A stretch of DNA of 64,000 nt, taken from positions 1-64,000 of the IMG/VR virus record IMGVR_UViG_3300032214_000715, one strand, 5' to 3'. Under the pieces are notes generated by a model, which was not told the origin of the DNA, made no database searches, and worked only from the letters and a program-made list of their open reading frames with translations. Numbering within the stretch: position 1 is the first letter of the stretch; each line of letters opens with the position of its first letter. The translations under genes were made by a program, and so were the position numbers. Positions 1 to 64,000 of the stretch are shown here, one piece after another.

Positions 1-1
1 A

Positions 2-304
2 ACGGTAATCGATGATCGTAAGGATAGTAAGATTGTGGTGGTAAGTCACATGGCTCCATCTTACCAAAGTATCCACGAAAATTATCGTAATGATAAAATA
101 ATGAATGGCGCCTATTACACTGAACTAAGTGAATTCATTTTGGATCGTCCACAAATCAAAATATGGATCCATGGGCATGTCCATACTGATTTTGACTACC
201 AAGTTGGTGATTGTCGTGTGGTATGTAATCCTCGTGGTTATGTGGGATTTGAGCGTGACACACAGGAAAATGATCCATATCAACCATTATTGATAGAAGT
301 TTAA
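2..304 (+). CDS. Calcineurin-like metallophosphoesterase, C-terminal part (5' truncated by window edge)
   Basis: Frame open from base 2; VSHMAP and WIHGHVH motifs, VVCNPRGY tail. Confidence 0.85.
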   Translation, partial: TVIDDRKDSKIVVVSHMAPSYQSIHENYRNDKIMNGAYYTELSEFILDRPQIKIWIHGHVHTDFDYQVGDCRVVCNPRGYVGFERDTQENDPYQPLLIEV

Positions 305-314
305 CCAATTGACG

Positions 315-343
315 TTGACACTGTGTTACAACTATGTCATAAT
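315..343 (+). promoter_or_regulatory. Sigma70-type early promoter
   Basis: TTGACA-17 nt-CATAAT upstream of ORF 389. Confidence 0.7.
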
Positions 344-388
344 CAGTACACGTTGAGCAAACAACGATTTAATAAGAAGGAAATAAAA

Positions 389-655
389 ATGCAAACAACA
401 AAGACCAAGCAAGCTCGTCTACTAGAAACTCTAAAGAGCGGAGAGCAACTAACCGCAAAGCAAATCTCTTCACGATTTGGAATCGGCAACCCAACTGCCA
501 CCATTAGCGACCTTCGTTTGCGTAGCGGATATGCTATCTATGCTAATCCATATACCAACAGCGAAGGGCGTCGTGGCTTCAAGTATCGTCTTGGCACTCC
601 AAGTCGCGAGGTCGTGGCTGCTGGCTATCGTGCTCTTGCCAGTGAGCAAGTTTAA
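389..655 (+). CDS. Small winged-HTH DNA-binding protein
   Basis: LTAKQISSRFGIGNPTATISDLR helix-turn-helix pattern; AAGG SD before ATG 389. Confidence 0.6.
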   Translation: MQTTKTKQARLLETLKSGEQLTAKQISSRFGIGNPTATISDLRLRSGYAIYANPYTNSEGRRGFKYRLGTPSREVVAAGYRALASEQV

Positions 656-671
656 TATAGTGTAATACAAT

Positions 672-701
672 AAAAGGCAAGGCGTGGCTTTGCCTTTTTT
701 T
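672..701 (+). terminator. Rho-independent terminator
   Basis: AAAAGGCAAGGC-GTG-GCTTTGCC followed by T7. Confidence 0.8.
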
Positions 702-707
702 CTTATC

Positions 708-992
708 ATGAACAACGAACTATTATTGATCTTATCTGAAGAATGCGCCGAAGTGATTCAGGCTATTTCTAAATGCCAGCGATTTGGATTAGAAGGCAGT
801 AAGCCTGGAAAGCCTCTGACTAATCTTGAACATCTAGAAGAAGAACTGGGCGATCTACTATGTATGATTGATCTACTGCGCGATAGTGGTGTCGTATCAT
901 GGGGCAACATGGAAGTTGCCCGTCGTGCCAAGCGTGAAAAGCTAAGGTGCTGGAGTACGATTGATCAATCTATTCTAAATAATAATGCTTGA
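708..992 (+). CDS. mazG: MazG-like nucleotide pyrophosphohydrolase
   Basis: EECAEVIQA...EEELGDLL acidic motif. Confidence 0.75.
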   Translation: MNNELLLILSEECAEVIQAISKCQRFGLEGSKPGKPLTNLEHLEEELGDLLCMIDLLRDSGVVSWGNMEVARRAKREKLRCWSTIDQSILNNNA

Positions 993-1368
993 AGTATTCA
1001 TCTTTATTGTTGTAATGGTCGTCTGTTGGGTTGGCGGATACTTTTACGCACACTACGCAATCATTCAAGATATCAACAAGGTATCATCCACTCTGAAAAA
1101 TAAAATTCAACCGCATGAAAACGACAATGATGTCATTACTCGTGATGGAATGATGCTTGTTCATGAAATCATCAATGATGTACACTACTTCTTTGATAAG
1201 AAAGATAATAGTTTTATTTGTCAGGGTAGTAGTTTAGAAGATGCTGCTACGTCATTTAATTCTCGTATTAATGGACTCGTCGCGTGTTTCAAACACGTTG
1301 CTGATAATCAGTATTACTGTTTTATTGACGGGAATGTAGTTCCCGCTGATCAGGCGATTGAAGCATGA
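985..1368 (+). CDS. Membrane-anchored hypothetical protein
   Basis: Hydrophobic N-terminal helix; overlaps neighbours. Confidence 0.6.
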   Translation: MLEVFIFIVVMVVCWVGGYFYAHYAIIQDINKVSSTLKNKIQPHENDNDVITRDGMMLVHEIINDVHYFFDKKDNSFICQGSSLEDAATSFNSRINGLVACFKHVADNQYYCFIDGNVVPADQAIEA

Positions 1369-1583
1369 TTAACACTCCATGGGATCAATTGTTGCCTCGT
1401 GATAATTTCAAAATCTCACTAGATGAATATGAGCAGTTTAAGCGAGAATATGTTATATACGCTCTGGCTGATAAAAGATTTGGACAAGCGTTTTGTGAAA
1501 AATTTAATTTGAGCGGCACACTGTACTTCTTCAAAGATCAAAAAATTAGTGATCGTTGGATAAAAGATAATTACTTAGAATGA
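1365..1583 (+). CDS. Hypothetical protein
   Basis: ATGA-coupled ORF in operon. Confidence 0.6.
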   Translation: MINTPWDQLLPRDNFKISLDEYEQFKREYVIYALADKRFGQAFCEKFNLSGTLYFFKDQKISDRWIKDNYLE

Positions 1584-2098
1584 AGAAAAAGTTTATTGAC
1601 TACTACATGCGAATAGCGGAAGAAACTGCTAAACTAAGCAGTGCGATTAAACTTCAAGTTGGCAGCGTTATTGTTCGTCAGAATCAAATATTGGCCACTG
1701 GATATAATGGCATGCCCGCAGGTTGGGATAACAACTGCGAAGATAAAGTATGGGACAAAGGTGCAGGTGGTTGGCTAAGTCCCGAAGAGATTGAGGAACA
1801 GTATCCTTACGAAGGATGGCACGAAGGCGCAGGCCGCAATGTTCGATACGGATTAAAAACCAAACCAGAGGTGCTTCATTCAGAATCTAACGCTTTGATG
1901 AAGGTAGCACGTAGTACTGAAAGTAGTCAAGGTGCCACTTTATTCTGCACACATGCGCCGTGTTTACAATGTGCCAAGTTAATATATCAGAGCGGTATTA
2001 GCAAACTATACTATCGTGATACGTATCGTGAGTCTGACGGCGTTGAGTTTTTGAAACGGAGCGGCGTAGATGTTGAACAGTACACAAATCAGAGTTAA
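1580..2098 (+). CDS. dCMP deaminase
   Basis: GYNG, HSESNAL and PCLQC zinc-binding motifs. Confidence 0.92.
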   Translation: MKKKFIDYYMRIAEETAKLSSAIKLQVGSVIVRQNQILATGYNGMPAGWDNNCEDKVWDKGAGGWLSPEEIEEQYPYEGWHEGAGRNVRYGLKTKPEVLHSESNALMKVARSTESSQGATLFCTHAPCLQCAKLIYQSGISKLYYRDTYRESDGVEFLKRSGVDVEQYTNQS

Positions 2099-2288
2099 CG
2101 TAAATGTAAAATTTGGTAGTTTAAAATACGTCATGAATTGGTGTCGAGAAAACTGCAGTGGTGATTGGACTATAACAAATTACACACCCGATTTATTTTC
2201 TGGAGATTATAATCTCAACGATGATGTGTATGAGTTTACGTTTGAGAACGAACATGATGTACTAGCGTTTACTTTAAAATGGACATGA
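2070..2288 (+). CDS. Small hypothetical, FxLRW family
   Basis: WCRENC...FTFENEHDVLAFTLKWT. Confidence 0.65.
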   Translation: MLNSTQIRVNVNVKFGSLKYVMNWCRENCSGDWTITNYTPDLFSGDYNLNDDVYEFTFENEHDVLAFTLKWT

Positions 2289-2581
2289 AAACACTAAAAC
2301 TAACAAAAATGGATCGCAGACATAAGGGATACGGCAAATTTAACTATTTTGTTTCTGTTCCCTTTTCACACTCTCCGTTGTTAGCTGATCGTGAAGAGAT
2401 TTTTTGTAATTGGAGAATTTGGTGTTGGAATACCTGGGGTCCTAGTTGTGAGTTAGCGTATCATGATGGATATAAAACGTACAGTAGTAAAAATTGGTGT
2501 TGGGAAACAAGTGAATACGGAATGAGATTATATTTGGCTGACGAACTAGAAGCAAGTGCGTTTTCTCTACAATGGCTATGA
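2285..2581 (+). CDS. Small hypothetical, FxLRW family
   Basis: WCWNTWG...EASAFSLQWL; ATGA overlap. Confidence 0.65.
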   Translation: MKTLKLTKMDRRHKGYGKFNYFVSVPFSHSPLLADREEIFCNWRIWCWNTWGPSCELAYHDGYKTYSSKNWCWETSEYGMRLYLADELEASAFSLQWL

Positions 2582-2826
2582 TTACATACAGCATATCTCC
2601 CATCACCATTAATCAAGCACTTGAATTGATTGCTGTGTTACGAATTGATGGATTTAAACAAAGTGTAGACTGGGACTTTTCTTATATTCACGCAAGTGAA
2701 GAGTTTAGGGTTAGAACACCTCCAAAACTACATATCATGATTTACAATGAAAGCATGGCAATCTATTTCATGTTGAAACATGGCGATCTTCGCCCAACAG
2801 AAGTAAACGAAATTTTGGAAGAATAA
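2578..2826 (+). CDS. Small hypothetical, divergent FxLRW family
   Basis: IYNESMAIYFMLKHG; ATGA overlap. Confidence 0.55.
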   Translation: MITYSISPITINQALELIAVLRIDGFKQSVDWDFSYIHASEEFRVRTPPKLHIMIYNESMAIYFMLKHGDLRPTEVNEILEE

Positions 2827-2866
2827 GTCTTTTACTTTTATCTAAACTCGGAGTATAATTACTATT

Positions 2867-3730
2867 ATGGCACAAAGATCACATTATTGGAGTTGCAGCA
2901 AGTTCGCTGACTGGCTGCGTGGTACAGCAAAACCCGGCGCTCAAACTGGCAAAGGATGGAATGATTGGCACAAGATTGCTAAAAAGTCTCATCCTATTCG
3001 CTATTGGATCGCAGAAGAAGGGTTAGACAAAGTTCAAAACTTTATTTGGTATCCTGTGGATAAACTATATGATGTAAAATACTATATCAACAATCGTTGG
3101 GTGACCAAGACGCATCAACTTACCGCGCATTCACGTGATATCAAACCAGGCGAATGGCGTGATGTTGGCAACCGTTTTCTGCCCTGCTTGATGAATGAAC
3201 TAGTTGACTTCGTTGAGGTAGAAACTGCCTGGAGCAACGTTGCTTGGAGCAAGGAAGCACGACAAAAATACAACGCACCATTCTACTCATGGGGATGGTT
3301 CCGTTGGCGTACATGGCGTTGTCCAGAAGCAGGCATTGAACACCTCAAGTGGGCTATGACTTTGACCAACGAAGATTGGTTAGAAGACGATAAAAAACAC
3401 GAAGCAGTTCTTACTGGACAAGCTCTAGCCGCTAAAGAAATCTTTGAACTTTATACATGGTGGAAAGAAGTTTATCCAACTCGTAAGGATCCACATGATC
3501 TAAGTGGCTGGACTGCGTGGTGTAATCGTCGTCGCGAAAAACTCAAAGAAGAAGACGGCGAAGATTATCGTTGGACTGCTATGTTAAGTGGAGAAGATGA
3601 AACAGAAGAGGAACAAACAGAAACACGCCGCATTCTTGATCTTTGTCGTGAGATTGAAAAGCAACAAGAAGACGAGGATACAGAAATGATGATTAGATTG
3701 ATCAAGGTAAGGAATCATTTATGGACTTGA
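2867..3730 (+). CDS. Trp-rich hypothetical phage protein
   Basis: 287 aa ORF with upstream GGAG. Confidence 0.7.
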   Translation: MAQRSHYWSCSKFADWLRGTAKPGAQTGKGWNDWHKIAKKSHPIRYWIAEEGLDKVQNFIWYPVDKLYDVKYYINNRWVTKTHQLTAHSRDIKPGEWRDVGNRFLPCLMNELVDFVEVETAWSNVAWSKEARQKYNAPFYSWGWFRWRTWRCPEAGIEHLKWAMTLTNEDWLEDDKKHEAVLTGQALAAKEIFELYTWWKEVYPTRKDPHDLSGWTAWCNRRREKLKEEDGEDYRWTAMLSGEDETEEEQTETRRILDLCREIEKQQEDEDTEMMIRLIKVRNHLWT

Positions 3731-4053
3731 ACTATGAAAAACCAGCAGAAGGTATCCTAAAAACCAATGATTGGGGTAACTCAAAAGTATACAAAGTAGT
3801 TTGTCATTGCGGTAGTGACGGTCATGATCATGATGTTTGGGTAGAAGCAGACCGGTATGATGTAACTGTTACTATATACACTAACGTAAAAAGCAATTGG
3901 CGAGTAAATCGGTTCCGTCAAATTTGGGACTTGTTGACTAAAGGTTATTCACAACACAGTGTAGACATTTCTCTAACTCAACAACAGGCGTTTAATTATT
4001 CTCTGACTCTACAGGAAGCAATTAAAGACGTTGAGTCTTTTAGAAAACAATGA
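3721..4053 (+). CDS. Hypothetical protein
   Basis: 110 aa coupled ORF. Confidence 0.6.
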   Translation: MDLNYEKPAEGILKTNDWGNSKVYKVVCHCGSDGHDHDVWVEADRYDVTVTIYTNVKSNWRVNRFRQIWDLLTKGYSQHSVDISLTQQQAFNYSLTLQEAIKDVESFRKQ

Positions 4054-4062
4054 CTCTTCATA

Positions 4063-4284
4063 ATGGTCATCCGATCACCAGAACACGAAGTTATTTTTGG
4101 TAAGAAAAATCATCAGAGACAAATTGACTGGTGTACTGAAAAGTTTGGCAAACGATGGAGTGTAATAGATAATCGTGAAGGGACTTGGACCTGCTTTTGG
4201 GCAGGTGTAGATTCTCCTAGAAACTATCGTTGGTTATTTAAAGACGAAAAAGATTTGGTAATGTTTGTATTGAGGTGGATGTGA
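4063..4284 (+). CDS. Small hypothetical, FxLRW family
   Basis: WCTEKFG...FKDEKDLVMFVLRWM. Confidence 0.7.
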   Translation: MVIRSPEHEVIFGKKNHQRQIDWCTEKFGKRWSVIDNREGTWTCFWAGVDSPRNYRWLFKDEKDLVMFVLRWM

Positions 4285-4472
4285 TTACGATACGATATCC
4301 GGACGAACACGATTTTTTGATTGTGTATAAGTGGTGTCAAGATAACTGCCGCGGCAAATTCTATAGTGGAACAGATTGGGATATTCAACGCTGGCAATCA
4401 GACAACCAAAATCGTATATATCAATTTGATTCTGAAGAGGATGCAGCACTATTTGTATTGAGGTGGTCATGA
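4281..4472 (+). CDS. Small hypothetical, FxLRW family (GTG start)
   Basis: WCQDNC...FDSEEDAALFVLRWS; GTGA overlap. Confidence 0.7.
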   Translation: MITIRYPDEHDFLIVYKWCQDNCRGKFYSGTDWDIQRWQSDNQNRIYQFDSEEDAALFVLRWS

Positions 4473-4678
4473 ATAAATTAGAACGTGATTTGGATGACTT
4501 GATGTGGTTTGAACGTGGCACAGCACCATTTACAAAAGCGTTGACTCCTATGGAGTGGAATGATTTGGAAGACTGGTGTGATTCTAACTTCGGCGTCAAT
4601 AATTGGTTCATCGAAAAGAACAAGATTCATACCAGAAAAGCAGAGCACCTGACACTATTCTTGTTGAGGTGGTCATGA
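4469..4678 (+). CDS. Small hypothetical, FxLRW family
   Basis: WCDSNFG...HLTLFLLRWS. Confidence 0.7.
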   Translation: MNKLERDLDDLMWFERGTAPFTKALTPMEWNDLEDWCDSNFGVNNWFIEKNKIHTRKAEHLTLFLLRWS

Positions 4679-4983
4679 AAGCGAATTTTAGTTTTCTATA
4701 TCCTGGTGATCACCGTGATCCAGACACGGTTGCGGATGCTCATGCTGCGTGGATTGGAAGTCATGGAGAGGTAATATCCCTACCTCCAGAAATTCATCCG
4801 GTAAGAGCACCGGATGTACCTCCCGGATTCGAAAACTACTATCTTGTAGATGTAATTGGTAAAGAGTTTGTATGGTTGAACAAAACATTTCCTAAGGAGC
4901 GTTTCAAGTGGTATTGTTGGTATGAGTCAGTGTTTTTGGTACCACCAGAGATGGCTACATTTTTACGGTTGAAATGGTCATGA
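4675..4983 (+). CDS. Small hypothetical, FxLRW family
   Basis: Ends MATFLRLKWS; ATGA overlaps both sides. Confidence 0.65.
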   Translation: MKANFSFLYPGDHRDPDTVADAHAAWIGSHGEVISLPPEIHPVRAPDVPPGFENYYLVDVIGKEFVWLNKTFPKERFKWYCWYESVFLVPPEMATFLRLKWS

Positions 4984-5168
4984 AACTTAATCTAAAAAAC
5001 TTGCCAGCAATAAAATCTATGGAGATTGTTCAGTATTGTTGGGACAATCAAATTGAACCAAAAAAGTGTATGGATTTTGTATATTGGCGTGGAGACCTCG
5101 ATTTTGAATTTGATATTCCAGATGAACACATAACTTGGATGACATTGAAGGGATACTTCAATGAATAA
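4980..5168 (+). CDS. Small hypothetical, divergent FxLRW family
   Basis: YCWDN...IPDEHITWMTLKG. Confidence 0.55.
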   Translation: MKLNLKNLPAIKSMEIVQYCWDNQIEPKKCMDFVYWRGDLDFEFDIPDEHITWMTLKGYFNE

Positions 5169-5415
5169 GATTACCGTATATTGCGGCAATGGTGGCGACT
5201 ATGAATACGAGCGTGATCGTGTTCGGTGGAATATATGGATTGCTGAACATATTCCTGGATGCGGGAGAGTTGGTTATTATACCACAGAAGGATTTACGAT
5301 AACTCCACATAAAGAAGCCGATAAAGCCATCATTGAATTCGACAATCCACATAATGCTACCTTGTTTGCTCTCAAGGCGCCAGAATATATACATACAGAA
5401 TATGAATATGTTTGA
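5161..5415 (+). CDS. Small hypothetical, divergent FxLRW family
   Basis: IEFDNPHNATLFALK. Confidence 0.6.
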   Translation: MNKITVYCGNGGDYEYERDRVRWNIWIAEHIPGCGRVGYYTTEGFTITPHKEADKAIIEFDNPHNATLFALKAPEYIHTEYEYV

Positions 5416-5800
5416 CTACATCAAAGACAAATGGTTGACTTGGCGTACTGGTCTTAAGAAACAGGATCGAGAATTTAGCAAGTGGGTTGAAGAAACCGTT
5501 GTTCAAAATGCCCCGACGATTGAAAATATGTTTATGAACTTTAAGTTCATACTGCCAGTCTCTACACAGATATTTGATCACAATGAACCATTTGGTTGGG
5601 TGCCTAACGAAGAATTTCGCCAGTATATGTATCCTAATAGAGCAATAGGCGATTGTGCGGTCTATTATTTTGCCCGTGGTTATAGAGATCGTTGGGACGG
5701 TAGGTTTTATAAAGATGATATAAGTTGCGATCAAGACCAAGTGTTTGTAGCGACAAATAATGAACGAGATGCTATAATGATAGCGTTGAGGTGGGTATGA
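5408..5800 (+). CDS. Hypothetical, FxLRW family
   Basis: Ends NERDAIMIALRWV; start could be 5402. Confidence 0.65.
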   Translation: MFDYIKDKWLTWRTGLKKQDREFSKWVEETVVQNAPTIENMFMNFKFILPVSTQIFDHNEPFGWVPNEEFRQYMYPNRAIGDCAVYYFARGYRDRWDGRFYKDDISCDQDQVFVATNNERDAIMIALRWV

Positions 5801-5994
5801 AGTTATATGTAACTGATCCTCCAGTTCGCCGTGCTGCTAACGCATTGTTTGGCTCGGGTGCTATTGTCAATAGTGACACTATTTTTAAGTTTGAACAAGC
5901 CTACAACTGCCGTATAGAACAATTCGGAATACCCCTCAAAGTCTTCTTCAACAGTGAAAAGGACTTTACATTTTTTGTATTGAGGTGGTCATGA
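5797..5994 (+). CDS. Small hypothetical, FxLRW family
   Basis: Ends FNSEKDFTFFVLRWS. Confidence 0.7.
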   Translation: MKLYVTDPPVRRAANALFGSGAIVNSDTIFKFEQAYNCRIEQFGIPLKVFFNSEKDFTFFVLRWS

Positions 5995-6263
5995 TTAACT
6001 ACGATCCATGGGCCTCAACAAATTATAAGGCAAACATTCTAGGTATGTTAGCCGTACCTTCTAAGGTTTATCATGGCCGCAACGAATGCTTCTTCTATGG
6101 CCGAAATGGGCAAGAAATAAAGTATTGGATAAGAAGTATGTTTGGTGATACTGATGATTTAGTGTATGCTAATGGGGATATAGACGGAAGCAATGTTCAT
6201 GCAGATTGCGGAGCATTGATCACAGATGGGCAACTCACTATGACATTATTGAGGTGGTCATGA
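5991..6263 (+). CDS. Small hypothetical, FxLRW family
   Basis: Ends QLTMTLLRWS. Confidence 0.65.
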   Translation: MINYDPWASTNYKANILGMLAVPSKVYHGRNECFFYGRNGQEIKYWIRSMFGDTDDLVYANGDIDGSNVHADCGALITDGQLTMTLLRWS

Positions 6264-6508
6264 CTGTTACATATAAGGCTAACAGCATAGGAATCCAGTG
6301 TCCTGTATTACATAAAGTAGTGTACTACAAGGGTACCGACGGCATACAATCACAGTATTATCATAGTTATAAAGACTGTCTTGTTGATGAATGGTTGAAG
6401 GCAAACTGTAAGCATCCTTATTATCATGGACCAGGATACTTACCAGAAAAGTCAATTCAGTTTGAATGTGACGAAGAGGCCATGTTGTTTGCGTTGAGAT
6501 GGATATGA
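6260..6508 (+). CDS. Small hypothetical, FxLRW family
   Basis: WLKANC...FECDEEAMLFALRWI. Confidence 0.7.
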   Translation: MTVTYKANSIGIQCPVLHKVVYYKGTDGIQSQYYHSYKDCLVDEWLKANCKHPYYHGPGYLPEKSIQFECDEEAMLFALRWI

Positions 6509-6702
6509 AAAAGATTTACGAGTATAATACTAAGAATAGTAATGAAGCGGTGAACATTCTGAGATGGTTACGAACTAATGGCGTTCATGATGTTACTTAC
6601 AAAGTTCGTCAGGCAAATTATCATAAGTTATCAATTGAGTTTTTTGACGATAAGCTAGAACTAGCTTACACCATTCAATATGATTGGACCAAGCGTGAAT
6701 AA
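6505..6702 (+). CDS. Small hypothetical, divergent FxLRW family
   Basis: IEFFDDKLELAYTIQY; ATGA overlap. Confidence 0.55.
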   Translation: MKKIYEYNTKNSNEAVNILRWLRTNGVHDVTYKVRQANYHKLSIEFFDDKLELAYTIQYDWTKRE

Positions 6703-6720
6703 ATACAAAAAGGAAACACT

Positions 6721-6966
6721 ATGGCCCTACCATCAGTACCAGCATCATATCAATCATGGAACGATTACATCAAAACTAATGCTCCAGCGTTGGCAGCAGC
6801 ACAGAGCATAACATTACAACAGGCAAAAGCAAGCTTGAAACTATTGTATGTAGCAAAGCCAATTCGTGAGACAGCAGGACAGCCCTACTATAGAGCGTAC
6901 AATAAATTCACAACATGGGCTGCGAGAGCGTTATCACCTGATTCAGGCAGACCCTGGAAGCTTTAA
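6721..6966 (+). CDS. Late hypothetical protein (possible virion component)
   Basis: ATAAATA at 6699-6705, AAGG SD. Confidence 0.65.
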   Translation: MALPSVPASYQSWNDYIKTNAPALAAAQSITLQQAKASLKLLYVAKPIRETAGQPYYRAYNKFTTWAARALSPDSGRPWKL

Positions 6967-7050
6967 GCAGTACTGCCGATTATGAAGTACGGTGTGTAGT
7001 ATAGCTGTAGAAACATCGCTACATAACAATCGTAGTACAGTTCGTAGATA

Positions 7051-7407
7051 TTAATCATCGTGTCTTCTACGCATGTTCATACTGCTTACATCTTTTCTAA
7101 CTGTATGTAGTAACATAATAAAACCAGTAACAGCTAAGAAGAAATTAATCATTGTTTCTCCAATAATCCCAAATCTACTGTAAGAAAAAATAAATTGAGG
7201 CCCTAGTGTCCATTCGCAAGCTATTGACATAGCAACCAAGAAACACGAAACTCCCAAATACCATAGAGGAGTTCTAATCCAAATTGGTATCATTCTAGAA
7301 TGAATGGCTACATACAAGCTACTTACGAACGCTATTAGCAAACATACAAAGTTAATTTTTGTTGCCATTCCCTGTAGTGTAAAAAAGAAAATTATTAGCT
7401 CGCTCAT
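7051..7407 (-). CDS. Multi-pass membrane protein (possible holin partner)
   Basis: 3-4 hydrophobic segments, basic C-tail. Confidence 0.55.
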   Translation of the reverse strand: MSELIIFFFTLQGMATKINFVCLLIAFVSSLYVAIHSRMIPIWIRTPLWYLGVSCFLVAMSIACEWTLGPQFIFSYSRFGIIGETMINFFLAVTGFIMLLHTVRKDVSSMNMRRRHDD

Positions 7408-7775
7408 TTATTTTGCTCCGTTTTGGATTTTCCTTGTCTCAAATCATCAACTGCTGTTTTAAGATCACTGACTACTTCAACTATATCTTTATTTTGTCTG
7501 GCGGCAAAAAAATTAGCAACCATGCCCAATACACTGTAGGAAACGAATCCAATGATAAACCCTGCCATTAATTGTGTTTCCCAGTCAAGCGGCCACTCAA
7601 GTAGATGTAATAGCGGAGTACTAAAAATAAGAGCGCTACCGACGCTAGTTCCTCCACGAGTAAACGCTTCGCCTATTGTTTTTGGTCTAATAAAGGTCAA
7701 TATAACCGATCCGCCAATGAATCCGCCTATCATTGATGCTATTTTTGTTCCGATGTAGCTAGCTGGGTCAGCCAT
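7404..7775 (-). CDS. Holin-like membrane protein
   Basis: 3 TM segments (GGFIGGSVIL, ALIFSTPLL, AGFIIGFVSY) and charged C-terminus; start moved to MADP. Confidence 0.45.
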   Translation of the reverse strand: MADPASYIGTKIASMIGGFIGGSVILTFIRPKTIGEAFTRGGTSVGSALIFSTPLLHLLEWPLDWETQLMAGFIIGFVSYSVLGMVANFFAARQNKDIVEVVSDLKTAVDDLRQGKSKTEQNK

Positions 7776-7892
7776 AATAGTCCTATACTTTAGTATAGTA
7801 TTTAATAGTAGACTTTTATTAATAAAAGCAGCATATATTATAAGCAATATATTGAAAGTTATTGTGATAAATAGTACAGGAGAATGGTCATC

Positions 7893-8651
7893 ATGATAAT
7901 TAGAGACATTACAAATTATGAGCCCGCAATAGGAGACATACTTCAACTAGAGTGCGGTGATACGCTCGTTGAAGCTAGCATCAGTGACATAACTGATGAT
8001 GGTTATGTTGTTGAGATTATGAACGAAGGCGTGTTTGATAAACTTAAACAAAGAGTACAGAATATTGCCGGTGATCTTACACAACGAGTAGAGAAGCATG
8101 CTGGCAATACAGCAATGAAGTCTCTAGGTTATATATTTGGAATAGCAGCCTCACATCCAGACGGCTGGAATGTAGTTACAAAAGCACTAAAAGATGAAGA
8201 CAAATTAAAACTTCAAAGAGCAATTGATCAATTACAAACCGATCCAGAATGGGTTAATAATGAGCAACTTAAAAACGGAATGCGAGACGGAATCAGTGAT
8301 GCTCGTTCAGAGATGTCTAATCTAGACAGCAATATCAAAAACAAATTCTTCAATATTTCAAATTCAATGGAGTTTCTCAATATCAAAGAATCAACAGACG
8401 TAACGGAAGCTGAGTATCAGGGTCGTAAAGTGTCATTGGGCAAACCATTCTTAACACCAGATGGGCCCAAGAAGCGTAGTGTCTATGTTAAGAATCCCAA
8501 GGGCAATATAGTCAAGGTTAACTTTGGTGACAAGAACATGAAGATCAAGAAGAGCAACCCAAATCGTCGCAAGAGTTTTCGTGCCAGACATAATTGCGCG
8601 AATCCTGGGCCAAAGCACAAAGCTAGGTATTGGAGCTGTAAAGCTTGGTAA
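7893..8651 (+). CDS. Late protein with conserved basic C-terminal domain (RRKSFRARHNC...ARYWSC)
   Basis: Late promoter 7867-7873; internal xxE sites; C-terminal domain recalled from T4-like phages. Confidence 0.7.
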   Translation: MIIRDITNYEPAIGDILQLECGDTLVEASISDITDDGYVVEIMNEGVFDKLKQRVQNIAGDLTQRVEKHAGNTAMKSLGYIFGIAASHPDGWNVVTKALKDEDKLKLQRAIDQLQTDPEWVNNEQLKNGMRDGISDARSEMSNLDSNIKNKFFNISNSMEFLNIKESTDVTEAEYQGRKVSLGKPFLTPDGPKKRSVYVKNPKGNIVKVNFGDKNMKIKKSNPNRRKSFRARHNCANPGPKHKARYWSCKAW

Positions 8652-8654
8652 TAT

Positions 8655-9371
8655 ATGCGTATAAGCGAAATTCAACGACAACAGTCTGACACTCAACCGC
8701 TACACATGGAAGTTGATTATGAATCAGTGACTGGACTCAAGCCTGTGCCGCAGAATCCCGAGTACGCTTATACGATTGTCAACGTCAGTGATCAATTAAG
8801 TTTAGTTCAAGCCGACACTAGCGTTGAATTTTATCATGTAAAGAACGACGGCGCTCGATTCATAGGGTTTCTAAATCTTAGAAGAATCGCTCATCGCGGA
8901 TTGAAGAACCCAGTACAAGTTAGCAATGTCGCTTTAGATAGTGACTTTCGTAATCGCGGCGTAGGGTTGATGATGTATGGTGTGATATTGGGTCTTGGTC
9001 ACACTATAGTCGCTGATGATTCTCAAACATCCGAATCGCGCAAGCTGTGGGTACGTCTGTGGAACATGCCCGGAGTTACTGTACGTGGCATGATAGATGT
9101 GTTGAGTAGTTATGTTGACCCAGAGAAAGACAACTCATGGAACAATGAGGCTAAACAAATCAAGTCGCAACTCAAGCGCATAAAAGCACAACCACTTCAA
9201 GATTTTAATCGTAGGCGTGATCGTTATGGTGATGAATGGGAACGATACTCTTTTGAAGTCATGCCAAAGACCGACGGTAGTGAGTTGACTGCTCCCGGAA
9301 TATCAATCTACAGTCGCAATAGTTCATACGATGACTACGATCCTGTTGGTCTGTATGCTACTATGAATTGA
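8655..9371 (+). CDS. GNAT-fold acetyltransferase, capsid-targeting-like N-terminus
   Basis: VALDSDFRNRGVG acetyl-CoA motif A, SQT..SRKLW; MRISEI start. Confidence 0.7.
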   Translation: MRISEIQRQQSDTQPLHMEVDYESVTGLKPVPQNPEYAYTIVNVSDQLSLVQADTSVEFYHVKNDGARFIGFLNLRRIAHRGLKNPVQVSNVALDSDFRNRGVGLMMYGVILGLGHTIVADDSQTSESRKLWVRLWNMPGVTVRGMIDVLSSYVDPEKDNSWNNEAKQIKSQLKRIKAQPLQDFNRRRDRYGDEWERYSFEVMPKTDGSELTAPGISIYSRNSSYDDYDPVGLYATMN

Positions 9372-9426
9372 CTACTTGATTGCGTTAATAAATCTATACA
9401 GATAAATACTCATAGTACTATACACT

Positions 9427-10146
9427 ATGAGAGCCGATCAATTTATTACCGAAATAGAAGCACTGAGCAAGGACGAGTTTAATCCTCGGGCCGAACAGTT
9501 CAGAATTCAACATATATCCACTCAGTGGTTTGCTGATGCCAAGCCTCTAAAGTCACTGCCTGGGTACACTTACTATCTCAAGCCTGACTTCACTGGGTCT
9601 ATAGCAGTGTATATTTTTGATCCCAAGAATCCCGACATTTTCGTTGGAGAGTTAACCGCACACCCATACTGGGCTATGGATAACGCAGAGCGTAAATCAG
9701 TGTATGGGACTCCCACACTAATGGTACATCCGGATTATAAAAACCAGGGTATAGCAACAGAGCTTTATAAGTTAGTATTGCTGCCACCACCAGAGGGCGC
9801 GGGCATCACTCTACTATCAGACTCAGCGCAAACAAGTGGTGGCGCAGGAGTATGGGCATCATTAGCTAAAAAGATTCCAGGCGTGTCAGTAATTGGGTTG
9901 TTGAGAATGAGGAAACGAGACGAATACAGTGATACTGAACTAAAATTATATAATCATCTGTTTGGTGATTTGGGCGCCACCTATTATGCTCAGACCTTAC
10001 ACTATTACTTTTACTGGATTCCAGTTAGGAAAATGGGCCGTCGTTTAGAGAACGCCGTTAAAGACTCACTTGTAAAAATTTATCCCAAGGCTCATCACAG
10101 AATGTACGATAGCTTTTTAATGGCGCGATGGATGAGTGAACAATGA
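9427..10146 (+). CDS. GNAT-fold acetyltransferase, capsid-targeting-like N-terminus
   Basis: VHPDYKNQGIAT motif A, SDSAQTSGGAGVW; MRADQFITE; late promoter 9402-9408. Confidence 0.72.
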   Translation: MRADQFITEIEALSKDEFNPRAEQFRIQHISTQWFADAKPLKSLPGYTYYLKPDFTGSIAVYIFDPKNPDIFVGELTAHPYWAMDNAERKSVYGTPTLMVHPDYKNQGIATELYKLVLLPPPEGAGITLLSDSAQTSGGAGVWASLAKKIPGVSVIGLLRMRKRDEYSDTELKLYNHLFGDLGATYYAQTLHYYFYWIPVRKMGRRLENAVKDSLVKIYPKAHHRMYDSFLMARWMSEQ

Positions 10147-10793
10147 AAATACACGACATAATCAACGAAATACGTTGGACAAAAACTAATGAGCCATATA
10201 GTTCTATGGTCAGTAGAATGGCCAACATTAACAAATATGAAACACTTGGAAGCGGTGAATACGGACATGTGTTTAAGCATCCTAGCATGGATCGCGCAGT
10301 CATCAAATTGTTTGCCAATGATCGTGGGTACGCTGAGTACTTGCGTTGGATGGCTCAAAATCAACAAAACAGTTATGTGCCAAAAATTATTCCCTACGAA
10401 GACGGTAGCATTATAAAACCATATAAGCAAGTTATGAAAACCGCTGATGGTATTTTAAGTTCTCGCATAGGTATGATTCAATTGCGTAAATTAGAACCTA
10501 TATCTACTGCTCAATTATTTGAATTAAAAAAATACATATTCAATTTTTTGAATCCAGACAACAAAACTCGTATAAGCGTTCGCACACATTTCTTGTTTGA
10601 TATACGAGAAAATGATTTAGAACAGATTCAACAAAATAGTCGCGAAGCAGATCCTGATTTAAGTAATCTATTCACGGAGTTACTTCGCATGTATCGTCGT
10701 TGGGGTGGTCTAGATATACACAATCAAAATTTGATGTGGGATCCAGAAACAAATCATGTAGTATTCATTGATGTATTGAGCGTAAGCAAATGA
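10143..10793 (+). CDS. Ser/Thr protein kinase-like
   Basis: LGSGEYG P-loop, VIK, DIHNQN catalytic loop, FID; MKIHDIINE. Confidence 0.75.
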   Translation: MKIHDIINEIRWTKTNEPYSSMVSRMANINKYETLGSGEYGHVFKHPSMDRAVIKLFANDRGYAEYLRWMAQNQQNSYVPKIIPYEDGSIIKPYKQVMKTADGILSSRIGMIQLRKLEPISTAQLFELKKYIFNFLNPDNKTRISVRTHFLFDIRENDLEQIQQNSREADPDLSNLFTELLRMYRRWGGLDIHNQNLMWDPETNHVVFIDVLSVSK

Positions 10794-11419
10794 AAATTCT
10801 AGACATTATTACCTACGAGACTGACATAGATCCACTATTCATTACTAAAAATGTATTAGACGAGAGCACCGATATATCTTCAGAATTACAGCAATTAATT
10901 GATACCTCAATAATGAATGGTAACAAAATGGCAAGTTCAAGAACTCTCAAGTATCAATTATATGTTCCTCGTGTTGCTAAAGTAAATGAAGATATTAAAC
11001 CCAATGCTGAATTATGGACCAGTACTGCTGAGTTTCGTGGCGACAATGATTATACCAGTGCCTGGGCAGAATGGTGTTACTATAATATGCCCCAGTGGTT
11101 AGCTAAACGTGGTAAATTATATCAGGTTCAACCTGGCGCACGAGTATTATATATAGGTAGCGATGCGGTTGCTAAAAAGGTAGCACGAATACTAGGACAC
11201 GAATTTGCTGGCAGTAAATATACTATTCTACAATATCCTTGGGAAAAATTATCGGAACATTTTGATGCTATCAGATATCCAGCAAGATTAAAAAATCGAT
11301 TTACCAGTAGAATGAATAATATACTAATGAGTTTATGGGACGTAGAGTCTACTGCTTGGTTCAGAACTGATAAATTAAAACTGTTAAATGAAGTAGATAT
11401 AAAAACAAGAGAGTGGTAA
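10790..11419 (+). CDS. Hypothetical internal-head-like protein
   Basis: MKILDIITYE...VLDE N-terminus. Confidence 0.6.
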   Translation: MKILDIITYETDIDPLFITKNVLDESTDISSELQQLIDTSIMNGNKMASSRTLKYQLYVPRVAKVNEDIKPNAELWTSTAEFRGDNDYTSAWAEWCYYNMPQWLAKRGKLYQVQPGARVLYIGSDAVAKKVARILGHEFAGSKYTILQYPWEKLSEHFDAIRYPARLKNRFTSRMNNILMSLWDVESTAWFRTDKLKLLNEVDIKTREW

Positions 11420-12892
11420 ATGAGAGCAAATCAATTTTTGTTAGAATATAGTAGACAGATAACTGCTCAACAGTTAGGCAACAAGATATTGAATGCCATG
11501 GTCAATACCGTTGAGGGAGATATTCCCGATAATGACGTTGGTCTGGCTAGAGCTGCGTGGATATTAGGTGCCGCAAATAATCCAAGCGCGTATCGAGCTT
11601 ATAATTCGCGACTTTCAAAAGGCACTGCTATGTATCTGTTTGGCAAAATTTATATTATAAACAACGTTAATGATGCTATTCCATTAGCAGAAGAAATAAA
11701 ACCAAAAGTCATTGATTACATACTGAACTATATAGAAAGCAATGATCCCACACCAAATCATCAATACACACAATGGATGGCACGTGCGTGGGCCAATGAA
11801 AATGGCGATTGGAGATTAGAAGATTTAAATCGTAATGACATATTAACTGCCTTTCATGTCGGTAAAAGCAGTAGAAAGATTAAAGCGGAACATCTTGACA
11901 TTAACAAATTTAAAACTTATCGCGAGCTTGAGAAAACAATGCGCGAAAATTATGATATTAATGAGTTGCTAGGTAATAAAGCAACTCCAAATCAAATGGG
12001 TAAATTTGAAATCATACATAAAGATTCAGATGTCACACTAGTAAAATTAATAGATTTTCGTTCCAGCGAATACTGGGGCGAAAAATACGGTCCAAAAGAA
12101 AGACGAGCAGTATGGTGTACGCTACAGCCAAATAAATTCAATGAATATAACAGTAAGGGTCCGCTGTATGTTATAAAACCCAATCAAGAAGAATATGTGG
12201 GTGAAAAATATCAACTACATTTTCCAACTAGTCAGTTTATGGATGTAGAAGACGAGCCAGTTGATTTAGTAGTACTGCTAAAACAAAAATACCCACAACT
12301 TGAAGAAGTATTTAAAAAAATAGAGCCGGAAATAAAAGATTATGTATTTTTTGCTCCAGATGATGTTCTACTGGAATTATGGAGCAAGATATACAATATA
12401 GCAGACATGTATTATGATAAGATACTAGATGAGTGGATAGAAACAGATTATGATTATCAGAATTTAGTAGAGCCACGAGCAAAACAATTGGGATATGTTA
12501 CCGATAGTGGTGAAGTTGATTGGAATAAAATACCAAGAACTAGCAAACTTCATTATTCTAAGCATGAAAGACAGGCTGCGACGATGTTGGATGATCTTAA
12601 GACTATAAAAATCACTCGTGCTTCAGCTATAAGAAACATGGCAGCACGACTTCTTGAAACTGTTGATTATGAAGAAGAATTAACATTAAGTATATTACCT
12701 AGATTGGCCTCTGACACAATTACTTATAGTAATGTATATGGATCACGAATATCCAGTTTCTTGGGTGATTATGTGTATGTTGAGAAAATGCCAAAAGATG
12801 ATTCTTCCAAACGAAGTCAAGAAATAAAACGATCAATAAATCCCGATATGATTGTTGGCGATTGGTTTGTTAAATCAACTAGAGATTTATAA
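11420..12892 (+). CDS. WCT-domain family protein 1
   Basis: MRANQFLLEY; DPTPN..Y..W, WCT, GPLY, EKYQLHF, QFMD. Confidence 0.75.
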   Translation: MRANQFLLEYSRQITAQQLGNKILNAMVNTVEGDIPDNDVGLARAAWILGAANNPSAYRAYNSRLSKGTAMYLFGKIYIINNVNDAIPLAEEIKPKVIDYILNYIESNDPTPNHQYTQWMARAWANENGDWRLEDLNRNDILTAFHVGKSSRKIKAEHLDINKFKTYRELEKTMRENYDINELLGNKATPNQMGKFEIIHKDSDVTLVKLIDFRSSEYWGEKYGPKERRAVWCTLQPNKFNEYNSKGPLYVIKPNQEEYVGEKYQLHFPTSQFMDVEDEPVDLVVLLKQKYPQLEEVFKKIEPEIKDYVFFAPDDVLLELWSKIYNIADMYYDKILDEWIETDYDYQNLVEPRAKQLGYVTDSGEVDWNKIPRTSKLHYSKHERQAATMLDDLKTIKITRASAIRNMAARLLETVDYEEELTLSILPRLASDTITYSNVYGSRISSFLGDYVYVEKMPKDDSSKRSQEIKRSINPDMIVGDWFVKSTRDL

Positions 12893-12893
12893 T

Positions 12894-13931
12894 ATGAGAG
12901 CTACACAGTTTATAACAGAAGCCGCCACTGATATTGTGTATCATTATATGAATACATACGATGCCATTAGAACTCTGCGTGATAATCATTATTCATTAGA
13001 AAGTAGTACTGGTTTAGATGTTGAAGAAAAAATGATGCCAAAGAATAAGCACTGGTATCTAGCAACTACACGCAGCAAAGTAGGTGATTATCATATACAA
13101 AAAGCAGGTACCAGTGGAGCAATATTTGTATTGAATGGTCGTTGGTTAAATCAAAATTACGAAACTAGACCAGTAGATTATTGGTCACCAGTCTGGAATT
13201 ATAAATCATTTCTAAAGAAGGGAGTATGGAGTAAAGAAATATCAGCGTCTAGTAAACGAAGTATGTGGCAAGATAAACCCTATAGTGGTAGTGAAGCCGA
13301 AGATCGCGTATTCAGCGATACTCACGCTATACCGCTGCGTGGTAGTACACTAGAAATACACGTATTTGTAATATCTACGGTACATAAACCATTTTCTGAT
13401 ACTACAAAAAAGTCATTACAATTATCTACCTATTATGATAAAGAATCATTAGGCGCAAGAGCGGCCGAAGTTAGAGAAATATTGAGGTGGGGGCAAAAAC
13501 GAGATATACCCGTGTATCTGTATGATAATAAACAGGATTGGATAACACAGCGACCCAATAATCGTATTGACCCCAACAGTGAATATGGGCGCAAATTATT
13601 ATCTGGTAAACCCGCAAAATCTTATATTAGAACGCCATACGTATCAGATTATTATAATAATGCCCCATATTGGATTGAATTGATTGAAAAGAATCCTGCT
13701 ACTGATAAATTAAGTGAACCTGCTGATAAACTGCGATACAATATACTATATTATTGGGATACCTTTAAATCATTTCAAACAAATGTTATGGGTAATGCTG
13801 CTCGTAATCCTGAATCACCAGATTATCCTGGTGTAATAGAAATCAATAAATTTTTATCACAAAAGCGACTACCAGATATTAAATCACTACAAGAATTCTT
13901 AAAGCGTAAATGGTCCAGCTATAAACACTAA
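12894..13931 (+). CDS. Possible ADP-ribosyltransferase-fold protein
   Basis: MRATQFITE; VYHY, YLATTRS, EAEDRV spacing resembles ART catalytic strands (function tentative). Confidence 0.45.
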   Translation: MRATQFITEAATDIVYHYMNTYDAIRTLRDNHYSLESSTGLDVEEKMMPKNKHWYLATTRSKVGDYHIQKAGTSGAIFVLNGRWLNQNYETRPVDYWSPVWNYKSFLKKGVWSKEISASSKRSMWQDKPYSGSEAEDRVFSDTHAIPLRGSTLEIHVFVISTVHKPFSDTTKKSLQLSTYYDKESLGARAAEVREILRWGQKRDIPVYLYDNKQDWITQRPNNRIDPNSEYGRKLLSGKPAKSYIRTPYVSDYYNNAPYWIELIEKNPATDKLSEPADKLRYNILYYWDTFKSFQTNVMGNAARNPESPDYPGVIEINKFLSQKRLPDIKSLQEFLKRKWSSYKH

Positions 13932-13949
13932 GATGATAAATACTAAATT

Positions 13950-16103
13950 ATGCGTGTAAAAGAATACTATTCAAATAAATCAGTACTACTTGAGTACAAT
14001 CGCTCAATTACGGCAAGACATTATGGTGCCAAATTAATTAGAGCACTATTAAATACTGAGTATGGTAAGAAAACATTAGCCTCATACGGTACAAATGAAA
14101 AAGAATTACTTGATAAATTAAGCACAGATCAGAATTTACAAACGGCAGTATTGGCTCCGTTTGAAGAAATGGACCCTACCAGCAATAAAGAATTTACACC
14201 TTGGATAATCAATAAGTTTGTAAATAATGAATTACCCAGTATTGATGGGACTGATATTGCGACTTATATTAAAAAATTATTAACTAACTTTGCTTGGGCT
14301 CGGGGTAAAAAACTATTATCACAAACAGATATTAATCGTTATTCATACGCAGAATTAGTAAGTAAATGTGATTTCTATCCTGAGATAGCGGATACCAAAG
14401 TATTGTATAACGGTCCGGAAGGTCAATTTGTAATACCAAATACCGTAAAGGCAAGTATGGAATTACAAAAGATTGGAACTGTAACTAGTTGGTGTACTGC
14501 TGACAGTCGTGCTCCTAGACATTATCCTGGATACACCAGTCGTGGTCCCTTATATGTTTGGATTGATCATACTGGCGACAAAGTTCAATTTCATTTTCCC
14601 GATGGTCAGTTTCAAAAAGAAAATAATATGAGTATTAGGCCCGAAGAACTTGAAACTCTATTAAATAGCAGACCGCAATTTGCTAAAGTGTTTATGCCAA
14701 TACTAACACGAGAGTTTGTTAATCGCCCAGAACTTTCTAGATTATTACCACAGAGCATAATTAAGAAAATTAGTGAGCGAGTAAATCTAGATTGGGCTAG
14801 AGTTATTAAAGGCAATCCAGAAATAATTCTGACCCTACCATCATATGTAATTACTCGTGAAATGCTTGAAGTAGCAATTGATTCTGACGCAATGCTTTTA
14901 TTAAGAGTTCCATCACAATTAGTAGATCGTGAATTATTAGAATTAGCTATTCTACACAAAGCATATAAAGTAGATTTATTCGTAGAGAGATTTCCAAAAC
15001 TTGTAGACAATAAATTATTATTTGATCTGATGAAGGAGGATTATACTGTAGCTAAAGCCTTATCTCCACTATATTGGAATCAAGAGTTGGTAACTGCTGC
15101 TGTAAATGCTGTGCCAGAATATATTAAATATGTTCCGATACAGTATGTTAATAAAGAACTGTTATTAAAAGCCGGGCATTATGATCCAAATTTATTTTTA
15201 ATATCAGAATTTAAAGAATATATGACACCCGCGGTTGCCATGGGTATTGTGAAGGAAAACGGTCTAAGACATTTTGACAAAATACCAGAACGATTAGTAA
15301 ATAAGACGTTATTGGCAACTGCGTTAAAGTATTCTGAATCAAGATTAGATAGAGATGGACAACCAAGTGCTTATGTAAATCGTGAATTTCTCACTAAAGC
15401 ATATCAAGCATATCCCGACTTATTTACTGATGATGTAATTAAAATTGGTATCAAATATAACTCGGCTATGCTTAGAATAATGCCCGATGATAGAAAAACT
15501 TTAGAGGTATGTACCACGGCAGTTAAAAAGAATCCTACAAATATTGCTTATGTGCCGGAAGAATTTAGACCTAAATTATGGGTGTTGGCATTGACAATGG
15601 AGCCAGATTTGATAGTTCATAACGAGTCACATCAATATATTACCAAAGAAGTAGCACACGCTATGATAAAACGAGATGGCGGTCAAATTCTGAATCCAGT
15701 GATACCAAAAGAGTTTAAAACTCTACCGATGTATAGATTGGCTGCTATTAGTACGCCCAGTATAAACTCTCAAGTAAGAATATCAGATGCTATAAAAGAA
15801 CAAAGAAAATCAGCAAATATATTTGCTGATGTTGATTCAGAAAAATACCCAACACTAAGTGCGGTATATCAAAAGTACGGTAATAAAAACTGGCCACACG
15901 GCGAAAACTCATTATTAACCCGAGTACCAATTAATTTATTTGATAGTCTCAGAGCAGATTTAAGTAAATTCTCTCGTGATATTGGCGGTCGTTATAAAGT
16001 AATGTGGCGTGGTAAACGTGCCGAAAGAAGAGCACATACTAAACGAGAGGAAGCAGTGGCATTCTCAATTTATGCCTCTATGAGTCACCTTTACAAAAGA
16101 TAA
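13950..16103 (+). CDS. WCT-domain family protein 2 with DUF4116-like repeats
   Basis: VLLEY; DPTSNKEF..W, WCTA, GPLY; repeats like TAVKKNPTNIAYVP; late promoter 13936-13942. Confidence 0.75.
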   Translation: MRVKEYYSNKSVLLEYNRSITARHYGAKLIRALLNTEYGKKTLASYGTNEKELLDKLSTDQNLQTAVLAPFEEMDPTSNKEFTPWIINKFVNNELPSIDGTDIATYIKKLLTNFAWARGKKLLSQTDINRYSYAELVSKCDFYPEIADTKVLYNGPEGQFVIPNTVKASMELQKIGTVTSWCTADSRAPRHYPGYTSRGPLYVWIDHTGDKVQFHFPDGQFQKENNMSIRPEELETLLNSRPQFAKVFMPILTREFVNRPELSRLLPQSIIKKISERVNLDWARVIKGNPEIILTLPSYVITREMLEVAIDSDAMLLLRVPSQLVDRELLELAILHKAYKVDLFVERFPKLVDNKLLFDLMKEDYTVAKALSPLYWNQELVTAAVNAVPEYIKYVPIQYVNKELLLKAGHYDPNLFLISEFKEYMTPAVAMGIVKENGLRHFDKIPERLVNKTLLATALKYSESRLDRDGQPSAYVNREFLTKAYQAYPDLFTDDVIKIGIKYNSAMLRIMPDDRKTLEVCTTAVKKNPTNIAYVPEEFRPKLWVLALTMEPDLIVHNESHQYITKEVAHAMIKRDGGQILNPVIPKEFKTLPMYRLAAISTPSINSQVRISDAIKEQRKSANIFADVDSEKYPTLSAVYQKYGNKNWPHGENSLLTRVPINLFDSLRADLSKFSRDIGGRYKVMWRGKRAERRAHTKREEAVAFSIYASMSHLYKR

Positions 16104-16105
16104 TT

Positions 16106-17461
16106 ATGAGATACAGTGAATTATTACTTGAATATCAGCAGACAGTTACTGTGCGTAATTATGGAGATGCTCTATTTGATAAATTCTTACGGCACGAATC
16201 TGATACTACAAAAATCAATATATTGAAACACGTACATAGCGATGCTCAATTTGAATTAATACTAAATCGTACAAAACTTAATCAAGAATTAATTGCTCGT
16301 AAAACTGAAATTGTTGGCGCGATTGTAGGAATAATTGAAGATGCTGATCCTACACCAAATAAACAATATGTAGTATGGTTAATCAGAATGTATATCAAAG
16401 ATAATCATACAGAAAAATTAGAAGATGTAGCTAGTACTATCAGTGATTATCTTAAAGATTTTGTTAATTTAAATAGTCGTGGTATTATACCCAGCCCACA
16501 AAATGATATTAATAGATATCGGAGTTTTGATGAGTTTTCTTTTGAAGTAGTATCATTACGCACAGAGTATAAAGACAAATTAAAAATACAAACTGATTTG
16601 AAAAATAGTCAAAGTCGTGTGTATTACGAAGATGAATTACTTAAAGTAATTGTGCCGTTTAATATGGAAGCCGCGATTAAGTATGGACAATATGTAAATG
16701 GTGCTACTGGTCGCTCTGAGCCAAATCAACATACTAAATGGTGTACGGCTGCCACCAAGGCTAATAATTATTTTCAAGACTATCATGATAGTGGTCCACT
16801 GTATATAGTATTCCCTAAACAACCCGAATATGAGGGAGAAAAATATCAGATACATCCTGCTACTGGTGAGTTTATGGATCCAACAAATAAACCGGCTGAT
16901 TCAAGAAAAGTATTTGATAGATTTCCCGAGTTTGCTGATACTATAATAGATGATGAGCCCGATCTAAAAAATATGATAGGGTTAACTGACGATAAAACAT
17001 TAATTGAAATATTTGACGCTTGTGTGCGAATGGCTCAGGTATCTATTGAAAATATACATAGCAATGATTCTGATGCTGAAGAGTATGGTTCTCAGTATGA
17101 TGTGTTGTACAGAGCGTTATTCTATCTATACAGTGATAAAGTTCCACACAGTACCGTACTCAATCAAATAAAACAAAAAACTGCTGATTCTAGAATTTAC
17201 AGTGTACTTCAAATGTCAGTCATAGTCAGAGACATGATTACTATTATAATAATGAAATCCACTGGTAATACCAGTAAAGATATTCAATCTCAATTCGGTG
17301 ATCTATTAGATTTAATAGAAATGGATGTCAAGGTATTAGTTAATAATCCAGACGATGATTCACAAATTCGCAAAATAACACCGATTGATAGTGAAGAAGT
17401 GGGTAATTATATAGTAGCAGCAATTGTTGGTATGGGTAATTACTTGAATCGTGACTATTAA
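16106..17461 (+). CDS. WCT-domain family protein 3
   Basis: MRYSELLLEY; DPTPNKQY..W, WCTA, GPLY, EKYQIH, EFMD. Confidence 0.75.
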   Translation: MRYSELLLEYQQTVTVRNYGDALFDKFLRHESDTTKINILKHVHSDAQFELILNRTKLNQELIARKTEIVGAIVGIIEDADPTPNKQYVVWLIRMYIKDNHTEKLEDVASTISDYLKDFVNLNSRGIIPSPQNDINRYRSFDEFSFEVVSLRTEYKDKLKIQTDLKNSQSRVYYEDELLKVIVPFNMEAAIKYGQYVNGATGRSEPNQHTKWCTAATKANNYFQDYHDSGPLYIVFPKQPEYEGEKYQIHPATGEFMDPTNKPADSRKVFDRFPEFADTIIDDEPDLKNMIGLTDDKTLIEIFDACVRMAQVSIENIHSNDSDAEEYGSQYDVLYRALFYLYSDKVPHSTVLNQIKQKTADSRIYSVLQMSVIVRDMITIIIMKSTGNTSKDIQSQFGDLLDLIEMDVKVLVNNPDDDSQIRKITPIDSEEVGNYIVAAIVGMGNYLNRDY

Positions 17462-17478
17462 AATTACTAAATACTAAT

Positions 17479-19770
17479 ATGCGTGCGTCGGAATTTTATA
17501 GATCAGTATTACTTGAATATAATCGTGATGTTACCAAGCGTCAATTTGGTAATAAATTATTGGCGGCGTGGGAGCGTGGTGCTGATTTAGGCAATGATTC
17601 ACATGCTGCTGGACATATTCTGAAACTATACGGACCAGATGAAACTCCCGAGAATATAGTAAATAAAATACTGTCAATAATAGAGCGCAGTGACCCTACA
17701 TATACTCAAGGAGGCGGAGGGTTATATGTGCCCTGGTTAGCTCGCGAATATGCTGCTGGTAATATCAAAAGATTAGAAGACTTATTTGGTTGGAAACAAT
17801 TATTAGCCGATTTTCATCGCTATAAAGTGCGTGGTAATTTCCCACAACAATATAAAGATATTGGTAAATTAACTGCTACAAGTGGTATCAGTGAGTATGG
17901 ATTGGCTGATGTGTTGGAGAAATATTCAGGTAATGTCACAACTGAATTCAGTAATACCTATCGCAGTACAGTAACCGAATTAGTTAAGCGTGGCGAAGCA
18001 ACAGAATTATATAGCGACAATAATGTCATATTGGTGAGACCATTAACAGAATCAGCCTCTAAACAATTAGGCTCGCCAAGATGGTGTACTGCGTGGGAGA
18101 AAAATAATCGTTTTCATTTCTACAATAACGCAGGTCCACTTTACATACTATTACCCTTACACCCAACTCATCGCACTGAAAGATATCAGATACATTTTGA
18201 ATCTAGACAAATAATGAATGAGCACGATAATGAGGTGTCACTCAGTATTATTTTCAAACGATTCCCAGAATTACAGAAGGTATTTAATCAAATAGTACCA
18301 GATCAGATAGACTATATTTCTACAATTCCGCACGCCACGGTAATGAAATTATTTCAGGCATGCTGTAAATTAATTACAACGCCCGAGGCAACAAATGTAA
18401 TTGAATTAGGTATAGACGATGATTCAAATACTCCAGTCAAATATTATATAGATGATATTGAAAATTTGTTATCAGATTTTGCCGATAATTTTGATGAAGA
18501 GTATATGGAAGCAATGATAACTGAAGGATTAGGAATAGATACTCATATATCTGATTTACCAAGATTAATTGGTGCTATGTTAGCTAACAACTTCTATGCC
18601 GATAGAGCTATCAATGGAAGAGAATCTCTATTAACAGGAGAATTACTAGAGCCATATATTAAGTGGATCAATGAACATATTGAAATCAGTAGAAAAGATG
18701 CCAATTTATCAGCCGAGATTCGCAGCACTATTCGCAAATCTATTAATGTTGATCGTTGGATGGCATATATGTCTATTCCGAAAAAAACATATAAATTACG
18801 AGAATCAATATTAACAGAAGATCCAGAACGAAGAAGAGAATATGTATATACCAAATACTTTGACAAGTTATTTAATAAAGCGACTAATGACGACACTGAT
18901 TTATATATGTTCTTCAATGAGCGTGGGGATGATGTCAGTGACGAATATTTTGATTTCTTCACTCGCGAGTGGTACAAACCAGGAGTAGTAGAGAAAATAA
19001 TTCAGATACTGGTAGATAGTGATCCAACTCGTGAGTTAATATATATTGACTGGTTAGCTCGTCAATACTTAAATGAAACTATTCCTAGTCTAGAAGATGT
19101 TTATTCTTATGAGAATCCTCTTAGACAGTATCAACGATATAAGAACTCACCCGATTTCCCACAAGAATACAAAGATATCAATCGTTTAAATGGTTCCAAC
19201 TTCATGGAGTTAATGACAAAATGGTATAAACCTCCAGAAAACAAAAACCCAGGAAAAACTTTAGTCGTAGACGATAACGAACTATATACTGCTATGGTAC
19301 CATTAGATGAACCGGGTTCTCAAAAACTAGGGTTGGGTACTAACTGGTGTACGGCATATACTCAAGCACCGTGTAGATATGTTGATTACAGTGAGCGCGG
19401 TGAATTAATAGTATTGATACCTAAGAAACCAGCACAAGCCGGAGAAAAGTATCAGATACATTTAAGACTAAGACTAAGAAAATCAGATTCTGGTATTCGT
19501 GGATGGCAAGTTATTACAGACATGGGAGATTTTAACGAATATTTCGGTAAAGATAGTGAAATTGCTTTGGGCGAGTGTAGCACTCAAACAAATCATGATA
19601 TCAGATTTCGTGGAATAGTTAATAGATTTGGTGCTGGTCCAGTACTTAATACTCTAAACAAACTAGGTGCTCTACAAGCCACTGGAAAATATAAGTCTCA
19701 TGCTAATCAAAATATCTCAGATATTGCTGAGTTATATGGTCAATTATATGAATATGATTGGAAAGACTGA
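17479..19770 (+). CDS. WCT-domain family protein 4 (two domain copies)
   Basis: VLLEY; WCTA twice, EKYQIH/ERYQIH; internal LRESILTE; CTAAATA 17467-17473. Confidence 0.75.
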   Translation: MRASEFYRSVLLEYNRDVTKRQFGNKLLAAWERGADLGNDSHAAGHILKLYGPDETPENIVNKILSIIERSDPTYTQGGGGLYVPWLAREYAAGNIKRLEDLFGWKQLLADFHRYKVRGNFPQQYKDIGKLTATSGISEYGLADVLEKYSGNVTTEFSNTYRSTVTELVKRGEATELYSDNNVILVRPLTESASKQLGSPRWCTAWEKNNRFHFYNNAGPLYILLPLHPTHRTERYQIHFESRQIMNEHDNEVSLSIIFKRFPELQKVFNQIVPDQIDYISTIPHATVMKLFQACCKLITTPEATNVIELGIDDDSNTPVKYYIDDIENLLSDFADNFDEEYMEAMITEGLGIDTHISDLPRLIGAMLANNFYADRAINGRESLLTGELLEPYIKWINEHIEISRKDANLSAEIRSTIRKSINVDRWMAYMSIPKKTYKLRESILTEDPERRREYVYTKYFDKLFNKATNDDTDLYMFFNERGDDVSDEYFDFFTREWYKPGVVEKIIQILVDSDPTRELIYIDWLARQYLNETIPSLEDVYSYENPLRQYQRYKNSPDFPQEYKDINRLNGSNFMELMTKWYKPPENKNPGKTLVVDDNELYTAMVPLDEPGSQKLGLGTNWCTAYTQAPCRYVDYSERGELIVLIPKKPAQAGEKYQIHLRLRLRKSDSGIRGWQVITDMGDFNEYFGKDSEIALGECSTQTNHDIRFRGIVNRFGAGPVLNTLNKLGALQATGKYKSHANQNISDIAELYGQLYEYDWKD

Positions 19771-19772
19771 CA

Positions 19773-20447
19773 ATGAGAGTCAAAGACTTATTAGAATATG
19801 ACAGTGATAGTCCAGCCGGCAAACAGATAATGGACATATTGTCTGATAACGGATATGAATTATTAGGCAGCGGTGTAGATAAATCAGTATGGGCAAAAAC
19901 TGAAGACAATGTTGTTGGTATATTGATGCCGTCATCAAAAAAGATAGATGATGCTATGAAGAGCTTTTTAGTTCTGTATAACTTGGCAAAAGAATTTCCC
20001 AATAATAAACATTTGCCACGATATGTTAAGTTTAGAGATGAATCGGGTAAAGAATCGCACTATAGTGAATTTACTGTAGCGGGACGAAAATTCATACAAT
20101 TTGGTATGGAACGATTAATATCAATTGACTGGAATAGCGATCTTATGAATGTTTTATATCAAGTAAGAAACTTTGCTCAATTTCGTCATCATATGCGTTG
20201 GCCCGAAATATGGACTAGATTATGTGGTATGTCTAAGTATTTAAAATCTAAAGAGATTAAATCTCGTTTAGAAGATGTAGAGATATCATTCAAAGAGTTA
20301 TACGATACTATGAAATTAATTATTGATCGTGGTATGGCGGCTGACTTATATATTGATAGATTTGAAAATAATATAATGATGCGTAAAGATGGTACTCCAG
20401 TAATAGTTGACCCATATTACTACACTTCAGTTAATAGACCCAAGTAA
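19773..20447 (+). CDS. Ser/Thr protein kinase-like
   Basis: MRVKDLLEY; LGSG, DRFENNIM, VIVDPY. Confidence 0.7.
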   Translation: MRVKDLLEYDSDSPAGKQIMDILSDNGYELLGSGVDKSVWAKTEDNVVGILMPSSKKIDDAMKSFLVLYNLAKEFPNNKHLPRYVKFRDESGKESHYSEFTVAGRKFIQFGMERLISIDWNSDLMNVLYQVRNFAQFRHHMRWPEIWTRLCGMSKYLKSKEIKSRLEDVEISFKELYDTMKLIIDRGMAADLYIDRFENNIMMRKDGTPVIVDPYYYTSVNRPK

Positions 20448-20450
20448 ATT

Positions 20451-21914
20451 ATGAGAGCAGATCAGTTTATATTATTAGAGTATGATGCCAAGAAAACGAT
20501 ACAGGCACTGGGCAATAAATTATTAATTGCTCTGGCTAAAACTCACCCATTTTTTATACCTGATCATCTATATGGCGCAAGTGTATTAGCAGCAACGGCA
20601 TTTTTTCCAGCAAAATATGATCAGGGTCGTGATATTGTGATGGATATTGTTGGTAAAATGGCGGCATTTAGTTCATTAAATGCTCCCGAAGTACTTGAAA
20701 AATTCAAAGAGCCAATATTAATCGCATTGTTGAAAGAGATAGAAGAAAAAGATCCAACCGCACACAAAGAATATACTCCGTGGTTAGCCCGGGTATGGGC
20801 CGCGGCTGGTCAGCCGAACTCTACTGAGGGAAGTCTTAAACTTGAAGATTTAAATCGTGGTAATGTCTTGGGCGCTTTTGATATAGGTAAGCGTAAAAGA
20901 AAGATTAAACCAGAACACAGTGATATTGGTAGATATCGCAGTTACGCGGAGTTTGAAAACACAATTAAATCAAATTACAATATATATAATTTACTGGGCG
21001 TGGAAGACCCAGATGAAGATCCAGGTAATTATGAGGTTGTTTATAATGACGGCAGTATTGTGCGTGTAATTGTTCCGCTAGATAAACAAGCTGCTTGTTA
21101 TTGGGGGAAAAATACTGAGTGGTGTACTGCTACTCGCACTGGAAAAAATTATTATGACTACTATAGTAGTCGTGGCAAACTATACATAATACTACCATAT
21201 AACCCAAAATATCCCGAAGAAAAATATCAATTACATTTTGAAACTGAACAATTCAAAGATGAAAATGATGATGATGTAGATTTGTCAGCAATACTACGCA
21301 AGTATCCTGGATTAGAAGAATTCTTTGTCAGACAAATCCCCCAATTAAAAAAATACATGGCGTTTATTAAAGATGACACACTGACTGAAATTATAAAAGT
21401 AATACTACCAGTGGCACTTGATACGGCATGGGAGATTGTAAATGAGTGGGAATCAAATGATGAGTACTGGTATTCATGGCGAGCAGAACAAGCAATTGAA
21501 TTGGGATATGTCACTGATGATGGAGATATAGATTGGGATCGTGTAAATGAAGATGATCGTCTAAATGATTATACTAGATATAGTGATGAAGCTCGTAGAT
21601 TTATTAATGATGTAAAAAGTATCGGCAACTTAACTGGTAAAACAATTAAAAAATTAACCACCGAGTATGTAGAAAGCGGGCATGCTGAAGAATCTATGCC
21701 AACGATAAGTTTATTACCATATATATTAATCTATTACGTAAATGGATTCAAGAATGGTGATAATGGTGATTCTTTACGCTCAGTGTTTTTTAAGTTTTCT
21801 TTCTATGAGTCTGATTACTATAATACTGTCAGTGTTAATCGTGAATTAAAAAAATATATTCAAAAAATAGGCGAAGTTGATGATATTTCCATTATGGCAA
21901 GAACCAACATATAA
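20451..21914 (+). CDS. WCT-domain family protein 5 (closest to 11420)
   Basis: MRADQFILLEY; LEDLNR, KIKPEH.DI, WCTA, EKYQLHF. Confidence 0.75.
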   Translation: MRADQFILLEYDAKKTIQALGNKLLIALAKTHPFFIPDHLYGASVLAATAFFPAKYDQGRDIVMDIVGKMAAFSSLNAPEVLEKFKEPILIALLKEIEEKDPTAHKEYTPWLARVWAAAGQPNSTEGSLKLEDLNRGNVLGAFDIGKRKRKIKPEHSDIGRYRSYAEFENTIKSNYNIYNLLGVEDPDEDPGNYEVVYNDGSIVRVIVPLDKQAACYWGKNTEWCTATRTGKNYYDYYSSRGKLYIILPYNPKYPEEKYQLHFETEQFKDENDDDVDLSAILRKYPGLEEFFVRQIPQLKKYMAFIKDDTLTEIIKVILPVALDTAWEIVNEWESNDEYWYSWRAEQAIELGYVTDDGDIDWDRVNEDDRLNDYTRYSDEARRFINDVKSIGNLTGKTIKKLTTEYVESGHAEESMPTISLLPYILIYYVNGFKNGDNGDSLRSVFFKFSFYESDYYNTVSVNRELKKYIQKIGEVDDISIMARTNI

Positions 21915-21928
21915 CGATAAATATTACT

Positions 21929-22360
21929 ATGAAAATACTACTATCACTATTACTAGCAATATCTGTTTTATCAGCAACTGCCGCAGAAAAATCCGGCGTG
22001 GCATATAACTATAAAGTCACTAGAGTCGTTGATGGTGACACCGTTGGATTTGAAGCATCGTTTTTACCTGTCCCTCTCAAAAAAGAGTTAAGCGTCAGAG
22101 TGTATGGTGTTGATACTCCAGAAAAGGGACATCGTGCTAAGTGTGACGCAGAAAACAAGCGTGGATTAGAAGCAACTGCGTTTACTAAAAAAATGATAAC
22201 CTCGGCCAAAAGAACACAGATTGTTATCATTGATTGGGACAAATACGGTGGGCGTGTATTGGGCGATGTTCTAATAGATGGAATCAGTTTGCGTTCTATG
22301 TTGATTAGCAGCGGATATGCTAGACCGTATTTTGGCGAAGCAAAACAAAGCTGGTGTTAA
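21929..22360 (+). CDS. Secreted thermonuclease (SNase-like)
   Basis: Signal peptide; VVDGDT, RVYGVDTPE, DKYGGRVL; late promoter 21917-21923. Confidence 0.9.
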   Translation: MKILLSLLLAISVLSATAAEKSGVAYNYKVTRVVDGDTVGFEASFLPVPLKKELSVRVYGVDTPEKGHRAKCDAENKRGLEATAFTKKMITSAKRTQIVIIDWDKYGGRVLGDVLIDGISLRSMLISSGYARPYFGEAKQSWC

Positions 22361-22380
22361 TATACTAGGAAAAATATATC

Positions 22381-22890
22381 ATGAAGAAAAAATTAGATGA
22401 GAATAAAATTGTTGGTAGTTTTTTTGGAATACCAGTTTCAAAAAAACAACTGAATGAATTTGCTAATCTATCTAAGTCAGCGATCACAGATGACGATGTT
22501 GTTATTGACAGACCGGATCAAGTCACCGATGTAAGTTCAGCCAGAAATGAACTACTAAGAATAATGAAGTTGGCTGGGCAAGGCGGTTCTCAAAATAAAC
22601 CCGCTGGTTGGAATCTAGTATTATACAACGATGATATTACTCCGGGAGAAGCAGTTATTGACGGGCTTAAAAGTGTCATGAACATGAGTGGGGCTGCGAT
22701 ATCAAGAGTTATACATGACTGTACTCTTAAGGGTCACGCAGTTCTTGGAACATATGCAATAGAAGACAAAGCACTCAGATTAAGAGATTCACTGAAACAA
22801 GCAATAGACAGTAATCGTGAACATGTCGGTGGAAATAATACTAACGGGCCCTGGGATGTAAAGATAGAAGTGCTTAAAGCAGGCGACTAA
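22381..22890 (+). CDS. ClpS-like domain protein with N-terminal extension
   Basis: LVLYNDDITPGEAVI..L...H..G.AV matches ClpS core. Confidence 0.6.
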   Translation: MKKKLDENKIVGSFFGIPVSKKQLNEFANLSKSAITDDDVVIDRPDQVTDVSSARNELLRIMKLAGQGGSQNKPAGWNLVLYNDDITPGEAVIDGLKSVMNMSGAAISRVIHDCTLKGHAVLGTYAIEDKALRLRDSLKQAIDSNREHVGGNNTNGPWDVKIEVLKAGD

Positions 22891-22891
22891 T

Positions 22892-23356
22892 GTGAAAATT
22901 TTTGATATTCTCAATGAGATAGCCAATAATCCTTATCCAGTTGAGTTGGCAAAAGATACTGGTGACACTATCAATTACAAATTTGTCACTGACAGTGGTG
23001 TAGATTATTGGGTTAGTTTTAGAACAGAAAAAAATAAAGATAAGCGTGGTGCTTGGTTGGTGGTAACAGCGGGCAAACCAACAGGGCTAAAAGACAAAAA
23101 CTATAAAAACAAAACAGGAATTACTGGTACTGGCGATCAATTTCGTGTATTCGCATCTATAGGAAATGCCATCAATCAATATGTTAATTCCTCTCATCAA
23201 CCAGACTTTATTACATTTACAGCAAGAGAAGAATCACGCGTCAAATTGTACAATTTGATTACTAGAAATATCAGTGATTATGTCAGTGGATGGACTCGCG
23301 GAAAAGTAATAAGAACTCCCAAATACACTTTATACACTGTAGTAAAGCAAAAATAG
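22892..23356 (+). CDS. Hypothetical internal-head-like protein (GTG start)
   Basis: MKIFDILNE N-terminus. Confidence 0.6.
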   Translation: MKIFDILNEIANNPYPVELAKDTGDTINYKFVTDSGVDYWVSFRTEKNKDKRGAWLVVTAGKPTGLKDKNYKNKTGITGTGDQFRVFASIGNAINQYVNSSHQPDFITFTAREESRVKLYNLITRNISDYVSGWTRGKVIRTPKYTLYTVVKQK

Positions 23357-23476
23357 ATAAATACTAATAGCACACTACCTTGGGACTTTTTAGTCACGGT
23401 GTGTTCAGAGCGGCTGCTGCTATTTCTACTCTTATCGCCATTCGTGTAGAATAAAGTGAGCACTAATTTATGTATT

Positions 23477-24112
23477 ATGCTGTCAAAAGAAATTATAAAT
23501 GAGATGGATAGAAGAAATTTTCTAGGGGCAACTTTAGGAACAGTCGCCGGTGTCGGACAAGCACAGGCAGCACCCTATGTGAATTTTGATAATATGACTA
23601 CTCAACAGCATAACTTTTATAGAGAAAAAATCTCTGATCTTCAATGGAGAGCATCAAGAATATTAGGAAATCTTAAAGAGACATTAGCCTCCAAAAATGC
23701 AGCAGCCTATAAAAAAATAGAAAATAAAAAAGTGACGGTGTTTTACTATAAGTGGCTAGCAGGCGTTACAGAAAAGGGTTTAGAACTGGACGTTACTGTT
23801 TTTTGGGATTTGCCAGACGATAGTATTGCTTGTACACTCGGGCATGAATTGGCACACATTGTGCTAGGGCACAATTCAAATGTAAATAATAAGCAGGAAG
23901 AACACGCCGCCGATTTATGGGGAGCAAAATTGGCGCAACAAGCAGGATACTCAGTAGAAGAGGCATTACGAGGTGTTTATGAGGCCGGGGGACAGTATGG
24001 CAAGGGAAGCGCTAGTCATCCGAGTTATACTGAAAGAGTATTACATCTTAGAAAAAATGGATATCCATTAAAAATCAATGGAACATTTCATCCAGAAACA
24101 ATAAAAAAATAA
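23477..24112 (+). CDS. M48-family zinc metallopeptidase with Tat-like signal
   Basis: HELAH, E..AD..G, SHP..R motifs; IINE then MDRRNFLG...AQAA. Confidence 0.78.
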   Translation: MLSKEIINEMDRRNFLGATLGTVAGVGQAQAAPYVNFDNMTTQQHNFYREKISDLQWRASRILGNLKETLASKNAAAYKKIENKKVTVFYYKWLAGVTEKGLELDVTVFWDLPDDSIACTLGHELAHIVLGHNSNVNNKQEEHAADLWGAKLAQQAGYSVEEALRGVYEAGGQYGKGSASHPSYTERVLHLRKNGYPLKINGTFHPETIKK

Positions 24113-24144
24113 CGAACATAAAGTGAGTACTAATATCAAGTATT

Positions 24145-25509
24145 ATGCGTGTAAATGAAATAGAACGATATCCGGCCGATTCTGATAACAACGATATACA
24201 AGCTAATCGTGAGTCTATGGTATCCGAAGCAGAAACTAGAACCAAAGCCGCAGATATAAAATCAAATCGTGTTCATCTAATCGTGTTTGATATAGATGAC
24301 ACCTTATTTCATACCACGGCAAAGATCAATGTTATAAAGCCAGACGGTACTAAACTTAGTTTAACTAATCAACAATACAACAACTACGTTTCTGAACCCG
24401 GTGATAAATTTGACTTTGAAGAGTTTAAGGACGCGGAAAAGTTTAGTCGCGAAAGTGATCCTATCCGTCCAATGATAGCAAAGCTAAAAGCAATACTAAA
24501 CAACTCACGAACTAGCAAAATCATTATGCTTACCGCACGTAGTGATTTTGACGATAGAGATAAATTTCTAGAAACGTTTGCCAGATACGGCATAGATATG
24601 AGTCGCGTACACGTACATCGTGCTGGTAACTTGAATCACCCAAATAGTCCAGCAGAAAAAAAGGCAGTGTTTATTAGAAACTATCTGAATACTAATAAGT
24701 ATGATCGCGTTACAATGTACGATGATAGTATGAAGAATCTACGTGTATTCTCTGAATTAAAGAGTGAGTATCCGAACGTACAATTTTCTCCCTACTTCGT
24801 AGATCATCACGGAAGAATTAAGTTAATTCGTGAGTCTATGGTATCCGAAGCAGAAACTAGAACCAAAGCCGCAAAAGAAATCAACAAGACTTTCAAAGAA
24901 AGTGGCTACAAAAAATTAGGTAGTGGCGCAGAAGCAACTGTATGGGCAAAAGATGAGCATAGCGTTATAAAAATAATTATGCCAGAAGATCGCTCAAGTA
25001 TGGATTCTGCTGTGCGTACATTTAAGAAGTTCTATGAATTTTGTATTAAAAATGCGGAGCAGTCAAATTTGCCACGATTCGTACAAGTTACCAAAAACGG
25101 ACACGTGGAAACATTTACTGCTGCCAATCGTGAATTTACTATGATCGGCATGGAACGTCTAAAGCCTCTAAAAGAGGGTAGCTTCAGTCAAGCGCTAATA
25201 TGGATGATGAGCGATCTTGTCACTCACGGAAAAAGATGGAACGAAGCACACAAATTAATGACTAAGCCATCAACATGGAAACACTGGGACGGTCCACCAA
25301 CCGTAAAAGAGTTAGTAGCTAAAATAAAAAATCTTGATGATCTAACTTATGCCAAGTTTGATGTGCTATATACTCTAATGCTGCTATTGTACAAGCGAGG
25401 CAAGCTAGACAAAGTTGGTTGGGATTTACACACAGAGAATGTCATGCAGCGTTCTGACGGAACACTGGTTATAGTTGATCCATGGTTTGCCAGTGAGATG
25501 AAAGATTAA
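24145..25509 (+). CDS. HAD phosphatase / protein kinase fusion
   Basis: FDIDDTL, LTAR, YDD (HAD); LGSGAE, VIK, DLHTEN, IVDPW (kinase). Confidence 0.8.
   Translation: MRVNEIERYPADSDNNDIQANRESMVSEAETRTKAADIKSNRVHLIVFDIDDTLFHTTAKINVIKPDGTKLSLTNQQYNNYVSEPGDKFDFEEFKDAEKFSRESDPIRPMIAKLKAILNNSRTSKIIMLTARSDFDDRDKFLETFARYGIDMSRVHVHRAGNLNHPNSPAEKKAVFIRNYLNTNKYDRVTMYDDSMKNLRVFSELKSEYPNVQFSPYFVDHHGRIKLIRESMVSEAETRTKAAKEINKTFKESGYKKLGSGAEATVWAKDEHSVIKIIMPEDRSSMDSAVRTFKKFYEFCIKNAEQSNLPRFVQVTKNGHVETFTAANREFTMIGMERLKPLKEGSFSQALIWMMSDLVTHGKRWNEAHKLMTKPSTWKHWDGPPTVKELVAKIKNLDDLTYAKFDVLYTLMLLLYKRGKLDKVGWDLHTENVMQRSDGTLVIVDPWFASEMKD
24207..24873 (+). repeat. 46-bp perfect direct repeat flanking the HAD domain
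   Basis: TCGTGAGTCTATGGTATCCGAAGCAGAAACTAGAACCAAAGCCGCA at 24207-24252 and 24828-24873. Confidence 0.92.
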
Positions 25510-25835
25510 CTCTTTGGCACAAAACTGCTGCCACACCCGCAACTAGTTTCTGCGTTTGGATTATCAACGACGAATTTCTTTTCCCACAATTCATCTACAT
25601 AATCAACTTTGGCGCCCTCTAAGTACTGAGCACTTATGGGATCAATTACCACTCTAGCAGAGTCAGCATTCAATAGAAAATCATCTTCACTGAAATCTTC
25701 GTCCAACACGAATTGATAACTTAAACCAGCACATCCTCCACCACGCACTGCTATGCGTATGCGAGTATCGTTGTTGTTGGTTTCTAACAATACATCAGTT
25801 ATCTTTGCTCGGGCACTGTCTGTAAAATTTATCAT
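25506..25835 (-). CDS. iscA: A-type Fe-S carrier (IscA/ErpA/HesB family)
   Basis: GGGCAG and CGCGSSF motifs. Confidence 0.9.
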   Translation of the reverse strand: MINFTDSARAKITDVLLETNNNDTRIRIAVRGGGCAGLSYQFVLDEDFSEDDFLLNADSARVVIDPISAQYLEGAKVDYVDELWEKKFVVDNPNAETSCGCGSSFVPKS

Positions 25836-26392
25836 TTGTATCCCTGACCCCATCTTGTGTTCAGTACATTCCAATCCATTATTCGCCAGATGTTGTCAAG
25901 ATATCGTTGCTTATTAGAACCATAATCATGTTGATAGGCATGCTCCCATAAATCTATCAGAATTAGAATGTCATTTCTAACTTGATGATTATTTATGATT
26001 TTAATAGAACCATCACGTGATAGATATATCCATCCGCTACCGTGTAGCTTCATTGCTTCTGTTTCTATAGCATCTTTGAACCCATCAAAACTTTTGAATT
26101 TAGTTTTTATCAGATTTCCAATTGGACCGTTGGGCACATTATTCATTCTAGCTGGTCTAAATTGCTGAAAATACACATTGTGTAACCAGGCACCAGCATA
26201 GTTGAATACGGAATCGCCCTGTCTGTTATTGAAGCGATCAGCATAGCCATGAGCAAGTTTCTCGTAGTGTAGCTTCATCAATGATGAAGATAACACCGGA
26301 GCAAATTGACTGATGCTATGTGCCAACTTAACAATCTCAACTTTGTCTTGAGAGTTAAGTTTTGATTCAACTAAATCTATAATATCACGCAT
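25832..26392 (-). CDS. sod: Fe/Mn superoxide dismutase
   Basis: LHY, LHN, DLWEHAY ligands; GSGW; start moved to MRDIIDLVE, late promoter 26398-26404. Confidence 0.88.
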   Translation of the reverse strand: MRDIIDLVESKLNSQDKVEIVKLAHSISQFAPVLSSSLMKLHYEKLAHGYADRFNNRQGDSVFNYAGAWLHNVYFQQFRPARMNNVPNGPIGNLIKTKFKSFDGFKDAIETEAMKLHGSGWIYLSRDGSIKIINNHQVRNDILILIDLWEHAYQHDYGSNKQRYLDNIWRIMDWNVLNTRWGQGYK

Positions 26393-26420
26393 AAATGTAT
26401 TTATCATGCGTGATCACGAA

Positions 26421-26639
26421 TCACAGTCGTTTCACAATTCGTCCCTTGCTCAAATCGTAGGGTGAAAATTCTAGTTCTACTGCGTCTCCGAGTAGAATTC
26501 TAATTTCATGCTGTCTCATACGCCCGCTAATATGCCCAATAACTATTTGATTATTGTTTCCTAGCTTAACGCGAAACATTGCGTTAGGTAGTACATCTGT
26601 TACTGTACCTTCAAGTTTGATTACATCTGTTTTTGCCAT
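26421..26639 (-). CDS. infA: Translation initiation factor IF-1
   Basis: [26 protein letters not shown]...[10 protein letters not shown]. Confidence 0.95.
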
Positions 26640-26641
26640 AA

Positions 26642-27016
26642 TTAATTCCGTCGCATAGTTGCGATTTCCAATGCCTCCTGATCCGAAAAAATTGGAACTG
26701 CGTTACTCTTGTGCATGGTTCCAATGCCAACGAGTTTTGTGCCCGTATACTGTTGTGTGATTTTTGACGATACTGCCCCGACAGTCCAAGAATTAAGACT
26801 CGTGGGACGTTCTGTAGTACGAATTGATGATTTTGCCACAGTGGGTAGTTCCACCACTGTAGATGATTGCTTAGACTTATCAGTTACACCCCACTTGGAC
26901 TTGAGAGATTCCCAGTCACGCTGTAGTTGTTCGTGATTGCGCTTAGCCTCAGCACTTGCGAATTTTACTTTGCGCTTGGTTCTGCCAGTGGTCGTAAGAC
27001 CTCGTACTAGACTCAT
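26642..27016 (-). CDS. Hypothetical phage protein
   Basis: [19 protein letters not shown] tail; early promoter upstream. Confidence 0.65.
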
Positions 27017-27047
27017 AGAGTTGACACCGTTTTGCTACGATTTATAC

Positions 27048-27076
27048 AGTATAATACAAAGATCATTATTTGTCAA
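27048..27076 (-). promoter_or_regulatory. Sigma70-type early promoter
   Basis: TTGACA-17-TATACT. Confidence 0.8.
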
Positions 27077-27465
27077 GTTTTGAGTATGTTGTAGATTTTT
27101 TCTTTTTCAATAATTTCAGCCTCTAGTTCCATATACATTTTACGCAATCCACGAAGATTTTCCCATTTTTCTTCTAGTTCTTTGTTCGGGTGTAGTATCG
27201 CTAGACGATCTTCTATTTTTTTCAAAGACTCTGCGATATCTTTTCCGCCCACTTTGAGACTTCCTGATATTTCAGCATTACCGCTAACTGAAAGCTCAGA
27301 ATGATTGGGGCTAGTAAAAGTATCCCATGTATTATTGGTCACATAGACACGATTGGAATAAATTCCTGTATTCACACTGTGATTGTAATAATCCGCGGGT
27401 GAGCCAGTAGTTGTAGTTCCTAAAGTTATAGTGTCAGTGTAATTGGTTGACATATTATCGTTCAT
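27073..27465 (-). CDS. Hypothetical protein
   Basis: Thr-rich N-terminus, coiled C-terminus. Confidence 0.6.
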   Translation of the reverse strand: MNDNMSTNYTDTITLGTTTTGSPADYYNHSVNTGIYSNRVYVTNNTWDTFTSPNHSELSVSGNAEISGSLKVGGKDIAESLKKIEDRLAILHPNKELEEKWENLRGLRKMYMELEAEIIEKEKIYNILKT

Positions 27466-27648
27466 TTATGAATTCGTTTTTGAAAGATACCAGGCCCCGT
27501 TTTCTCCTGGTTGCCAATCTAGAGTGTCGCCCTCTTTCCAGTTCAGCTTTTCAAGTAACTCTGGTGGAAGAGGTAGAATAACGTCTCCAGTCTCAGTGTC
27601 TTCCTGAGCAGTTACTTCATAGGTAATTTTTTCGTTGTGTGTAGTCAT
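27466..27648 (-). CDS. AbrB/MazE-like DNA-binding protein
   Basis: LPLPPELLEKLNWKEGDTL swapped-hairpin signature. Confidence 0.7.
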   Translation of the reverse strand: MTTHNEKITYEVTAQEDTETGDVILPLPPELLEKLNWKEGDTLDWQPGENGAWYLSKTNS

Positions 27649-27938
27649 TTTTTCGTTGATTTTTGTCGCATTTGTTTTTCAAGCAAATTGAGTTCTCGTT
27701 CACGAATAGCAAGCTCGGCTTGTTTTGTCTTTATTCCCTCGGCATATGCTAATCCTAATAGTCGTCCAAGTTCAAACAAGTTATCGTAATTACTACTTCT
27801 GACCGAATTGCCCGAATTTGCTGAATACACCGATCTAGAAGATTCTCGCACAGTTCTTTGGATTCTACACGTGTTACAGTGAATTTGTCCTCCAGCCGGC
27901 ATTTCGGAATTACAACTAGAGCATCTATATTTGTACAT
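27645..27938 (-). CDS. Hypothetical protein with CxxC pairs
   Basis: CSSC and CNTC; promoter upstream. Confidence 0.55.
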   Translation of the reverse strand: MYKYRCSSCNSEMPAGGQIHCNTCRIQRTVRESSRSVYSANSGNSVRSSNYDNLFELGRLLGLAYAEGIKTKQAELAIRERELNLLEKQMRQKSTKK

Positions 27939-27968
27939 AATTAATATAAAATTGTTACTATAATCTAT

Positions 27969-27997
27969 AGTATATTATATAAAAAACTAAATGTCAA
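27969..27997 (-). promoter_or_regulatory. Sigma70-type early promoter
   Basis: TTGACA-17-TATACT. Confidence 0.75.
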
Positions 27998-27999
27998 GT

Positions 28000-29553
28000 T
28001 TATCGGCGTTCTCTTCCAGCGCCCCCACGAGCACGAGCACCCTTGGTGACTTCAAGTTCCTCTCCTGGTGCTCTAATATCTGGCTCTACATCGTTAGAGT
28101 TTGGTACTTCATCCGTATCATCTTCTGGAGCGACTTTAGCATTTCCGCGTAAAATCTTGAATGTAAAGTTTCCTTTTATTCCCTTGCTAGCGTAGTTTTT
28201 TTGAGCACTTAAAACAACTCCGCTAATACTGGTACCAGGATAAACAGTATCAAATCTTTCAAGAATCCACTTTCCATTTTTTTCTTTTGCTTTAGTGTAC
28301 ACTTGAACCAGCGCACCGTTATTTAGAATGTCGGACGCGGCGTCACTGAAATTTGTCTTTTCGTTAACTTGATCTGCTGCTTTATGAGCTACCGCAGCAA
28401 TCAAGTGATAAAACATACTAGTACTTTCAGGTGTTTTTGTTCCGCGACTCTGCGCCAGTGTTATAAGAGATGCGGTTAATCCAGCTTTCTTCAGTTGTTC
28501 TTTGCTATTAATATCAACCGGGCCTGAATTTTTTAGTCCTCGTATGATATCAGCCTCTTCTTTTGTAATGACGTCAAATTTAACACCAAGATAAAGAGGG
28601 GCATTACTCTGACCCTGCTTTTGAAGCTCCTTGATCATTTCAATTACGTCTTTGTACTTGCTAAGTAGTTTTTTACCACGATCAGTTTCTGCCAATTCGT
28701 TAACACTATCAACCAGATTCTTGGCACTGGCCTCAGCGCCCTTGTCGCCTTTACTACTGACCTTGACGTACTTACCATCAGCGGTATCTAGAATACTATC
28801 ACTTAGACCGGCATTTTTTGCCGCATCAAAATTTATTCTAGTTGATGCGAATCCAGCGCCACCAAGAAAAATTTCCGCCGCTTCCCCGGCATTGCCTTCG
28901 TATAGACCCTTGTGTAGTGCTATTGGTTGTAGTATCTCACAAAAGTAATCACGAAACGCAGTAAAACTTTGACCTTCAGGAGCATCAAATTCAAACGGAA
29001 GCGGTTGACCAAGAGCAACATGATGCGCAGCATGATATAGCGGGCTATCAGTTCCTAACTTTTTGGCAAGTTGATTCATTATCTCAGAAATAGATAGACC
29101 ATCTCTTTTTTCTAACAAATCCTGCGGAGTCAACCCAGCCTGGGTTTTTGCGGCTGCTTTCCCGGCAAATTGATATCGTCCTAACACTGTGTTGGATATA
29201 TAATTTTCTGATGAGATTGGTTTAATTTCTTGTAGATAGGTTCCAACTGCCAACTGAGTGCCGTCGTCTTTACTGAACGTGGCAATACCAAAACCACCAG
29301 ATTTTGGTCCACGCTTATTTTCCCACTGTACTGGAATCTCTAGTTCAGCTTCAATTTTTGTCACAGCATTGAGTAAATCTTCTGGTGAAAATTTACCGCC
29401 CTCTTGTGGATAAAACTGTAGATCATTAAATATCAGAGTTTCGTTCGTTTGCGCATCAGTAAACACAGCGCCAGACTTGCGTCCAGCAAGCCCTGTGCTT
29501 TCAGTAAGCATATTTACTTTGTTAAGTATATTTCGTATTGCTATTGGATCCAA
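28000..29553 (-). CDS. Late hypothetical, probable virion protein (TTG start)
   Basis: Late promoter 29575-29581, GAGG SD, NMLTES cleavage-like motif. Confidence 0.65.
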   Translation of the reverse strand: MDPIAIRNILNKVNMLTESTGLAGRKSGAVFTDAQTNETLIFNDLQFYPQEGGKFSPEDLLNAVTKIEAELEIPVQWENKRGPKSGGFGIATFSKDDGTQLAVGTYLQEIKPISSENYISNTVLGRYQFAGKAAAKTQAGLTPQDLLEKRDGLSISEIMNQLAKKLGTDSPLYHAAHHVALGQPLPFEFDAPEGQSFTAFRDYFCEILQPIALHKGLYEGNAGEAAEIFLGGAGFASTRINFDAAKNAGLSDSILDTADGKYVKVSSKGDKGAEASAKNLVDSVNELAETDRGKKLLSKYKDVIEMIKELQKQGQSNAPLYLGVKFDVITKEEADIIRGLKNSGPVDINSKEQLKKAGLTASLITLAQSRGTKTPESTSMFYHLIAAVAHKAADQVNEKTNFSDAASDILNNGALVQVYTKAKEKNGKWILERFDTVYPGTSISGVVLSAQKNYASKGIKGNFTFKILRGNAKVAPEDDTDEVPNSNDVEPDIRAPGEELEVTKGARARGGAGRERR

Positions 29554-29582
29554 GATAGTTACCTCTGTATCTAATATTTATC

Positions 29583-29652
29583 ATAAATAAAGTGTAGTTC
29601 GCGAATGTTGGAATTCCAACTACTCTATAACTGATAGGAGTCACAGCAAATG
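29583..29652 (+). promoter_or_regulatory. Late promoter plus structured leader of GIY-YIG gene (copy 1)
   Basis: ATAAATA; GTAGTT/AACTAC stem; GAAT/ATTC inner stem; GGAG; CAGCAAATG. Confidence 0.7.
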
Positions 29653-30462
29653 TATTTAGCATACGTGTATAGACTTACACACAAAATTAATGGGCATTTT
29701 TATATAGGATATCGATGTAGAAACATAAAACTCAAACTTCTTCCAGAAGATGATTTGGGAGTAGTATACTTTACTTCGTCAAAATATATTAATAAAACCA
29801 ATTTTTCTGAATATCACGCTGAGATATTATTTAAATCAACTTCTTCAAATGAAGCATATGATTTTGAAAATAAACTCATACAGGAATCTTGGAATAATCC
29901 CTTATTACTGAATAGAAGTTTTCAACAAAACGGAAATCTTAGATTCAAAATAACAGAGGACGGGTCTAACAAGCTGAGTAAACTAAATAAAAATAAAAAA
30001 TGGTATAACAACGGCGTCAAAGAAATTTATTCTCACTATAAACCAGATAATTTTGAAGAAGGGAGACTTAAAAATCCATTTCCAAAAAATAAAGGGTGGA
30101 CAAAAAATTATAATTGGTATAATAACGGGAACAAAGAAATACTTCTCGAAAAAGACAAAGTTCCTCCTTTCGGATTTATTAAAGGAAAATTACCTGCCAC
30201 AGAAGATACTAATAAAAAAATTAGTATCACTATGAAACAAATTGCCCCAGCAAAAGGAAAAAAATGGTATACTAACGGAAAACAGTCTGTTTTGACACAC
30301 AAGTGCCCACATGGGTGGAATCCAGGACACTCGCATGGATCAGGAAATTCTCATTTAAATAGAGATTACAGCGGCTATCATTGGTATACAGACGGAAAGA
30401 ACACTATAAGGGCACGAGAGTGCCCAGAAGGATTTTCATTAGGAAGAAAAGTTAAATTCTAG
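29650..30462 (+). CDS. GIY-YIG homing endonuclease-like with KWYxxG repeats
   Basis: [18 protein letters not shown]; five KWYNNG/WYTDG repeats; antisense to neighbours. Confidence 0.8.
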
Positions 30463-31036
30463 AATTAATTACTTTGTCGGCTAATCCAAAATTAACTGAT
30501 GACTGAGCGTCCATATAGTTATCTCTAGTCATTGCTTGCTTTAATTCTTCTACACTTTTTCCGGTATTTTTTGAATATATATCTATAAGTGTATTATTCA
30601 GTCTAATCATTTCTTCCATTTGAATTTCTGCATCCCACACTGTTCCACGCGACCCGCCAGAAACAGAATGAATCATGTGTCTTGCTCGCGGCAATATAAA
30701 TCTTTTACTTTTGACGCCAGCACTCGCAAGTAAACTACCCATTGAGCAAACGCTTCCGATAGCTATGGTACTTACGTCGCAACTTATAAAATCCATAGTG
30801 TCCAATATAGCCAATCCAGCTGTAACAGACCCACCGGGACTATTAATATAGAGATGAATATCCTTATTGGAATCTTCGCTTTCTAGAAACAATAATTGAG
30901 CTACAATTAAATTTGCCATTTGATCATTAACTTCGCCTTCTAATAAAATAACTCTGTCTTTTAGAAGACGACTATAGATATCCATAGCCCTTTCGCCTTT
31001 TGAAGTGTTCTCAATTACCATTGGTACTAGTGCCAT
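30452..31036 (-). CDS. clpP: ATP-dependent Clp protease proteolytic subunit
   Basis: [21 protein letters not shown] (Ser), MIH, RDNY. Confidence 0.95.
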
Positions 31037-31641
31037 TATTTAACCTTTCTTGTTGTTGAGTTTGTAATCATTTGTGTGGGTGTGGATATCATATCGCACA
31101 CTTTAAATTTTAGTGCCTCTTCGGCGCTAAGCCAACGATCTTGCGCCGGCAATAAGTATTCTTTTATCACATCATCGTCCGCTTCAGTACAAAGACGATA
31201 ATTTTCTATCATCCTTGTGTGAGTCAACTCATATTCACGCATAGTAGCAAAAAGCTCGTGTAGTTTTCCTTCGTTATACCAACTAAATTGATGAGATAGT
31301 ATGCTTGTATTTGGAGTTAGTGTTCTACGACCCTTTGTACCGTTCATAAAAATAAGTAATCCACAACTAGCAATCTGCCCTAGACCTACTGTTTTAATCG
31401 GTATGTTGCTGTTTCTCATTACATCAATCAGAGCAAAAGTAGTTTGTAATTCTCCGCCCTCGCTACAGATCAGTAACTGTAACTCAGTCTTTTTTTTCTT
31501 AGAAACGTAGTTTTCGTACAGAATCCATTCAATAACCGGCTTTATTGACTCGTCATTTACTTCGCCCATAAACACGTATATTCCGGAATTATTCAATGCT
31601 TCAGAATGCGTGCTATCAGTGTCTTCTTGTTCAGTTGCCAT
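31036..31641 (-). CDS. clpP: Second, divergent ClpP paralog
   Basis: ICSEGG, IASCG (Ser), [13 protein letters not shown]. Confidence 0.85.
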
Positions 31642-31745
31642 AGTGTAATCCTTTGTGTATACTACATTAAAAATTTATCACGGTCAAGCGATAAGGAAAA
31701 TTTTTACTTACAGTCGTACCAATAAATATTACTGAGGAGAACATT

Positions 31746-31994
31746 ATGTTTAAGAAAATAAAAGAATTCTTTTTTGGGAAAGCAGAGCAAAAACCAGAAC
31801 AAGAGAAGATAGTACCGCCTATGATCAACGATCAAATCACCGATTCTGTTACTCAAGCAAATCCAAAGAGACCGCGTAGACCAAGAGCATTAAAAAATTC
31901 AGAAGTAAAATCTTCTCAATCAAAAAGTACCGCTCCAGCTATAAAAGCAGTTGCTTCAAAGACAGCAAAGAAAACTACAACGAATAAAAAATAA
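31746..31994 (+). CDS. Late basic hypothetical protein
   Basis: ATAAATA 31722-31728, GAGGAG SD; Lys/Ala-rich tail. Confidence 0.6.
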   Translation: MFKKIKEFFFGKAEQKPEQEKIVPPMINDQITDSVTQANPKRPRRPRALKNSEVKSSQSKSTAPAIKAVASKTAKKTTTNKK

Positions 31995-32695
31995 TGAAAA
32001 CTTCACTGGCAATAGACTTTATAAGTGATTTGAACTTGGATCACGATGATGTGTTTGACTGGTCCGACAAGCCTACTAGCTTATTTTGTGTTGTTGCCGG
32101 CGGAATAAGTTACAGTATTGAAAAAGTAAAAGAAGTACTAGATCATTTAAGTAAGCATTATCGTGGTATATTTTACATTGATGGAGCGCTAGAACACGAG
32201 TTGATTCCGGAATATGAAAGTAACATAGAGCAAATTAAGACTATCTGCGATAACATCAACAATGTGGTATTCTTACACAATCACGTTGTTGTTCTAAATG
32301 GGGTCGCGTTTGTTGCGTGTAATGGATGGTTTAGAAACAATCCTAATATTCAAACATCCGATGACATCGCGCTAGTATCAAGTCTAAAAATAGAAGATAT
32401 TGGCTATTTAACTAACACTATAAAAAATCTACAAAGTCACAGTGAGACCAAGCAAATAGTTGTTATTACAAGTTCAATACCGTCAGAGGAATTTTTATAC
32501 AAGTCCGAACACGAACTACAGGATAAAGTTGATCCAATAATAGCATTGCTAAACGATACCTCAAGTAAAGTAAAAACTTGGCTATTTGGCGGATCAAATT
32601 TATCGGTAGACGTTAAATTGAATAGCAGACGTTATGTTAATAACTCATTTAATTCTGCTCAGCCGTACTGGCCAAAAAGAATTGAAATAGATTAA
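31994..32695 (+). CDS. Degenerate metallophosphoesterase-fold protein
   Basis: ISDLNL (SDLH variant), AGGI, GALEHE in place of GNHE, WLFG. Confidence 0.6.
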   Translation: MKTSLAIDFISDLNLDHDDVFDWSDKPTSLFCVVAGGISYSIEKVKEVLDHLSKHYRGIFYIDGALEHELIPEYESNIEQIKTICDNINNVVFLHNHVVVLNGVAFVACNGWFRNNPNIQTSDDIALVSSLKIEDIGYLTNTIKNLQSHSETKQIVVITSSIPSEEFLYKSEHELQDKVDPIIALLNDTSSKVKTWLFGGSNLSVDVKLNSRRYVNNSFNSAQPYWPKRIEID

Positions 32696-32997
32696 GCTTC
32701 GCTTTCTATTTTAATTTGTAATGGATACCCTTGATTTCTTGCTTCAACTGTAACTTCTATTCCTTTTTGCTCGGCAATTTCGTAAGGAAGTACAGCCACT
32801 ACGGCACTACCACTGGTATGAATGTTTTCTGTTACTTTAATCGCCGAGTCACTAGTGTAATCAAAGTGAGACATTAAACTTTCTACTACAAATTCCATAG
32901 TAGTTATATCATCATTTACATAGATAATCTTAAACAGAGAAGGCTCTGAAATTTTTAGATTGGGTTTAATTTTTGTTTTGGTTTCTGTGTTTGCCAT
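32692..32997 (-). CDS. clpS: ClpS adaptor protein
   Basis: YVNDDITTMEFVV...IHTSGSAVV...AEQK. Confidence 0.88.
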   Translation of the reverse strand: MANTETKTKIKPNLKISEPSLFKIIYVNDDITTMEFVVESLMSHFDYTSDSAIKVTENIHTSGSAVVAVLPYEIAEQKGIEVTVEARNQGYPLQIKIESEA

Positions 32998-33044
32998 ATT
33001 GTGTTCCTATACACAGTGAGATATCTCACTGTGTATTTATTATA

Positions 33045-33479
33045 TTACTTAACGTAAGTTATAGCAATAGATTTTGGTCGGCTTTCTTCTGGAATTACAC
33101 GCTCCAAATGAATACTAAGAATTCCATTCTCTTGTGTGGCATCACGCACTTCTACGTGATCAGCAAGAGTCCAACTACGTACAAAATCACGACTGCTCAA
33201 ACCACGATGTACATAATCATAATGATCGTTACCAGTTTGTTTTCCTTCAATAGTTAGTTGCTGCTGCTTCACAGTAATGTTAATATCCCCCTGCTTAAAA
33301 CCAGCCACTGCTAATTCAATGAGCCAATTGTTTTCATCGGTTTTGATGATGTTAAAAGGGGGATAATTAGTTTGATTCGCACGTACAGCTTCTTCAAAGT
33401 GATCAAACATACGATCAAAGCCTACACCAAAGCGATGTAGTTGTGGAATATCAATAGAACGAACTTGTAGATTTGTCAT
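33045..33479 (-). CDS. Small heat shock protein Hsp20 (IbpA-like)
   Basis: GVGFDRMF, NYPPFNI, LAVAGF, HRGLSSRDF, NGILSI. Confidence 0.92.
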   Translation of the reverse strand: MTNLQVRSIDIPQLHRFGVGFDRMFDHFEEAVRANQTNYPPFNIIKTDENNWLIELAVAGFKQGDINITVKQQQLTIEGKQTGNDHYDYVHRGLSSRDFVRSWTLADHVEVRDATQENGILSIHLERVIPEESRPKSIAITYVK

Positions 33480-33614
33480 TTTATTTCTCCTATAAGCAAG
33501 AATGACTTTTGAACCGTAACCCTCTAGGGCGTTACTAATGTAGTGTGACTCATTCACACTACATTCTTATTTATCTTAACATACACTACGCAAAATAGTA
33601 TACTATTTTGGTAA

Positions 33615-33821
33615 TTAGTACATCTTTTTTGGAAGTTCCTGACTATCTAGATATTTTTTCCAGCGATTACGAGCTTTGCTCTTTGCTACTTTTTTATCTA
33701 TGCTGGGCTTTACATAAAATTCACGTTCTCGTAGTGTTTGTAGCAAACCACTATCGGCTACTTTCTTTTTGAACTTACGCATCGCAATTTCGAAATTGTC
33801 TTTTGTATTAACTACCTTCAT
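33615..33821 (-). CDS. rpsU: Ribosomal protein S21
   Basis: FEIAMRKFKKKV..SG....REFYVKPS. Confidence 0.88.
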   Translation of the reverse strand: MKVVNTKDNFEIAMRKFKKKVADSGLLQTLREREFYVKPSIDKKVAKSKARNRWKKYLDSQELPKKMY

Positions 33822-35032
33822 TGTTTCTCCAACAAAAACTTAGCGTCTTGTACTAATTCCGCTGTTATATTTATACTCTTTATCTTTTCTTTAAGATAAC
33901 TCTGTATATTGTACATATGAGGCAAAAGCACTCTTTCTATTTCACTGTGTAAGCCTCTTGCCCCAGTTTTTAGAGATAAACAATTTTCTGCTATAAGTTC
34001 TATAGCATTGTTATCAAATGAAAGTGATATTCCATCTAACTGAAATAGATACTTGTATTGATCAATATAGCTATTTTTTACATTTAACAAAATTTGAATC
34101 AATTGTTCTTTTGTCAATTCTCCAATAGACACTCTGCTGGTAAATCTTCCAGTAAATTCCGGTATCATTCCAAATTTAGTCAAGTCATCAGGAGTAACTA
34201 GTGGTAAATAATCCTGTTCTTTTACGTCAGCTTTTATTTTTGCTCCAAAGCCAATACTGTTTCCATCTACTCGTTTAGCTATGATTTCATTTAATCCAAC
34301 GAATGCTCCTCCGGCAATAAAGAGAATATTAGTAGTATCCACTTCTATCATATCGCTATTTGGGTTTTTTCGCTTGCTGCCCTGTGGCACTCTACACATA
34401 GTGCCTTCTACTAATTTAAGCAGTGCTTGTTGAACACCCTCACCGCTAACGTCACGTGTGATACTGGCACTTTCACTTTTACGAGCAACTTTGTCGATTT
34501 CGTCTATAAATACTATACCACGTTGAGCCTTGTCAACGTCTCCATCGGCGGCAGCCAATAGTCTAACAATCATACTTTCAACATCGTCGCCAACATAGCC
34601 AGCTTCAGTTAAGCTAGTAGCATCGGCCACGACAAATGGAACATCCAGATACTCGGCAACCGTTTTTGCTAACAATGTTTTTCCACTGCCAGTGGGTCCC
34701 AATACAAGAACATTACTTTTTTGTATTTTGATGTTTGAATCTTTATTGTTGATTCTCTTGTAATGATTGCTCACGGCAACACTTAGTATCATTTTGGCGT
34801 GTTCTTGCCCAATAACATAACGATCCAAGAACGATTTGATATCATCTGGATACAAACTCGTCTTTACATTTTGTAAATCGTTGATGCTATCGGACTCATC
34901 CAATAGTAACTCATTACATAGTTCAACGCAGTCATTACATATGGCTGTTTTTTCACCTACGATTAGCTTTTTTACTACACTCTTGTGTTTACCACAAAAG
35001 GAGCATTCTTGGAAATAAAGTACTTCGCTCAT
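33818..35032 (-). CDS. clpX: ClpX ATPase
   Basis: CSFC zinc domain, [23 protein letters not shown] loop, GARGL. Confidence 0.97.
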
Positions 35033-35057
35033 TAATTTAGTTGTAATATACAGATAT

Positions 35058-36566
35058 TTAGTTATTTTTTAAGTAATTTGATATTTCAGCTTGTTCGCCA
35101 TCGGTCAAGTACTCTAGCTTGTATTTGTTTGCTTCTAACTGAGAAATCAAGTACATAATGTATTTTACACTATGTGTGTAATCAGTCACTACTTTTTTAT
35201 CAATGCTTACCCATTTTTTAGAATCAAACACGTACACCTTATTTGGAACACTATCTGTTCTTATATAAAACTCTCCATTAAACGCTTCCTTAGGAAACTC
35301 AGTTCCAAAATTTACAATAGTCGTATTTTTGCTTGAGTTCTTAAATACCAAATCAGGTCTAATAGCTTTCAGCGCGTTTATACTGGTTAATTTTCCATTA
35401 TAGTGAACATAGGACTGATCTTCATAAAATTTAATTTTTTCAACAGTATTACTAGTATCCTCACTGTTAGTCTCGATTACTATTGTAGTTGGTAGCAGAT
35501 TGTAACGAGTACTGTAATTATCAGCACGATAATCGGCGACGTTATGCGGAACATCATCTTCATTCGATGAGTGCTTAAACACTTGTGGACCTACTGGTTC
35601 AACACCCGGTGGATGTCTAGTGTCTGGAGTTTTAAATAAATATTTGTGTTTACTCAAATCAAACTGATCTTTTATCGCATCTGATAAATTTTCTGCTGTG
35701 ACTGGCTCAACACCGTCATTTAACGCTTTTTGCTCTATATCATCTGTCGTTTCAGTCACCTCATCAGTCATCACAGCTTGTTGTGGTTTCTTTTCTTCTC
35801 GTTCCCATTTTAGACTGTTATTTGCGGCCAAAATTAATATGATGGCAAGCGGATCAAACACAATAACTATCATAATAATTACCCAGCGAACCGCTCTTTC
35901 AAGTAAATTTGTATCGGGATTATCACCGTATATCAGCGCTGCGATATATTTAATTGGCCCAACTTCTGCCTCTACTTTGCGCTGACTTGCTGATATTGGT
36001 GCTCGTTCCTCGTTGAGTTTAGCAATTATTGTTTGTGCCTCGCCAATTTCCTTTTGTAGCTTTGTTCTTTCTGCTGACTGTTGACGGCGAATTTGTACAG
36101 AACGTTCAGCACTCTGCTCACTATCACTGCGAGACATTCTTTGATTTACTTGCTCGTCCATCTGCTGTAATGCGCGACGAGCAGTATCTATATTATCACG
36201 CTGTGTTTTAATTTTTTCATCAATCAACGCAACTTTTGCCGCTACATCTCCGCTAACTAATCCGGTGTCACTGTGTGCTTTTGAAAGTAATCCAAAAATT
36301 CCCATACTGGTTAAAAATGCCAGCGCAATAACCGCTGCGGTAAGATAAAGCTTGATGCTCCAAGCGGCACGATTCCAATATTTGTGTAGCCATACTGTAG
36401 TAGTAATTTTGGCTATCTCTAAAATTGCTCCCATTACTATGATTGGGATAACTGCTCCGGCAAATATCGCAGTCAAACCAATTACACTGTAATAAGCGGC
36501 AATAGCACTGATACACAGTGCTATAAATAGTACAAATCTACTAAAGGTAAAAAAATTATTAAGCAT
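35058..36566 (-). CDS. Membrane protein with long coiled coil
   Basis: 3 N-terminal TM, coiled coil, TM pair; CTAAATA 36573-36579. Confidence 0.7.
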   Translation of the reverse strand: MLNNFFTFSRFVLFIALCISAIAAYYSVIGLTAIFAGAVIPIIVMGAILEIAKITTTVWLHKYWNRAAWSIKLYLTAAVIALAFLTSMGIFGLLSKAHSDTGLVSGDVAAKVALIDEKIKTQRDNIDTARRALQQMDEQVNQRMSRSDSEQSAERSVQIRRQQSAERTKLQKEIGEAQTIIAKLNEERAPISASQRKVEAEVGPIKYIAALIYGDNPDTNLLERAVRWVIIMIVIVFDPLAIILILAANNSLKWEREEKKPQQAVMTDEVTETTDDIEQKALNDGVEPVTAENLSDAIKDQFDLSKHKYLFKTPDTRHPPGVEPVGPQVFKHSSNEDDVPHNVADYRADNYSTRYNLLPTTIVIETNSEDTSNTVEKIKFYEDQSYVHYNGKLTSINALKAIRPDLVFKNSSKNTTIVNFGTEFPKEAFNGEFYIRTDSVPNKVYVFDSKKWVSIDKKVVTDYTHSVKYIMYLISQLEANKYKLEYLTDGEQAEISNYLKNN

Positions 36567-36606
36567 AGATAGTATTTAGCGACAAGATGTCGCTCAAAAC
36601 ACTAGA

Positions 36607-37056
36607 CTACTTTACTAGACTATACACAAGCATGAATTGCTCATATGCTTTCTTTACTTCAGGATGTTGTAGCTTTTTATTGGCCTCAACGATTAAAGCA
36701 TCTACTCCAGCTTCGGCTGCTTCTCTGGCACTTGGCCATTCTAATTGTTTTGCGCTTTTTCCGAATACTTCAACTAAATTATCCCACGCTTGTTTTTGTT
36801 CGGGCGTGAGTAGTGTTTTAGATTCACGATGTCTTAGAGAAGTAGCTTGAACTAATACTCCACTAATAGCATCAGTGGCAAACGTTCCAGCCGCAATTAA
36901 TGGAGCAAATTCTGGATCAATATTATAGCGTGTGATCTTATGCCCAGGCTCACTTACAACAATGTGTGTGCCCTTTTGATAGGCATCCATCAACTGATCG
37001 TCATACTCCTTGACCGGAATATATTTACGACCTTCTTTTCTGTAAAAAGTAGTCAT
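36607..37056 (-). CDS. Hypothetical protein
   Basis: 149 aa ORF in coupled operon. Confidence 0.65.
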   Translation of the reverse strand: MTTFYRKEGRKYIPVKEYDDQLMDAYQKGTHIVVSEPGHKITRYNIDPEFAPLIAAGTFATDAISGVLVQATSLRHRESKTLLTPEQKQAWDNLVEVFGKSAKQLEWPSAREAAEAGVDALIVEANKKLQHPEVKKAYEQFMLVYSLVK

Positions 37057-37277
37057 ACAACTTTGCCTAATACTTCGTAAATGTAACTATCTAACTCAGC
37101 ATCAAAGGACTTGCCTATACGGCGCAGTTCATAAATTCTCATTAGCAGTTCATTATCACCGTCAACGTTTTGTCCACGATTTTCTAATTCTTCAACTAAA
37201 TCAGCAGTATCGATATCCGCCAAATCAATGTCTACAGTGACATAGGTTTCAACAGGTATGGTTCGTTTGTATCTCAT
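37053..37277 (-). CDS. Hypothetical protein
   Basis: Coupled ORF. Confidence 0.6.
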   Translation of the reverse strand: MRYKRTIPVETYVTVDIDLADIDTADLVEELENRGQNVDGDNELLMRIYELRRIGKSFDAELDSYIYEVLGKVV

Positions 37278-37279
37278 GA

Positions 37280-37558
37280 TTACCTCGCCAGAATTTCTAC
37301 AATTTTCTTTGAATCAACAACATCAATTACTTCTTTGGTATCCTTGACTACCATTTCTAGTTCAACGATTTCCCATTCACCTAAGTCTACGTGTCTGCTG
37401 TACCGACCGTACTGACAATTCATAACACCAGTTAAGAATGCCCTAAGTCGTCCCATTTTTTGAAAGATACGCCCAGTGCCATCATATGAAAGATAGTGTG
37501 GGGTACCCTTCACAAAAAGGCCTGTTTCTTTATGCCGAATTTTGTAGTAAACAGTCAT
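37280..37558 (-). CDS. Hypothetical protein
   Basis: Coupled ORF. Confidence 0.6.
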   Translation of the reverse strand: MTVYYKIRHKETGLFVKGTPHYLSYDGTGRIFQKMGRLRAFLTGVMNCQYGRYSRHVDLGEWEIVELEMVVKDTKEVIDVVDSKKIVEILAR

Positions 37559-37842
37559 CAGTCATACTCAACATGATGAATCATCTTTTCGCCCATCCAA
37601 GGGCTACCACTCTCTGGACGATAGTGTGTACCATCTCCGTGTTCTTCTAATGACTTACTCATGCGAGTGAATTCCTCACGGGTGATTTCATGACCAGTGA
37701 TAATCTGTTCACCTAAACTCATTTGACTGAATTCTTCGGCTTCTTCCATAGCTACAGTATCATAAGCATGATCTAGACTCTTACAGTCAATCACGTACTT
37801 GTGACGAAATGTGTGAATAGTTTCAACTACAAATAATGGCAT
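37558..37842 (-). CDS. Hypothetical protein
   Basis: Coupled ORF. Confidence 0.6.
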   Translation of the reverse strand: MPLFVVETIHTFRHKYVIDCKSLDHAYDTVAMEEAEEFSQMSLGEQIITGHEITREEFTRMSKSLEEHGDGTHYRPESGSPWMGEKMIHHVEYD

Positions 37843-37844
37843 GG

Positions 37845-38438
37845 TTATTCCTCTTCTGTTTCTTCAATATGATGTAGTGAGAAGTCACCGTACTTGCCAG
37901 ACCAGTCACCGCCGTAGTTTTCAATGTCTACGCCATTATATTCTACACTGGTGATAACTTCGCAGTTCTCGACTTCTGTTACTTTAAACTTTAGTAATTT
38001 AGGATCAAACTTTTCAATTTCAATTTCACCATGGAAGTATAGTCCCTTACCTCCTTGTTCCCAGTATACGTAGTATCCAGGCTTTAGATCATCAATGAAC
38101 GTTGACTCAATACACTCCATATTTTCATCGGTGCCATCTTCCTCATTCAGGAACGCTGAGATTTCATCATTGAAAATTTCAGTTTCGCCTTCCTTGATAA
38201 CTAGCGTACTATAGTTGGCGTCAGCTCCATATGCTTCTGCTTCACTAGAATAGTCATTGTAATACCATTCAAACCGCGCATCTTCGGGAACTTCTTCTGA
38301 ATCATAGTCAATATTTTGATTTAGCGCTTCGCCCAAATCAGCTTCACGCTCAGACCAATATTCGTATTGTTCTTTGGTAATCTCACCAATACCGACTTCG
38401 TATCCGCGACTATAAATTTCAATTTTATACTTATTCAT
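37845..38438 (-). CDS. Acidic hypothetical protein
   Basis: 197 aa, Glu/Asp rich. Confidence 0.65.
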   Translation of the reverse strand: MNKYKIEIYSRGYEVGIGEITKEQYEYWSEREADLGEALNQNIDYDSEEVPEDARFEWYYNDYSSEAEAYGADANYSTLVIKEGETEIFNDEISAFLNEEDGTDENMECIESTFIDDLKPGYYVYWEQGGKGLYFHGEIEIEKFDPKLLKFKVTEVENCEVITSVEYNGVDIENYGGDWSGKYGDFSLHHIEETEEE

Positions 38439-38712
38439 CGTTATCTCCTAGTTCGTAAGTTACATCAAACCCGCCCTTACGACTTGTCCACCAGTCATCA
38501 TAGACAGGATTCCATTCTAGATCAACATCGTTATTAATAGCGTCAGTTACGATATCATCAATGTCTGCTTCACCGTTTTCAAGAGCAACGAGAAATTTCT
38601 CTAGTTCTTCTTCTGGTAGATCAGGATAAATCTCTGACAATAAATCAATATCAAAATTTAGTTCAAACTGACTATCCACTTGGTGCCATTCGTGCTTTAC
38701 TACAGTTACCAT
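38431..38712 (-). CDS. Acidic hypothetical protein
   Basis: Coupled ORF. Confidence 0.6.
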   Translation of the reverse strand: MVTVVKHEWHQVDSQFELNFDIDLLSEIYPDLPEEELEKFLVALENGEADIDDIVTDAINNDVDLEWNPVYDDWWTSRKGGFDVTYELGDNDE

Positions 38713-38713
38713 T

Positions 38714-38953
38714 TTACTTCTCCAGTTTGTTGCGTAGTGCTTCTAGATTATTGTTGATGTTGATCATTAGAGCGATATAGCCACATGTTAGAATGCCTAC
38801 ACCAATAATTGTAAGAGACTCAAATACTGCGCCTAGAAAGTTCTCAGTAAGAAGATCAACGAATTTAAAAATTGCCAGGAAAGCAAAGATGCCAGCTAAA
38901 ACCTTGTTTAAGTGATCCAAGCTTTCTACGATTGTTGTATTGAATTTGCCCAA
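38714..38953 (-). CDS. Two-TM membrane protein (TTG start)
   Basis: Two hydrophobic helices; GGAG SD. Confidence 0.55.
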   Translation of the reverse strand: MGKFNTTIVESLDHLNKVLAGIFAFLAIFKFVDLLTENFLGAVFESLTIIGVGILTCGYIALMININNNLEALRNKLEK

Positions 38954-39044
38954 GATGTACTCCTGATGTTAAGTTGTTATTATATGATCTTGTTGATATA
39001 GAAGCAATAATTTTGGATTAATGACAGCATTCAAACATCAATCA

Positions 39045-39245
39045 TTATTTTAACCCAAAGTGTTCTTTAATTTCTTTAGCAGTTGCTGTATCACCTTTGA
39101 ACACAGCAATCTTTACGCATTCAAACAGAATTAAGTCGGCGAACTTTTCAATATTCTCATAACCAACCAATGCTCGTTCCCTCGGTGCACCACCAATAGG
39201 AACTGCCCTAGCCTGTTCGGCAAGTTCTCTAACTAGTCCGTTCAT
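39045..39245 (-). CDS. MNERIKE-family paralog
   Basis: ELAEQA, KFADLILFEC, IKEHFGLK. Confidence 0.75.
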   Translation of the reverse strand: MNGLVRELAEQARAVPIGGAPRERALVGYENIEKFADLILFECVKIAVFKGDTATAKEIKEHFGLK

Positions 39246-39619
39246 CGTGGATCCATTCCGCCATCACTGACCACATCGCTATAAGTAGCACCGCCGCCTT
39301 CTTGAAGTTTCTTCTTTAGACGACGGATTTCAGCCTTGAGATTACGATTCTCATAGTCTGCCCAACCGGCACGTTCCTGCATCTCTGTCATTTGCTTGAC
39401 GAAGTCTCGATCACTTGGTGTTAGGTCTTCTTCAGGTGTGATGATGAATTTACCATGATCCCAATCAAAGCCCATCTGGATATTTTTTACCTTAACAGTA
39501 GGTAGTCCACCAACAGTAGAGTATGGCAGTTTGATCTTAATCACCACTTCGGGGTCTTCGTAGTGACCATCACGGTGGTGGCAATCAACAATGTGCTTTA
39601 GTTCACTTAGTTTCATCAT
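39242..39619 (-). CDS. Hypothetical protein
   Basis: 125 aa coupled ORF after GGGAGTTGA junction. Confidence 0.6.
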   Translation of the reverse strand: MMKLSELKHIVDCHHRDGHYEDPEVVIKIKLPYSTVGGLPTVKVKNIQMGFDWDHGKFIITPEEDLTPSDRDFVKQMTEMQERAGWADYENRNLKAEIRRLKKKLQEGGGATYSDVVSDGGMDPR

Positions 39620-39921
39620 TCAACTCCCGTTCTTCTTACGTTGTTGGATATAGTATTCATCCATCTTCTTTTTCCATTCTTCGGGTGTAGGATCACGAAA
39701 GTATCCTTGTGGCTTACTTGAACCACGCCCGCTTTTGAAACTATTGTATGCTGTTCTAAAACTCACGATTCAACTCCTATTCAACACTGCCTGTAGAGCA
39801 TAGACAGCATCGTGTGTAGTAAAGAGTATAACATCATTTTCAATTACTGTATAGAGGTTAGGTTCTACCTCATTGGCTTCATTTACCCGCTTTTCAACTT
39901 TTAGAACTATAGTTTCAGTTT

Positions 39922-40155
39922 TCACGATTCAACTCCAAAAAATGTTTTATGTAAGGCTTCGAGATAATCGTCTGTGCCCATATGCGAATTGCCATTGTCA
40001 ATCTTACTATAGATGCCAGCACATTCTTTCACAATCAACTCGGCGAGTTTTTCCGCAAACGCATATAATTCAGGGTTGGCAGAAATTTTCCTGTTGACTG
40101 TTTCTTCTGCCATAAACTTTGCCTGATTCGCAAGTTCCTTAATTCGTTCGTTCAT
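39922..40155 (-). CDS. MNERIKE-family paralog
   Basis: MNERIKELA, LAELIVKEC, FFGVES. Confidence 0.8.
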   Translation of the reverse strand: MNERIKELANQAKFMAEETVNRKISANPELYAFAEKLAELIVKECAGIYSKIDNGNSHMGTDDYLEALHKTFFGVES

Positions 40156-40273
40156 TTTGTTATCCTATATCCTACATACCAGAGATCAATACGGAAAAAC
40201 CAATTGCCTTTATTTTTACCAAAGCCGATTCGTAGCATACGGTCATCTTTGTCTAGTAAGATTTTTGTCAACA

Positions 40274-40492
40274 TTATAAGAACAGACCTTTTCTGTCTAC
40301 GCCAGTTTCATAGTATTCTTTTGCGGCCCCACTGTAATACATTACCTCTCCACATTGAGCACACTTATAGCGATGTAGGTCCAAGTCCACTGTGGTACTA
40401 ACAGTTTCAGACTCCCACTCACCTTCAGTTTCTTCACCAAAGCAATTTGTGGTTACCCATGTCTGTTTGGTTCTACTATGTGAGCAAGTCAT
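40274..40492 (-). CDS. Zn-ribbon hypothetical protein
   Basis: CAQC motif. Confidence 0.55.
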   Translation of the reverse strand: MTCSHSRTKQTWVTTNCFGEETEGEWESETVSTTVDLDLHRYKCAQCGEVMYYSGAAKEYYETGVDRKGLFL

Positions 40493-40770
40493 TCTTTAAC
40501 TCCGAAATGTTGTTTCAATCGTTCTACACACACATCCTGTCCATCAATAAAGGCCTTGTCTATTGCGCTGGCCTGCTCATACAGAATATCCGATTCTCCG
40601 CCTGGCCAACAAACCATAATACATTCCCGAACAATCAACTCGGCGAACTTTTCAATTCTGTCATCCCATAGTTCCACAGTTTCAACATGCTGTGGAGGAT
40701 TTGACATTAGATTTCTAGTGCTAATATGAGCACCGGCCTCTTTAGCAAGTTTCCTAATTCGTTCGTTCAT
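40489..40770 (-). CDS. MNERIKE-family paralog
   Basis: MNERIRKLA, KFAELIVREC, HFGVKE. Confidence 0.8.
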   Translation of the reverse strand: MNERIRKLAKEAGAHISTRNLMSNPPQHVETVELWDDRIEKFAELIVRECIMVCWPGGESDILYEQASAIDKAFIDGQDVCVERLKQHFGVKE

Positions 40771-40872
40771 TTGCAATCTCTTTTAATCTAAGGACAAAAT
40801 CTGTTTGTTCGTATTCACCATAAACATTAACGAGCCTTGAGGCTAACCATAGTAGAAATTCTTTATCACTCA

Positions 40873-41061
40873 TTATTCAACTCCAAAGTATTCCTTGATC
40901 ATTGGTCCAGGATATTCACCACCGTCGTGGGCATAGTTGCCAATCATAACACACTTTTTGATAATCAACTCGGCGAATTTATCCTGCCACTTGTCTCGGT
41001 CAAACGCTGGACTAAATTCCTGAGTAGCCTGTTTAGCCAGTTCTTTAATTCGTTCGTTCAT
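40873..41061 (-). CDS. MNERIKE-family paralog
   Basis: MNERIKELA, KFAELII, YFGVE. Confidence 0.8.
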   Translation of the reverse strand: MNERIKELAKQATQEFSPAFDRDKWQDKFAELIIKKCVMIGNYAHDGGEYPGPMIKEYFGVE

Positions 41062-41062
41062 A

Positions 41063-41257
41063 TCAATCATCCCTACAATTACAATCACCAGTGCCGAAAC
41101 GAAGTTCTCCGCAATATGGACAACCTATACGATAATGTGGATCTAACTCGTTGAGAACACGATAGTATTCTGTTGTGCCAACAGGGCCGCCGCAATCCAT
41201 AGCAATTGCTACATGTGAGTAGCCTTTACTCAACAGTTCCTTAATTCGTTCGTTCAT
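41063..41257 (-). CDS. Chimeric ORF: MNERIKEL N-terminus plus Zn-finger
   Basis: MNERIKELL then CPYC...CNC. Confidence 0.65.
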   Translation of the reverse strand: MNERIKELLSKGYSHVAIAMDCGGPVGTTEYYRVLNELDPHYRIGCPYCGELRFGTGDCNCRDD

Positions 41258-41430
41258 AATGTTAGACCGCCCTTCTTTTCAAGACTTGCTTGATGCTCTT
41301 GTGGACTACGATTTACACACAACCCACCATCGTAAAGCAGGGGTTGTCCACACCAAGCTAACCATTCTAACCCACTCGGAGTAAATTTAGTTCCTGTGAC
41401 ATTCCAAGCCCGCCTGAATTGTTCGTTCAT
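41254..41430 (-). CDS. 58-aa ORF starting MNEQ (below ORF-track cutoff)
   Basis: Own translation MNEQFRRAWNV...KGGLTL; ATGA overlaps both ends. Confidence 0.55.
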   Translation of the reverse strand: MNEQFRRAWNVTGTKFTPSGLEWLAWCGQPLLYDGGLCVNRSPQEHQASLEKKGGLTL

Positions 41431-41750
41431 ACCATACTCCTTCCAATCTCAGCCGCAGCCCTGACGATGGCGCGGCGTGTGGCGGCATATCCATCTTCGC
41501 CGCACTTTTCCCAGTCCTCTCTTGAGTAGCGCAGGGTGTAGAAGGGTAGGCATTTCACCGCCAGCCTGAAAGCATCGCCGTCGTCGGTGAGGGGGTTCCA
41601 AAGCGTTGGGTAGTCACTTGTTCTAGTCGGATGCCTTGACCTAAGATAGAACTCGAAAGCCGAAGGGAACAAAGGAAATCGTTTTTCAATGAAATCGTAC
41701 TTAGCCGCCTTCGCAGCGTATTCCAGCAGTTCTCTATCTGTATCAATCAT
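41427..41750 (-). CDS. Hypothetical protein, higher GC
   Basis: WNPLTDDGDAFRLAV; ends RAAAEIGRSMV. Confidence 0.65.
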   Translation of the reverse strand: MIDTDRELLEYAAKAAKYDFIEKRFPLFPSAFEFYLRSRHPTRTSDYPTLWNPLTDDGDAFRLAVKCLPFYTLRYSREDWEKCGEDGYAATRRAIVRAAAEIGRSMV

Positions 41751-41751
41751 T

Positions 41752-41946
41752 TTACTTACTCTGAATACAACGGTATTCGTTAGTTTTGAGACTCAATTGC
41801 CTAGCAGCATCATCGCACATTTCTCGTGCTGTCTTTTTGCCCATACGACCCTCTTCCATATGGAACTCCCCAATAGGTCGCCAATCGTACTTACAGACAG
41901 CAGGCACACAGGCAATCACGGTCCAAATTACAAGAATGTAGGTCAT
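41752..41946 (-). CDS. Small secreted/membrane hypothetical
   Basis: Hydrophobic N-terminus, Cys pairs. Confidence 0.55.
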   Translation of the reverse strand: MTYILVIWTVIACVPAVCKYDWRPIGEFHMEEGRMGKKTAREMCDDAARQLSLKTNEYRCIQSK

Positions 41947-42186
41947 GGTTCAATTACCTTTCCACTTACTATAGATCCAACTTGTTAATAAAGTCACGCC
42001 GGATGCTACCATAATAATACCAACAATTCCAACGGTTGCTATTAAAATGTCTATTAGAGCGCCAGCCACTTCACTCACCTCTCCACGCACTATAAATCAT
42101 CTGATAAGCACAATAGGGAATCATAAGTGTGACTCCAGTAATGGCCAATAGCCAAACGGTTATAAACACATCCATCAAAATGTTAA

Positions 42187-42321
42187 TCATTTCAGTGATC
42201 TCCTAAATTCTCTGTAAGCATCATATAGCAAGGGAATTACCAGTGACAGGAACATAGCCATAGAACCCAGCAATATAATTATCATGACTAATTGTACCAC
42301 AAAAATAAAAATGCTTTCCAT
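42187..42321 (-). CDS. Small single-TM peptide
   Basis: MESIFIFVVQLVMIIILL; coupled to upstream stop. Confidence 0.45.
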   Translation of the reverse strand: MESIFIFVVQLVMIIILLGSMAMFLSLVIPLLYDAYREFRRSLK

Positions 42322-42545
42322 TATTTTACTCCAAAATGTTCCCGAATCGCACCTTCTGCAATTCGCAATCCATCTTCCCATTCATCTTTAGAATTCATAG
42401 ATTCGTTTTGAATTGCTTGAATACATTCCTGAATAATTAGTTCAGCAAACATTTTATGATCGACCAAACGCTGGCTGTCACCACGATACCAGTAATCATG
42501 GACTTCTGAAGCCTGCTCTAATAGTTCTTGGAGTCTTTCGTTCAT
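42321..42545 (-). CDS. MNERIKE-family paralog
   Basis: MNERLQELL, MFAELIIQEC, HFGVK. Confidence 0.8.
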   Translation of the reverse strand: MNERLQELLEQASEVHDYWYRGDSQRLVDHKMFAELIIQECIQAIQNESMNSKDEWEDGLRIAEGAIREHFGVK

Positions 42546-42790
42546 AGTCCCAGTACCTTTCGTTCTTGCTCAGTAAGTTTAGCAAGGGCACGTTTACGGA
42601 GTTCACCGTTTTTGTATTCTTCCAGTTCTGTCAGATCATCCAAGATAACAATCTCTCGCTCGTAGATTTCGTCAAACTTGTTTTTGGCTTTCCAAGCATC
42701 CGCAGCTTCCTTAGTTGCCACATAGTACAGATGGTTGTGACGTTCGCCGCCGTCCCACACTTGAATGTCCCAGCATTTGATGATTTTCAT
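42542..42790 (-). CDS. Hypothetical protein
   Basis: MKIIKCWDIQ; ends ALAKLTEQERKVLGL. Confidence 0.6.
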   Translation of the reverse strand: MKIIKCWDIQVWDGGERHNHLYYVATKEAADAWKAKNKFDEIYEREIVILDDLTELEEYKNGELRKRALAKLTEQERKVLGL

Positions 42791-43044
42791 TCCGAAACTC
42801 CGAAACGCCACTTGATCATTTGACTGAATGTTAGTTGAGCATTAGTCCAAATCTTACCCTCATTATCGGTCTTTGCCTTTGTTAGATTAACCACGAGGTC
42901 TTTTTCAACAATATCAATACATTCCCTAACAATCAACTCGGCGAACTTTCTTTGTGCTTTAGTAAGGCCAGTGGGATCAAATCCGTTATATTCTGCTGAA
43001 ATGATTCCAGCCTCAACAGCAAGTTCTTTAATTCGTTCGTTCAT
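42787..43044 (-). CDS. MNERIKE-family paralog
   Basis: MNERIKELA, KFAELIVREC, RFGVSE. Confidence 0.8.
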   Translation of the reverse strand: MNERIKELAVEAGIISAEYNGFDPTGLTKAQRKFAELIVRECIDIVEKDLVVNLTKAKTDNEGKIWTNAQLTFSQMIKWRFGVSE

Positions 43045-43049
43045 CGTCT

Positions 43050-43105
43050 GCTCCTGATTTCTAACTTAGTGAATATAGTATAACAGGAAACGAAATTATT
43101 GTCAA
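43050..43105 (-). promoter_or_regulatory. Early promoter/RBS cassette copy 1
   Basis: TTGACA-17-TATACT...GGAG; 50/56 identical to 48230-48285. Confidence 0.85.
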
Positions 43106-43112
43106 GTGCTGG

Positions 43113-43583
43113 TCATTTATTACCCTGGGATACGCTACTAGCAGAACTAGAACTACTTGAACCAGAACCTGACGAAACCAATTGTAGTAGTCTAGCAGTT
43201 CCACTAGCATCGCTTTGTTGAAAGATTGCGACAAGTTTTGATTGTAGTGTTTGACCAGTATTGTCACGCCAACTGACAACCACTTGAATGTTCTTGTGTT
43301 GAGCGTTTGGTTGTGACACTGTATATCTTACACTATAAGTAGCAGATTTTCCCAGTGTGTCGGGCAAAGTTTTTTCACCTACTCCAAGTTCTGGGTCAGT
43401 CCAAGACCGTGTTCGTAGATTTTCAATAACACCTTGAGCAATGAATCCTGCTTCAGATTGTTGTTTAGCCGCTGAACTTGCGGTAAATTGAATACCCTGT
43501 AGTCTAGTCAGAGCCAACAGCCCGCCGCCGATTATGATCGTTGCGATCATAATATCAATTAGTCCTACTCCACGCTGATTCAT
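43113..43583 (-). CDS. Type IV pilin-like protein (PilV-like minor pilin)
   Basis: MNQRG/VGLIDIMIATIIIGGGLLAL prepilin class III signal; A...A...IENLR helix. Confidence 0.75.
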   Translation of the reverse strand: MNQRGVGLIDIMIATIIIGGGLLALTRLQGIQFTASSAAKQQSEAGFIAQGVIENLRTRSWTDPELGVGEKTLPDTLGKSATYSVRYTVSQPNAQHKNIQVVVSWRDNTGQTLQSKLVAIFQQSDASGTARLLQLVSSGSGSSSSSSASSVSQGNK

Positions 43584-43777
43584 TCTGAAACTCCGAAATG
43601 TTTTTTAGCAGCATTCCAACCATAGCAGAAGGCTTCCCATTCTGCTTCGTCATACCCTAGTGCTTCATGGTTTCTGGGCCTATCTCTGAGGTCTGCGGTT
43701 TCTTTAACATATTCTTCGAACATGTCTACTTGTTCTTTAGTATCCCATTCCCAACCTGGTTCGCCGTATCCCATCAC
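43580..43777 (-). CDS. Chimeric ORF with family C-terminus only
   Basis: Unrelated N-terminus, ends KKHFGVSE. Confidence 0.65.
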   Translation of the reverse strand: MMGYGEPGWEWDTKEQVDMFEEYVKETADLRDRPRNHEALGYDEAEWEAFCYGWNAAKKHFGVSE

Positions 43778-44019
43778 TTGACTCCGAAATGTTCTTTAAT
43801 CAATTGCGCCGTTTCCCATAGTGGGTCTGCTTCATGATATGAATATTCTTTGCGATTGACAATAGCCAAACATTCCCTAATAATCAAGTTAGCGAATCGT
43901 TGGGCACTGGCTTCACCTTGCCAATATACGGTAGGAGGATTACCATCAAGTGCAGGATCACCATCGTAGTGGCGAGTTCCGTGGGCTTGGCGATATAGTT
44001 CTTTCAATCTTTCGTTCAT
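43774..44019 (-). CDS. MNERIKE-family paralog
   Basis: MNERLKELY, RFANLIIREC, IKEHFGVK. Confidence 0.8.
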   Translation of the reverse strand: MNERLKELYRQAHGTRHYDGDPALDGNPPTVYWQGEASAQRFANLIIRECLAIVNRKEYSYHEADPLWETAQLIKEHFGVK

Positions 44020-44396
44020 ACTGTCTCCAATTCATCAATTTTTTCGTATGCGACAACCGCTGGTAGTAGTAAAATTGCGGCTGGGTCTTCACTTAGAACT
44101 GCCCATACTCGCAATTTATCACTAGACATATCTAGGTATTTGGCAGCATCATCATATGCGATTAGTGCTAGGATCGCATCCCGAGCCGCATTCCAAACCG
44201 CAGCCCTCGCCGCAGCCCGCCCCGTCAGCGCCAGAGCCGCATCCCAAGCCGCAATCCGAGCCGCATCATAAGCCGCATCATAAGCCGCATCATAAGCCGC
44301 ATCCCAAGCCGCATCCCAAACTTCGGGATGTGATTTTGAAGACTCCAACACGCGATCAATATGTGTCGCATTTGGCAAATGACTCCAGGCGTTCAT
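44016..44396 (-). CDS. Ala-rich protein with (W/Y)DAA tandem repeats
   Basis: 12-bp tandem units GCGGCTT(GG/AT)GAT, about 44236-44318. Confidence 0.7.
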   Translation of the reverse strand: MNAWSHLPNATHIDRVLESSKSHPEVWDAAWDAAYDAAYDAAYDAARIAAWDAALALTGRAAARAAVWNAARDAILALIAYDDAAKYLDMSSDKLRVWAVLSEDPAAILLLPAVVAYEKIDELETV

Positions 44397-44632
44397 TTTA
44401 CAAACCTACCGTCCTCTTCAATGTAAATATCAAAATGTGATTCAATATTGCTGGCAATAGCAAGTCCTGGTCCAGACAGTTTAGGTTTGTCATACTCGTA
44501 TGCGATATTGATACATTCCCTGATCAACAACTCGGCGAACTTTAGTTGAATGCGTTCATAGTAATCTGCACAGTCGGAATCAACTATTTCGTCCTGCGCC
44601 TGTTCGTAAAGTTTTATAATTCGTTCGTTCAT
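44393..44632 (-). CDS. MNERIKE-family paralog
   Basis: MNERIIKLY, KFAELLIREC; ends GRFVK. Confidence 0.78.
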   Translation of the reverse strand: MNERIIKLYEQAQDEIVDSDCADYYERIQLKFAELLIRECINIAYEYDKPKLSGPGLAIASNIESHFDIYIEEDGRFVK

Positions 44633-44645
44633 TATCAACTTTCTG

Positions 44646-44978
44646 TTAAGTATTCTCAGTTTGGCACTGCCCGTCTGGACCATAGGTACAAGCATAGACA
44701 GCAGAACTATCAGTTAGTGGCTGCTCAAAGATACGGTAGAAACAATATTGCTCCCCTTCTGTGTCAAAGAAGAACATACTACCATTGACCAACCCTGCCA
44801 TGATATTATAGAACTCATCAGTCTCACCGTAAAGGGCTTTGACTTCTGCCATGATAAACTTCCAAATTTCGTCATCTTCGGGTTTATCGTACTCTAACCC
44901 ATTGCCTACATAAACAGCAGGTTTACCCATTTGCTTCACAGCAAGACTTTGAATTTCATTCCATTGACAAACTTTCAT
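44646..44978 (-). CDS. Hypothetical protein
   Basis: Starts in ATGA overlap after FGVEE. Confidence 0.6.
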   Translation of the reverse strand: MKVCQWNEIQSLAVKQMGKPAVYVGNGLEYDKPEDDEIWKFIMAEVKALYGETDEFYNIMAGLVNGSMFFFDTEGEQYCFYRIFEQPLTDSSAVYACTYGPDGQCQTENT

Positions 44979-45232
44979 TCCTCAACTCCGAAATGTTGTT
45001 TAATGTTATCAATACATTTTTTTACGCCCCTATTATGTGCGTTAGAATGCGTACCGACTGTACCGACAAAATTAACATTACATTGCTCAACACATTCTGC
45101 CACAATGAGTTCGGCGAACTTTTTTCGGTCAAATACTGTCCGGATAGTGCTCAATCCACCAGCATTCATATCAAAGTCGCAAGGCACCTTTACCCAACAT
45201 TGGGATTCAAGTTCTTTAATTCGTTCGTTCAT
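44975..45232 (-). CDS. MNERIKE-family paralog
   Basis: MNERIKELE, KFAELIVAEC, IKQHFGVEE. Confidence 0.8.
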   Translation of the reverse strand: MNERIKELESQCWVKVPCDFDMNAGGLSTIRTVFDRKKFAELIVAECVEQCNVNFVGTVGTHSNAHNRGVKKCIDNIKQHFGVEE

Positions 45233-45468
45233 ACCATACCCTTTCCAATCTCTGCTGCGCGGATGTGCCAGGCGCACCATGAGGCTCCGACGCCGCGTTC
45301 GAGTCCAGAGTTCCGATGAGCGATCTTGTCGCACTCCTTCGCGCACTGCTCCCGCTCATCAGCCCGGACAAGGGCGGCGAAGCGTTCAAGTTGCCTGTCG
45401 AAATAGACGTCGGTGTGTTTTGCGGAAAACCCAGCCTGCTTGGCAAGTTGTCGAATTTGTTCGTTCAT
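45229..45468 (-). CDS. MNEQ-start paralog, higher GC
   Basis: FAALVRADEREQCA; ends RAAEIGKGMV like 41427. Confidence 0.72.
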   Translation of the reverse strand: MNEQIRQLAKQAGFSAKHTDVYFDRQLERFAALVRADEREQCAKECDKIAHRNSGLERGVGASWCAWHIRAAEIGKGMV

Positions 45469-45698
45469 TCCGAAACTCCGAAATGTCTGGCAATATGCTC
45501 TGCGGCGGTTAATTTGGTTTGGGGGTGTGGATAATTTACTGTGACTGCCATACATTCACTGATCAACAACTCGGCAAACTTTTCAAATTCTGAATACGAA
45601 ACAAACCGAGCCATTCCTCTCGGATCGCCATCTAATATAGCCATTCTACCGAAACGTATATTAGCCTGTTCGGCAAGTAGTTTAATTCGTTCGTTCAT
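45465..45698 (-). CDS. MNERIKE-family paralog
   Basis: MNERIKLLA, KFAELLISEC, HFGVSE. Confidence 0.8.
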   Translation of the reverse strand: MNERIKLLAEQANIRFGRMAILDGDPRGMARFVSYSEFEKFAELLISECMAVTVNYPHPQTKLTAAEHIARHFGVSE

Positions 45699-45719
45699 TC
45701 TTTAACTCCGAGATGTTGT

Positions 45720-45959
45720 TTAATCAATCCCCACTTGACGAGTACAGCCTTTGCCACATTGTTCTTGCCAACTGGTAGAACCTTGACAGTTGGTAAAGTA
45801 GCGAATGATGCCACCGTCACTGAATCGATAGACAGTACAGCCTTCGTGAGTAAACAGTTTATCCACTACAAACTCTTTGCCTACAGCAGTGCTGGTTTCA
45901 GCAGGCTTGCTACAGCCCGCCAACAGGGTGATAGCGAGGATAGTCAATACAGTTTTCAT
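45720..45959 (-). CDS. Small lipoprotein
   Basis: MKTVLTILAITLLAGC lipobox. Confidence 0.75.
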   Translation of the reverse strand: MKTVLTILAITLLAGCSKPAETSTAVGKEFVVDKLFTHEGCTVYRFSDGGIIRYFTNCQGSTSWQEQCGKGCTRQVGID

Positions 45960-46207
45960 TCTTCAACTCCAAAATGTGTTTTGATCATTGTAGCACAACT
46001 ATCAGCCGTTGCTTTAGTTTTGCGAGCCATTTCACCTGTGTTGGTGATTGTAGCCATATTAGCAACAAACTCACACTTGCCTACGCATTCTGCCACAATC
46101 AACTCAGCGAACTTTTCAAACTGCTGACTATATGAAAAAGTACCATCTTGCTCATAATGAAGTTCAAACCCAGCCTGTTCGGCTAGTTCCTTGATTCGTT
46201 CGTTCAT
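45956..46207 (-). CDS. MNERIKE-family paralog
   Basis: MNERIKELAEQAG, KFAELIVAEC, HFGVEE. Confidence 0.8.
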   Translation of the reverse strand: MNERIKELAEQAGFELHYEQDGTFSYSQQFEKFAELIVAECVGKCEFVANMATITNTGEMARKTKATADSCATMIKTHFGVEE

Positions 46208-46359
46208 TTTACAAACCTTCCCCAAATGAATTTCAGCGATAGACCATCCATAAATGCCTGCTTGAACGGTGTTAGAGGTGCCCAAATAATGTAGCCAATT
46301 ACAAGACCTTCAAGCCAAGCAATGACAACAAAGATAGCAATGGTTAGATCACTCATCAT
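46204..46359 (-). CDS. 51-aa membrane peptide ending GRFVK (below cutoff)
   Basis: Own translation MMSDLTIAIFVVIAW...FIWGRFVK; ATGA overlaps. Confidence 0.5.
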   Translation of the reverse strand: MMSDLTIAIFVVIAWLEGLVIGYIIWAPLTPFKQAFMDGLSLKFIWGRFVK

Positions 46360-46601
46360 TCAACCTCGAACAACAGATGCTCACCTTGACTACGGATGCG
46401 AACAACCTTACGACCTTCGATTCGATAACCAATACCAATAAAAGGTCCACCGCTGGGGTCAACAAACCCTAGATTGTCGTAGTCAATACGCTCTTGACCT
46501 TCTTGACCACCATAACGCCAGTATTGTAGATCACCGATAATGGTGTAAGTGTTGTCACTAATCTTTACGAATTGGTATTCAACACCATTACGATTACGCA
46601 T
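46356..46601 (-). CDS. Hypothetical protein
   Basis: MRNRNGVEYQF; FVDPSGGPFI. Confidence 0.6.
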   Translation of the reverse strand: MRNRNGVEYQFVKISDNTYTIIGDLQYWRYGGQEGQERIDYDNLGFVDPSGGPFIGIGYRIEGRKVVRIRSQGEHLLFEVE

Positions 46602-46842
46602 TTTCAACTCCAAATCTTTCTTGAATTTTCGTAACACAGTCTCTACGGAATGCGTCTTCAATTTGATTCCTGTAATCAATGTAACCAGGAGGCAAGTTTT
46701 CTACAATGTGTGTACATTCACGTACAACGTATTTCGCGAATTTCACTAATTCTGCATTAGTGAAGGTCCAACTTTGTAGCGTAGGTTGATCCTTCAACAC
46801 CTCTAACGCAAGGTCAAAAATAATGTCGTTTTCCTTGTCCAT
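46594..46842 (-). CDS. Divergent MNERIKE-family paralog
   Basis: KFAKYVVREC, RFGVENA. Confidence 0.7.
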   Translation of the reverse strand: MDKENDIIFDLALEVLKDQPTLQSWTFTNAELVKFAKYVVRECTHIVENLPPGYIDYRNQIEDAFRRDCVTKIQERFGVENA

Positions 46843-47213
46843 TATACTTCCTTCATTTCATCAACGTGCTTACACTTGTGCCTAAACTGGTAGCCGGGAC
46901 AAGAACAGGACCAACCCTTGCCAAACTTGCTAAGAAAATACTTCTTACCGTTACTACCTGACACTTCGATAACTTGACCTACAGGCTTTTCTACAGACTT
47001 AGGAAAATATACTTCGTCACTCTCACCCTTCTTGGGGAGGACAACAAACTTGCGACCTTTAGAGTCAAAGTTCATGGGCTTGCTGAACTTGATCAGTGCC
47101 TTAGTACCAGTCTTGATATAACCTACCATCTTACGCTTGTCGTCAGTAAGGTAGTAAACGTGATTAGGGACGTAGCTAGCGTCCCATTCTGTGACTTCTT
47201 GAAAGTATTTCAT
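46842..47213 (-). CDS. SWIM zinc-finger protein
   Basis: WSCSCPGYQFRHKCKH. Confidence 0.75.
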   Translation of the reverse strand: MKYFQEVTEWDASYVPNHVYYLTDDKRKMVGYIKTGTKALIKFSKPMNFDSKGRKFVVLPKKGESDEVYFPKSVEKPVGQVIEVSGSNGKKYFLSKFGKGWSCSCPGYQFRHKCKHVDEMKEV

Positions 47214-47214
47214 C

Positions 47215-47628
47215 TCACGCAGCCTTCTTAAAGTAGTCGAAGGGCAGACCGTTCTTGTAGCAGAGGAACTCATCATCCCCGTCCGTGCCGTCTGCCTCGT
47301 GAATCCAACGCAGTGCGGTCTCGCGAGTCTTTGCCCCCAATGCGATCATCTCTCCAATCCGTGCTTCGAAGTCCACAGCCGCAGCCTTCTCATTCTCACG
47401 GCGCCGTGCCTCCTCGCGCTCAATCACAGTGCCCAAGTAGGTGATCTCACGCTGGAAATCCTCTGCGGTGAAGTGTGACACCTCCTGCCCGCGTGGACGG
47501 AAACCAAACGCATCCTTGTAGGCATCCCACCAGATGGTGTGAAGCTGCTCAACATCGCTCATCTGCTCCCAAGAAGGGAACTCTTCGGTTTGAGTGGCCA
47601 GGGCTTGGGACAGTGTGACTTGAGACAT
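47215..47628 (-). CDS. Early hypothetical protein, higher GC
   Basis: WDAYKDAFGFRPR; promoter cassette upstream. Confidence 0.7.
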   Translation of the reverse strand: MSQVTLSQALATQTEEFPSWEQMSDVEQLHTIWWDAYKDAFGFRPRGQEVSHFTAEDFQREITYLGTVIEREEARRRENEKAAAVDFEARIGEMIALGAKTRETALRWIHEADGTDGDDEFLCYKNGLPFDYFKKAA

Positions 47629-47633
47629 TTCTT

Positions 47634-47686
47634 ACTCCGTTTTCTGACTATGAATACAGTATATCAAATACCGTATTATTTGTCAA
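47634..47686 (-). promoter_or_regulatory. Early promoter/RBS cassette copy 2 (diverged)
   Basis: TTGACA-17-TATACTGTATTCATAGTCAGAAAACGGAG. Confidence 0.8.
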
Positions 47687-47694
47687 ATTTTGGT

Positions 47695-47937
47695 TCAGTA
47701 TTCTGCTACAAGTTCACCATTGGTGTTTTCAGAGACAAATACCTTACAGTAGGTCAATCCCTGCCCGGCAAGATCAATATCTTGATAACCAATTTGATAG
47801 CAGAAATGACCACTATTTGTGATTCCTAGAAATTCACTTCTGATAACATGATCATTAGCGTAGCGTTTACGCAACAGTGATTCCAGTGTAATAGTATCAA
47901 TCCAAGCGCCTTTGCGTATAGATTCTGCGGAAATCAT
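47695..47937 (-). CDS. Hypothetical protein
   Basis: GGAG SD, 80 aa. Confidence 0.55.
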   Translation of the reverse strand: MISAESIRKGAWIDTITLESLLRKRYANDHVIRSEFLGITNSGHFCYQIGYQDIDLAGQGLTYCKVFVSENTNGELVAEY

Positions 47938-47951
47938 AAAACTCTCCTAAA

Positions 47952-48224
47952 TCAGTGAAGATCAATCTGAACTTGACGAAACCCAGCTACATCCTTGACT
48001 AGTCCAGTGGGGATAGGCTTACTCTGACTCTTAGCCATGTAACGATCATACGCCAATCGCTCAAGTGCGGTCCATACGGCCACTCGGGCATCACGTGTAG
48101 CGAACAGATCCGACATTTGCTGAATGGTAATCGTCATACCAACTTCTTCACCGCTGTTGGCAGTCAGAATGAAACGAAACTTTTGTGAATTCTTGAAACC
48201 GTCAACAATAGTCTTAGTACGCAT
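47952..48224 (-). CDS. Early hypothetical protein
   Basis: Downstream of promoter cassette. Confidence 0.6.
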   Translation of the reverse strand: MRTKTIVDGFKNSQKFRFILTANSGEEVGMTITIQQMSDLFATRDARVAVWTALERLAYDRYMAKSQSKPIPTGLVKDVAGFRQVQIDLH

Positions 48225-48229
48225 TTGTC

Positions 48230-48285
48230 GCTCCTGTTTTCTAACTCAGTGAATGCAGTATATCAGGAAACGAATTTATTGTCAA
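48230..48285 (-). promoter_or_regulatory. Early promoter/RBS cassette copy 3
   Basis: TTGACA-17-TATACT...GGAG. Confidence 0.85.
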
Positions 48286-49037
48286 ACTATTTGTAACTCT
48301 TTTGATAAGTCTGGAATATCAAAAATCCATTGTTCAAGCATGTATTCGCTATAGTAGTCAAATGGCATGTAAAAGTAGCCCGCATCGCCCCAGTTTTTCC
48401 CAAAACTGTTCTCAACGATAAACACTTTTTTGGAACTGTCGTATCCAACTAATAACACCGCGTGACCTTCTGATGATCCTACATCTTCGGTTATTATTGA
48501 ACGCTCTTCGGTCAAATCGTAAAATGATTCAAAAACTTCAATGCCAGAAACAACAGGATAATAATTATTTATGGCATCTATTGCGTCCGCGATACTGACC
48601 AATCGTTCATATTTAGTAATTTGTCTATGTTTTGCCTCAGCGTATGCTTCATCGCTTGGTTTAGCAAACAAATTGTTTAATGTATATGGCCAAATAGATT
48701 CTTTACACACTCCGTATGTTTTTAAGCCACGCAGACCACTTTTGATGCTGGCCCCACTGTCCCAAGTTACAGTGTCTTCGTATATTCGTGCGTTGTAATA
48801 TACAAACATTCTACTAAGTTCGGTATAGTGTTCTGGATATAAACGTTGAGTCATTAATTCATACGCACTCACCAACGCATTTCCGGTACAACTGCCAACT
48901 TGTTGTTGATTCTCAATCAACATTCCCCATTGACGCAAATCAATCGCATCGGCGGATTGTTTTCCAGAATTAGAATATATGTAATTGTTAATATCCGGAT
49001 CGCTGCTCTTGTATCTTGAAGTTTTTAAAATATTCAT
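48282..49037 (-). CDS. Papain-like cysteine protease (C1A)
   Basis: NQQQVGSCTG (Cys), GHAVLLVGY (His), ENSFG..WG..GY (Asn). Confidence 0.92.
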   Translation of the reverse strand: MNILKTSRYKSSDPDINNYIYSNSGKQSADAIDLRQWGMLIENQQQVGSCTGNALVSAYELMTQRLYPEHYTELSRMFVYYNARIYEDTVTWDSGASIKSGLRGLKTYGVCKESIWPYTLNNLFAKPSDEAYAEAKHRQITKYERLVSIADAIDAINNYYPVVSGIEVFESFYDLTEERSIITEDVGSSEGHAVLLVGYDSSKKVFIVENSFGKNWGDAGYFYMPFDYYSEYMLEQWIFDIPDLSKELQIV

Positions 49038-49091
49038 CGGTCACTCGCTCTCTATGCTACTTGAATGTGAAAGATATGACATGTTGTCTTC

Positions 49092-49754
49092 CTATGATTT
49101 GTTATTTCTTCTCAACGAATCTAGAATGTTAGTTATTATTCTCGTTGACGTTGGAGTTCTGTTCTCTATCTCATTGGCAACTTTTAGACGAGTGTATGCT
49201 AACAAATTATCAGGAAGATTGAAGTTCTTCATGCCAGGAATTTTTTCACTATCATTTTCAAGTGCTTCAATCTGAGATACATTTGGTTTAACTTCAGCTT
49301 GTTTATTCTCTACTGTTTCTGTTTTATTTTCTGTTGGCGGAAGTTCTTTAACTTCTTCCTTAACTTCTTCCTTAACTTCTTCCTTAACTTCTGTAACTGG
49401 CTCGGCAACTGTATTCGTAGAGATGTCTTCAGTATTTTTAAGTTCTTCTTTCGGTTCTTCTTTTACTGATTCCTTCGGCTCTTCTATGATAGGTTCAATC
49501 ATTGGTTTTAATTTTTCTTCTTTTGATGTTTGAGCATCAACGAATTCCATTAGGCTACGAGCCTTTTCCAAAATTAGCGTTTCTGTTGGGAATGGAGGGA
49601 ATGAAGGATGTTCTAACTTTGTTCTACTAATCATCCATGCCTTCTCACTTTCAATTATCCACCGATTATGATCTTGCGCTTTCTTATCGTGATACTCAAG
49701 CATCAACAGTTCTTTTGCTATTTCTAGCATCTTAACATTAATATCTTTACTCAT
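49092..49754 (-). CDS. Hypothetical protein with EEVK low-complexity repeats
   Basis: 12-bp tandem units around 49346-49392. Confidence 0.6.
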   Translation of the reverse strand: MSKDINVKMLEIAKELLMLEYHDKKAQDHNRWIIESEKAWMISRTKLEHPSFPPFPTETLILEKARSLMEFVDAQTSKEEKLKPMIEPIIEEPKESVKEEPKEELKNTEDISTNTVAEPVTEVKEEVKEEVKEEVKELPPTENKTETVENKQAEVKPNVSQIEALENDSEKIPGMKNFNLPDNLLAYTRLKVANEIENRTPTSTRIITNILDSLRRNNKS

Positions 49755-49999
49755 GGGTATCTACGTCTTTCTGCTCTTAATTGATTTACGATAGAGTTTT
49801 GTTGAACATCATACATATAACCGAAATTGCTTATATTTTGGCTTACATTTGATAATTGACTATCATATATGTAGTTATTGTATGGATATGGATTATAGTA
49901 TGGACGATAGTATGGATATGGATTATAGTATGGACGATAATAATTATCATATCTACGTCTAAACATAACATCAGTATAGTAGTCGCCTAATCTTTTCAT
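49751..49999 (-). CDS. Tyr/Pro/Asn-rich small protein
   Basis: YYRPYYNPYP x2 (30-bp tandem duplication 49880-49939); GGAG SD. Confidence 0.6.
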   Translation of the reverse strand: MKRLGDYYTDVMFRRRYDNYYRPYYNPYPYYRPYYNPYPYNNYIYDSQLSNVSQNISNFGYMYDVQQNSIVNQLRAERRRYP

Positions 50000-50009
50000 A
50001 ATAATTCTC

Positions 50010-50597
50010 CTAGATAATGTGAAATGAGTTGTCGCGATAAAGTAGCGAGGCACTTTCGCATGACGCACTCATTGCGTATTCGTTATGAAATACGAATGTA
50101 ATATTGCGATTGCTTGATGAGTTCTCTTCTTTTACTACAAGAGCTTTACAATCTTTAATATTTCCGGGAAGTGTAAAAGTAACCGATCCATCACTAGTAA
50201 CGCCAATATAATAATCATCCATCGTAGCAGTGCGGTCTTGTGATACCAGAATTGTCTTGCTCCTCCGATTACACTTTCCAGTCGGGCCAATAAATTCTGA
50301 AGACTCTGATTCTCCACGAGTGCCAGTTTTTCCAGATGAGTCACTCTCTTCACTATATCCTTGTGAATCATCATTTCCAGATGGAGTAGCCGATCCTCTA
50401 TATCTCTGTGAACCTGTTGATCTAGTCGGTTCGGTAGGTTCAGTGGGTTCTGAGAGAGATTTGTATCCATTATTATCTCCTTGATTTATTATAACGGTGT
50501 CGTTTTCGAGATCATCGTTAATGCCATTGTCGGCGAGGATGTCGGCTTGAACTACGCCTAAACTTGAAGTAGTTGCTATTAGAAATAAGTATGTCAT
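50010..50597 (-). CDS. Fibre-like paralog with decayed collagen segment
   Basis: ATTSSLGVVQ; xPT triplets; YYIGV...FTLP...VVKEE domain. Confidence 0.55.
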   Translation of the reverse strand: MTYLFLIATTSSLGVVQADILADNGINDDLENDTVIINQGDNNGYKSLSEPTEPTEPTRSTGSQRYRGSATPSGNDDSQGYSEESDSSGKTGTRGESESSEFIGPTGKCNRRSKTILVSQDRTATMDDYYIGVTSDGSVTFTLPGNIKDCKALVVKEENSSSNRNITFVFHNEYAMSASCESASLLYRDNSFHII

Positions 50598-51073
50598 AGT
50601 ATATTCCAACGTGTTCCATCAAACACCACAATCATACCAGACTCGCTACCTAAAGTTTTAAAAGCAGCGCCGTCAAGAGTTTGCCCGCCCGATCCTTGAA
50701 CTTTAATATTTCCACGAGATTGATTTTTTACATAATAAACTCTACCAAGAATACCTGTAGGTAGAGTAATGGTTATGTTATTATTAGTAGCACCTACATA
50801 ATAATCATCATCGGTAATTGTGTAATTTGTGCTAGTTAATTTAACTTTGACCTTTTCACAGCAATCATCGTCTCCACCAGTGGCACTTAATACACCACTT
50901 GGAGTAATAGACAACCCACTACCAACCTGAACTACGCCCAAGCCAGTGGTAGTTGCTATAGCAGCATCCAATGTGACAGGAACAATACCTGCCGGCTGAA
51001 TCACACTTGGTGGGGGATTTTGTTTTAACGCAGTCCCCGCCAAGACGGTCTGTGGTTGTCTATTGTAAGCCAT
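50594..51073 (-). CDS. Fibre-like protein
   Basis: ATTTGLGVVQVGSGLSITPSGVLS; ITLPTG..G.VYYVKN...DGTRW. Confidence 0.65.
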   Translation of the reverse strand: MAYNRQPQTVLAGTALKQNPPPSVIQPAGIVPVTLDAAIATTTGLGVVQVGSGLSITPSGVLSATGGDDDCCEKVKVKLTSTNYTITDDDYYVGATNNNITITLPTGILGRVYYVKNQSRGNIKVQGSGGQTLDGAAFKTLGSESGMIVVFDGTRWNIL

Positions 51074-51074
51074 A

Positions 51075-51476
51075 TTATAAAATCAACCACTGTGTACCGT
51101 TATACACAAATGTCAATGATCCGTATGGTGCGTTGATAACAGCAGTTGCTGCCCCATCGATTGTGCCAGCAGTTGGTGTAATAGTAATAGGAGTTGCCGG
51201 AGCAGCCAATCCTAAACCATCTTTGATTGTGAACTCTTGACCCAGTACACCAGCTGGTAATGTTACTGCTACAGCAACTGGTCCGGGAACTGCTACATCA
51301 ATTATATTATCGGTTGCGGCTACTACTGTAATAGGAGTTGCCACTGCGGTTCTAATATCTACGATTGTAGCGCCACTCGAACTGATGGTAATAGTAGTAG
51401 CACCTGTAGCGGTTGTTGGTGTTACTGAGATGCCTGCTCCCGCGGCGATTGATAATGAGTTATTTGTATATGACAT
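51075..51476 (-). CDS. Fibre-like protein
   Basis: VTLPAGVLGQEFTIKDG...IDG...GSLTFVYNGTQW. Confidence 0.65.
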   Translation of the reverse strand: MSYTNNSLSIAAGAGISVTPTTATGATTITISSSGATIVDIRTAVATPITVVAATDNIIDVAVPGPVAVAVTLPAGVLGQEFTIKDGLGLAAPATPITITPTAGTIDGAATAVINAPYGSLTFVYNGTQWLIL

Positions 51477-51495
51477 TTAGTTTCTCCTTTTATGT

Positions 51496-52059
51496 TTATA
51501 CTTGTAATAGTGTCACTCTGACACTAACTCCCGATGGTATTGCTGGCGGACCTACTTGTGCGGGTACCGCCAGCAATTGAACATTTGTCGAATCGCTTAC
51601 CCAAGCAATTTGTAAATACTGTCCTGCTGTCATTGTCAATGTATAATTTGCTGCCAATAAACTGGTTGGCGTAGCATTGCTTATAAAAGTACTTGCGGTA
51701 CTGTTGGCAACGTCTGCTCCATTTAATCTTACCCAAAGTCGTATTTCAGCATTGGTAGCGCCACCTGTTAATTTTTCCATCTGCATGACATAAGTGAAAG
51801 TATAGTTTCCATTTTTACTCACTGTAAAATCTGTACCACCTACTACTGTCACGCCTTGACTTAATGTTGTGCCGTTTGCGGTTATGATGTTTATAGCATT
51901 GGCAACAGGATTAGTTTGTGTTGTCGTGCTAAAAAAATATCCAACATCTAATGCGGTCGTGGGATCAACGCTGACTATGCCATTTGAGACACTCAGTCCA
52001 GTGCCGGCGCGCATAATGCCCCAGTTGGAACTTGTCGCGAATGGCTCCTTGTAAGCCAT
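51496..52059 (-). CDS. Fibre-like protein with beta-sandwich (BclA/C1q-like) C-terminus
   Basis: GTGLSVSNGIVS; NGNYTFTY..Q...IRLWVRLNG. Confidence 0.55.
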   Translation of the reverse strand: MAYKEPFATSSNWGIMRAGTGLSVSNGIVSVDPTTALDVGYFFSTTTQTNPVANAINIITANGTTLSQGVTVVGGTDFTVSKNGNYTFTYVMQMEKLTGGATNAEIRLWVRLNGADVANSTASTFISNATPTSLLAANYTLTMTAGQYLQIAWVSDSTNVQLLAVPAQVGPPAIPSGVSVRVTLLQV

Positions 52060-52607
52060 CACACTATACTCCAATTAGTTCCGTTGAATACTAATTGTAA
52101 GCTACCAAAATTAGTGTTAATCGTAGCTGCGCCGCCATCAACTAGTTGTCCACCTGTACCTTGTACAGTAATTGGATTATTTGCCGCATCGCCAAAACAA
52201 TCTTTAACTATGTAAACTGTGCCTAATATTCCAGTTGGTAGAGTAATTGTAACTGGAGCATTGGTCAACACACATAAAAAATAATCGGTGCTTAGTGCTG
52301 TATACGTTGCGGTGGCAACATCAGTTACTGTTACTGGGCTAGGATTTCCTGATGGTCCTGGAGGACCTGATGGTCCTGGAGGACCTGATGGTCCCGGAGG
52401 ACCTGGTGGACCTGGTGGACCTGGTGGGCCTGGAGGGCATTCGCAATTTTCTCCTTGTATTACTTGTCTGACGTTAATAATATCATCACCTCCAGTTTGA
52501 AACTGTTCGGCATAATTTATCGCCTGTACGGCATAAGAAACTTCACTGGATCTTAATTGTTCCATTAAAGTTCTTAGTTCTATTAATCGTCTGTCTAATG
52601 AATCCAT
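52059..52607 (-). CDS. Collagen-like (GPP/GPS) fibre protein
   Basis: About 9 perfect G-P-P/S triplets then TITLPTG..G.VYIVKD domain. Confidence 0.75.
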   Translation of the reverse strand: MDSLDRRLIELRTLMEQLRSSEVSYAVQAINYAEQFQTGGDDIINVRQVIQGENCECPPGPPGPPGPPGPPGPSGPPGPSGPPGPSGNPSPVTVTDVATATYTALSTDYFLCVLTNAPVTITLPTGILGTVYIVKDCFGDAANNPITVQGTGGQLVDGGAATINTNFGSLQLVFNGTNWSIV

Positions 52608-52622
52608 TTACGATCTCCAAGC

Positions 52623-52648
52623 AAAAAAGGCGGGCATTTGCCCGCCTT
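52623..52648 (-). terminator. Rho-independent terminator inside the fibre operon
   Basis: AAGGCGGGC-AAAT-GCCCGCC-T6 on minus strand. Confidence 0.85.
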
Positions 52649-52658
52649 GAAGCTCACT

Positions 52659-53348
52659 TTAGCGAACGTTGTTTGATGTTGAAGTTTGTCCAACACCAGC
52701 CATTGTGCCAAAGTTTACCATTCCTTGACGAGTCTCTTGTAGTTGACTCTGGAATGCCTGTAGCTGACTGTTTAGAGCCTGCCACTGACCTTGGTCATAA
52801 CGGCCGCGCCAATGACGACCATCATCGAGAGCGGCAACCAATTCGGTATTACGCTCAATCAGATTACGATTCAACCCATCATCGTTGAGTCTATTGATCA
52901 ACTCGCGTGTTTTTTCTGCTTGTCCGTCAATCTTATCGCTTAGATAAGTTGACTGTCTAGCCAAATCTACTTGCGTCTTGAGTGCGTTGATCTCAGCGTC
53001 CTTAGCTGCGCCCATGAATCCGGCGACCATTGCCTGCTGTGCGGAGATGACTTGAGCACGGATGTCTTGCGTGTCGCGAGCAACGTCAAAGAAACGAGCG
53101 TCTAGACGATCTGCGTTGCGATCTACATCCGCTGTGATTCTTGATGTTGAATCAGTGATGCGACTGTTGATGTCGAAGCGTGCGTCCTTGAGAGAACCCT
53201 GCGTGTTATAGTCGCCTTTTAGACCTTCTTTGACGATTTCGTTTGTGTGCTCAACTGCCTCACGACGAATGTCGCTTAGACTTGCTGCTGTCTGTTCCGG
53301 ATAATTGTTTACAAAACCAGTAACAGTACCTGATACGATGTCTGCCAT
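52659..53348 (-). CDS. Coiled-coil hypothetical protein, higher GC
   Basis: AGGAG SD; helical heptads. Confidence 0.65.
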   Translation of the reverse strand: MADIVSGTVTGFVNNYPEQTAASLSDIRREAVEHTNEIVKEGLKGDYNTQGSLKDARFDINSRITDSTSRITADVDRNADRLDARFFDVARDTQDIRAQVISAQQAMVAGFMGAAKDAEINALKTQVDLARQSTYLSDKIDGQAEKTRELINRLNDDGLNRNLIERNTELVAALDDGRHWRGRYDQGQWQALNSQLQAFQSQLQETRQGMVNFGTMAGVGQTSTSNNVR

Positions 53349-53459
53349 AATTTTTTCTCCTAATAAAAAAATATGAGAGATTTTTACGTCTCTCATAACT
53401 ACTTACTAGAAGAAAAAGGCAGGTAAGTACTACTTGGGTTTATACTGTACTAAATAATT

Positions 53460-54194
53460 TTACATCAGACTGATGTTTTCTTTTTGTGTTTCTTTAGAAA
53501 ATACCGCTAACTGAGTTCTGTTACGAACTTTGTGCTTCTTTAGCAATGCGCTCATGTGTAATTTAACAGTGCTCTCACTTATGTTTAACATCTTGGCAAT
53601 AATCTTGTTACTGACGCCGCGATTGGCCACAAGATTAAAAATCTGACGCTGACGAGGAGTCAGATTAATAGTATTTTTAGATTCGTTGCTTTTTTTCTTT
53701 CGTGACAAAATTTCTTGTACTTGCGAAGGAATCGTAGTATCATTATTAATGATTGCTCGTAAAGACTTTGCGATTTCATCGTCACTAAACCCATCACCTG
53801 TTCTCAGACCAATGAATGAAACCATTGGCAAAGACATTACTTCTTTAATGTACTCGGCGGGTGTTTTTGTTCCCACCAAAATAACAATTTTTGTCTTACG
53901 TTGAACAAAAGCTCCGTTTTCGTCGCGAACTAGCGTACAAGTAAGAAGCGTGTTGATCGTATTAAGTAGAGCAAAAATATCAACATTGTTGACATGATAT
54001 AGCTGCTCCAAGTCAACACTGATATAATCACAGTAAAAATCTTCTTTGCTAAGTAGCGGTAACAGTTCCTTTACTCCGTCTAAAGAAACAAATTCTATTG
54101 GAAATTCTTTTACTAATTTGTCATGTAGACATTGCCCTTGACTAGGATTAATGTCTGGGCAAATTGTAATCATAATTTTGTTATCTTGTGTCAT
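53460..54194 (-). CDS. LuxR-family transcriptional regulator with receiver-like N-domain
   Basis: LTPRQRQIF...SNKIIAKMLNISESTVKLHMS...RNRTQLA. Confidence 0.88.
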   Translation of the reverse strand: MTQDNKIMITICPDINPSQGQCLHDKLVKEFPIEFVSLDGVKELLPLLSKEDFYCDYISVDLEQLYHVNNVDIFALLNTINTLLTCTLVRDENGAFVQRKTKIVILVGTKTPAEYIKEVMSLPMVSFIGLRTGDGFSDDEIAKSLRAIINNDTTIPSQVQEILSRKKKSNESKNTINLTPRQRQIFNLVANRGVSNKIIAKMLNISESTVKLHMSALLKKHKVRNRTQLAVFSKETQKENISLM

Positions 54195-54358
54195 GCTGTA
54201 CTCCCTTGTTTTGTGATGTGCTAAGTATATATGATTATTGTCACTGTGACTAGATATGCCCTGGTACAATATAGACTACAGTAGTAGTACTATTTTTGAC
54301 CAAAAGTAATCTGGTGGCTTATTTTAGTTACGAATAACTGAAGAAAAATTATATAGCG

Positions 54359-55207
54359 TTAGCTAATAGCCAAGCGTTGTTTGATTTCTGGGATTGCGTC
54401 ATCTACGTCAGGTGAATAAATCGCAATGATGTTTAGTAATTCATTTCTGACTTGAACTTGCTGTGATATTGGAATATTTCTGAATGCTTGTGATAGAGTT
54501 GGATTGGATCTAAAGAGTCTCACCAGATCAGGCTCATATTTTTTAAGAGTAGCAGAAGACAGTTTAGTTGAACCCGTGTTCGCTGTAGCAGTCGCTTGAG
54601 TGGGCGTAGAAACGGGATAGCTATCGCGTGGGTTAACTTCAACCGCAACGTTGCTAGTGTCTTCTGGATACACTGAGCGTAAATATTCTGCCAAATTCTT
54701 AAACTCATAGGGCATACTTCTTAAGTTTTTACCGTTTATATACACGTGTACATATCCATAGTCGCGAATCAATCGCTTGATAAGCGTGAATAATCGTTGT
54801 GATAGTGGGCTATTACCTAATCGCTCTACTTGACCATATGGCTCAACCAAATCAATGTTTTCAATACCAGATTTTGACCAATAAGCCCAGACATTTTGTT
54901 CTTTGCTTAGTGGATCTTTTCGCGTAGTGAAGTTAAGATAAACGCCCTGTTCGTCATCGTCAGATACCGCGTATTTTGCTAATTCTGGATCAGCAAGAAA
55001 GCCAGTAGGCTCCTCTTTTTTTGGAACTTCAATCGGTTTTAGCTGCTGTGCTACTTTTTGTTGACGCAGCGTTGCTCTTAACTTGTCCTGATTTACGGTA
55101 CTTGCTCGCGTAGTAGCAGAAGCAAGTTTTCTAGCCGCCAAAACTTCTTTTCGTTGTCTGACTTTTTCTGCCTTGCTTACTTCAACTATAATCTGATTAA
55201 TTTTCAT
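54359..55207 (-). CDS. Late protein with capsid-targeting-like N-terminus
   Basis: MKINQIIVE; ATAAATA 55229-55235. Confidence 0.6.
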   Translation of the reverse strand: MKINQIIVEVSKAEKVRQRKEVLAARKLASATTRASTVNQDKLRATLRQQKVAQQLKPIEVPKKEEPTGFLADPELAKYAVSDDDEQGVYLNFTTRKDPLSKEQNVWAYWSKSGIENIDLVEPYGQVERLGNSPLSQRLFTLIKRLIRDYGYVHVYINGKNLRSMPYEFKNLAEYLRSVYPEDTSNVAVEVNPRDSYPVSTPTQATATANTGSTKLSSATLKKYEPDLVRLFRSNPTLSQAFRNIPISQQVQVRNELLNIIAIYSPDVDDAIPEIKQRLAIS

Positions 55208-55234
55208 AATAAATATCCTGCTATTAGATATTTA

Positions 55235-55456
55235 TTATTTTAATTTATTAATTACTTCGTTGGCCTCTTCTAAAGAACTCGTAGTCACTACTTCATCTAT
55301 GTAATTTACTATCAACAGTTCCTGTAGAGCTACCGCCAGAGTGTGATCGGACTTACTTAATGATAGCTTCCAAAGTTCCAATTCTAGAGCATCGGGTATA
55401 TTCCACATGATGTCTAGCATTTCAATTTGTTTTGTAGTTAATCCAGTTATTATCAT
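55235..55456 (-). CDS. Hypothetical protein
   Basis: MIITGLTTKQIEMLDIMW. Confidence 0.55.
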   Translation of the reverse strand: MIITGLTTKQIEMLDIMWNIPDALELELWKLSLSKSDHTLAVALQELLIVNYIDEVVTTSSLEEANEVINKLK

Positions 55457-55491
55457 TGTTTTCTTACTAGTTGTATACACCACAATCTGAA

Positions 55492-55782
55492 TTAATGTAG
55501 TGTCTCGGTAAGTGGTAGAGCGAAATCATCAACCGCCTTCTTTAAATCTTCTATTTCCCATCCACTATCTACTAGAATTTCTATTAGTCTTGTAAATAAT
55601 GTAAAAGAGGCCATGCCCTGAACATAGTTTTCGTCACGATTATCAAAGTCAAAACTTTGTAATTTTGGCAATACGTCGTCTTCTAAGAATTCATCTACGA
55701 TATTACTGGTATAGTCAAATTCCCAATCTTCGTAAACAGCATCGTCTACATCCGCGCTAACTTCATTTGTTTCGTTTTTCAT
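55492..55782 (-). CDS. Acidic hypothetical protein
   Basis: AGGAG SD; late promoter about 55807. Confidence 0.6.
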   Translation of the reverse strand: MKNETNEVSADVDDAVYEDWEFDYTSNIVDEFLEDDVLPKLQSFDFDNRDENYVQGMASFTLFTRLIEILVDSGWEIEDLKKAVDDFALPLTETLH

Positions 55783-55858
55783 ATTTGCTCCTATAGTAGA
55801 CTTAAGTATTTATCTACTATAGCACAACTAGCAAGCCGAGTCACTATATTTAGTAGTG

Positions 55859-56290
55859 TTATTTGTACCGATAATTTATAGAGTCTACGTTTTCTCTGAA
55901 AATCACCGCGCCGTTTTTTAGATGAAATCTGCGAGCCATCTCTGTTTTTGGACTTAGTGTTACAAAAGTGTTTATGGTATTGAATTTTTCAGTGATGGCA
56001 GACAAACATTCACGCAACAATTGTGCTCCAGCGCCCGGGCAGTAACTCCATATGGTATAGAAAACCGCGGTAGTTGGACACGATGATGTTAGGATTAAAT
56101 CATTTACAGATTCTGGAATAAAATCGTGAAGACTTATACACACCATACTAGTTGGTCGTTGATTCTCAACTAAAGTGGCTATAAATCTATTTTCAGTAAC
56201 ACGAAATTCTCTTGAAATTTCTGGACGAACTGGGTCATCCTTAATGTATTCAATCAATGAGTCGGCGGTAGAGGTAATTAAATGTAGCAT
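55859..56290 (-). CDS. Hypothetical, possible GNAT-like fold
   Basis: FYTIWSY..GAG..LL, TLSP, RFHLKNG. Confidence 0.5.
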   Translation of the reverse strand: MLHLITSTADSLIEYIKDDPVRPEISREFRVTENRFIATLVENQRPTSMVCISLHDFIPESVNDLILTSSCPTTAVFYTIWSYCPGAGAQLLRECLSAITEKFNTINTFVTLSPKTEMARRFHLKNGAVIFRENVDSINYRYK

Positions 56291-56405
56291 AATAACCGTA
56301 TTTATGACGTAAAGTTAAAAATAGCATTTTATATAAAAAAATAGAGACTATATCAACTTAGAATCAATACTGTAACAGGAGTTTGATTTATTGTCAAGTA
56401 ATAAT

Positions 56406-56477
56406 GATAAATAAAGGTGTAGGTCACGGAATTGGCGTTCCCACCTACTCTAATGCTTACAAGGAGCAATCAGCATG
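56406..56477 (+). promoter_or_regulatory. Late promoter plus structured leader of GIY-YIG gene (copy 2)
   Basis: ATAAATA; GTAGGT/ACCTAC stem; GGAAT/GTTCC inner; TGCT/AGCA over GGAG. Confidence 0.7.
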
Positions 56478-57347
56478 TTTATTTATTACGTTTACGCATA
56501 CCTCAGAAAAGATGGCACACCCTACTACATTGGTAAGGGTAAAGGTTACAGGGCGTGGATAGATCACCGTAAAAAGAAGAATGGAAAACTTATTGGAGTA
56601 TCAACACCAACAGACAGAAGTCGAATAGTTCTTCTAGAGACTAATCTGAGTGAAGTTGGAGCATTGGCGTTGGAGCGTAGATACATCATTTGGTATGGAC
56701 GCAAAGACAACAAGACAGGAATCCTTAGAAACCTTACCAATGGTGGTGAAGGATTGTCAGGAATAGTTAGAGATCCTGTAAAATTTATGGGGGAAAAGAA
56801 TGGAATGTATGGTAAAAATCATACAGAGAAAGTTCGCACTGAGCACTCTCAAAGAATGCTTGGGAACAAGAATGGGTGTGGATGGGAACCTACTCCCGAG
56901 CAGCTTGCCAAGATGAGGCATCGTGCAAAAAACAGAGAACAGAAAGTCTGTCCTCATTGTGGAAAGAGTGTCAGCGGATCAAATTACACACGTTGGCATG
57001 GTGACAACTGTAGAGTTATTTTAGATCCAGTATTACTGGAGAAACGTGGATCAAAGTTTAGAAAAGAAAAGATAAAGTGCTTATATTGCGATGGTGAATT
57101 TATACCATGTAGGTATCATGAACTGCACGGGGAAAATTGTTCTAAAAGTCCTTCTAAAATTGCCACGCGAGAAGAGAATAGAAGAAGATCGTTAGACTTG
57201 AGACCAGAGTATACATGTGAATACTGTAGTATAAAGACAAAGACCCGCACCAACTACACGAGATGGCACGGGCCTAATTGCAAGGACAGTATCAGATGTC
57301 GTAGCGAGGAATCATTACTGCCTTCCTCATTACAAATTCTGGGGTGA
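56475..57347 (+). CDS. GIY-YIG-like homing endonuclease with CxxC-NYxRWHGxxC zinc repeats
   Basis: [18 protein letters not shown]; NLTNGGEG; three C-terminal Zn repeats. Confidence 0.8.
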
Positions 57348-58719
57348 ACTGCTCACTGTCTCCACTCAGCACTGCACTAGCGATAGCAGGTGAGAACCCA
57401 CTAACCAGTGCAACACCGCTCTCATCAAACTTGGCAGGTGCATGTCCTGAATGGTTTAGGTTCCAGAAAACGATGCGGGGCACTTGATAACCTGCTTCTT
57501 CGTATTGACGAGCGATCATTTGCATGGCACTCTCGGATACGCTTACAGACTGGTCAAAATTCATGTCACTTAGGATCACCAGAGTTCCTGGCATCTCAGA
57601 CTGACCTACGCCAGCATTGACTGCGGTTCTCAGGATCAACTCCATGGCCGCGTTCAAGTTGGTGTTCATGCCCCAATCACTCCTAGTCATCTGAGCGATC
57701 TTCTCGGTGATAGTGCCCTTCAAACGCAGCAGTTCCGGTTGTGCGCTGAAGGTCAGAAAACAGTCCTTGAATACGCCACTGTTCTTGTCAGCGAAGTACA
57801 GACCAAGACTCACAGCAACATCCATGCAAGACAACTCGCTCTTACTGTTACGACCACCGACCTTACAGGTCATACTGCCACTAACGTCTACTAGAGGCAG
57901 AACACTAGCGTCACCGATGAAGTCGGGCAGTGCAGCCCACTGTGCTTCAATCACCGCGATCTCATCAGCAGAGACTTCACTCTCACGCATCCAAGTGTCG
58001 ATAGGGGTGATGTGACCCTTCAACACATCATAGGGGTATACTGCGCTGGCCGAAATTTTTACACCGTCCTCACCCTTGATCAGAGACTGGACATACTCAC
58101 TGTACTTGGCTGTGTTGCGACCAAAAGCCTTCTTGTAACGTGCGTGAGCAACACTAGGAACATGGCTGAAGTTGATGTTGTCCCAGTCCTTGGCGCACAT
58201 CTGGGACTCCACGACCTTAGTCAGACCGACCAACATCTTGCGGTAAGCCTTAGGGCTCAGACCCATGAAGACGCGCAGTTCCAGTGCCAGCGGACCCTGA
58301 CGAGGCATCCACTTCGCGCACAGTCCGTTTCCAGACTTCAGCGCATCACTGATCATGGTGTATGCTACCTGCTTGAGTTCAGGTGTCATTACGACCAACA
58401 GATCGTCCCAACGGCCCAACTCAGGCAACTTGGTCATAAGACGCATTGCGTCCTGTGGGTAGTACTGCTCCATGTGAAGCAGAATGTCCCGAACCAGTTG
58501 TCGTTCGCCGCTACCACCACGAGCATCACGGATCCACTGTACCACGCGCAGTGTCAGTTCGCTGTCCTGCACGTATGCAGCTACGAACTTAGGCACAATG
58601 CCAACACCACGGGTAGCGCCGTAGAACAGGTCTATCACAGCGTTAGCGGTAGCCACACGTGCTACCATACCGTTCTCGGTAACGGTCAGTTGATTGTCGA
58701 TTGCTTGTGCGAATGTCAT
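57292..58719 (-). CDS. DUF2828-type vWA protein, Ro60/TROVE-related
   Basis: [44 protein letters not shown]. Confidence 0.85.
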
Positions 58720-58734
58720 TTATTTTTTCCTTTC

Positions 58735-58823
58735 AACAGATTAGTTATCATTGGTCCTATCACGGTCTCCAGCCAGATTCGGGCTTTTTTATAGTGATTA
58801 AAATTGGTTGCTGGATCTAATCT
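58735..58823 (-). ncRNA. Y-RNA-like element A
   Basis: AGAUUAG-AUC-CAGCAA...CUAAUCU-GUU. Confidence 0.6.
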
Positions 58824-58872
58824 AAGAACTTATTATATGTTACTTACTATTTTTAGTCTACAAATTCGGATA

Positions 58873-58989
58873 AACTGTATACGTTTCTTGCCTGCTGCTC
58901 TGCCGACTGAGCTACATCTCACATTTGAGAGATGGAAGGACTCGAACCTTCGACACACTGGGTGATTTAATCGTTGCTGTATGTATACA
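58873..58989 (-). ncRNA. YrlA-like Y RNA (circularly permuted tRNA mimic), element B
   Basis: UGUAUAC-AUA-CAGCAA; T arm GAAGG-UUCGAGU-CCUUC; looped acceptor CAUCUC/GAGAUG; D arm GCUC-AGUCGGCA-GAGC; GUAUACA-GUU. Confidence 0.75.
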
Positions 58990-59129
58990 AAAATATAACA
59001 GGATGATCGATACGGGTATTTTATTTCTCTGCTTGCCCCTTACACTAAAGGATTTTGTATCACAAGCACAGTCTAAATCGTTTAGACCCGATCCTAGTAT
59101 CTTGACTAGACACAAAGTTGGCTAACCCC

Positions 59130-59187
59130 AACAGGACGATTAGTTGACTAATCAGTTCAGAGTATTTTAAATTGCCGAAATCATCCT
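59130..59187 (-). ncRNA. Y-RNA-like element C (alternative distal 3' partner at 58997-59007)
   Basis: AGGAUGAU-UU-CGGCAA...AUCGUCCU-GUU. Confidence 0.55.
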
Positions 59188-59195
59188 AATCAAAT

Positions 59196-59348
59196 AACGG
59201 GATAGTTGTTGCCTTCTTTTATTCAAGTGAGAAATGCTAGACTCACCTCGACCGGATAAACATAAAACGCTTCACAGGTTGCCCTCTGCAAGATATGTCT
59301 ACTTTGCCCAGTCCATCCATAATTTTATGAATTTGCTGTACCTATCCC
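59196..59348 (-). ncRNA. Y-RNA-like element D
   Basis: GGGAUAG-GUA-CAGCAA...CUAUCCC-GUU. Confidence 0.6.
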
Positions 59349-59381
59349 AAATCTCTTTGTTGTTACGATAGATGTATTATG

Positions 59382-59594
59382 TCATCGTTTACTATTCATT
59401 TCAAGCATTTTGGATGACTTGCTTTCTTTGACCTTGACCAAATTGGCAAGATTCATCCAAACTAAACGCTGATTGTCCGGGCGATGAACCTCAACGAAGT
59501 CCACGCCATCTACACGCCTACGATTATCAAAATTCTCGCATACCCATACTTCACCGGTACGTGGATTAGATAGAGTCACTGACTTTGCCTTCAT
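59382..59594 (-). CDS. Hypothetical protein
   Basis: AAGGAG SD; MKAKSVTLSNPRTGEVW. Confidence 0.55.
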   Translation of the reverse strand: MKAKSVTLSNPRTGEVWVCENFDNRRRVDGVDFVEVHRPDNQRLVWMNLANLVKVKESKSSKMLEMNSKR

Positions 59595-59604
59595 AGTTTT
59601 CTCC

Positions 59605-60090
59605 TTACGCTGTCTGACGACGAGATTCCAAACTTTTGAATTGATCCGCAGCATACGATGCCGCAAAAGCACGAGGTTTCACAAATGGAATTACTCCACA
59701 CATGCCCTTAACGTAACCAATGGCTTCATTGATAACGAGATTGCTATTGTGAAACTCACTTGGATTTAGGTCCAAGTGAACTTCTACCTCAAATGGCACT
59801 TCCTTGGCTAGTTCTAGATAAAGATTGGCTACACGATATACTTCATTCATTAATCGCATGCGTGGCTTATCCGCACGTTGATCGTAGTCACGTTCACGAT
59901 CCACTGCGCCGAAAATCTTACAACCATTATTGCCGTTTACGTGAATAACTACAGCGGTAATATAATCAGCATACCAGACATTGTTATGCTGTAGGCGTTC
60001 ACTGTCACAGCCAATATAAATTTTAGTGTTGTCGGACAGATTTTCACAAAACGTCACAACTTCATCAATGTCAATATGCTTCTTATACAT
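59605..60090 (-). CDS. RNase H-like YkuK (DUF458) family protein
   Basis: IYIGCDS, RLMNEV, EVHLDLNP, KP.AFAAS.AAD. Confidence 0.8.
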   Translation of the reverse strand: MYKKHIDIDEVVTFCENLSDNTKIYIGCDSERLQHNNVWYADYITAVVIHVNGNNGCKIFGAVDRERDYDQRADKPRMRLMNEVYRVANLYLELAKEVPFEVEVHLDLNPSEFHNSNLVINEAIGYVKGMCGVIPFVKPRAFAASYAADQFKSLESRRQTA

Positions 60091-60101
60091 TTTAGTCTCC
60101 T

Positions 60102-60389
60102 TTAAAAAACATCATGCCTCTTTGGTTTATTTCTTTCACTTCTATCTTTGATTTTACCTAGATACTCTCGCCCAACTGCGCCAGACTCAATATCATCAAA
60201 TACAATCTTAGTGGGAATACTTTTTAGCTTGCGCTGCTCCAAATACGTAGACACGTTCATGTCACTGTACTTCATAGCATCGTCTTCTTGCTTACGCACA
60301 CGATGTATTTCCCTCAATCGCTCACTGGCAACTAGAATCAAATCGAATCTGTTGCCGATGCGATCACACATTTTATCAAAATCATTCAT
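60102..60389 (-). CDS. rpoZ: RNA polymerase omega subunit (RpoZ) homolog
   Basis: IGNRFDLILVASERLREI matches RpoZ N-terminal signature; TTGACA-16-TATAAT promoter 60415-60442. Confidence 0.65.
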   Translation of the reverse strand: MNDFDKMCDRIGNRFDLILVASERLREIHRVRKQEDDAMKYSDMNVSTYLEQRKLKSIPTKIVFDDIESGAVGREYLGKIKDRSERNKPKRHDVF

Positions 60390-60472
60390 TATTAGTCCTA
60401 TCAAAGTTATTATAATTATACACAAGCATCAACCGATGTCAAGCAGTATTTTACTATTTACTAAATAATAGT

Positions 60473-60637
60473 ATGGCATCACGCACTGTATACACGCTAA
60501 ACGGTCTTACTTTTCACGTAAGCATAAGTGATATGAGCACTTATTGTATTATAATACTTGATCGTTACACTGGTGACGTTGATATTAAGTACTTCAGTGA
60601 TTGGTATGAAGCACTAATGTACATTAAAGAATTTTAA
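60473..60637 (+). CDS. 54-aa late ORF (below cutoff)
   Basis: CTAAATA 60461-60467; MASRTVYTLNG...MYIKEF. Confidence 0.4.
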   Translation: MASRTVYTLNGLTFHVSISDMSTYCIIILDRYTGDVDIKYFSDWYEALMYIKEF

Positions 60638-60825
60638 TTAGCAATTAATTCTCTAAGCTTAAGCAATTGTGTCGGCGTCAGCACCATTTCAAACCGCATT
60701 TCTGTATTGTCATTCCATTGAGTGTAAAAACGCAAATGTTGAAATTCGGGACCGACCGAAATTGGCTGAGTCAACTCAGCATATACACGATAATTTCCAT
60801 TTTCACTAATTAGAACTTTGCTCAT
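60634..60825 (-). CDS. Hypothetical protein
   Basis: AAGG SD; downstream of tRNA. Confidence 0.55.
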   Translation of the reverse strand: MSKVLISENGNYRVYAELTQPISVGPEFQHLRFYTQWNDNTEMRFEMVLTPTQLLKLRELIAN

Positions 60826-60841
60826 ATTATACCTTTATGTT

Positions 60842-60931
60842 TGGCGGATAGTGTGAGATTCGAACTCACGATAGAATTTCTCCTATGACGGTTTAGTAGA
60901 CCGTTGGTTTCAGCCGCTCACCCAACTATCC
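60842..60931 (-). tRNA. tRNA-Ser, anticodon ACU, class II
   Basis: GGATAGT/ACTATCC acceptor, G73-CCA, ACGGT-CTACTAA-ACCGT, long variable arm, GTGAG-TTCGAAT-CTCAC. Confidence 0.9.
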
Positions 60932-60974
60932 TTTAGATATATTTACTACGCGAGACAAACGCTAAAATATTTTA

Positions 60975-61577
60975 CTACACAGTTTGTTGACGCTGTTCTA
61001 ACTTTTTGCGAAGCATGGTATGAATGCCAGGATTCACTCTGAGTACATCAGCCATAAGTTTATGCCTAATAAAATTCCTAGTATAACGAGTATCGTTATT
61101 AGAATGATCCTCAATCCACTTAACATTTTTGCGTCTCGCCCAATCTTCTAATTCATACTTTCTATTTAATAGAAATGGTCTGATAACGTTGCCACGACGA
61201 TATGGGATCAAGCTACTGGTTCCATGTAAACTACTCCACACCCAAGTCTCAGCTACATCATCTAAATGATGAGCAGTGACTACAGTATCAAATTGATTTA
61301 GAAAATTATATCGTTCCTCACGCCAATGTTCTTCTGGACTTTGCTCACGATCACGATGAACTTTTGTCATTTCACCAATATGTAATGCTACATTATTTTT
61401 TGAGCAAAAATCAGTTAAAAACTCCTGAGCACGATTACTGTTTTCGGTGTTATGATTAAAGAAAGCAGCATCGACGTTATGATTTCGTTGTAAGAAATCT
61501 AACAATACCATACTGTCAATGCCACCACTAAGTGCCACGGTCAACTTTCTGGGCAATGATCCTAAAACTTTGATCAT
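60975..61577 (-). CDS. tilS: tRNA(Ile)-lysidine synthase, catalytic domain only
   Basis: ALSGGIDS PP-loop, AHHLDD.AET, IRPFL, ED.SN....TRNFIRH. Confidence 0.9.
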   Translation of the reverse strand: MIKVLGSLPRKLTVALSGGIDSMVLLDFLQRNHNVDAAFFNHNTENSNRAQEFLTDFCSKNNVALHIGEMTKVHRDREQSPEEHWREERYNFLNQFDTVVTAHHLDDVAETWVWSSLHGTSSLIPYRRGNVIRPFLLNRKYELEDWARRKNVKWIEDHSNNDTRYTRNFIRHKLMADVLRVNPGIHTMLRKKLEQRQQTV

Positions 61578-61658
61578 ACTACATCACAACACTGTTTCCA
61601 TTACAGAATTTAAGTATAACATAATAAAAGAAAAACGCAAGAACTATCTTGTTCAAAT

Positions 61659-61730
61659 GATAAATAAAAGTGTCAGTCGCGATACGTCAATATCCACTGA
61701 CTCTAACGCTTTTTGGGAGCATCAGCAATG
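61659..61730 (+). promoter_or_regulatory. Late promoter plus structured leader of GIY-YIG gene (copy 3)
   Basis: ATAAATA; GTCAGT/ACTGAC stem; GATA/TATC inner; GCT/AGC over GGAG; CAGCAATG. Confidence 0.7.
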
Positions 61731-62339
61731 TATTTACACTATATCATCTATCGTGTCCAACATAAAAATGGACACTACTATATTGGACGACACGCTACAA
61801 ATAATCTCAACGATGATTATATTGGTAGCGGCACTTGGTCCAGAAGCATAAAAAATCCAAACAATGTTAGCAGAATCATTTTGGAAGTTTGCCAAAATGA
61901 ACAGCACTACATTGAGCGAGAACAATACTATTTGGATTTACATTTTGGCAAGCCTGGATGTATGAACCAAAGTAATAGGGCTACAGGATTTCCCTGCGGT
62001 GAAGCACACCATATGAAACAGCCCAAAAATAGACTCAAACATTCTATTCGCCAAAAGTCTTTAGGTAGTAATCATCATTTTAATACTCCAGAGAATCGCG
62101 AGCGTATGCGTATCAACAACCCCGGATCATTCCCAGAGAATCGTGCTCGTGCCTCTAAACAACTATTAGAAAACAATCCAATGTATGATCCTGTAGCATT
62201 AGCAAAGATAAGCGGTGAAAATCATTGGACAAAAAACAATGCCCACTTAAAAACTTGTGAGCATTGTAGTATTGCCGACATATCCAAATCGAACTACACC
62301 CGATGGCACGGTCCCAAATGTAAGTCTATTACATTGTAG
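61728..62339 (+). CDS. GIY-YIG homing endonuclease-like
   Basis: IIYRVQHKNGHYYIGRH, YIGSG, E.E..Y; C-terminal CEHC...[10 protein letters not shown]. Confidence 0.8.
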   Translation: MYLHYIIYRVQHKNGHYYIGRHATNNLNDDYIGSGTWSRSIKNPNNVSRIILEVCQNEQHYIEREQYYLDLHFGKPGCMNQSNRATGFPCGEAHHMKQPKNRLKHSIRQKSLGSNHHFNTPENRERMRINNPGSFPENRARASKQLLENNPMYDPVALAKISGENHWTKNNAHLKTCEHCSIADISKSNYTRWHGPKCKSITL

Positions 62340-62931
62340 GACCGTTTCCACTCTTAAAGCCCACAGAGCCACCTTGTTCCGTAATCCTCTTTAAGGCATC
62401 CTCAAAAAGGATAGGAGCAAAGTCTGTTTGTTCAACACAGGCACACCAGTATCTTGGATCTATCTCATCGCTGTATAAGATTTCACCAGTTCGGGCATCG
62501 ACACCTCTCGCCTTCATAACTCTGTTGGCGTGTAAGTGTCCGTGTATGTTACACGCCATCCTACCAAGGCTTGCTTCGTGGACAGGAATATGACTTAAAA
62601 TAAGTCCATTCATCACATGGTAGGCACGTAATTCTCTAAAGTACTGCCTGTACTCGTCATCACGAAAGATGTCGTGATTACCACGAATCAATACCTTGTC
62701 GCCGTTTAAGCGGGCTAATGTCTTTAAACTCTTACGATTGATAACCACATCGCCTAGGTGATATACCTTATCACTAGGTTTAACCCGTTCGTTCCAAGCC
62801 TTAACCATGTACTCGTCCATTTCTTCAGCGCAACTAAATGGGCGCAGTGAGCTACCATCTTCGCGCTTAAATACGGTACATGTCTTTTCGTGCCCGAAAT
62901 GCGTATCACTAATTAACCATACTGCTGGCAT
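62329..62931 (-). CDS. Calcineurin-like metallophosphoesterase
   Basis: SDTHFGH, HLGD, GNHD, SHIP, HGHLH. Confidence 0.9.
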   Translation of the reverse strand: MPAVWLISDTHFGHEKTCTVFKREDGSSLRPFSCAEEMDEYMVKAWNERVKPSDKVYHLGDVVINRKSLKTLARLNGDKVLIRGNHDIFRDDEYRQYFRELRAYHVMNGLILSHIPVHEASLGRMACNIHGHLHANRVMKARGVDARTGEILYSDEIDPRYWCACVEQTDFAPILFEDALKRITEQGGSVGFKSGNGPTM

Positions 62932-63096
62932 ATTATTCTCCTAACTTGTTAGAATTCAGTGATATCGGGAATTAATTTATCGTATAAGAAATTGAAACGA
63001 TAGAATCGCAATCATCATTACCACTAGAATATGACCTACATTCTGCCAGAATGTAAAGTCTTTACTATAAAACCACTCTAAAATAGACTTCATATT

Positions 63097-63564
63097 TTAC
63101 CTAAAACTCAGTGCTGTAGTACAAATCTTGTGAAAATTTTCTGTATCCTCTTTATACAGATCATGTGCGAATTGAATAAGTTTAAGTTTTTTCTCAATAT
63201 CTTCCTGTTTCTTGTTCTTAGAACGTTCAACGTATGTAGGACTAAGAGTTTCTTTAAAATGCTTCATGTTTCCGGCGTGATTAGTCCACTCTAGATTAGA
63301 AACATCATTATTTGACTTGTTACCATCAATATGATTGACAACATTATATCCTGGCGGGGGCCCCTTCAAAAATGTCATAGCAACGAGACGATGAACTGAA
63401 ATCGTTACTGTTTTGCCGTTTACTGACAGCCCAACTTTGCGATACCCTTGCCAGTAACTGCCATTAATTTCAACTGGTTCGCCTCCTCGTTTAGAGGAAA
63501 ATACTTTTCCACTATTAGTGACAAAGTAACCTGGAAAATTTTTGATTTCTACTGCGTCTTTCAT
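63097..63564 (-). CDS. NUMOD4-HNH endonuclease
   Basis: YFVTNSGKVFS, VHRLVA, NHIDGNKSNNDVSNLEW. Confidence 0.88.
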   Translation of the reverse strand: MKDAVEIKNFPGYFVTNSGKVFSSKRGGEPVEINGSYWQGYRKVGLSVNGKTVTISVHRLVAMTFLKGPPPGYNVVNHIDGNKSNNDVSNLEWTNHAGNMKHFKETLSPTYVERSKNKKQEDIEKKLKLIQFAHDLYKEDTENFHKICTTALSFR

Positions 63565-63573
63565 TATTGTTCC

Positions 63574-63792
63574 TTAATAAATCCCAAGAATTCGTAGTTC
63601 ATCAGCGGTGAGTAGTGATTGTAGCCTACTTACCAATATCTTACGATTTTCTTTGTATTCTCGCCAATGAGCATCAATTTGAACCCAACGTTTCTTGCTC
63701 ACTGTTTTGTTGTATCGTGCGATCTCCTCATCAATCTCTTGAAGTTTGCGCGTTGCGCCAGACTTTGGAGTGCTTTCGTCATCAGTTGTCAT
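63574..63792 (-). CDS. Hypothetical protein
   Basis: 72 aa ORF. Confidence 0.55.
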   Translation of the reverse strand: MTTDDESTPKSGATRKLQEIDEEIARYNKTVSKKRWVQIDAHWREYKENRKILVSRLQSLLTADELRILGIY

Positions 63793-63804
63793 GATTTTTC
63801 TTGA

Positions 63805-63999
63805 TTATTTTGTAAGAAGATAGGGCTTGTTCCACTTGCCGACCTTTACATCAACGTAGTAAGCAATGTCAAAGTGATCAACCATAGTATCACTGTTGTC
63901 ATACCAACCAGCCGACTTGAGAGCCCGAAAAGCCTCAGCCAGAAAATTCTTGGCACTGCCAGAAAAATGCTCCTGAAACCAATATGGATTCACATCAAT
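63805..63999 (-). CDS. Hypothetical protein, C-terminal part (probably starts beyond window)
   Basis: DHFDIAYYVDVKVGKWNKPY; frame open to window end. Confidence 0.6.
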   Translation of the reverse strand: MDVNPYWFQEHFSGSAKNFLAEAFRALKSAGWYDNSDTMVDHFDIAYYVDVKVGKWNKPYLLTK

Positions 64000-64000
64000 A

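What the first reader, a model, noticed from the sequence alone, without database searches (positions are those of the whole stretch)
43113..43583. Phage-encoded PilV-like type IV pilin captured in the cassette array
Seen: class III signal NQRG/VGLID followed by a hydrophobic helix. Position +5 is Asp rather than the usual Glu, and +1 is Val rather than Phe. The gene starts in the ATGA overlap of an FGVSE junction. Known: minor pilins prime type IV pilus assembly and pili are common phage receptors. Inference: a dominant-negative or receptor-altering pilin for superinfection exclusion or motility control.
Basis: partly seen in the sequence, partly recalled or inferred. Interest (0 to 1): 0.65.

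Follow-up and report, generated by a model that had tools for sequence, protein, structure and literature searches.

The report
Phage-borne PilV-like minor pilin cassette
A giant freshwater phage carries a working-looking copy of a bacterial pilus-tip subunit (a PilV/GspI-class minor pilin), most likely used to alter or disable the host's type IV pili during infection; this resembles a recently described prophage trick, but with a different pilus subunit and in phages that look virulent.

Summary
ORF 43113-43583 (-) encodes a 156-aa prepilin: leader MNQRG, cleavage-site Gly, Val+1, Asp+5, a hydrophobic helix and a Ser-rich tail. Its ATG overlaps the stop of an upstream gene ending HFGVSE. It matches the PilV model TIGR02523 over its full length (E 4e-10, below the curated cut-off). 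Its model superposes on GspI-class tip pseudopilins (XcpV Z 9.8, EpsI Z 8.8).

The window is the start of a 239-kb contractile-tailed jumbo phage from a lake metagenome. Bacterial homologues (45-53% identity) are the last gene of betaproteobacterial minor-pilin operons, and one of them also has Val+1/Asp+5. So these deviations are inherited, not a phage adaptation.

The gene recurs in at least four related phage contigs (dN/dS 0.17-0.45), always as the last gene before a conserved sigma-70-type promoter. An unrelated T5-like phage lineage carries a homologue. In lake metagenomes, phage variants lacking exactly this ORF coexist with carriers. The record holds no other pilin and no prepilin peptidase.

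Best reading, not tested: host PilD processes the protein, which enters the pilus-priming tip complex and changes or blocks the pilus as a phage receptor. The closest precedent is prophage P-FimU. I rate it a new variant of a known kind.

The parts
43113..43583 (-). PilV/GspI-class minor prepilin gene (156 aa, P0001)
   Evidence: ORF. TIGR02523 E 4.3e-10, 40.2 bits, profile 1-128/139. Model matches XcpV at Z 9.8 and EpsI at Z 8.8. There are 26 homologues. dN/dS is 0.17-0.45 among phage copies.
43569..43583 (-). Class III leader peptide MNQRG (5 residues); the predicted prepilin-peptidase cut lies after Gly5
   Evidence: Sequence. Gly5 is invariant in 21 homologues. Cleavage itself is inferred.
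43503..43568 (-). Hydrophobic N-terminal half of helix alpha1 (mature residues +1 to +22: VGLIDIMIATIIIGGGLLALTR), with Val+1 and Asp+5
   Evidence: The model has a helix over residues 8-26.
43413..43481 (-). Amphipathic second half of alpha1, containing the family signature AKQQSEAGFIAQGVIENLR. This is the part best conserved between phage and bacterial copies.
   Evidence: The columns Q41 Q42 S43 E44 A45 G46 F47 are invariant. Phage-to-bacterium identity is 0.70-0.80 here against 0.37-0.57 in the globular part.
43116..43175 (-). Ser-rich low-complexity C-terminal tail (SSGSGSSSSSSASSVSQGNK)
   Evidence: The tail is present in the 21 aligned homologues with variable length; two more distant bacterial copies, L013 and L014, lack it. 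In-frame 12-nt insertions occur at 43139-43142 in two metagenome runs. The model is disordered here, pLDDT <50.
43580..43594 (-). Translational-coupling joint: GGAG (43591-43594, inside the Phe-Gly-Val codons of the upstream gene) lies 7 nt before the pilin ATG, and the upstream stop and pilin start overlap as ATGA (43580-43583)
   Evidence: Read directly. The same ...TTCGGAGTTnnnGAATG joint is seen in L002 and L020.
43580..43777 (-). Upstream small ORF ending HFGVSE (64-65 aa). The same gene is found without the pilin behind it in contig L038.
43077..43105 (-). Sigma-70-type promoter (TTGACA, 17 nt, TATACT, TG-extended) immediately after the pilin stop. It drives the next MNERIKEL gene, so the pilin is the last gene of its transcription unit.
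   Evidence: 11 of 12 matches. The promoter is conserved behind the pilin in L002, L018, L019, L020 and in pilin-less L038.
47658..47686 (-). Nearest upstream strong sigma-70-type promoter; it is the presumed start of the unit that ends with the pilin gene
   Evidence: 11 of 12 matches with TG extension. No strong promoter or convincing terminator lies between it and the pilin on the minus strand. Assigning this promoter to the pilin unit is an inference.
39045..46857 (-). Array of small, tightly packed ORFs that includes 12 paralogues of the MNERIKEL...HFGVxE family; the pilin gene is embedded in it
   Evidence: The family has no Pfam or PHROG match. Synteny with related phage contigs is mosaic.

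Best explanation
The gene encodes a functional PilV/GspI-class minor prepilin that a jumbo myovirus of freshwater Betaproteobacteria captured from the host lineage. I propose the following sequence of events. The gene is transcribed by host RNA polymerase from a consensus sigma-70 promoter as the last, translationally coupled gene of an array of small genes. The protein inserts into the inner membrane. The host prepilin peptidase cuts it after Gly5, because the phage record holds no peptidase and no other pilin. Its conserved alpha1 helix then takes the place of the host PilV-like subunit in the minor-pilin priming complex that caps type IV pili. The exposed, divergent beta-domain with its Ser-rich tail changes the pilus tip, so the pilus no longer serves as a receptor. 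The benefit would be superinfection exclusion, protection of progeny from wasteful adsorption, or both. The following are shown here: the identity and fold class, the phage location, the bacterial origin and operon context, purifying selection, recurrence in two phage lineages, and the cassette-like presence/absence. The following are inferred: early expression, PilD processing, incorporation into the pilus, and the effect on phage adsorption.
For: Identity. TIGR02523 (PilV) matches at E 4.3e-10 over 128/139 profile positions, and all 21 family members hit this model. The AF2 model (core pLDDT 80-89) has a long alpha1 helix plus a beta-sheet. Its best structural matches are the GspK-GspI-GspJ tip complex (Z 11.1), XcpV (Z 9.8, rmsd 2.6 over 84 of 89 residues) and EpsI (Z 8.8, 81 of 84 residues).

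Phage location. The window is part of a 239-kb IMG/VR record. The record has a tail sheath (phrog_10581, E 2e-211), head decoration protein and RNR. It has no integrase hit.

Origin. Bacterial homologues of 45-53% identity are the last gene of GspH - ComP-type pilin - GspH - PpdB - PilX_N operons, including one in a betaproteobacterial MAG.

Dependence on host machinery. There is only one pilin-like ORF, no PF07963 hit and no PF01478 peptidase in the 239 kb.

Selection. dN/dS is 0.17-0.45 among five phage copies. The alpha1C segment is kept at 70-80% identity to bacterial copies, while the globular part has diverged to 37-57%.

Recurrence. The gene is present in four further jumbo-phage contigs with different upstream neighbours but the same downstream promoter. 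It is also present in T5-like phages. The tree requires two changes of the phage label.

Expression signals. 11/12 extended -10 promoters sit at 47686 and 43105, and an SD sequence plus an ATGA overlap precede the gene.

Precedent. Prophage P-FimU proteins replace FimU at the T4P tip and block tip-binding phages, and PilA-like genes occur in virulent phages (PMC12952977).
Against: There are no expression data, because no RNA run holds the stretch. Nothing tests processing, incorporation into pili or any effect on adsorption. The host is not identified. The bacteria with the nearest homologues have 59-70% GC, against 40% for the phage. The PilV model score (40 bits) is below the curated 52.2-bit cut-off, and Pfam N_methyl does not hit the window copy. 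The gene is dispensable: pilin-less variants coexist at similar or higher contig depth. It is not known whether this phage, or any competitor of it, uses pili as a receptor.
Confidence: 0.45

Rival explanations
1. Dominant-negative poison. The phage pilin is over-produced from the strong promoter, titrates host PilW/PilX-class partners or the assembly platform, and stops pilus assembly altogether. The infected cell becomes bald instead of carrying altered pili. The benefit, loss of the receptor, would be the same.
For: The promoters are near-consensus sigma-70 type. The phage brings only one of the four or five priming subunits, so stoichiometry would be skewed. Over-expression of FimU alone is reported to disrupt pilus assembly (PMC12952977 discussion). 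A paper listed (PMC13249403, title and abstract only) reports that minor-to-major pilin stoichiometry regulates pilus dynamics.
Against: The whole globular domain and the Ser-rich tail are under purifying selection, and a simple poison would not need them. Truncated N-terminal-only pilins, as described for some Pseudomonas phages, would be enough. Asp+5 and Val+1 are not phage-specific.
Confidence: 0.25
2. The target is a different type IV filament function: the DNA-uptake (competence) pilus or a type II secretion pseudopilus. The phage would block transformation or secretion rather than phage adsorption.
For: The bacterial operons contain a ComP_DUS-type pilin (PF16732). The best structural matches are T2SS GspI proteins. 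Two family members also touch the XpsI model weakly.
Against: The PilV model scores far better than XpsI (E 4e-10 against 5e-3). The bacterial operons have PilX_N and PpdB genes and show no T2SS core genes next to them. GspI leads the fold hits, ahead of several T4P minor pilins at Z 7-8.4; from my own knowledge, solved GspI-class T4P PilV structures are scarce.
Confidence: 0.1
3. Host-maintenance gene of the auxiliary-metabolic type. The phage supplies a priming pilin to keep pili working during infection, for flotation, attachment or motility, while host gene expression is shut off.
For: The gene looks fully functional and is conserved. P-FimU proteins do complement fimU mutants for twitching.
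Against: Supplying one subunit out of a multi-protein machine would not sustain it. The globular domain is strongly diverged from the bacterial copies. The gene is facultative in natural populations.
Confidence: 0.08
4. Neutral passenger. A host gene fragment was picked up by illegitimate recombination in a hyper-mosaic region and has no role for the phage.
For: The region is a recombination-prone array, and the ORF is absent from some variants.
Against: The ORF is intact in every copy seen. dN/dS is 0.17-0.45 with dS up to 0.76. The GC content has adapted to the phage (43% against 59-70% in bacteria). The gene keeps the same position relative to the promoter in five phage contigs. A second, unrelated phage lineage acquired a homologue separately.
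Confidence: 0.07

Closest known systems
P-FimU, prophage-encoded FimU-like minor pilins of F10-like Pseudomonas aeruginosa phages (Sztanko et al., Cell Rep 2026, PMC12952977)
   Same: Both are phage-encoded copies of a host T4P minor pilin that sits in the tip or priming complex. In both, the exposed parts diverge while the assembly parts are kept. Both are accessory genes.
   Different: This gene is PilV/GspI-class, not FimU/GspH-class. It lies in a jumbo myovirus without a detectable integrase, and a homologue lies in T5-like phages, so it is probably expressed during lytic infection rather than from a prophage. The hosts are uncultured freshwater Betaproteobacteria. No function has been tested.
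PilV / GspI / XcpV / EpsI / E. coli PpdC (the smallest core minor pilin or pseudopilin of type IV filament tip complexes)
   Same: It shares the class III signal, a long alpha1 helix and a small beta-sheet domain. Fold matches are Z 8.8-9.8. TIGR02523 matches over its full length. Bacterial homologues occupy the same place as ppdC, last in an H-J-K-I ordered operon (the E. coli gene order is from my own knowledge).
   Different: It scores below the curated PilV cut-off. It has a Ser-rich C-terminal tail. The window copy has Val+1 and Asp+5. It is encoded alone, without partner pilins.
PilA-like major-pilin genes in virulent phages and Xylella prophages (listed in PMC12952977, section read)
   Same: They are pilin genes carried by non-temperate phages, also proposed to act in superinfection exclusion.
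   Different: [quoted passage not shown]
Phage inhibitors of T4P such as Aqs1 of DMS3 (PMC13436744, abstract) and Tip of D3112 (from my own knowledge)
   Same: The presumed outcome is the same: the pilus receptor is disabled so that competing phages cannot adsorb.
   Different: Those are small cytoplasmic proteins that bind the assembly ATPase. This protein is a structural mimic that must be exported and processed.
T5 Llp and Cor-type lipoproteins (receptor-blocking proteins of virulent phages; from my own knowledge)
   Same: A lytic phage masks its own receptor early in infection. One of the two phage lineages carrying this pilin is T5-like.
   Different: Those work by direct binding to an outer-membrane receptor, not by replacing a filament subunit.

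Membership tests
Type IV prepilin (class III signal peptide, PilD substrate) | Gly at position -1 of the cleavage site, preceded by a short basic leader | tested here: met
   The leader is MNQRG. Gly5 is invariant in 21 homologues, and Arg is at -2 in the window copy.
Type IV prepilin (class III signal peptide, PilD substrate) | About 20 hydrophobic residues after the cut, forming the N-terminal half of alpha1 | tested here: met
   The sequence is VGLIDIMIATIIIGGGLLAL. The model has a helix over residues 8-26.
Type IV prepilin (class III signal peptide, PilD substrate) | Glu at +5 (and usually Phe or Met at +1) | tested here: not met
   The window copy has Asp+5 and Val+1. An acidic residue is kept in all homologues that have the N-terminus. 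Phe+1/Glu+5 alleles exist in the same phage clade, and Val+1/Asp+5 occurs in a bacterial operon copy, L021.
Type IV prepilin (class III signal peptide, PilD substrate) | Match to Pfam PF07963 (N_methyl) | tested here: not met
   There is no hit for the window copy. The close relative P0010, which has the Phe/Glu allele, carries a precomputed PF07963 hit.
Type IV prepilin (class III signal peptide, PilD substrate) | Cleavage and N-methylation by a prepilin peptidase | not testable with these tools
   This needs biochemistry. No PF01478 peptidase is found in the phage record, so a host enzyme would be required.
PilV / GspI-class minor pilin (NCBIfam TIGR02523) | Score at or above the curated cut-off (52.2 bits) | tested here: not met
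   The score is 40.2 bits, E 4.3e-10. All 21 family members hit the model, with a best E of 7e-12. I therefore treat this as a divergent subfamily that includes the bacterial members.
PilV / GspI-class minor pilin (NCBIfam TIGR02523) | Full-length alignment to the model | tested here: met
   Protein residues 3-130 align to profile positions 1-128 of 139.
PilV / GspI-class minor pilin (NCBIfam TIGR02523) | GspI-type fold (alpha1 packed on a small antiparallel sheet) | tested here: met
   VIA-align gives XcpV 5bw0_B Z 9.8 with rmsd 2.6 over 84/89 residues, and EpsI 2ret_A Z 8.8 over 81/84 residues. Foldseek's top hit is the XcpGHIJK pseudopilus model, but only at E 0.04.
PilV / GspI-class minor pilin (NCBIfam TIGR02523) | Encoded together with GspH-, GspJ- and GspK-class partner pilins | tested here: not met
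   This is met for the bacterial homologues. It is not met in the phage, which has a single pilin ORF and no partners.
Phage-encoded pilus-subunit mimics (P-FimU type) | Encoded by a phage and similar to a host T4P structural subunit | tested here: met
   The phage nature of the record is shown. Identity to bacterial operon copies is 45-53%.
Phage-encoded pilus-subunit mimics (P-FimU type) | FimU (GspH-class) identity | tested here: not met
   The best family is PilV. GspH appears only as a weak hit for one of the 21 members.
Phage-encoded pilus-subunit mimics (P-FimU type) | Expressed from a prophage | tested here: inconclusive
   No tyrosine integrase is found in the 239-kb record, but the record is only 68% complete. 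The second lineage is T5-like, and T5-like phages are virulent (from my own knowledge).
Phage-encoded pilus-subunit mimics (P-FimU type) | Incorporated at the pilus tip and blocks adsorption of pilus-binding phages | not testable with these tools
   This needs expression in a piliated host, tip labelling and adsorption assays.

The most novel reading that the evidence does not exclude
Two unrelated, probably virulent freshwater phage lineages (a jumbo myovirus and T5-like siphoviruses) independently captured the host's GspI-class tip pilin. They express it during lytic infection to re-tip or cap host type IV pili. This would extend receptor-subunit replacement from prophage P-FimU to a second tip subunit and to lytic phages. 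The pilin-plus/pilin-minus polymorphism in lakes would then reflect ongoing phage-against-phage competition.
Probability: 0.35. Interest if true: 0.7.

Novelty: new variant of a known kind. Interest (0 to 1): 0.6.

Why it matters
Only one experimentally studied case shows a phage replacing a receptor component with its own functional copy: P-FimU, published in 2026, from temperate Pseudomonas phages. If this PilV-class gene works in a similar way, three things follow. The strategy would not be limited to one subunit or to lysogeny. It would operate in abundant, uncultured lake phage-host systems. It would have arisen at least twice. The natural pilin-plus and pilin-minus variants, together with the Phe/Glu and Val/Asp N-terminal alleles, offer ready-made comparisons for testing how a single foreign tip pilin changes pilus function. 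The gene also links this jumbo phage, and a T5-like phage group, to Betaproteobacteria that carry this unusual minor-pilin operon.

Tried and rejected
- Complex prediction of the host PpdB/PilW-like protein (P0028, from L021) with the phage pilin gave 'no answer' (score 0.02). It is evidence neither for nor against binding.
- Megablast of window 40-47 kb against the INPHARED phage collection found nothing. tblastn of P0001 also found nothing. tblastn of the T5-like-phage copy P0018 found only chance hits to capsid genes. So no cultured or deposited phage in that collection carries this subfamily.
- The search for related loci in IMG/VR found no further copy.
- PHROGs has no family for the protein, and Pfam gave only a chance MTHFR_C hit.
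- A profile search of PDB sequences gave only chance RuBisCO hits. Foldseek against PDB gave the right top hit, but at a non-significant E of 0.04. The fold assignment therefore rests on VIA-align.
- No RNA-seq run holds the stretch, so expression could not be examined.
- The first look-up of the upstream gene with its GTG start failed. The ATG-start form worked.
- The taxonomy of the bacterial genomes reached through loci is not disclosed by the tool. The host assignment rests on one record title, 'uncultured beta proteobacterium'.
- I considered and rejected three ideas. Asp+5/Val+1 is not a phage-specific disabling change, because it is also in bacterial operon copies. The protein is unlikely to be a virion component, because it has a prepilin signal, sits in a sigma-70-driven small-gene array, and lies far from the structural genes. 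The ORF is not a chance ORF, because family, fold and selection all argue against that.
- I did not run the large representative-protein search. The family scans had already named the protein, and no claim here rests on an absence of relatives.

Full report
**1. The observation**

The minus-strand ORF at 43113-43583 encodes 156 residues. It begins MNQRG|VGLIDIMIATIIIGGGLLAL.

The preceding ORF (43580-43777) ends HFGVSE. Its TGA stop overlaps the pilin ATG, giving the sequence ATGA. The Phe-Gly-Val codons (TTCGGAGTT) contain a GGAG that lies 7 nt before the ATG, so the 'FGVSE junction' doubles as a ribosome-binding site.

A class-III-signal pattern finds only this ORF among 1835 ORFs in the whole 239-kb record.

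**2. What the protein is**

- **Family scans.** NCBIfam TIGR02523 (PilV) matches at E 4.3e-10 (40.2 bits) over profile positions 1-128 of 139. This is below the curated 52.2-bit cut-off. Pfam and PHROGs give nothing useful.
- **Relatives.** The word-based protein search found 26 relatives. Ten are at 71-95% identity and sixteen at 45-53%, and JGI names some of the latter PilV.
- **Conserved features.** In an alignment of 21 relatives, Gly-1 is invariant. Position +5 is always Asp or Glu. The motif QQSEAGF(I)AQ.VIE.LR in the second half of alpha1 is invariant, and a Ser-rich tail of variable length follows the globular part. All 21 hit TIGR02523.
- **Structure.** The AlphaFold2 model (mean pLDDT 70, core 80-89) shows a long, broken alpha1 helix and a sheet of four to five strands. 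An exhaustive structural comparison puts tip pseudopilins first. These are the GspK-GspI-GspJ complex (Z 11.1), XcpV (Z 9.8, rmsd 2.6 over 84/89 residues) and EpsI (Z 8.8, 81/84 residues). A series of type IV pilins follows. Foldseek gave the same top hit, but at a weak E of 0.04.

I conclude with high confidence (about 0.9) that this is a PilV/GspI-class minor prepilin of a divergent subfamily.

**3. Where it sits**

The window is the first 64 kb of a 239,163-bp IMG/VR record estimated to be 68% complete. The record encodes a 1166-aa tail sheath (phrog_10581, E 2e-211), head-decoration proteins, ribonucleotide reductase and a Clp/Lon-type protease. It has no tyrosine integrase. It is a contractile-tailed jumbo phage. 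It has no relative in the deposited-phage collection at the DNA level.

The pilin lies in a 39-47 kb block of tightly packed small minus-strand ORFs. Twelve of these belong to one paralogous family (MNERIKEL...KFAELIV.EC...HFGVxE), which is unknown to Pfam and PHROGs.

Three near-consensus, TG-extended sigma-70-type promoters stand on this strand at 48285, 47686 and 43105. The pilin is therefore the last gene of the unit that starts at 47686. The next promoter begins 8 nt after the pilin stop codon.

The record has no second pilin, no N_methyl hit and no prepilin peptidase.

**4. Relatives in bacteria**

Four contigs with 59-65% GC carry the homologue as the last gene of a minor-pilin operon. 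These are L007, L008, L021 and L009; L009 comes from an 'uncultured beta proteobacterium' MAG of Lake Loclat. The operon order is GspH-class, ComP_DUS-type pilin, GspH-class, PpdB (PilW/GspJ-class), PilX_N (GspK-like), then the PilV-like gene. The PilV-like gene is often present as two tandem paralogues.

This is the same order as the E. coli ppdA-ppdB-ygdB-ppdC operon (from my own knowledge). It supports the GspI-class assignment by position.

The L021 copy reads SRG|VGMVDVLIA, so Val+1 and Asp+5 are native to a bacterial clade. Inside the jumbo-phage clade, five variants carry the canonical GFSLLEIMI(V/A) instead. One of them has a Pfam N_methyl hit on record.

**5. Relatives in phages**

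- **Related jumbo-phage contigs.** Four contigs of the same jumbo-phage lineage (L002, L018, L019, L020) carry the gene at 76-96% nucleotide identity. They come from different lakes and studies. In each one the conserved TTGACA-N17-TATACT promoter and an MNERIKEL gene follow the pilin. The gene in front differs from contig to contig. The surrounding synteny is mosaic.
- **Selection.** Pairwise dN/dS over the first 136 codons is 0.17-0.45, with dS up to 0.76.
- **A second phage lineage.** A group of homologues including P0018 and P0022 lies in a different kind of phage (L005/L006). That phage has 44% GC, a tRNA array, ThyX, ligase, DnaB, primase and PolA. Its replication module resembles T5-like phages.
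- **Tree.** In a maximum-likelihood tree, this second phage clade is sister to the bacterial L021 clade (support 95/96). The jumbo clade sits on a long branch of its own. The phage label needs two changes on the tree.
- **Pattern of conservation.** Between phage and bacterial copies, the second half of alpha1 is the best-kept segment (70-80% identity). The globular part is the most diverged (37-57%).

**6. The cassette behaviour**

I laid the contigs of four lake or lagoon metagenome runs on 41500-45500. Three of the runs show a joint from 43107 to 43579 with four other letters between the two sides. These are contigs that lack exactly the pilin ORF. Their depths are 24, 10.5 and 11. In the same runs, pilin-bearing contigs have depths of 7-14, 9 and 3-4.

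A 9.5-kb assembly contig (L038) confirms this letter by letter. The same HFGVSE gene (99% identical) ends in TGA. After six bases, the same promoter follows. The 471-nt insert in the window is bounded by AATGA on both sides.

The Ser-rich tail also varies by in-frame 12-nt insertions. Parts of the stretch were found in runs from ten studies, mostly freshwater, lake, lagoon and sediment metagenomes; most of these runs hold only small shares of it.

**7. Mechanism**

The features found are: a complete prepilin that depends on host processing, kept assembly surfaces with diverged exposed surfaces, purifying selection, independent capture by two phage lineages, host-type promoters, and facultative carriage.

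The most economical reading is that the protein enters the host's pilus-priming complex in place of the host subunit. There it either alters the pilus tip or blocks assembly, which removes a phage receptor.

The published precedent is P-FimU. Prophage FimU mimics are built into the Pseudomonas T4P tip, leave motility intact and block tip-binding phages. The same paper lists PilA-like genes in virulent phages and recalls that virulent phages exclude superinfection early (PMC12952977).

My probabilities are 0.45 for the replacement or masking version and 0.25 for the dominant-negative version. Smaller shares go to a competence or T2SS target, to host maintenance, and to a neutral passenger. None of the functional steps was tested here.

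**8. Novelty**

No phage-encoded PilV/GspI-class pilin turned up in three literature searches of the held library. None turned up in the deposited-phage collection for this subfamily.

Relative to P-FimU, it is a different tip subunit, it lies in probably virulent phages, and the ecosystem is different. I therefore rate it a new variant of a known kind, with interest 0.6.

**Limits**

- The host is inferred only from homologues, and the GC gap between phage (40%) and those bacteria (59-70%) is large.
- The phage record is incomplete.
- Promoter assignments are consensus matches.
- The complex prediction gave no verdict and counts neither way.

Noticed in passing
window 39045-46857 (-), plus genome 85109-86176 (-): A paralogous family of about 14 small proteins (N-terminus MNERIKELA.QA, centre KFAELIV.EC, C-terminus HFGVxE) has no Pfam or PHROG match. 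The C-terminal Phe-Gly-Val codons carry the GGAG ribosome-binding site of the next gene, and the stop overlaps the next start as ATGA. Metagenome contig depth over one such N-terminal segment and its promoter (42840-43107) is 10-100 times that of its surroundings, so the module is shared by many lake phages.
   Followed up: partly
window 48257-48285, 47658-47686, 43077-43105 (-); similar about 60-nt modules near genome 66.5, 67.7, 68.2, 138.2, 223.3 and 223.7 kb: A near-identical TTGACA-N17-(TG)TATACT promoter module with a following AGGAG is repeated across the genome and conserved in related phage contigs.
   Followed up: partly
window 45720-45959 (-): A 79-aa predicted lipoprotein (MKTVLTILAITLLAGC..., lipobox LAGC; PF16225 DUF4884, phrog_6360) lies in the same promoter unit as the pilin. 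Small early lipoproteins are a classic type of receptor-blocking exclusion protein.
   Followed up: partly
L007 6680-10027; L008 7893-13196; L009 (same layout): In the bacterial loci whose PilV-like proteins carry the Ser-rich tail, a PAP2 / GT2+GtrA / PMT-family (GT-C) cluster lies between the pilin operon and ribD. In L014, whose protein lacks the tail, ribD follows directly. This could point to O-glycosylation of the tail, but the same gene set equally fits lipid A modification.
   Followed up: no
L005 3190-9972: The T5-like phage contig carries seven tRNA genes and an ARAGORN tmRNA call (9193-9607, tag ANDNTFALAA). Its pilin gene starts 28 nt after tRNA-Thr.
   Followed up: no
window 60842-60931 (-): A tRNA-Ser has the unusual anticodon ACT. 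The pilin's Ser-rich tail uses many AGT codons (read).
   Followed up: no
window 48282-49037 (-): A papain-family cysteine protease (Peptidase_C1, E 2e-15) is encoded just upstream of the small-gene array.
   Followed up: no
L009 7323-8552; L008 4376-5626; L007 4925 to about 6600: The bacterial loci carry two tandem, diverged paralogues of the PilV-like gene at the end of the minor-pilin operon.
   Followed up: partly
window 33818-35032 (-) and genome 190346-192622 (-): AAA+ Clp/Lon-type ATPase or protease genes are present, and ClpP genes occur in the related contig L002. The phage seems to bring its own proteolysis machinery.
   Followed up: no

What the first reader, a model, noticed from the sequence alone, without database searches (positions are those of the whole stretch)
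45695..45725. Out-of-frame fossil of the cassette C-terminus after the lipoprotein gene
Seen: the lipoprotein ends GAT TAA, but the overlapping frame reads ATT AAA CAA CAT CTC GGA GTT AAA GAA TGA (IKQHLGVKE-stop) and runs into the next ATGAACGAA. The family C-terminal motif is therefore kept as non-coding DNA. Inference: the lipoprotein replaced the body of a former paralog while the junction was kept for its SD. This is the best internal evidence that the DNA junction, not the peptide, is the selected unit.
Basis: seen in the sequence. Interest (0 to 1): 0.6.

Follow-up and report, generated by a model that had tools for sequence, protein, structure and literature searches.

The report
Gene-tail scar bounding a mobile phage cassette
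The short untranslated copy of a gene-family tail after the lipoprotein gene is real, and it marks the right-hand edge of a 267-base lipoprotein cassette that sits at a different gene junction in related uncultured freshwater phages.

Summary
After the lipoprotein stop (minus strand, 45720-45722), the +1 frame reads IKQHLGVKE-stop and overlaps the next ATG. This 30-nt stretch is 27/30 identical to real ends of the MNERIKEL...HFGVEE paralog family. Outside the ribosome-binding site (SD) and ATGA it matches 19/22, against 7-10/22 for unrelated GGAG-N7-ATGA sites in the genome.

It is not the end of another gene. The lipoprotein ends at its native ...GID-stop, as in relatives that lack the motif. 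The overlapping frame has no family similarity upstream.

The main new result concerns the block 45970..45704, which runs from one GGAGTT SD through the lipoprotein and the scar to the next GGAGTT. It is 100% identical in two other metagenome contigs, where it lies between different neighbours. One of those genomes is only 91% identical elsewhere. So the scar travels with the lipoprotein as the 3' edge of an SD-to-SD cassette, exchanged by recombination in the conserved junctions.

A lake contig from another study lacks 975 nt (four genes), with both breakpoints inside ATGAACGAACGAAT. Across 260 diverged homologues, codon choice in the junction is almost fixed (GGA 96% against 24% in gene bodies; CGA 93% against 16%).

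The parts
45695..45724 (-). Out-of-frame fossil of the family C-terminus (IKQHLGVKE-stop). Its first 5 nt overlap the lipoprotein's last codon and stop; its TGA overlaps the next ATG.
   Evidence: It is 27/30 identical to real family ends and 19/22 outside SD and ATGA. The HMM aligns only the last 11 residues of this frame.
45706..45709 (-). GGAG Shine-Dalgarno inside the fossil, 7 nt before the ATG of gene 45465..45698.
   Evidence: In translated family copies this GGAG is the Gly (GGA) codon plus the first base of the Val codon (GGA in 96% of copies).
45720..45959 (-). Small lipoprotein gene (79 aa, DUF4884-like). It is the cargo of the cassette. Its ATG overlaps the TGA of the upstream family gene.
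   Evidence: Its native end ...GID-stop is shared with homologues L009 and L010, which have no fossil.
45704..45970 (-). 267-nt SD-to-SD cassette: GGAGTT + spacer + lipoprotein + TAA + 10 fossil bases + GGAGTT. It is 100% identical in L184 and L185, where it lies between different genes.
   Evidence: The flanks are unrelated immediately outside the block. Background identity to L184 is 91.1% over 821 nt, which gives P about 1.6e-11 for 267 identical bases.
45956..46207 (-). Family paralog A (83 aa, MNERIKELAEQAG...IKTHFGVEE), the upstream neighbour. Its last 11 nt before the overlap belong to the shared cassette block.
45465..45698 (-). Family paralog B (77 aa), the downstream neighbour, translated from the SD inside the fossil.
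   Evidence: Its orthologues L023 (66%) and L024 (53%) have other upstream neighbours.
45219..46193 (-). 975-nt segment (paralog A, lipoprotein with fossil, B, and gene 45229..45468) that is absent from a related phage contig in an independent lake metagenome. Both breakpoints lie inside the identical ATGAACGAACGAAT.
   Evidence: table 8. X2 record 13 (2587 nt) runs from 47300..46194 straight on to 45218..45049.
43580..43777 (-). 65-aa gene that carries only the family C-terminal motif, in frame (KKHFGVSE). In L184 and L185 its orthologue is the gene directly upstream of the lipoprotein cassette, and its last residues change to ...VEE with the cassette.
41063..41257 (-). 64-aa gene that carries only the family N-terminal motif (MNERIKEL) on an unrelated Cys-rich body. 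It is the mirror-image chimera.

Best explanation
The window is the first 64 kb of a 239-kb uncultured freshwater phage record. The region 39-47 kb is an array of small genes. It is dominated by one paralog family (about 80 aa, MNERIKELAEQAG...KFAELIV.EC...HFGVEE) whose stop overlaps the next start (GAATGA).

The roughly 55 nt around each stop/start are conserved as DNA, not only as peptide. They act as homology patches where cassettes are swapped, lost and gained by general homologous recombination.

The fossil at 45695..45724 is the last 9 codons of such a family gene. It was fused, possibly at the shared ATTAA microhomology, to the native stop of a foreign lipoprotein gene. It is no longer translated as a family tail.

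The fossil now forms the right-hand edge of a 267-nt unit that runs from one GGAGTT SD to the next (45970..45704). This unit has moved between different junctions of related phages. The right crossover falls inside the fossil, between its CTC and the base after GGAGTT.

In its present place the fossil also supplies the SD, the spacing and the ATGA for the downstream gene.

Shown: the fossil, its non-coding status, the identical cassette in two contexts, the 975-nt junction-bounded indel, and the codon-level conservation. Inferred: the recombination mechanism (homologous, possibly through a circular intermediate), the origin by microhomology, and the use of the SD.
For: - Fossil identity.
- Native lipoprotein end. 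Homologues L009 and L010 end ...GID-stop with unrelated DNA behind. L010 and L012-L017 sit in family arrays without a fossil.
- Cassette mobility. L184 (JGI sample 3300002161) and L185 (ENA ERZ27247435) carry the identical 267 nt between the orthologue of 43580..43777 and an 88-aa family gene. The flanks diverge at once outside GGAGTT. Elsewhere the window is 91.1% (L184) or 98.4% (L185) identical to them.
- Junction-bounded indel in X2, an independent study.
- General pattern. 36.5% of internal ends of >=95%-identity matches between IMG/VR loci lie within 30 nt of a junction ATG, against 5.6% at random.
- Similar out-of-frame fossils after non-family ORFs occur in L023 and L138, the latter with the same GATTAA-ACAACAT layout.
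- DNA-level constraint in 260 homologues whose bodies are <=50% identical: GGA 96% vs 24%, GTT 88% vs 42%, AAC 89% vs 33%, CGA 93% vs 16%, CTT 77% vs 14%.
- Relaxed peptide constraint in the fossil. It has Leu (CTC) where 357 of 365 translated copies have Phe, and none has CTC.
- A RecA/UvsX-like gene is present, and no integrase was found in the 239 kb held.
Against: - Only two contexts of the fossil-bearing cassette were found. Scans of the viral and metagenome collections for its boundary found no third.
- The direction of movement and the original slot cannot be told.
- No 'empty site' (A directly followed by B) was found.
- L185 is 98.4% identical to the window elsewhere, so against it 267 identical bases are only mildly unusual (P about 0.013).
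- Many short-sided joints are unreliable. Only one long contig (X2 record 13) supports the 975-nt indel.
- There are no RNA or ribosome data, so use of the SD and non-translation of the fossil frame are inferred.
- The strong codon conservation downstream of the ATG could reflect an RNA-level function rather than recombination.
Confidence: 0.8

Rival explanations
1. In-situ replacement. A family paralog once stood between A and B in this genome. The lipoprotein replaced its body there, and the tail was kept by selection because it holds the SD of gene B.
For: The fossil is a family tail and holds a well-spaced GGAG. If the cassette was exchanged by a double crossover, a former cassette in this slot would have been replaced. 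The window's slot could be the original one.
Against: The same fusion, with the same CTC signature, occurs in another slot. No relative has an intact paralog here. Eight other family genes that follow non-family genes in this genome have no fossil. The identity of the non-SD part reflects recent transfer, not selection.
Confidence: 0.15
2. The motif is the true C-terminus of a translated protein. This could be the overlapping 41-codon GTG ORF 45695..45820 or a frameshift extension of the lipoprotein.
For: The +1 frame is open for 56 codons (45698..45865) and contains a GTG.
Against: There is no ATG and no SD before the GTG. The HMM aligns only the last 11 residues, with E 2.5. The same frame is equally open in homologues L009 and L010, which lack the motif, so the openness is a property of the lipoprotein's composition. 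The lipoprotein stop is at its native position. There is no slippery site at GAT TAA A. The Phe is replaced by Leu.
Confidence: 0.03
3. The junction, including the fossil, is conserved because it is an RNA- or DNA-level regulatory element shared by the whole array. Examples would be an operator for a translational repressor, a processing site, or a promoter for a phage polymerase. Recombination at junctions would then be only a by-product.
For: Codon choice is almost fixed for about 12 codons after the ATG (AAC, CGA, CTT, CAG, GCT). This is further than an SD or a stop/start overlap explains. GGA is kept in 19 of 20 family ends that have no downstream gene nearby.
Against: No sigma-70 promoter or terminator lies at the junctions. 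There is no RNA structure beyond shuffles (z -0.5 to -1.3). The N-terminal part is missing from the lipoprotein's own start, and the fossil lacks nothing needed for recombination. There are no expression data.
Confidence: 0.2
4. Chance resemblance, or convergence on a good ribosome-binding site.
For: GGAG, the A-rich spacer and ATGA are what any overlapped start would need.
Against: The fossil matches 19/22 outside GGAG and ATGA, against 7-10/22 for the nine unrelated GGAG-N7-ATGA sites. BLAST gives E about 2e-6 within the genome.
Confidence: 0.01

Closest known systems
PeSL (promoter-early stem-loop) cassettes of T4-type phages (Arbiol et al. 2010, PMC2839356; Comeau et al. 2014, PMC4122927)
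   Same: Both are short repeated sequences at the boundaries of small, mostly unknown genes in a hyperplastic region. Both end in an SD and the start codon of the next gene. In both, recombination between copies gives the insertions, deletions and replacements that distinguish close relatives. PeSL-flanked genes can move as units, proposed to go through mini-circles.
   Different: PeSLs are intergenic and consist of a sigma-70 promoter plus a terminator stem-loop. Here the repeat is coding: the last ~10 codons of one family member, an overlapping stop/start, and the first ~12 codons of the next. It has no promoter or stem-loop. The phages are uncultured freshwater phages, and the family is absent from cultured phage records.
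Conserved boundary sequences and relaxed homologous recombination in mosaic phage genomes (lambdoid phages and mycobacteriophages; from my own knowledge, not re-read here)
   Same: Mosaic joints fall at gene boundaries, and short homologies at boundaries are used for exchange.
   Different: In those phages the joints are mostly unique and often come from illegitimate recombination. Here one junction sequence is repeated at least 16 times per genome and is kept at the codon level across hundreds of homologues.
Orphan 3' gene fragments left by displacement of modules in T6SS effector-immunity arrays of Vibrio cholerae (Kirchberger et al. 2017, PMC5361080; abstract and section titles read)
   Same: Incoming modules displace resident genes by homologous recombination in conserved flanks, without specific integration sites.
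   Different: That system is bacterial and chromosomal, with kilobase-scale modules. It has no stop/start junction repeat and no role for an SD. I read only the abstract and section titles of that paper, so the comparison to 3' fragments is from my own recollection.
Integron gene cassettes
   Same: Both are arrays of small promoterless cassettes bounded by a repeated site.
   Different: There is no attC hairpin and no tyrosine integrase in the 239 kb held. The crossover position is only bounded to a 7-nt interval, which general recombination explains equally well.

Membership tests
PeSL regulatory cassette (T4-type phages) | Sigma-70-like early promoter inside the repeat | tested here: not met
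   no promoter-like site at any junction in 42500-47500. The overall count (11) is no higher than in shuffles (8.4 +/- 2.2).
PeSL regulatory cassette (T4-type phages) | Stable stem-loop or terminator in the repeat | tested here: not met
   four junctions fold no better than shuffles (z -0.51, 0.08, -0.24, -1.34); no terminator at the junctions.
PeSL regulatory cassette (T4-type phages) | Repeat ends in the SD and start codon of the downstream gene, and lies among small variable genes | tested here: met
PeSL regulatory cassette (T4-type phages) | Recombination between copies produces the indels and replacements seen between close relatives | tested here: met
   975-nt indel; cassette in two slots; breakpoint enrichment.
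PeSL regulatory cassette (T4-type phages) | Circular cassette intermediates (mini-circles) | not testable with these tools
   This needs PCR or long reads from infected cells.
Integron cassette / attC | Imperfect inverted repeat (attC hairpin) at the cassette end | tested here: not met
Integron cassette / attC | Adjacent tyrosine recombinase (IntI) | tested here: not met
   no PF00589 match in the 239 kb. The record is only 68% complete, so absence is not proven.
MNERIKEL...HFGVEE phage paralog family (unnamed; no Pfam or PHROG) | Full-length match: N-terminal MNERI, central KFAELIV.EC, C-terminal HFGVEE | tested here: not met
   For the fossil frame, one search shows that only HMM positions 69-79 align (E 2.5). 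It is a fragment, not a member gene. Sixteen full members are present in the genome.
DUF4884-type small phage lipoprotein (the cargo gene) | Signal peptide with lipobox Cys, and a DUF4884 match | tested here: inconclusive
   The lipobox LLAGC is seen in the sequence. The Pfam DUF4884 match has E 5.6e-6 but 26.4 bits, below the 30-bit cut-off. The precomputed listing gives PF16225. Homologues in Pseudomonas phages Dolphis and Jeremy are annotated DUF4884.
Programmed +1 frameshift site (prfB type) | Shift-prone codon before an in-frame stop, with the product conserved in the new frame | tested here: not met
   GAT TAA A is not a known shift site. Relatives end at the same stop without the motif.

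The most novel reading that the evidence does not exclude
The ~55-nt stop/start junction may not be just a passive homology patch. It could be a dedicated exchange site that makes these arrays an integron-like cassette system built from translation-initiation regions. In that reading, any gene flanked by two GGAGTT...ATGA junctions, such as this lipoprotein with its fossil, becomes mobile between co-infecting phages and is expressed wherever it lands. The near-fixed codons on both sides would be maintained by that function, or by a shared RNA-level regulator.
Probability: 0.15. Interest if true: 0.8.

Novelty: new variant of a known kind. Interest (0 to 1): 0.55.

Why it matters
Hyperplastic regions full of small unknown genes are where phage genomes change fastest. 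How genes enter and leave them is understood mainly for T4-type phages, through PeSLs.

This system reaches a similar result by another route. The repeat is a coding stop/start junction of a very large, uncharacterised gene family of uncultured freshwater phages. A foreign gene that has picked up a 25-nt family tail behaves as a cassette that can be placed at, and probably expressed from, any junction.

The fossil alone is a small scar. Together with the second slot, the 975-nt indel and the codon statistics, it gives a concrete and testable case of exchange of SD-to-SD units. It also shows how a candidate accessory gene (a small lipoprotein of a type also found in T1-like and Pseudomonas phages) spreads.

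Tried and rejected
1. My own idea that the lipoprotein's ...ID-stop derives from a family ...CIDNIKQ tail through a 5-nt deletion. Rejected, because homologues without any fossil also end ...GID-stop.
2. An overlapping 41-aa ORF or a frameshift fusion. Rejected.
3. PeSL-like promoter or terminator, or an RNA structure at the junction. None found.
4. Relatives in cultured phages. DNA search found none. The paralog family gave one weak hit. Only the lipoprotein has cultured relatives.
5. Pfam and PHROG for the paralog family. No match. The protein atlas gives only viral 'hypothetical protein' clusters.
6. Scans for the lipoprotein-fossil boundary. The viral-contig scan hit only a true family member. 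The metagenome scan hit only the L184 contig again.
7. Exact look-ups of A, B, the 51-aa membrane gene and D, to find an empty site or other contexts. Only the window's own record and a Logan assembly of a probably related sample came back.
8. Many joints between junction copies have sides of only 20-31 nt. I left them out as unreliable.
9. The two large protein searches, structure prediction and complex prediction were not used, because no claim here rests on them.

Full report
**Setting**

The window is the first 64 kb of a 239,163-bp IMG/VR virus record. CheckV rates the record 68% complete, and its GC content is 39%. Related DNA occurs in lake, freshwater and lagoon metagenomes.

Between about 39 and 47 kb the genes run on the minus strand and are small. 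An HMM built from the window's own copies finds 16 full-length members of one paralog family in the genome. Thirteen lie at 39-47 kb and three at 85-86 kb.

Members are about 65-95 aa long. They begin MNERIKELAEQAG, carry KFAELIV.EC in the middle and end HFGVEE. The stop TGA overlaps the next ATG (GAATGA), and the Gly-Val codons spell GGAGTT, a Shine-Dalgarno (SD) site seven bases before that ATG.

The family has no Pfam or PHROG match and is essentially absent from cultured phage records. It is very common in uncultured viral contigs, with more than 480 confirmed hits for one member. The protein atlas knows it only as viral 'hypothetical protein' clusters.

**The observation**

The lipoprotein gene is 45720..45959 (79 aa, lipobox LLAGC). 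It has a weak DUF4884 match and relatives in Pseudomonas phages Dolphis and Jeremy and in T1-like coliphages.

The gene ends GAT TAA. One base out of frame, 45724..45695 reads IKQHLGVKE-stop, and the TGA overlaps the ATG of family gene B (45465..45698).

- The stretch is 27/30 identical to the real ends at 44975 and 40489.
- A genome-wide BLAST finds these matches at E 2e-6 and 1.5e-5.
- Of the 18 GGAG-N7-ATGA sites in the genome, eight family ends and the fossil score 15-19 of 22 at the positions outside GGAG and ATGA. The nine unrelated sites score 7-10.

The resemblance therefore goes well beyond what a ribosome-binding site needs.

**Is it the end of another gene?**

The fossil frame is open for 56 codons and contains a GTG. 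Several results argue against translation in this frame.

- No SD precedes the GTG.
- The family HMM aligns only the last 11 residues (E 2.5).
- The same frame is just as open in the lipoprotein homologues L009 and L010, which have no motif behind them. The openness is a property of this gene's composition.
- The homologues end at the same place...QMGID-stop in L009 and ...QQGID-stop in L010, each followed by unrelated DNA. The lipoprotein stop is therefore native.
- The fossil shares only ATTAA with the lipoprotein's end, which is a possible microhomology joint.
- In 365 distinct translated family copies the residue before the Gly is Phe in 357 (TTC 230, TTT 127). The fossil has CTC (Leu), which none of them has. 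This fits a tail that is no longer read as protein.

**What the fossil belongs to**

An exact look-up of the lipoprotein found it on two further contigs. These are L184 (JGI sample 3300002161, 2.1 kb, found again as L190) and L185 (ENA ERZ27247435, 1.1 kb).

On these contigs the gene lies in a different slot.
- Upstream is the orthologue of the window's 65-aa gene 43580..43777.
- Downstream is an 88-aa family member that begins MKQRIEEL.

The alignment shows a block of 267 nt that is 100% identical to the window (45970..45704). The block runs from GGAGTT through GAAGA, the ATG, the lipoprotein, TAA and ACAACATCTC to the next GGAGTT. Immediately outside the block on both sides the sequences are unrelated.

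Elsewhere the window and L184 are 91.1% identical over 821 nt and 85-87% in two other blocks. L185 is 98.4% identical over 441 nt. At 91.1% identity, 267 identical bases have a probability of about 1.6e-11. At 98.4% the figure is 0.013.

The fossil, with its CTC signature, therefore travels with the lipoprotein as the 3' edge of an SD-to-SD cassette that was exchanged recently between diverged genomes. In at least one lineage the right crossover lies between the CTC and the A/G base after GGAGTT, which is inside the fossil.

The last two codons of the upstream gene also change with the cassette. The 65-aa gene ends ...VSE in the window and ...VEE in L184. The spacer after GGAGTT therefore belongs to the downstream unit.

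**Independent support from reads**

In a lake-water metagenome of another study (X2), a 2587-nt contig follows the window from 47300 to 46194 at about 95% identity. It then continues directly at 45218..45049 (table 8).

This contig lacks 975 nt: paralog A, the lipoprotein with its fossil, B, and gene 45229..45468. Both breakpoints lie inside the identical ATGAACGAACGAAT.

Other contigs cover the lipoprotein-fossil junction directly.
- X2 covers 45694-45928 with one mismatch and then diverges exactly where L184 does.
- X3 covers 45713-45843 with no mismatch.

The junction is therefore real in several samples. Many further joints between junction copies were reported, but with sides of only 20-31 nt, and I do not use them.

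**Is this general?**

Three analyses of the IMG/VR loci fetched bear on this.

1. Of 353 distinct sites matching the motif core, 298 end a full family ORF and about 40 sit in frame on partial or non-family bodies. A second pass kept ten sites with short open frames upstream.
   - Two follow non-family ORFs out of frame, as in the window. These are L023 and L138, and L138 has the same GATTAA-ACAACAT layout.
   - At least five are family genes one base out of frame with an intact motif, so that the protein ends ...TFRS-stop.
2. Of 85 distinct internal ends of >=95%-identity matches between different loci, 36.5% lie within 30 nt of a junction ATG, against 5.6% for random positions.
3. In 260 homologues whose bodies are at most about 50% identical, codon choice in the junction is almost fixed:

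| Codon | In the junction | In gene bodies |
|---|---|---|
| Gly GGA | 96% | 24% |
| Val GTT | 88% | 42% |
| Asn AAC | 89% | 33% |
| Arg CGA | 93% | 16% |
| Leu CTT | 77% | 14% |
| Gln CAG | 71% | 34% |

All of these differences have P < 1e-17. GGA is kept in 19 of 20 family ends that have no downstream gene nearby.

The junction is therefore conserved as DNA over roughly 55 nt on both sides of the stop/start. This is further than an SD and an overlap explain.

**Mechanism**

The best reading is exchange of SD-to-SD cassettes by general homologous recombination between the repeated junctions.

- The genome holds a RecA/UvsX-like gene. No tyrosine integrase, RecT or ERF was found in the 239 kb available.
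- The junctions hold no sigma-70 promoter, no terminator and no RNA structure beyond shuffles.
- The system therefore works like the PeSL cassettes of T4-type phages (PMC2839356) but fails their defining features.

Whether the cassette moved by a double crossover (replacing whatever lay between two junctions) or through a circle that integrated at one junction cannot be told here. Either route gives the observed hybrid junctions.

The fossil is a family tail, and it does carry the SD. Three parts of the interpretation do not hold as stated.

1. The fusion is older than at least one of its two known placements, so an in-situ replacement at this slot is not shown.
   - Orthologues of B have other neighbours. 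In L023 two small membrane genes precede it, and in L024 a 119-aa gene ending ...GVEE does.
   - No relative with an intact paralog at this slot was found.
2. Eight other family genes in this genome follow non-family genes without any fossil. The tail is therefore not required for expression.
3. The peptide is constrained too (Phe invariant with a varying codon). 'DNA, not peptide' should read 'DNA as well as peptide'.

**Limits**

- Only two contexts of this cassette are known.
- The direction of transfer and the origin of the fusion are unknown.
- There are no expression data.
- The strong codon conservation after the ATG remains only partly explained. It could come from gene conversion among junctions or from an RNA-level function.

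Noticed in passing
window 46204-46225 and 44393-44415 (minus strand): A second recurrent junction type: the upstream genes end ...GRFVK-stop (GG[A/T]AGGTTTGTAAA before the ATG). It occurs at the end of the 51-aa membrane gene 46204..46359 and of 44393..44632. The same ...PRFVK-stop type precedes family genes in L025, L148 and L131.
   Followed up: no
window 45229-45468 and 41427-41750 (minus strand): A second small paralog type that ends AAEIG(K/R)(G/S)MV-stop, with near-identical DNA before the next ATGAACGAAC.
   Followed up: no
L023:3686-3718: Directly after a family end, a 10-codon stub MKTLLTLIEW-stop whose first 22 nt match the lipoprotein start at 16/22. It may be a remnant of a deleted lipoprotein cassette upstream of the 66% orthologue of gene B, or it may be chance.
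   Followed up: partly
L148:1731, L155:1955, L046:3903, L051:3983, L053:3983: Family genes whose body is one base (an extra A) out of frame with an otherwise intact junction motif, so that the protein ends ...TFRS-stop at the TGA inside GTTGAA. These could be real mutations or homopolymer errors in the assemblies.
   Followed up: partly
window 44016-44396 (minus strand): A 126-aa protein made largely of (W/Y)DAA(Y/W)DAA repeats. The repeat region differs in length in L184.
   Followed up: no
window 43113-43583 (minus strand): A 156-aa protein with a type IV pilin-like N-terminus (MNQRGVGLIDIMIATIIIGG...) and a Ser-rich tail. It occupies the slot that holds the lipoprotein cassette in L184 and L185.
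   Followed up: no
window 48282-49037 (minus strand): A papain-like cysteine peptidase (Peptidase_C1) gene just upstream of the small-gene array.
   Followed up: no
L181 (IMGVR_UViG_3300044673_000278), reverse strand 4170-4205: A family member that ends ...HFGV-stop because the first Glu codon is TAA (GGAGTTTAAGAATGA). The rest of the junction DNA and the next ATG are unchanged.
   Followed up: no
G000 225351-226106 (outside the window): A RecA/UvsX-like recombinase gene (54 bits). No tyrosine integrase, RecT or ERF was found in the 239 kb held.
   Followed up: partly

What the first reader, a model, noticed from the sequence alone, without database searches (positions are those of the whole stretch)
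57292..59348. DUF2828 (Ro60-like) gene fed by an array of four covarying Y-RNA-like ncRNAs
Seen: the 630 bp ORF-free stretch upstream of the DUF2828/vWA gene holds four same-strand elements with one grammar: 5' stem, 2-3 nt, C(A/G)GCAA, variable body, complementary stem, GUU. The four closing stems differ in sequence but all pair (AGAUUAG/CUAAUCU, UGUAUAC/GUAUACA, AGGAUGAU/AUCGUCCU, GGGAUAG/CUAUCCC), which is covariation within one genome. Known: bacterial Ro60 (Rsr, TROVE) proteins bind Y RNAs encoded next to them through a conserved terminal helix and tether effectors such as PNPase. Inference: this more distant DUF2828 family protein is a Ro60-like ring with a set of interchangeable RNA partners whose variable bodies recruit different effectors or act as decoys. 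The RNase H-like YkuK, TilS, tRNA and phosphoesterase genes nearby fit an RNA repair or quality-control role.
Basis: partly seen in the sequence, partly recalled or inferred. Interest (0 to 1): 0.9.

Follow-up and report, generated by a model that had tools for sequence, protein, structure and literature searches.

The report
Phage Ro60-like protein with Y-RNA array
A large phage encodes a ring-shaped Ro60-like RNA-binding protein preceded by four small structured RNAs that share one docking helix, one of them a tRNA mimic; the same undescribed RNA family sits beside this protein family in phages of many bacterial phyla.

Summary
The full grammar (7-bp stem, 3 nt, CRGCAA, body, complementary stem, GUU) occurs only at 58735-59348 (minus strand) in the 64-kb window. 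Beside 79 homologous genes it occurs 159 times on the gene strand against once on the other strand. Covariation holds in a non-circular test: 142 of 182 seeds have a perfect partner, against 2 after shuffling.

Element C carries a YrlA-type tRNA-like module (T arm, closed acceptor stem, D arm), and 19 of 23 pairs show compensatory changes. The predicted fold of the DUF2828/DUF7788 protein matches only Ro60 structures over its full length, best the Thermus phage phiRo60. No TROVE HMM match was found.

Related arrays lie next to homologs in Listeria A511, Felix O1-like coliphages (Bas63, SUSP1), Campylobacter CP8, and mycobacteriophage Miley16. They also occur in Enterococcus, Bacillus, Staphylococcus (Twort-like), Sinorhizobium and Synechococcus phages.

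A canonical TROVE phage locus (Bxz1) uses stem+GCCGAAG instead, so the RNA motif tracks the protein family.

Best reading: a second, orthogonal Ro60-Y RNA system. It is a new variant of a known kind. RNA-protein binding, expression and function are inferred, not shown.

The parts
57292..58719 (-). Gene for a 475-aa DUF2828/DUF7788 protein (phrog_850, 'RNA-binding protein'). Predicted Ro60-like fold: helical-repeat N-terminal part plus a C-terminal vWA domain with the MIDAS motif DVSGSM.
   Evidence: Pfam DUF7788 1.5e-44 and DUF2828 6e-23. phrog_850 4e-126. D278/S280/S282 invariant in 30 homologs. AF2 model pLDDT 71. Foldseek top five hits are all Ro60 structures: 9KOP E 6.6e-9 TM 0.54, then 9L5Y, 2NVO, 2I91, 1YVR.
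58720..58734 (-). 15-nt spacer with a Shine-Dalgarno-like GAAAGGA between the GUU of element D and the start codon.
   Evidence: Sequence. In 40 of 102 homologous loci an element ends 13-26 nt before the start codon.
58735..58823 (-). Element D, 89 nt. AGAUUAG / AUC / CAGCAA ... CUAAUCU / GUU.
   Evidence: Grammar scan. Model R1 35.2 bits, E 1.7e-5. Terminal helix present in the MFE fold. Relatives with the same stem in L014 and L019.
58832..58860 (-). Promoter-like site (TAGACT-17-TATAAT) that would start transcription at about the first base of element D.
   Evidence: Consensus scan, 10 of 12 matches. A consensus match only.
58873..58989 (-). Element C, 117 nt. UGUAUAC / AUA / CAGCAA ... GUAUACA / GUU. 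A YrlA-type Y RNA with a tRNA-like body.
   Evidence: Grammar scan. Model R2 96.1 bits. RNAalifold on 11 members gives terminal stem, T arm, closed acceptor stem and D arm, with 19 of 23 pairs showing compensatory changes. The MFE fold shows the same arms.
58894..58958 (-). tRNA-like module inside C: T arm (GGUUCGAGUCC loop region), 6-7-bp acceptor-like stem closed by a loop, and D arm (GCUCAGUCGGCAGAGC).
   Evidence: Rfam YrlA RF02553 34.8 bits, E 1.1e-5, model positions 24-84 of 114. The genuine YrlA of mycobacteriophage Bxz1 scores 32.5 bits over the same model part.
58997..59187 (-). Element B, long form, 191 nt. AGGAUGA / UUU / CGGCAA ... UCAUCCU / GUU. Probably the real extent of B.
   Evidence: Grammar scan. 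Interior aligns with long elements of L075, L023 and L071. In the MFE fold the long-range helix closes, z -2.6.
59130..59187 (-). Element B, short form, 58 nt, as read by the first stage. Same 5' strand paired with UCGUCCU / GUU (one G.U pair).
   Evidence: Grammar scan. Model R1 39 bits, E 2e-6. Fold. Its relation to the long form is unresolved.
59196..59348 (-). Element A, 153 nt. GGGAUAG / GUA / CAGCAA ... CUAUCCC / GUU. Member of a 130-172-nt body class.
   Evidence: Grammar scan. MFE -45.7 kcal/mol, z -3.7, with 0 of 200 shuffles as stable. Aligns with 16 elements of other loci.
59376..59404 (-). Promoter-like site (TTGAAA-17-TGnCATAAT) about 25 nt upstream of element A.
   Evidence: Consensus scan, 10 of 12 matches with a TG extension. 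A consensus match only.
59605..60090 (-). YkuK-type RNase H-like gene (PF04308), a recurrent neighbour of the system.
   Evidence: Pfam 1.5e-16. A homolog lies within the held flanks in 19 of 86 loci. It follows the homolog directly in KVP40.
62329..62931 (-). Calcineurin-like metallophosphoesterase gene, a recurrent neighbour.
   Evidence: Pfam Metallophos 1e-7. A homolog lies in 34 of 86 loci.

Best explanation
The locus encodes a phage ribonucleoprotein of the Ro60-Y RNA kind, built from a different protein family and a different RNA recognition motif.

Protein: the DUF2828/DUF7788 protein is a Ro60-like ring of helical repeats closed by a vWA/MIDAS domain.

RNAs: the four upstream RNAs are its Y-RNA equivalents. 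Each has two parts:
- A constant docking module: a 7-bp terminal helix (consensus A-U, G-C, G-C at its base), 3 nt, single-stranded CAGCAA facing an A-rich 3' strand, and a free 3' GUU.
- A variable body. Bodies fall into classes conserved between phages: short hairpins, a tRNA mimic of YrlA type, and at least two larger classes.

Proposed mechanism: the RNAs are transcribed with the gene, or with tRNA operons in related phages, and are cut out. The protein binds the docking module, as Ro60 binds the 5' strand motif of Y RNAs. The bodies then either tether the ring to other factors (host PNPase or other RNases, tRNA-handling or RNA-repair enzymes) or gate access to the ring.

Likely role: control of RNA decay or repair during infection, including escape from host defences.

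Shown here: the RNA family, its covariation, its strand-specific linkage to the gene across phyla, the tRNA-like module, and the Ro60-like fold.
Inferred: binding, processing, partners and role.
For: Specificity in the window: 5 grammar hits, all at 58735-59348 (minus strand), none elsewhere.

Linkage to the gene:
- 164 hits on the gene strand against 1 on the other in 80 loci.
- 20 against 0 in 23 independent MAG loci.
- All 114 hits of the tRNA-like model R2 across 778 kb are on the gene strand.
- 77 of 102 loci have an element within 300 nt of the gene.
- In the reverse test, 31 of 67 full-grammar loci found by motif alone hold the gene, against 4 of 52 seed-only loci.

Covariation:
- 142 of 182 seeds have a perfect 7-mer partner plus GUU, against 2 after shuffling the four variable letters.
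- 19 of 23 pairs are compensatory in the YrlA-like class.

tRNA-like module: Rfam YrlA E 1e-5.

Protein: Foldseek returns only Ro60 structures over the full length, and the MIDAS motif is conserved.

Breadth: arrays sit next to homologs in A511, SUSP1, Bas63, CP8, Miley16, ZJGS2, KoopaTroopa, phiM7, BUCT-ZZ01 and a Twort-like phage.

The motif tracks the protein family, not the host. The TROVE phage Bxz1 uses stem+GCCGA(A/G)G, while the DUF2828 phage Miley16, on the same host, uses CAGCAA.

Precedents:
- Ro60 orthologs have adjacent same-strand Y RNAs, at least one of them tRNA-like (PMC4201824).
- phiRo60 binds two upstream Yrl RNAs through CGAA at nt 8-11 and engages host PNPase (PMC12135203).
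- Bas63 gp130, 36% identical to the window protein, is Ro60-like and counters a defence system (PMC11482910).
Against: - No transcript, RNA-end or binding data exist for any member.
- The protein has no TROVE HMM match, even at E 10. A family profile finds no Ro60 among PDB sequences. hhalign to Bxz1 Ro60 is weak (probability 11%).
- The fold rests on a medium-confidence model (pLDDT 71, TM 0.44-0.54).
- In the PhageMaP preprint gp130 alone, without phage RNAs, restored T7 plaquing on the ppl strain. The RNAs are therefore not needed for that activity.
- KVP40 and GAP32 have the gene but no recognisable element within 3 kb.
- Many elements lie inside tRNA clusters with no copy of the gene in the stretch held.
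- The extent of element B is ambiguous.
Confidence: 0.75

Rival explanations
1. The elements are mainly cis-acting leader structures. The protein, or the ribosome, senses the helix next to the Shine-Dalgarno site, so the RNAs set expression of the DUF2828 gene (an autoregulatory operator) rather than acting in trans.
For: Element D ends 15 nt before the start codon. In 40 of 102 loci an element ends 13-26 nt before the start codon. KVP40 keeps a lone CAGCAA in the leader of its homolog.
Against: In 10 loci the first element starts 10-16 nt after the stop codon. In Miley16, Bas63, SUSP1 and the Twort-like phage the whole array is downstream of the gene. Many copies lie kilobases away in tRNA clusters. 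Arrays of 2-5 with conserved body classes, including a tRNA mimic, are not expected of an operator. Autoregulation could still be an added function of the last element.
Confidence: 0.1
2. The elements belong to phage tRNA operons (processing spacers, degenerate tRNA genes or tRNA-derived decoys) and work independently of the DUF2828 protein. They are neighbours only because that gene tends to sit at tRNA clusters.
For: In related phages, elements lie between tRNA genes on the same strand with about 6-nt spacers. Some bodies are tRNA-like. 36 of 67 motif-found loci show no gene in the stretch held.
Against: The window has one tRNA 1.5 kb away, and the array abuts the gene instead. Miley16 has gene, three elements, then a terminator, with no tRNA in 7 kb. 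In the complete Bas63 genome all four elements lie in the 1.2 kb next to g130, although the tRNA cluster runs for 5 kb. T4, which has a tRNA cluster and stable RNAs but no such gene, has no element. ARAGORN and the Rfam tRNA model do not call the elements. The constant module is not a tRNA feature.
Confidence: 0.08
3. The similarity acts at the DNA level: repeats for recombination, homing-endonuclease sites, promoters or terminators, rather than structured RNAs.
For: Homing-endonuclease-like genes flank the locus. U-rich tracts often follow the GUU. Promoter-like sites lie between elements.
Against: The copies differ in sequence but keep base pairing, including G.U pairs, which only make sense in RNA. 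There is complete strand bias relative to the gene. The paired strands lie 40-230 nt apart, unlike terminators. Conserved T and D arms are present.
Confidence: 0.02

Closest known systems
Bacterial Rsr (Ro60) with YrlA/YrlB Y RNAs (Salmonella, M. smegmatis, Deinococcus Yrn1; Chen et al. 2014, PMC4201824)
   Same: A ring-shaped Ro60-type protein with several ncRNAs encoded beside it on the same strand. The RNA ends pair into a terminal helix followed by a short conserved 5'-strand motif. At least one RNA carries a permuted tRNA-like domain (T arm, closed acceptor stem, D arm), and shorter RNAs lack it. RNA repair genes lie nearby.
   Different: The protein is not recognised by the TROVE HMM. 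The 5'-strand motif is N3-CAGCAA rather than GNCGAAN0-1G. There is a fixed 7-bp helix and a free GUU tail. Arrays hold up to 4-5 RNAs with further conserved body classes. The system is encoded by phages and is often embedded in tRNA clusters.
Thermus phage phiLo phiRo60 with Yrl1/Yrl2 (PDB 9KOP, 9L5Y; PMC12135203)
   Same: It is the best structural match of the predicted protein (E 6.6e-9, TM 0.54, similar length). It is a phage protein with two Y-like RNAs just upstream. The motif starts right after the 5' stem strand (CGAA at nt 8-11).
   Different: phiRo60 was identified as a Ro60 homolog by database search and uses the CGAA motif. Sequence identity to the window protein is 16% in the structural alignment. 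No tRNA-like member or larger array was reported there.
Mycobacteriophage Bxz1 gp220 (TROVE + vWA_Ro60) with its YrlA
   Same: A phage Ro60 gene with a YrlA-type and a shorter RNA in the 480-nt gap upstream. Its YrlA gets the same sub-threshold Rfam score as window element C (32.5 against 34.8 bits).
   Different: It has clear TROVE and vWA_Ro60 Pfam matches. The terminal helices are 9-10 bp and are followed directly by GCCGAG or GCCGAAG, with no CAGCAA.
Bas63 (Felixounavirus) gp130, counter of the ppl defence (PhageMaP preprint, PMC11482910)
   Same: It belongs to the same protein family (36% identity, E 4e-95). The authors noted its structural likeness to Ro60 and guessed that neighbouring 'tRNA genes' might be Y RNAs.
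   Different: They did not identify the RNAs. Here four unannotated elements of this grammar, one of them YrlA-like, are found at 82072-82909 in gaps between the annotated tRNAs. In their assay gp130 alone was sufficient.
T4 stable RNAs rnaC and rnaD (species 1 and 2) in the tRNA cluster
   Same: They are small stable RNAs of unknown function, co-encoded and co-processed with phage tRNAs. rnaC ends with a T-arm-like hairpin.
   Different: Neither has the closing helix, CAGCAA or GUU, and T4 has no element by the scan. No DUF2828-family homolog is known to me in T4; this was not tested here.

Membership tests
DUF2828/DUF7788 phage protein family (PF11443, PF25043; phrog_850) | Matches to the family HMMs above their thresholds. 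| tested here: met
   DUF7788 152 bits (cut-off 27) and DUF2828 82 bits (cut-off 29). phrog_850 E 4e-126. 711 phage records hold a relative.
Ro60 / TROVE family | TROVE domain (PF05731) and Ro60-type vWA (PF25045) recognisable by sequence. | tested here: not met
   No TROVE hit for any of 30 members at E up to 10, and vWA_Ro60 only weakly in 4 of 30 (best E 0.019). The family profile finds no Ro60 in PDB sequences. hhalign to Bxz1 gp220 gives probability 11%.
Ro60 / TROVE family | Fold: helical-repeat ring closed by a C-terminal vWA domain. | tested here: met
   The Foldseek top five hits are all Ro60 structures, aligned over about 500 columns (E 7e-9 to 4e-6, TM 0.37-0.54). All later hits cover the vWA domain only. 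The model has medium confidence (pLDDT 71), and ring closure itself was not inspected.
Ro60 / TROVE family | MIDAS motif DxSxS in the vWA domain. | tested here: met
   D278, S280 and S282 are invariant in 30 homologs (DVSGSM). The same motif aligns with that of Bxz1 gp220.
Ro60 / TROVE family | Binds Y RNA on the outer surface and RNA ends in the central hole. | not testable with these tools
   Needs EMSA, RIP or a structure.
Y RNAs (RNAs bound by Ro60-type proteins) | Encoded beside the protein gene on the same strand, about 50-200 nt, with the ends paired into a terminal helix and a variable internal part. | tested here: met
Y RNAs (RNAs bound by Ro60-type proteins) | Canonical Ro60 recognition motif on the 5' strand (GGUCCGA in animals, GNCGAAN0-1G in bacteria, CGAA in phiLo). 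| tested here: not met
   The conserved 5'-strand motif is CAGCAA (CGGCAA, CAGCYA in some lineages). The only CGAA in the four window elements is part of the T stem of C.
Y RNAs (RNAs bound by Ro60-type proteins) | Physically bound by the protein. | not testable with these tools
   No binding data are available.
YrlA (Rfam RF02553) | Score at or above the Rfam gathering threshold (69 bits). | tested here: not met
   34.8 bits over model positions 24-84. An accepted phage YrlA (Bxz1) also scores only 32.5 bits, so the threshold does not decide the matter for phage members.
YrlA (Rfam RF02553) | Permuted tRNA-like domain: T arm, acceptor-like stem closed by a loop, D arm, enclosed by a terminal helix. 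| tested here: met
   Rfam alignment. Independent RNAalifold consensus of 11 members, 19 of 23 pairs compensatory. Model R2 finds about 30 loci with such a member.
tRNA genes | Cloverleaf with an anticodon arm, recognised by ARAGORN or the Rfam tRNA model. | tested here: not met
   The only tRNA in the window is at 60842-60931. No tRNA call overlaps the elements.

The most novel reading that the evidence does not exclude
DUF2828 proteins and CAGCAA-helix RNAs form a second, orthogonal Ro60-Y RNA system that is far more common in phages than the TROVE one. In it, one ring protein is loaded with a set of 2-5 interchangeable adaptor RNAs: a tRNA mimic plus at least three other conserved body classes. 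The RNAs are matured by the tRNA-processing machinery. Each adaptor directs the ring to a different host RNA enzyme or defence nuclease, giving a multiplexed counter-defence or RNA-decay hijacking device.
Probability: 0.3. Interest if true: 0.8.

Novelty: new variant of a known kind. Interest (0 to 1): 0.66.

Why it matters
Ro60-Y RNA particles are known from animals, about 5% of bacteria and a few phages, and how Y RNAs specify function remains an open question.

This finding gives the Ro60-like phage family (711 of 50,697 phage records, including Felix O1-like phages, A511, CP8, Twort-like phages and Bas63) its missing RNA partners. It shows a recognition code different from that of TROVE proteins. 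It also shows that the partners come as small libraries of modular RNAs.

It explains unannotated gaps in many phage tRNA clusters.

It makes a published anti-defence phenotype (Bas63 gp130 against ppl) testable at the RNA level in E. coli K-12.

The family is not in Rfam 15, and no paper in the searchable library describes it.

Tried and rejected
- Rfam at gathering thresholds found only the tRNA. In E-value mode nothing but YrlA matched the elements, in the window and in seven other loci.
- ARAGORN calls none of the elements.
- Megablast of the locus against 50,697 phage records found nothing.
- phmmer and a family profile against PDB sequences found no Ro60. Only the fold comparison did.
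- Literature on DUF2828 concerns plants only.
- T4 rnaC and rnaD were checked as possible relatives and rejected.
- Terminator reading: one weak terminator-like hairpin after the short form of B is part of a hairpin-plus-UUUGUGUCUAG block conserved inside long elements, so it was not taken as a terminator.
- GUCGAAG in element C looked like the bacterial Ro60 motif but is the start of the T stem.
- Model R1, built on short elements, misses long members (A and C in the window), so Python grammar scans and model R2 were used for those.
- The first regex (CRGCAA) missed the Twort-like variant CAGCYA. It was found only with filters off and by eye.
- Supplements of Chen 2014 are not held.
Full report
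OBSERVATION. The DUF2828 gene lies on the minus strand at 57292-58719 (475 aa). Read on that strand, the 662 bases upstream hold four elements with one grammar:
- A, 59348..59196
- B, 59187..59130
- C, 58989..58873
- D, 58823..58735

Each has a 7-bp closing helix, 3 nt, CAGCAA (CGGCAA in B), a variable body, the complementary strand and an unpaired GUU.

A script that asks for the whole grammar, G.U pairs allowed, finds it five times in the window. All five hits are here and on this strand, although 97 CRGCAA hexamers are present. The fifth hit is a second partner for the 5' strand of B (see below).

The terminal helix forms in every minimum-free-energy fold. A and the long form of B are more stable than shuffles, with z of -3.7 and -2.6.

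IS IT MORE THAN CHANCE? Eighty viral contigs encoding relatives of the protein (54-63% identity, plus the window's own 239-kb contig) were fetched with the gene on the plus strand.
- The same scan gives 164 hits on the gene strand and 1 on the other.
- Pairing was part of that scan, so a non-circular test was also made. Of 182 places that merely read AGR-N4-N3-CRGCAA on the gene strand, 142 have a perfectly complementary 7-mer followed by GUU within 260 nt. After shuffling the four variable stem letters, 2 do. On the opposite strand, 0 of 9 do.
- In 23 further loci from MAG contigs the count is 20 against 0.
- In the reverse direction, 119 viral stretches were fetched by a 14-base seed of the RNA alone. 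Of these, 67 have the full grammar and 31 of those hold the gene in the short stretch held. Only 4 of the 52 seed-only stretches hold it.
- In 77 of 102 loci an element lies within 300 nt of the gene. In 40 loci one ends 13-26 nt before the start codon (15 nt in the window). In 10 loci one starts 10-16 nt after the stop codon.

ANATOMY. From 284 distinct elements the constant module reads as follows:

UUUU / A-G-G-A-U-N-N / (G/U)-U-N / CAGCAA / A-rich ... A-rich / N-N-A-U-C-C-U / GUU / U-rich

The last two to four helix pairs vary freely with compensation, while the base of the helix is nearly fixed. CAGCAA faces an A-rich 3' strand, so it is probably single-stranded in an internal loop.

Bodies fall into classes shared between phages:
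- hairpins of 52-68 nt (the short form of B)
- a 111-135-nt tRNA-like class (C)
- a 130-172-nt class (A)
- a 188-240-nt class (the long form of B)
- an 87-104-nt class (D)

For the tRNA-like class, RNAalifold on 11 members from seven phage groups predicts the terminal helix, a T arm with GGUUCGANUCC, a 7-bp acceptor-like stem closed by a loop, and a D arm. Of the 23 pairs, 19 show compensatory changes. Rfam's YrlA model matches this part of C (34.8 bits, E 1e-5).

A covariance model of this class (R2) gives 114 hits at E <= 0.01 across 778 kb, all on the gene strand. About 30 sources have a full tRNA-like member.

ELEMENT B. The strand AGGAUGAU pairs either with AUCGUCCU-GUU (58-nt form) or, perfectly, with AUCAUCCU-GUU 133 nt further on (191-nt form). 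The interior of the long form contains a hairpin followed by UUUGUGUCUAGUCRAGAUACUAGGAUCG. This block is shared with long elements of L075, L023 and L071. The long form is therefore real, and the status of the short form is unresolved.

THE PROTEIN.
- Pfam sees DUF2828 and DUF7788 only. PHROGs calls the family 'RNA-binding protein'.
- No TROVE match appears even at E 10, and a family profile finds no Ro60 among PDB sequences.
- An AlphaFold2 model from 30 homologs (pLDDT 71, pTM 0.68) was compared with the PDB. The five best hits are all Ro60 structures aligned over the whole length: Thermus phage phiRo60 (9KOP, E 6.6e-9, TM 0.54; 9L5Y), Deinococcus Rsr (2NVO) and Xenopus Ro60 (2I91, 1YVR). 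Everything after them matches only the vWA domain.
- The MIDAS motif DVSGSM is invariant.
- Some depositors already annotate relatives as 'Ro-like RNA binding protein'.

BREADTH. tblastn finds the family in 711 of 50,697 phage records. Arrays of the same grammar lie beside the gene in these phages:
- Listeria phage A511: three elements upstream, tails GUG/GUA
- Synechococcus phage BUCT-ZZ01
- Mycobacteriophage Miley16: gene, three elements (the middle one YrlA-like), then a terminator
- Coliphages SUSP1 and Bas63
- Campylobacter phage CP8
- Enterococcus phage ZJGS2
- Bacillus phage KoopaTroopa
- Sinorhizobium phage phiM7
- A Twort-like Staphylococcus phage: three elements downstream, behind a promoter, with the hexamer CAGCCA or CAGCUA

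 No element was seen within 3 kb of the gene in KVP40 or GAP32. Their whole genomes were not scanned.

BAS63 CENSUS. In the complete Bas63 genome a relaxed scan gives 13 hits. Four have the family features, and all four lie at 82072-82909, in gaps between annotated tRNAs just downstream of g130. The last one is YrlA-like.

CONTRAST WITH THE CANONICAL SYSTEM. Mycobacteriophage Bxz1 gp220 is a true TROVE + vWA_Ro60 protein. The gap upstream of it holds a YrlA and a shorter RNA. Their 9-10-bp terminal helices are followed directly by GCCGAG or GCCGAAG, the known Ro60 motif, and there is no CAGCAA. Miley16 infects the same host, carries the DUF2828-type protein and uses CAGCAA. The RNA motif therefore follows the protein family, which is what a protein-RNA recognition pair predicts. 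The genuine Bxz1 YrlA scores 32.5 bits on Rfam's model, like element C, so failing the 69-bit threshold says little.

CONTEXT.
- In related phages many elements sit inside large tRNA clusters (30-38 tRNAs) on the tRNA strand. They are often about 6 nt from a tRNA end, which suggests co-transcription and maturation with tRNAs.
- In the window two promoter-like sites precede A and D.
- Recurrent neighbours are a YkuK-type RNase H-like gene (19 of 86 loci) and a metallophosphoesterase (34 of 86).
- RtcB lies near the A511 homolog and an RNA ligase near the GAP32 homolog.
- TilS is not a recurrent neighbour.

MECHANISM. Established knowledge:
- Ro60 binds a short motif on the 5' strand of the terminal helix of Y RNAs.
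- Bacterial Y RNAs tether the ring to PNPase and gate its cavity.
- At least one Y RNA per species is a tRNA mimic (PMC4201824).
- phiRo60 binds two upstream RNAs through CGAA at nt 8-11 and damps host PNPase (PMC12135203).

The window locus has the same architecture, with a different protein family and motif. I infer that the protein docks on helix + CAGCAA + GUU, and that the bodies act as adaptors or gates.

A role in counter-defence is suggested by Bas63 gp130 (36% identical), which counters the ppl system (PMC11482910). That assay worked with the protein alone, so the RNAs may modulate or widen the function rather than being required for it.

RIVALS.
- A purely cis-acting operator is contradicted by downstream and distant copies, but autoregulation by the last element remains possible.
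- A protein-independent role in tRNA operons is contradicted by Miley16, the window, the Bas63 census and the T4 negative control.
- DNA-level repeats are contradicted by compensatory and G.U pairing and by the total strand bias.

NOVELTY. The concept is known: a Ro60 homolog with adjacent Y RNAs, including in phages. The Ro60-likeness of this protein family is known from annotations and one preprint, whose authors guessed that the partners were among annotated tRNA genes. The following appear in neither Rfam 15 nor the searchable literature:
- the RNA family itself
- its recognition module
- its body classes
- its distribution

I rate it a new variant of a known kind.

LIMITS.
- There are no expression or binding data.
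- The model confidence is medium.
- Alignments of the larger classes are too rough for internal structures.
- Motif scans were tuned to CAGCAA and miss variants.
- E-values of the home-made models are rough.

Noticed in passing
L084 1477-2028 (Listeria phage A511): A ROOL RNA match (RF03087, 87.5 bits, just under the 99.1-bit threshold) lies among tRNAs about 1 kb upstream of the A511 DUF2828 homolog and its three CAGCAA elements.
   Followed up: no
window 60842-60931 (-) and 60975-61577 (-): The only tRNA in the window is a tRNA-Ser with the unusual anticodon ACU. It lies next to a short (200-aa) TilS-like PP-loop ATPase gene.
   Followed up: no
window 56475-57347 (+), 61713-62339 (+), 63097-63564 (-): Three homing-endonuclease-like ORFs lie within 7 kb. 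One has four repeated CxxC...RWHGxNC units, is convergent with the DUF2828 gene and overlaps its 3' end by 56 nt. The others are GIY-YIG-like and HNH_3.
   Followed up: partly
L213 32694-32909 (Bas63 82694-82909): Two annotated reverse-strand mini-ORFs (bas63_0137, bas63_0138) lie over two of the RNA elements and are probably not genes.
   Followed up: partly
L082 2960-2995 (Vibrio phage KVP40): The leader of the KVP40 homolog has a lone CAGCAA 24 nt before the start codon but no closing helix. The gene is followed directly by a YkuK-type (PF04308) gene.
   Followed up: no
L208 6606-6940 (Twort-like Staphylococcus phage): Three elements downstream of the homolog use CAGCCA or CAGCUA instead of CAGCAA, with tails GAU, GAU and GUU. 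The hexamer is therefore CAGCNA more generally, and scans for CAGCAA undercount.
   Followed up: partly
L133, L089, L164 (viral contigs): Very large phage tRNA clusters (38, 30 and 36 tRNAs in 9-14 kb) carry several CAGCAA elements interspersed on the tRNA strand, often about 6 nt from a tRNA end.
   Followed up: partly
window 59130-59187 against 58997-59187 (-): Element B has two alternative 3' partners for one 5' strand, each followed by GUU. It could be a nested element, alternative folds, or a fusion of a short element with a truncated long one.
   Followed up: partly
window 53460-54269 (-) and 60102-60425 (-): A sigma-factor-like gene (GerE / sigma-70 region 4) and a small ORF with a weak RNA polymerase omega (Rpb6) match lie near the locus.
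   Followed up: no
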